Source of the DNA: an uncultured virus (IMG/VR IMGVR_UViG_2100351003_000006)
Lineage: Duplodnaviria > Heunggongvirae > Uroviricota > Caudoviricetes
Strand: one strand, 5' to 3'
DNA length: 6,146 bases
Virus record (IMG/VR): IMGVR_UViG_2100351003_000006
Part shown: in pieces, positions 1-6,146 of the stretch
Position numbering within the stretch: position 1 is the first letter of the stretch
How the letters are laid out: every line of letters begins with the position of its first letter
The notes under the pieces: model-generated
Databases searched by the model: none
Seen by the model: the letters and a program-made list of their open reading frames with translations, nothing else
What the model was told of the DNA's origin: nothing
Program-made: the position numbers and the translations under genes

Positions 1-96
1 CCGGCTTCCGGCCGCTTGCAGGCAGATGTCGTGTTTCGCATCGGCCCAGTCGATGCCGATGAAGGCGGCGAATTCTGGGTTGGGTTCAGGAGTCAT
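1..96 (-). CDS. IS110-family DEDD recombinase/transposase, N-terminal 32 codons (runs off the window edge)
   Basis: Manual translation from ATG at 96-94 gives MTPEPNPEFAAFIGIDWADAKHDICLQAAGSR. The FIGIDWA..KHD motif is the typical first strand and catalytic Asp of the RuvC-like DEDD domain of IS110 proteins. A strong SD (GGAGGT, 109-104) lies 7 nt upstream. Confidence 0.92.
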   Translation of the reverse strand, partial: MTPEPNPEFAAFIGIDWADAKHDICLQAAGSR

Positions 97-103
97 AGTT
101 CAC

Positions 104-126
104 ACCTCCAAGTGCTAGAGTGGAGG
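104..126 (-). promoter_or_regulatory. Shine-Dalgarno of the IS110 recombinase within a hairpin
   Basis: CCTCCA (105-110) and TGGAGG (121-126) form a perfect 6-bp inverted repeat with a 10-nt loop. One arm is the GGAGG SD on the minus strand. Confidence 0.6.
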
Positions 127-145
127 AACGGGACGTGCCTGCCTG

Positions 146-286
146 GGCGCTGCGAAAGCAATATAGAGAGTCGATGAAGCGACAATCCCTGAGTATTCGT
201 TATCGCGCTCAAGCGCACCCGCGGATTCGAAACCAAACTGGTGAACATCGAATGTTTGCGTGGAATTATTCGTAATCCGCGGCTGC
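146..286 (-). ncRNA. Bridge RNA core: target-binding loop (~286-215) followed by donor-binding loop (~210-146); the full transcript may start near 531
   Basis: Minus-strand RNA, TBL: CCGCGGAUU-A-CGAA [UAAUUCCACGCA] AACAU-UCG-AUGUU [CACCAGUUUGGU] UUCG-AAUCCGCGG. DBL: GCGA [UAACGAAUACUCA] GGGA-UU-GUCG-CUUCAU-CGAC-UCUC [UAUAUUGCUU] UCGC. Both left guides end in CA and both right guides contain UG followed by 2 nt and UUCG. One guide of each loop matches the junction. Confidence 0.82.
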
Positions 287-410
287 ATGTCCCGCTTTCA
301 CCGACAGCTACCTGCCGGCTGTAGTTAGACTACCGAAAGCGGAACCACCGCATGTGGGCCCGGCAAGGGGGCGACCACGCCATGCGTGCCCTTCAAAAAG
401 CCAATGCTGG

Positions 411-440
411 CGTCTTGTCGGCGTGCTCGCCGACAAGACG
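411..440. repeat. Perfect 13-bp inverted repeat (hairpin) inside the IS110 non-coding end
   Basis: CGTCTTGTCGGCG (411-423), TGCT loop, CGCCGACAAGACG (428-440). Confidence 0.9.
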
Positions 441-537
441 GTCGGCTCGCCTGCTGGCTCGCTCGACCATGCTTTTAGAATAAATTGAAGAGCATGTCTG
501 GCAGTTGCCTCTGGCCCTGCTCACACTTGGTTGAGTA

Positions 538-543
538 ACTATA
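538..543 (-). promoter_or_regulatory. Putative -10 box (TATAGT) of the IS110 circle-junction promoter
   Basis: TATAGT lies 1 nt inside the predicted core and points toward the RNA and recombinase. The flank supplies only AGAACA at the -35 position. IS110 elements are known to assemble a promoter across the right-end/left-end junction after excision. Confidence 0.6.
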
Positions 544-978
544 TTGCGTGGAATACACATTGTTCTGCGGGGTTTTTCGTTTATACCTGTTGACCTCGTT
601 ACCCCACAAATGTCAGTTTTTGCCGATTTTGGCGTCTTACGGGCCATTTCTCTCGAAACCTCGTGACTTCGCGATTTTAGTGCAGAACTTTTAAGCCTTT
701 GTTTTTGCTGTTCTTTTAGGGACGACCGAACGGGAGTTTTCCGACGTTCGTCTTGGTTCAGACAGATACGCCAACGCGAAATTTCTGGTTGGTGACGGTT
801 TGCCAAGGGCAAGTGAAGGTGGCTGCCCAGCGTCAATAACTATCTCTATCAGGCACTTACGCCCCCCCCGTTGGCCTCTTGAGCCAATACTACGGCGCAG
901 TTTCAACATTCTCGCAGCCCAACGCTTTCATCCGTTCGCTTGCGCGCGTGAAGCGTCGCATCGCCAGTATGCAATATA

Positions 979-994
979 CTGTGCATTCATACAG
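979..994. promoter_or_regulatory. LexA (SOS) box
   Basis: ta-CTGT-GCATTCAT-ACAG fits CTGT-N8-ACAG with the usual 5' TA. It overlaps a -10-like TATACT (975-980) and lies 43 nt before ATG 1038. Confidence 0.75.
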
Positions 995-1037
995 CCCGCT
1001 GCCGATCCACGACGCTTTCTCTTCAGTCTTACCCCCC

Positions 1038-1340
1038 ATGATTTTCAAGGTCTATCTGATGCGCATCGGTGGTCGGCGTCGCCCGTGGCGCGATATCCTG
1101 AACAGCGTTGCCTACGTTGGGGACCTGCGCACGGTGACCGAAAAACGTGGCGACGCCATCTACACCCAAGCACTGCTCGTCAGCGCCGAGGCATTGGCGC
1201 ACTCCCAGTTGCCAGCCCTCTACGAACCGGTATTGGTGACAATCGCGCCGATGGCGATCCAACTCCGTGGCTTCGAGCGTATGAAGGAGCCCGAGGGGTT
1301 CTACAGCGTGGTCCAGGAATGGCATTGCGTCACGCCGTAG
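1038..1340 (+). CDS. Small hypothetical protein (~100 aa), probably SOS-regulated
   Basis: Distal part of ORF 879..1340: MIFKVYLMRIGGRR...GDLR...LPALYEPVLV...LRGFE...VQEWHC. It has protein-like composition and resembles, from memory, an uncharacterised proteobacterial family often found behind LexA boxes. The start was moved to ATG 1038 because the LexA box lies inside the longer ORF. There is no clear SD, so the start is uncertain. Confidence 0.7.
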   Translation: MIFKVYLMRIGGRRRPWRDILNSVAYVGDLRTVTEKRGDAIYTQALLVSAEALAHSQLPALYEPVLVTIAPMAIQLRGFERMKEPEGFYSVVQEWHCVTP

Positions 1341-1762
1341 TCCTCCGACCACCAGAGGCGCGCGCAAGGTGAGCGCAGCAATCGCGCCCAGTCACCAAAA
1401 TCGGTGGAGTAAGTATCAGCAGTAACCTCTCGTGCTGAATCGTGCCGGCCCCCGGCCAGGAAGAGACGTAGCGGCGGCGAAAAATCGCCCGGCGCGAACG
1501 TCGGCTAACTGATCCGGAACCCGCCGCCCGGCTCTGTTCGCTGTCGGTCCAGTTCTCGGCCTGAGCTGACCTTGGGCCTGTGGTCAGACTAGAGCAGCAA
1601 TGCGCTGGTTACCTGCCGCTCAGCCACAAGCAGCACCGATCGGCAGCATCTCTATCCGGCGAATACCTACTCCAGCCCCAAGCGGACGTATTCGCAGCTT
1701 TGATGGGCGTACGGCGCCTTCCGACGCGTCATCATCTTTCGGTACGGGGTCAAGATCTCCCA

Positions 1763-1791
1763 GTGCCAACCTCATGGCTACCTAGTATGAT
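1763..1791 (+). promoter_or_regulatory. Putative sigma70 promoter for the defence operon
   Basis: GTGCCA (1763-1768), 17-nt spacer, TATGAT (1786-1791). SD GGAGG at 1835-1839 lies 8 nt before TTG 1848. Confidence 0.45.
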
Positions 1792-1847
1792 CGCGCAGAT
1801 GGCATACTGCCTGAAAATCATAGGTCGTTACATGGGAGGGGCAGCCT

Positions 1848-2849
1848 TTGCGCATCAACCACGCCGCGCAAATCTGCGCGCTTTCGTCGTCAGAACTTGA
1901 AGACTTCGTCAACGACTGGCTCGCCCAGCGTTGCAAGGACTACTACGGCCACGAGCTATGGCGTGGCACGGGTGACATGGGCCGCGATGTGACAGGGTAC
2001 GTCACCGACCGCAGTATGGAAGGTCCATGGGACAACTTCCAGTGCAAGCAGCTCAGCTCTAAGCTCTCCGAGGCGTCAGCCTTCATCGAGCTAGGCAAGA
2101 TATTCAAGCATTCGGCCGACGGCGCGTTCTCACTTCCACGCGCCTACACCTATGTCGCGCCGCTCGGCGTTGTTCGGAATGTGCGGCACTTCGTCGCACA
2201 TCCCGAGCAGTTTAGGCAGGCCTTCCTGGACCGATGGGACAGTGTCATCGCTGGGGATCTCGTAGAGAATCAGGTCGTGAAGTTGACCTCCGAGATCGAG
2301 GCCAAAATTCGAGCGTTTGAATTCACGCGGGTGAACTGGCTAGACGCCAATCGCCTCGTCAACGATCCCGCATGCAAAGCGGCTCTGGTGGCATGGTTTG
2401 GCGCCGACCCGGGACTCTGGCCTAGGGGCGTCGTGCCAGACGAAATTCAGGCCAGCGAGTCCTCCTACATCGGCCAGCTCCTCAAGATCTACGGGGAAAA
2501 GGGGCCGGGGACCTATCCGGACGCGGCTGCGGCGCTCGCATCTCCAGAGTTCGGCCCTCACCTGCGTGCCCAGCGCACCCGTTTCTTCGATTCAGTGGCC
2601 TTTGATCGCTATTACCGCGATTCAACGCCCAAAGAGTACCTAAATTATTTCAAGGATGAGATCTACCATGGTGTTCTCGACGTACACAATGGGGAGTACG
2701 CGGGCCGCTTCACACGGCTCAGTCAGGTAATGCAACACGCGGCTATCCTTCAGGCGTCCGGAGTACTAGGCAAACACGCAGGCCCACAGGTCAAGCAAGG
2801 CACCTGCCACCAGTTTGCAAACGAAGGGCTGCTGCCGTGGGATCGCTAG
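1848..2849 (+). CDS. lmuA: Lamassu / ABC-3C effector: N-terminal Mrr-like PD-(D/E)xK nuclease plus ABC-3C C-terminal domain (CTD6-like)
   Basis: 333 aa, TTG start with SD. Nuclease motifs ELEDFV, GDMGRDV and FQCK (QxK variant). C-terminal QRTRFF and KQGTCHQFANEGLLPW are typical of ABC-3C CTDs. It sits upstream of a middle component and an ABC ATPase. Confidence 0.85.
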   Translation: MRINHAAQICALSSSELEDFVNDWLAQRCKDYYGHELWRGTGDMGRDVTGYVTDRSMEGPWDNFQCKQLSSKLSEASAFIELGKIFKHSADGAFSLPRAYTYVAPLGVVRNVRHFVAHPEQFRQAFLDRWDSVIAGDLVENQVVKLTSEIEAKIRAFEFTRVNWLDANRLVNDPACKAALVAWFGADPGLWPRGVVPDEIQASESSYIGQLLKIYGEKGPGTYPDAAAALASPEFGPHLRAQRTRFFDSVAFDRYYRDSTPKEYLNYFKDEIYHGVLDVHNGEYAGRFTRLSQVMQHAAILQASGVLGKHAGPQVKQGTCHQFANEGLLPWDR

Positions 2850-3352
2850 AGCGCAATGCATGGGGCTCGCACCCGTTCAACAGCACACTAGAGACCGGAA
2901 TCCGTGCGCTGGTGCTGCTGGAGGCCTTCTATCCGCGGCGCTGTGATCTGCTGGAGATGACTTGGCTCGACCATCTAATCGTCCACACCGGCGACCTCGA
3001 CGGCCAAGATGTGCCGGAAAGCTTGCATCCGGATTTACCCAACCGCGCCGGGGAGTTGCTCGTGCGCCGCCAACTGGTCGAGAAAAGCTTGCGCCTGATG
3101 CAGCAAGTGCATCTCGTCGACGTGTTCGAAACTGAGGAGGGTATTACGTTCGGTGCCAGCGAAGACGCGCCGAGCTACCTGGATCTCCTGCAGGCGCCGT
3201 ATTCCCTTGCCCTCAAGGAACGCGCCAAGTGGATGGCCAACCGCTTCGCGGGCATGCAAACCGCCGAGATGCGAGCGCTGATCGAGAGCCGCATCGGACG
3301 CTGGACCGCTGACTTCCGGGTAGAAGAGCTGCCAACGGGGCTTCAAAAATGA
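2837..3352 (+). CDS. lmuC: Lamassu / ABC-3C middle component (MC2-like)
   Basis: 171 aa, GTG start overlapping the lmuA end by 13 nt. Motifs PFNSTLETGIRALVLL, LDHLIVHTGD, ESLHP and ELLVRRQLVEKSL. Typical size and position. Confidence 0.82.
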   Translation: MGSLERNAWGSHPFNSTLETGIRALVLLEAFYPRRCDLLEMTWLDHLIVHTGDLDGQDVPESLHPDLPNRAGELLVRRQLVEKSLRLMQQVHLVDVFETEEGITFGASEDAPSYLDLLQAPYSLALKERAKWMANRFAGMQTAEMRALIESRIGRWTADFRVEELPTGLQK

Positions 3353-5214
3353 ACGGCATCCGTCTGCGTCATCTGGTCTTCACCGGCCCGAACGTCGAGC
3401 TCGCCGAGCTTGAGTTCGGCGATGGCTTGAACATTGTTTTCGGTGCCTCCAACACCGGGAAGTCATTTGCGTCGAAGGCCATTCTCTTCGCGCTGGGCGC
3501 TTCCGGGAAGCTGCCGGAGACTCAGGAGATCAAGGCTTACGACGGTATCTGGCTCGGCATCACGTTGGCCGACCAGGGCGAGTTTACGCTTTATCGGGCG
3601 ACGCGCGGCGGCCACCTCAAGCTCTTCCCAGGCCTGATCAAGGGCGCGCAAAATTCCAAAGGGGAAGTACTACGCCAAGCGCACACCTACAAGCGCACCG
3701 ACACCGTCTCGCATCGACTGCTTGAGGCTATTGGCCTGGCCAACAAGTGGGTGGTGCGCGACGGCAACGGCAAGAAAGACTCGCTGTCCATCCGTCTGCT
3801 GTCGAAGTACTTTGTGGTGGGGGAAACGGACATCATGTCCGAGACCAGTCCGGTCTATCTATCGGGCAGTCCGACAGAGCGCACGTTCGAGCAGAACCTC
3901 TTCAAGCTCCTCCTCACAGGCAGCGACGATTCGGCAGCCGTGACAGTCCCGAACGAGACGGAGCGCAAGGCCGCCAAGGCGGCGAAAATCGAGCTGGTCG
4001 ACGAGTTGCTGGCGCAACTCGACGCTGAACTCGGCGGGGAGCCAACGGATAAGAAGGAAACTGACGAGCAGCTTGAGCGACTCGATCAGAGTGCCGACGG
4101 CTTGCACGCTCGGTTGCAGAACACGCAAAACGAGCTGGATGGCCTCGTGGTCGCGCGACGTGCAAACCTTGATCGTAGCCGCGAACTGCAAGAGCGCGCC
4201 GGTGAGCTAGAGCTAACGCTGCAGCGCTTTGCCAAGCTGAAGGCGGTCTACAGCTCCGACCTGGATCGTCTACACTCCATTGAGGAAGGCGGCTACGTGC
4301 TGGTGGCCATGGTCGGACGTGACTGCCCGGTCTGTGGCGCTCCGCCCGACGCCCAGAAACACAATCACGCCGCGGATGAGATTTCTATGGCGCACACGGC
4401 CGCTACCGCCGAGGCCTCCAAGATTGAGCGCGAGCAACGAGAACTCGCGCCCGTGATCGCCTCGCTTGAGGCCGAGGCCGTCGGTCTGAGTAAGACCATC
4501 GACAAGCTAATGACCGATACCGAGAGGCTAGACGGCGCTATTCAGGGCCTCCGCCCCCAGGAAGCATCTCTACGGGAGAGCTACGAGACCTACAACTCGA
4601 AGCGCGCCGAGATCCTCAAGGTGCTCGACCTCCATCACCGGCGCGCGAAGCTGGCATCGCGGCGCGCCGAGATCGGCGCCGTTCCGACGAAGCGCGAGGG
4701 TGAGCCGGCACGGGTAGGCCTGGACTCAACGACTGCATTTGACTTCGGCGAGACGGTGAAGGCAGTGTTGAAAGCCTGGAAATTCCCCGACGCTGACAAG
4801 GTCCAGTTCGATGGGAAGGCCAACGACATTACTGTCGGAGGCAAATCCCGTGCTGCCAATGGCAAGGGGGTCCGGGCAGTGCTCCACGCGGCTTTCAACG
4901 TCGCGGTGATTGTCCACTGCATCGACAACAACCGGCCGCATGCTGGCTTTCTAGTGCTCGACACCCCGCTGCTCACCTACCGCGAGCCGCTGAAGTCGAA
5001 GTACGGTGAGTTGTCGCAGGACGAGGCCGAGCTCAAAGCTACCTCGCTCGCGGAACACTTCTACAAGTACCTCTCGAGCCTCGCGGAGCGCGTGCAAGTC
5101 ATCGTCATCGAGAACTCGGATCCGCCCTCAGCCATTGACGGGTTGGCCCGCATCGAGACCTTCACTGGTGAGCAGGGCAATGGGCGGGCTGGGTTGCTCG
5201 CCAGGCTCGCATGA
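3349..5214 (+). CDS. lmuB: Lamassu SMC/Rad50-like ABC ATPase sensor
   Basis: 621 aa. Walker A GASNTGKS (3442-3465), heptad-rich coiled coils flanking a CPVC zinc-hook motif (4324-4335), degenerate signature ANGKGVRA, Walker B FLVLDTP (4948-4968) and VIVIEN switch strand. ATGA overlap with lmuC. Confidence 0.9.
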   Translation: MNGIRLRHLVFTGPNVELAELEFGDGLNIVFGASNTGKSFASKAILFALGASGKLPETQEIKAYDGIWLGITLADQGEFTLYRATRGGHLKLFPGLIKGAQNSKGEVLRQAHTYKRTDTVSHRLLEAIGLANKWVVRDGNGKKDSLSIRLLSKYFVVGETDIMSETSPVYLSGSPTERTFEQNLFKLLLTGSDDSAAVTVPNETERKAAKAAKIELVDELLAQLDAELGGEPTDKKETDEQLERLDQSADGLHARLQNTQNELDGLVVARRANLDRSRELQERAGELELTLQRFAKLKAVYSSDLDRLHSIEEGGYVLVAMVGRDCPVCGAPPDAQKHNHAADEISMAHTAATAEASKIEREQRELAPVIASLEAEAVGLSKTIDKLMTDTERLDGAIQGLRPQEASLRESYETYNSKRAEILKVLDLHHRRAKLASRRAEIGAVPTKREGEPARVGLDSTTAFDFGETVKAVLKAWKFPDADKVQFDGKANDITVGGKSRAANGKGVRAVLHAAFNVAVIVHCIDNNRPHAGFLVLDTPLLTYREPLKSKYGELSQDEAELKATSLAEHFYKYLSSLAERVQVIVIENSDPPSAIDGLARIETFTGEQGNGRAGLLARLA

Positions 5215-6146
5215 GCGAGCACGCGCACTCGGTCCAGGTCACCGCTGGGAATTCGCAGCTTGCCGACCTGAAGAGGTCCTGGGTCACCGCAGTGTTCAGT
5301 GTCGAGGATGGCATTGGCCCCATGGAATCGCTGCATCAGGCCGGAGACTCGATCATTGCCGTAGCGACAATGACGGATCAAGGGATCAAAGTCATCGGCA
5401 GTGGCGTGATGATCGGCCCCGGACTGATGCTGACAGCAAGCCATGTCCTCGATGAGTTTCCGCAGGAGGGCACGGGCCCCGTCTGCTTGACATTCCTTCC
5501 GGGGGCAACTCGCGCGTGGCTGCCATGCGGAAGGACGACGTTGACTGGTGCCAGCTCATTTGCTCCCAACCGTCGCAAAGTGTCCGACCTGACATTGATG
5601 AGCTGCAGTCTTAACTCCGAGGCCCACGAAGAATTTCCTATTGTTCTGGCGCCAATTCAACTGGCACTGCCATTGATCGGCGAACGGCTGTGGGCCTTCG
5701 GGTACCGCCATGGCGACATTCTGGACGGCGCAGCCTTGCTTACGCCACTGGTCACCTCCGGCGTCGTGACCGGCTGCTATCCGCAGGGCCGTGGTGAGCG
5801 CATGCCATCCACCTGCATCGAAGTTGAAATGGATACCATGGGCGGCATGAGCGGCGGACCCGTCGTTAACGATGATGGCTGGCTTGTGGGCATCGTTTCG
5901 TCGTCGTTCGAAGGCGGACCAACCTACGTCACGCTCGTCTGGGATGCAATTCGCATCTCGGTCGGAGAGGCTCCGAAGAACCTATGGCCAGGCGGCGCGG
6001 CGGATCTCATGATCGGACGAGACTTGGGCCTTGTAAAGCTCAAGGGCGCCGTAACGCGGGACGCAGAAGGCAACGTGACGCTCACCATGTCGGATCCGGA
6101 GATGGAGCAACTGGCGACGTTCAGTGATCCGATACACATTACCTGA
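5211..6146 (+). CDS. Trypsin-like (S1 / Trypsin_2) serine protease, stand-alone, likely cytoplasmic
   Basis: 311 aa. GSGVMI, His motif LTASHV (His 5442-5444), Asp motif SDLTLM (Asp 5586-5588) and Ser motif GMSGGPV...LVGIVS (Ser 5850-5852). No hydrophobic signal peptide is visible. ATGA overlap with the lmuB stop. Confidence 0.9.
   Translation: MSEHAHSVQVTAGNSQLADLKRSWVTAVFSVEDGIGPMESLHQAGDSIIAVATMTDQGIKVIGSGVMIGPGLMLTASHVLDEFPQEGTGPVCLTFLPGATRAWLPCGRTTLTGASSFAPNRRKVSDLTLMSCSLNSEAHEEFPIVLAPIQLALPLIGERLWAFGYRHGDILDGAALLTPLVTSGVVTGCYPQGRGERMPSTCIEVEMDTMGGMSGGPVVNDDGWLVGIVSSSFEGGPTYVTLVWDAIRISVGEAPKNLWPGGAADLMIGRDLGLVKLKGAVTRDAEGNVTLTMSDPEMEQLATFSDPIHIT

What the first reader, a model, noticed from the sequence alone, without database searches (positions are those of the whole stretch)
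146..554. A readable IS110 bridge RNA: all four guides and a CA core can be inferred from the sequence
Seen: two stem/internal-loop/stem units with parallel layout on the minus strand upstream of an IS110 recombinase. The first loop's left strand AUUCCACGCA (266-257) is identical to minus-strand 554-545. The second loop's right strand UAUAUUG (165-159) is complementary to CAATATA (546-540). The junction therefore reads ATTCCACG-CA-ATATAG, i.e. left target, core, right donor. Known: IS110 recombinases such as IS621 (core CT) use a bispecific RNA with a target-binding loop followed by a donor-binding loop. Inferred: target ATTCCACG-CA-AACTGG (right guide 241-234) and donor GAATACT-CA-ATATAG (left guide 198-190). 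This is a candidate programmable bridge recombinase with a CA core. Whether this element is already catalogued cannot be judged here.
Basis: partly seen in the sequence, partly recalled or inferred. Interest (0 to 1): 0.9.

Follow-up and report, generated by a model that had tools for sequence, protein, structure and literature searches.

The report
IS110 bridge RNA targeting IS21 ends

Summary
Window 342-141 (minus strand) encodes a 5' stem-loop and two stem/internal-loop/hairpin modules upstream of an IS110 recombinase. An 11-nt loop segment (266-256) is identical to the left flank (554-544). A 9-nt segment (166-158) is complementary to the element's left end.

I recovered the window's own contig (L101). 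It holds an intact 425-aa recombinase, a 93-aa passenger ORF and the right end.

Sixty-three homologous loci show stem covariation. Their target loops covary with their own flanks (0 of 2000 permutations for both left and right guides).

That site occurs 7 times uninterrupted in related genomes.

The left donor guide is wrong. It is CUCAGGG (193-187), not GAAUACUCA, which lies in the conserved ACGAAUA motif that flanks both loops (its CGAA closes each).

The predicted right junction therefore fails. It reads CTCAGGGCGT-AA-ACTGG.

The dinucleotide shared by both junctions is AA (545-544). CA is found only at the left junction.

The target is the 23-bp terminal repeat of an IS21-family element in Accumulibacter-type sludge bacteria.

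Verdict: new member of a known kind.

The parts
546..559 (-). Left target: the outermost half of terminal repeat unit 1 of an IS21-family element (TGTGTATTCCACGC). LT proper is 554-546.
   Evidence: sequence; the same words head 23-bp tandem arrays in inverted orientation about 2.9 kb apart. IstA/IstB lie between the arrays; the rest of the unit follows the right end.
544..545 (-). Crossover ('core') dinucleotide AA, found at both junctions.
   Evidence: left junction ...CACGC-AA-TATAG, right junction ...GGGCGT-AA-ACTGG; core guides are AA/UU in most of the family.
532..543 (-). Left end of the element (right donor, TATAGTTACTCA). TATAGT (543-538) is a -10-like hexamer.
   Evidence: the constant part of all copies starts at TATAG. 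By hand: joined to the right end it gives TTGACG, 17 nt, TATAGT.
343..531 (-). About 185-nt leader that most relatives lack. It holds a roughly 30-nt palindrome around 440-411.
   Evidence: TATAG lies 322 nt before the anchor here, against 131-140 in most relatives; self-inverted 30-nt hit.
292..342 (-). 5' branched stem-loop of the bridge RNA.
   Evidence: helices 1-3: 14 of 17 pairs have compensatory changes.
215..286 (-). Target-binding loop module. Outer stem 286-269 / 231-215. LTG AUUCCACGC 266-258 plus AA 257-256. Inner hairpin 256-244. RTG CCAGU 241-237 plus UU 236-235. Handshake-position GG 234-233.
   Evidence: structure. (11/11 with the flank). (RT AAACTGG is 7/7 complementary). (covariation with flanks).
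141..214 (-). Donor-binding loop module. Outer stem 214-205 / 150-141. ACGAAUA 200-194. LDG CUCAGGG 193-187. Three variable nt 186-184. Inner hairpin 183-170. RDG CUAUA 166-162 plus UU 161-160. Handshake-position GC 159-158.
   Evidence: structure. (RDG against the left end). (right end CTCAGGG, 7/7 with the LDG).
105..109 (-). Shine-Dalgarno-like GGAGG.
   Evidence: read by eye.
1..96 (-). First 32 codons of the IS110-family recombinase (contains GIDWAD, the first catalytic Asp). The ORF runs off the window.
   Evidence: Full 425-aa ORF at L101 2972-4249(-): NF033542 at 156.6 bits (cut-off 140).

Best explanation
Window 545 down to 1, continuing 1,571 bases beyond the window start in its own contig, is a 2,116-bp IS110-group insertion sequence. 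Its left non-coding end encodes a bridge RNA.

By analogy with IS621, the excised circle joins the right end (...TTGACG...CTCAGGGCGT-AA) to the left end (TATAGT...). This creates a sigma-70 promoter (TTGACG, 17 nt, TATAGT) that transcribes the leader, the bridge RNA and the recombinase.

The donor loop holds the circle junction. [quoted passage not shown]

The target loop holds the target. [quoted passage not shown]

The DEDD/Ser recombinase exchanges strands at the shared AA.

The natural target is the 23-bp repeat (ATTCCACG[N]CAAACTGGACAGT) that forms the terminal arrays of an IS21-family element, so the element lives inside another insertion sequence.

Shown here: the RNA structure and its covariation, the guide/flank matches and their covariation, both junctions, empty sites and the intact recombinase. 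Inferred: transcription, circle formation, the promoter and catalysis.
For: Own contig: the window equals L101 4154-10299 at 100% identity. The right end was read. The recombinase is intact at 425 aa and passes the NCBIfam equivalog 'IS110 family RNA-guided transposase' (156.6 bits, cut-off 140). Pfam DEDD_Tnp_IS110 (7e-24) and Transposase_20 (6e-14) hit the 99%-identical L059 copy.

A family profile finds ISCro4 (2.6e-10) and IS621 (1.2e-9) in the PDB. D16, E67, D108, D111 and S324 are invariant in 24 of 24 family proteins.

Structure: 54 pairs, 26 compensatory, 0 of 500 shuffles as good.

Guides and flanks: LTG+core matches 11/11. RTG+core matches 7/7 with AAACTGG and LDG 7/7 with CTCAGGG. 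RDG matches 9 nt.

Family covariation. LT against own LTG averages 7.44 of 9, compared with 4.58 for non-cognate pairs, with 0 of 2000 permutations as high (54 distinct of 58 loci with a left-end call, out of 63). RT against own RTG averages 5.21 of 7 compared with 2.74, with 0 of 2000 (34 distinct of 38).

Empty sites: 33 target-like sites in 3 of 4 related genomes, against 0 for the reversed control. 7 are the exact 16-mer.

Independent insertions with different outer flanks but the same LT: window, L028, L030, L060, L015/C21 and L059.
Against: There is no direct evidence of the RNA, its ends or its activity. Rfam 15 gave no match at E <= 1. Only assembled contigs were available for public runs, and they showed no circle junction.

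The LDG is not contiguous with the core. The 3 nt between CUCAGGG and the inner hairpin (AUU) match the right end (CGT) at 1 of 3 positions.

In the wider family the dinucleotide at the left junction is variable and differs from the constant one at the right junction. The strict 'same core at both ends' rule of IS621 is therefore not met family-wide.

The homologue set was collected with a pattern that requires part of the donor loop. Invariance there is by construction, and right ends were located by the CTCAGGG motif itself.
Confidence: 0.93

Rival explanations
1. One reading: a CA core, a left donor guide GAAUACUCA and a donor GAATACT-CA-ATATAG.
For: The left junction and the empty target units do read CA at 546-545. 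GAAUACUCA lies on the 5' side of the second module.
Against: The own right end reads CTCAGGGCGT-AA-ACTGG, with T rather than C before AA and no GAATACT. The predicted junction string is absent from 6 of 6 close loci. ACGAAUA occurs in both loops of 51 aligned homologues, and its CGAA pairs with UUCG.
Confidence: 0.02
2. The structured region is only a 5' leader or attenuator of the recombinase mRNA, and the matches to the flanks are by-products of insertion (terminal repeats or a duplicated target).
For: It sits between the left end and the start codon. No RNA data show a separate RNA.
Against: The loop strands change together with the flanks across 28 distinct LTGs while the stems keep pairing. 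The element makes no target duplication that could copy 9-11 nt of flank into an internal loop 280 nt away.
Confidence: 0.03
3. The bridge RNA is real, but this copy is an inactive fossil.
For: No circle junction or joint was seen in contigs (Tried and rejected). Two 87%-related copies carry a broken recombinase gene (L060 at 217 aa, L030 with its frame changed after about 380 aa). There is an extra 185-nt leader between the junction promoter and the RNA.
Against: The own recombinase ORF is intact with all five catalytic residues. The guides match both ends and the target perfectly. Copies at 98.7-99.5% identity sit at 5 different sites in 3 genomes and further metagenome contigs.
Confidence: 0.15
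4. An IS1111-type element with a seekRNA.
For: It has the same recombinase superfamily.
Against: The RNA lies upstream of the recombinase in the left end, as in the IS110 group. The location rule for IS1111 is recalled, not tested.
Confidence: 0.01

Closest known systems
IS621 / ISCro4 bridge recombinase systems (Durrant et al. 2024, PMC11208160; Hiraizumi et al. 2024, PMC11208158; passages read)
   Same: DEDD RuvC-like domain plus Tnp domain with a catalytic Ser. The RNA is encoded in the left end. The target loop comes first and the donor loop second. The 5' loop strands are identical to the top strand of the left halves and the 3' strands are complementary to the right halves. A core is included in the guides, and two nucleotides sit 3' of the core guide in handshake position. 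The -35 is in the right end and the -10 in the left end.
   Different: The similarity is only at profile level (E about 1e-9; phmmer finds nothing). The protein is 425 aa, against 326-341. The element is 2.1 kb with a 185-nt leader and a passenger ORF. The core is AA (GA in relatives) rather than CT. LT is 9 nt. The LDG is separated from the core by 3 poorly matched nt. The target is an IS21 terminal repeat instead of a REP.
ISfinder cluster ISCfr13 / ISCps4 / ISCps5 / ISEsa2 in Supplementary Table 1 of PMC11208160 (row 373, seen)
   Same: The RuvC and Tnp domain strings of that row share long motifs with this protein (GIDWAD..., SGKQ.WVHWR..CP.F.RQTF.EWAA), judged by eye.
   Different: This was not aligned computationally, because sequence from a supplement was not typed into tools. 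Identity is unknown, and the file was cut when stored.
ISPpu9 / ISPpu10 of Pseudomonas putida (PMC12288879 and bioRxiv 10.64898/2026.03.19.712850; search listings and abstracts only)
   Same: IS110-family elements that insert into one repeated host sequence.
   Different: Those target REP or intergenic repeats. This one targets the transposase-binding-type repeats at the ends of another IS.
IS4321 / IS5075 (IS1111 group) inserting in the terminal inverted repeats of Tn21-family transposons (recalled, no call)
   Same: An IS110-superfamily element whose natural target is the end of another transposon.
   Different: A different subgroup and a different host element. Not examined here.

Membership tests
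IS110-family bridge recombinase system (IS110 group) | Recombinase with a DEDD RuvC-like domain and a Tnp domain with a catalytic Ser | tested here: met
   NF033542 at 156.6 bits (cut-off 140) on the own-contig ORF. Pfam PF01548 and PF02371. D16, E67, D108, D111 and S324 invariant in 24 of 24. These residues align to ISCro4. Only D16 lies inside the window.
IS110-family bridge recombinase system (IS110 group) | Non-coding RNA in the left end with two internal loops, each flanked by stems | tested here: met
   54 pairs, 26 compensatory, 0 of 500 shuffles as good.
IS110-family bridge recombinase system (IS110 group) | First loop matches the target: the 5' strand equals left-target top strand plus core, and the 3' strand is complementary to core plus right target | tested here: met
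   11/11 and 7/7. Covariation in homologues with 0 of 2000 permutations for each.
IS110-family bridge recombinase system (IS110 group) | Second loop matches the element's joined ends (LDG-LD, RDG-RD) | tested here: met
RDG 9 nt. The next 3 nt match at 1 of 3.
IS110-family bridge recombinase system (IS110 group) | Same core dinucleotide at both junctions and in donor and target | tested here: inconclusive
   AA is at both junctions of this element. In relatives the right junction is GA in 27 of 30, while the left junction shows 12 different dinucleotides in 38 events.
IS110-family bridge recombinase system (IS110 group) | Promoter assembled across the circle junction | tested here: inconclusive
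   TTGACG (L101 2603-2598), 17 nt, TATAGT (window 543-538), counted by hand. No circle and no transcript start was observed.
IS110-family bridge recombinase system (IS110 group) | RNA-guided recombination activity | not testable with these tools
   Needs an assay.
Rfam RNA families | Match to a curated covariance model | tested here: not met
   0 matches at E <= 1 among 4227 families. No inference follows on whether a bridge RNA model exists in that release.

The most novel reading that the evidence does not exclude
In this clade the natural junctions are asymmetric. The dinucleotide at the left junction is target-derived and nearly free: 12 different dinucleotides in 38 events, with AA the commonest at 9. 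The dinucleotide at the right junction is constant: GA in 27 of 30, and AA in this subfamily. This is what transfer of the top strand alone would leave, with no need for donor and target cores to match. It would be population-scale natural evidence for the copy-out / top-strand paste-in model proposed in two recent preprints. It would also point to a bridge recombinase with a relaxed core requirement. In addition, the element is a specialised parasite of IS21 ends.
Probability: 0.4. Interest if true: 0.55.

Novelty: new member of a known kind. Interest (0 to 1): 0.33.

Why it matters
It adds a well-documented natural bridge system from a clade far from IS621 and ISCro4. Both ends, all four guides, several independent insertions and uninterrupted target sites are in hand. 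That is the information needed to test it as a programmable recombinase with a non-CT core and longer guides.

It also shows an RNA-guided IS homing on the terminal repeats of an IS21-family element. Together with 60-odd relatives, it gives junction statistics that bear on whether one or both strands are transferred.

It is not a new principle.

Tried and rejected
- Whole genome of the window: none is held.
- Rfam scan at E <= 1: no match.
- phmmer of the single recombinase against PDB sequences: no hit at 1e-3. Only the profile found IS621 and ISCro4.
- Plasmid collection: 3 distant hits only.
- Reads: all four runs laid were assembled contigs. No joints were seen, so there is no circle junction and no excision product. 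This says nothing about activity.
- RNA libraries: 6 hold the element, and one 2,207-nt contig spans it. The tool warns that DNA can be present in such libraries, so I do not count this as transcription.
- Orthologous, uninterrupted copy of this exact chromosomal site: searching the window flank 557-1556 in four related genomes gave only short multicopy matches. The 93%-related metagenome contig L100 aligns only from window 1453 onward.
- Supplement of PMC11208160 searched for 'Accumulibacter' and for the N-terminal motif: none found. The file was cut when stored.
- Earlier findings of this scan: none.
- Core CG and a register with core TA/TG were considered. They were set aside because the left-junction base before C varies between copies and because LTG and RTG core guides agree only in the AA register.
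- Homology between the passenger ORF and the IS21 element: none.
Coordinates of the parts were therefore read by hand from the ruler.

Full report
**What is in the window.**
- On the minus strand an ORF starts at 96-94 (MTPEPNPEFAAFIGIDWADAKHDICLQAAGSR...) and runs off the window start.
- Upstream of it, positions 342-141 fold into a branched 5' stem-loop followed by two modules of the same design: outer stem, internal loop, inner hairpin. The fold gives -99.8 kcal/mol, z = -3.07, and 0 of 200 shuffles are as stable.
  - ATTCCACGCAA occurs at 266-256 and 554-544. These are the only 2 matches in the window, and 0 of 200 shuffles gave 2.
  - GCAATATAG at 547-539 is the reverse complement of 166-158. 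2 of 200 shuffles gave 2 matches.
- Rfam 15 gave no match at E <= 1.

**Getting the rest of the element.**
- No genome is held for the window.
- A translated search with the neighbouring gene (window 1848-2849) in metagenome contigs returned two contigs identical to the window. L099 starts 133 bases before the window. L101 is a 178-kb contig in which the window is positions 4154-10299 at 100% identity.
- Reading L101 on the minus strand beyond the window gives an intact 425-aa recombinase (L101 2972-4249), a 93-aa ORF (2600-2881) and the right end...CCCTTGACGACTACCTCAGGGCGT-AA-ACTGGACACC. Further 23-bp repeat units follow it.
- The element is 2,116 bp counting one copy of AA.
- The recombinase passes the NCBIfam equivalog 'IS110 family RNA-guided transposase' at 156.6 bits against a cut-off of 140. 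It is identical at 421 of 425 residues to the L059 copy, which carries Pfam DEDD_Tnp_IS110 and Transposase_20.
- A single-sequence search of the PDB finds nothing. A profile of 24 family members finds ISCro4 (2.6e-10) and IS621 (1.2e-9). D16, E67, D108, D111 and S324 are invariant in all 24.

**Relatives.**
- A pattern taken from the conserved part of the donor module found 63 loci in the species-representative genomes. They come mostly from Burkholderiales, Accumulibacter, Methylobacter and other Gammaproteobacteria.
- Four are 98.7-99.5% identical to the window over the left 550 bases: L028 and L015 (Ca. Accumulibacter phosphatis), L059 (Ca. A. meliphilus) and L062. Two are 87% identical: L030 and L060 (Ca. 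A. affinis).
- An alignment of 51 distinct sequences gives a consensus structure of 54 pairs, 26 with compensatory changes. 96.0% of cells are paired, against 29-42% when partners are slid. 0 of 500 shuffles reach any measure.
- Caveat: the collecting pattern forces invariance in part of the donor module.

**Anatomy of the loops.**
- Both loops are closed by CGAA/UUCG and begin with ACGAAUA.
- Target loop: LTG AUUCCACGC (266-258), AA (257-256), inner hairpin (256-244), RTG CCAGU (241-237), UU (236-235), GG (234-233).
- Donor loop: CUCAGGG (193-187), three variable nt, inner hairpin (183-170), CUAUA (166-162), UU (161-160), GC (159-158).
- This matches the IS621 plan read in PMC11208160 and PMC11208158. 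There the 5' strands pair with the bottom strand over 8-9 nt, the 3' strands pair with the top strand over 4-7 nt, the core is included in all four guides, and two handshake nucleotides lie 3' of the core guide.

**Do the guides fit the DNA?**
- Left junction...TGTGTATTCCACGC-AA-TATAGTTACTCA. Right junction...CTCAGGGCGT-AA-ACTGGACACC.
- LTG+AA matches 11/11. RTG+UU is complementary to AAACTGG at 7/7. CUAUA+UU+GC is complementary to GCAATATAG at 9/9. CUCAGGG equals the right end at 7/7, but the next three positions (AUU against CGT) match at only 1 of 3.
- Removing the element restores TGTGTATTCCACGCAAACTGGACACC. This is the sequence of uninterrupted ends of the host element in other genomes.
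The predicted string is absent from all 6 close loci, 4 of which contain the right end.

**Covariation with flanks.**
- I placed the left end (TATAG) in 58 of 63 loci, giving 54 distinct events and 28 distinct LTGs.
- The 9 nt upstream match the locus's own LTG at 7.44 of 9 on average. For LTGs that differ at 4 or more positions the average is 4.58. 0 of 2000 permutations were as high.
- Right ends were placed in 38 of 63 loci (34 distinct). RT matches the locus's own RTG at 5.21 of 7, against 2.74 for others, again with 0 of 2000.
- Right ends were located through the motif CTCA[GC]GG after a TTGAC-like word. The family-wide constancy of that motif is therefore partly by construction.
- The boundary is independently fixed in three ways: by the five Methylobacter luteus copies, whose flanks diverge right after CGTGA; by the homology end between L059 and L030; and by the restored IS21 end in the own contig.

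**The core.**
- CA (546-545) is found at the left junction in 6 of 6 copies of this subfamily and in the empty units. The right junction has TA at the same position in 4 of 4 copies (L059, L030, L060, L062) and in the own contig.
- Donor (CGT-AA-TAT) and target (CGC-AA-ACT) share only AA, so the crossover can be placed anywhere within it.
- In the register where the core is the two bases before TATAG, the guides agree with each other:
  - the LTG has AA in 38 of 49 distinct guide sets;
  - the RTG predicts AA in 44 of 49;
  - the donor 3' strand has UU followed by GC in 31 of 45.
- I therefore call the core AA (545-544).
- Family-wide, the right-junction dinucleotide is GA in 27 of 30 events (AA in 2, GT in 1). 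The left-junction dinucleotide takes 12 values in 38 events, with AA the commonest at 9.
- That asymmetry is what IS621's top-strand cut 3' of the core would leave if only the top strand were transferred. Two preprints whose abstracts I read propose this. This last step is inference.

**The target.**
- The pattern ATTCCAC-N(1-3)-CAAACTGG occurs 13, 14, 6 and 0 times in the four genomes that hold the close copies. The reversed control occurs 0 times.
- The sites lie in 23-bp tandem arrays of 3-4 units, in inverted orientation about 2.9 kb apart.
- Between the arrays lie IstA (NF033546, 285.7 bits) and IstB (Pfam IstB_IS21, 2e-72). The host is therefore an IS21-family element. In the own contig, IstA and IstB lie just beyond the right end.
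- Insertions occur in unit 1 (window, L028, L030, L060) and unit 3 (L015 and G001:C21).
- Outside the IS21 end, window 561-798 is itself a multicopy repeat of about 240 bp. In other copies this repeat ends in a terminator-like hairpin next to tRNA 3' ends, and here the IS21 end interrupts that hairpin.

**Promoter and expression.**
- Joining the ends by hand gives TTGACG (L101 2603-2598), 17 nt, TATAGT (window 543-538). Relatives have an 18-nt spacer.
- This subfamily has about 185 extra bases between the left end and the RNA. No minus-strand terminator was found there.
- Twenty public runs from 18 studies of sludge or wastewater hold the element, 6 of them RNA libraries.
- In four runs laid, contigs that reach L059's right junction continue into an uninterrupted repeat array. 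One contig at the left junction continues into yet another flank with the same LT.
- These are contigs. They show presence only, not transcription.

**Comparison and verdict.**
- This works like IS621 and ISCro4 and meets the sequence-testable membership criteria of the IS110 group. The relationship is distant: profile-level similarity only, 425 aa, 2.1 kb.
- Cargo-bearing and longer IS110 elements have been described (passages).
- My searches found no paper on IS110 elements in Accumulibacter (1 paper holds both words, on another subject). They found none on IS110 insertion into IS21 ends (titles and abstract openings of the 10 papers listed). That is not proof of absence, and ISfinder could not be queried.
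- A related cluster in Durrant's Supplementary Table 1 carries the ISfinder names ISCfr13, ISCps4, ISCps5 and ISEsa2. Similarity to it was judged by eye only.
- Novelty: new member of a known kind. Interest: modest.

Noticed in passing
L101 1-2580; window 546-559: The host of the insertion is an IS21-family element (IstA, IstB). Its ends are arrays of 3-4 tandem 23-bp repeats in inverted orientation. The bridge element sits in the outermost unit of the end downstream of istB.
   Followed up: yes
window 561-798: A multicopy repeat of about 240 bp (73-83% identity, several copies per related genome). In other copies it ends in a terminator-like hairpin beside the 3' end of tRNA genes. Here the IS21 end interrupts the hairpin, and the 'terminator' that one search reports at 547-569(+) is this chimera.
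   Followed up: partly
window 1848-6146 (+): An ABC-three-component (ABC-3C) conflict system. It comprises a CTD6-domain protein (1848-2849), Middle Component 2 (2837-3352), a 621-aa protein without a Pfam match (3349-5214) and a trypsin-like peptidase (5211-6146, open-ended).
   Followed up: no
L101 2600-2881 (-); L059 2259-2540 (-): A 93-aa passenger ORF lies between the recombinase stop and the right end, and is conserved in the 83-87% diverged copies. It has no hit in the Pfam or NCBIfam copies used. The protein atlas places it with 'cryptic plasmid protein A' (PF25860) clusters at 0.98, which may be its own cluster.
   Followed up: partly
L059 (both junctions) compared with L080 60-220: In L059 the left flank is unit 1 and the right flank is the end of unit 4 of the IS21 array, so 69 bp of repeats are missing next to the element. 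This could be a guide-directed deletion between the element's end and a downstream target-like unit.
   Followed up: partly
L002 about 3130, L038, L053 (and L021) just after AACGAATACTCAG: In four relatives the donor loop is interrupted directly after CUCAG. In L002, L038 and L053, from three genomes, the same foreign sequence follows. In L002 an annotated second IS110-family transposase follows. This may be another guided IS that targets this family's donor-loop DNA.
   Followed up: no
63 family loci: The left-junction dinucleotide is variable while the right-junction dinucleotide is constant across the family. See the novel case.
   Followed up: partly
window 343-531 (-): An extra leader of about 185 nt with a roughly 30-nt palindrome (about 440-411). 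Most relatives lack it. Other relatives carry different inserts at the same place (TATAG 266-371 nt before the anchor).
   Followed up: no
L079 539-2948: The interior of one IS21 copy fetched from a related genome came back as a run of N (withheld). It was not pursued.
   Followed up: no
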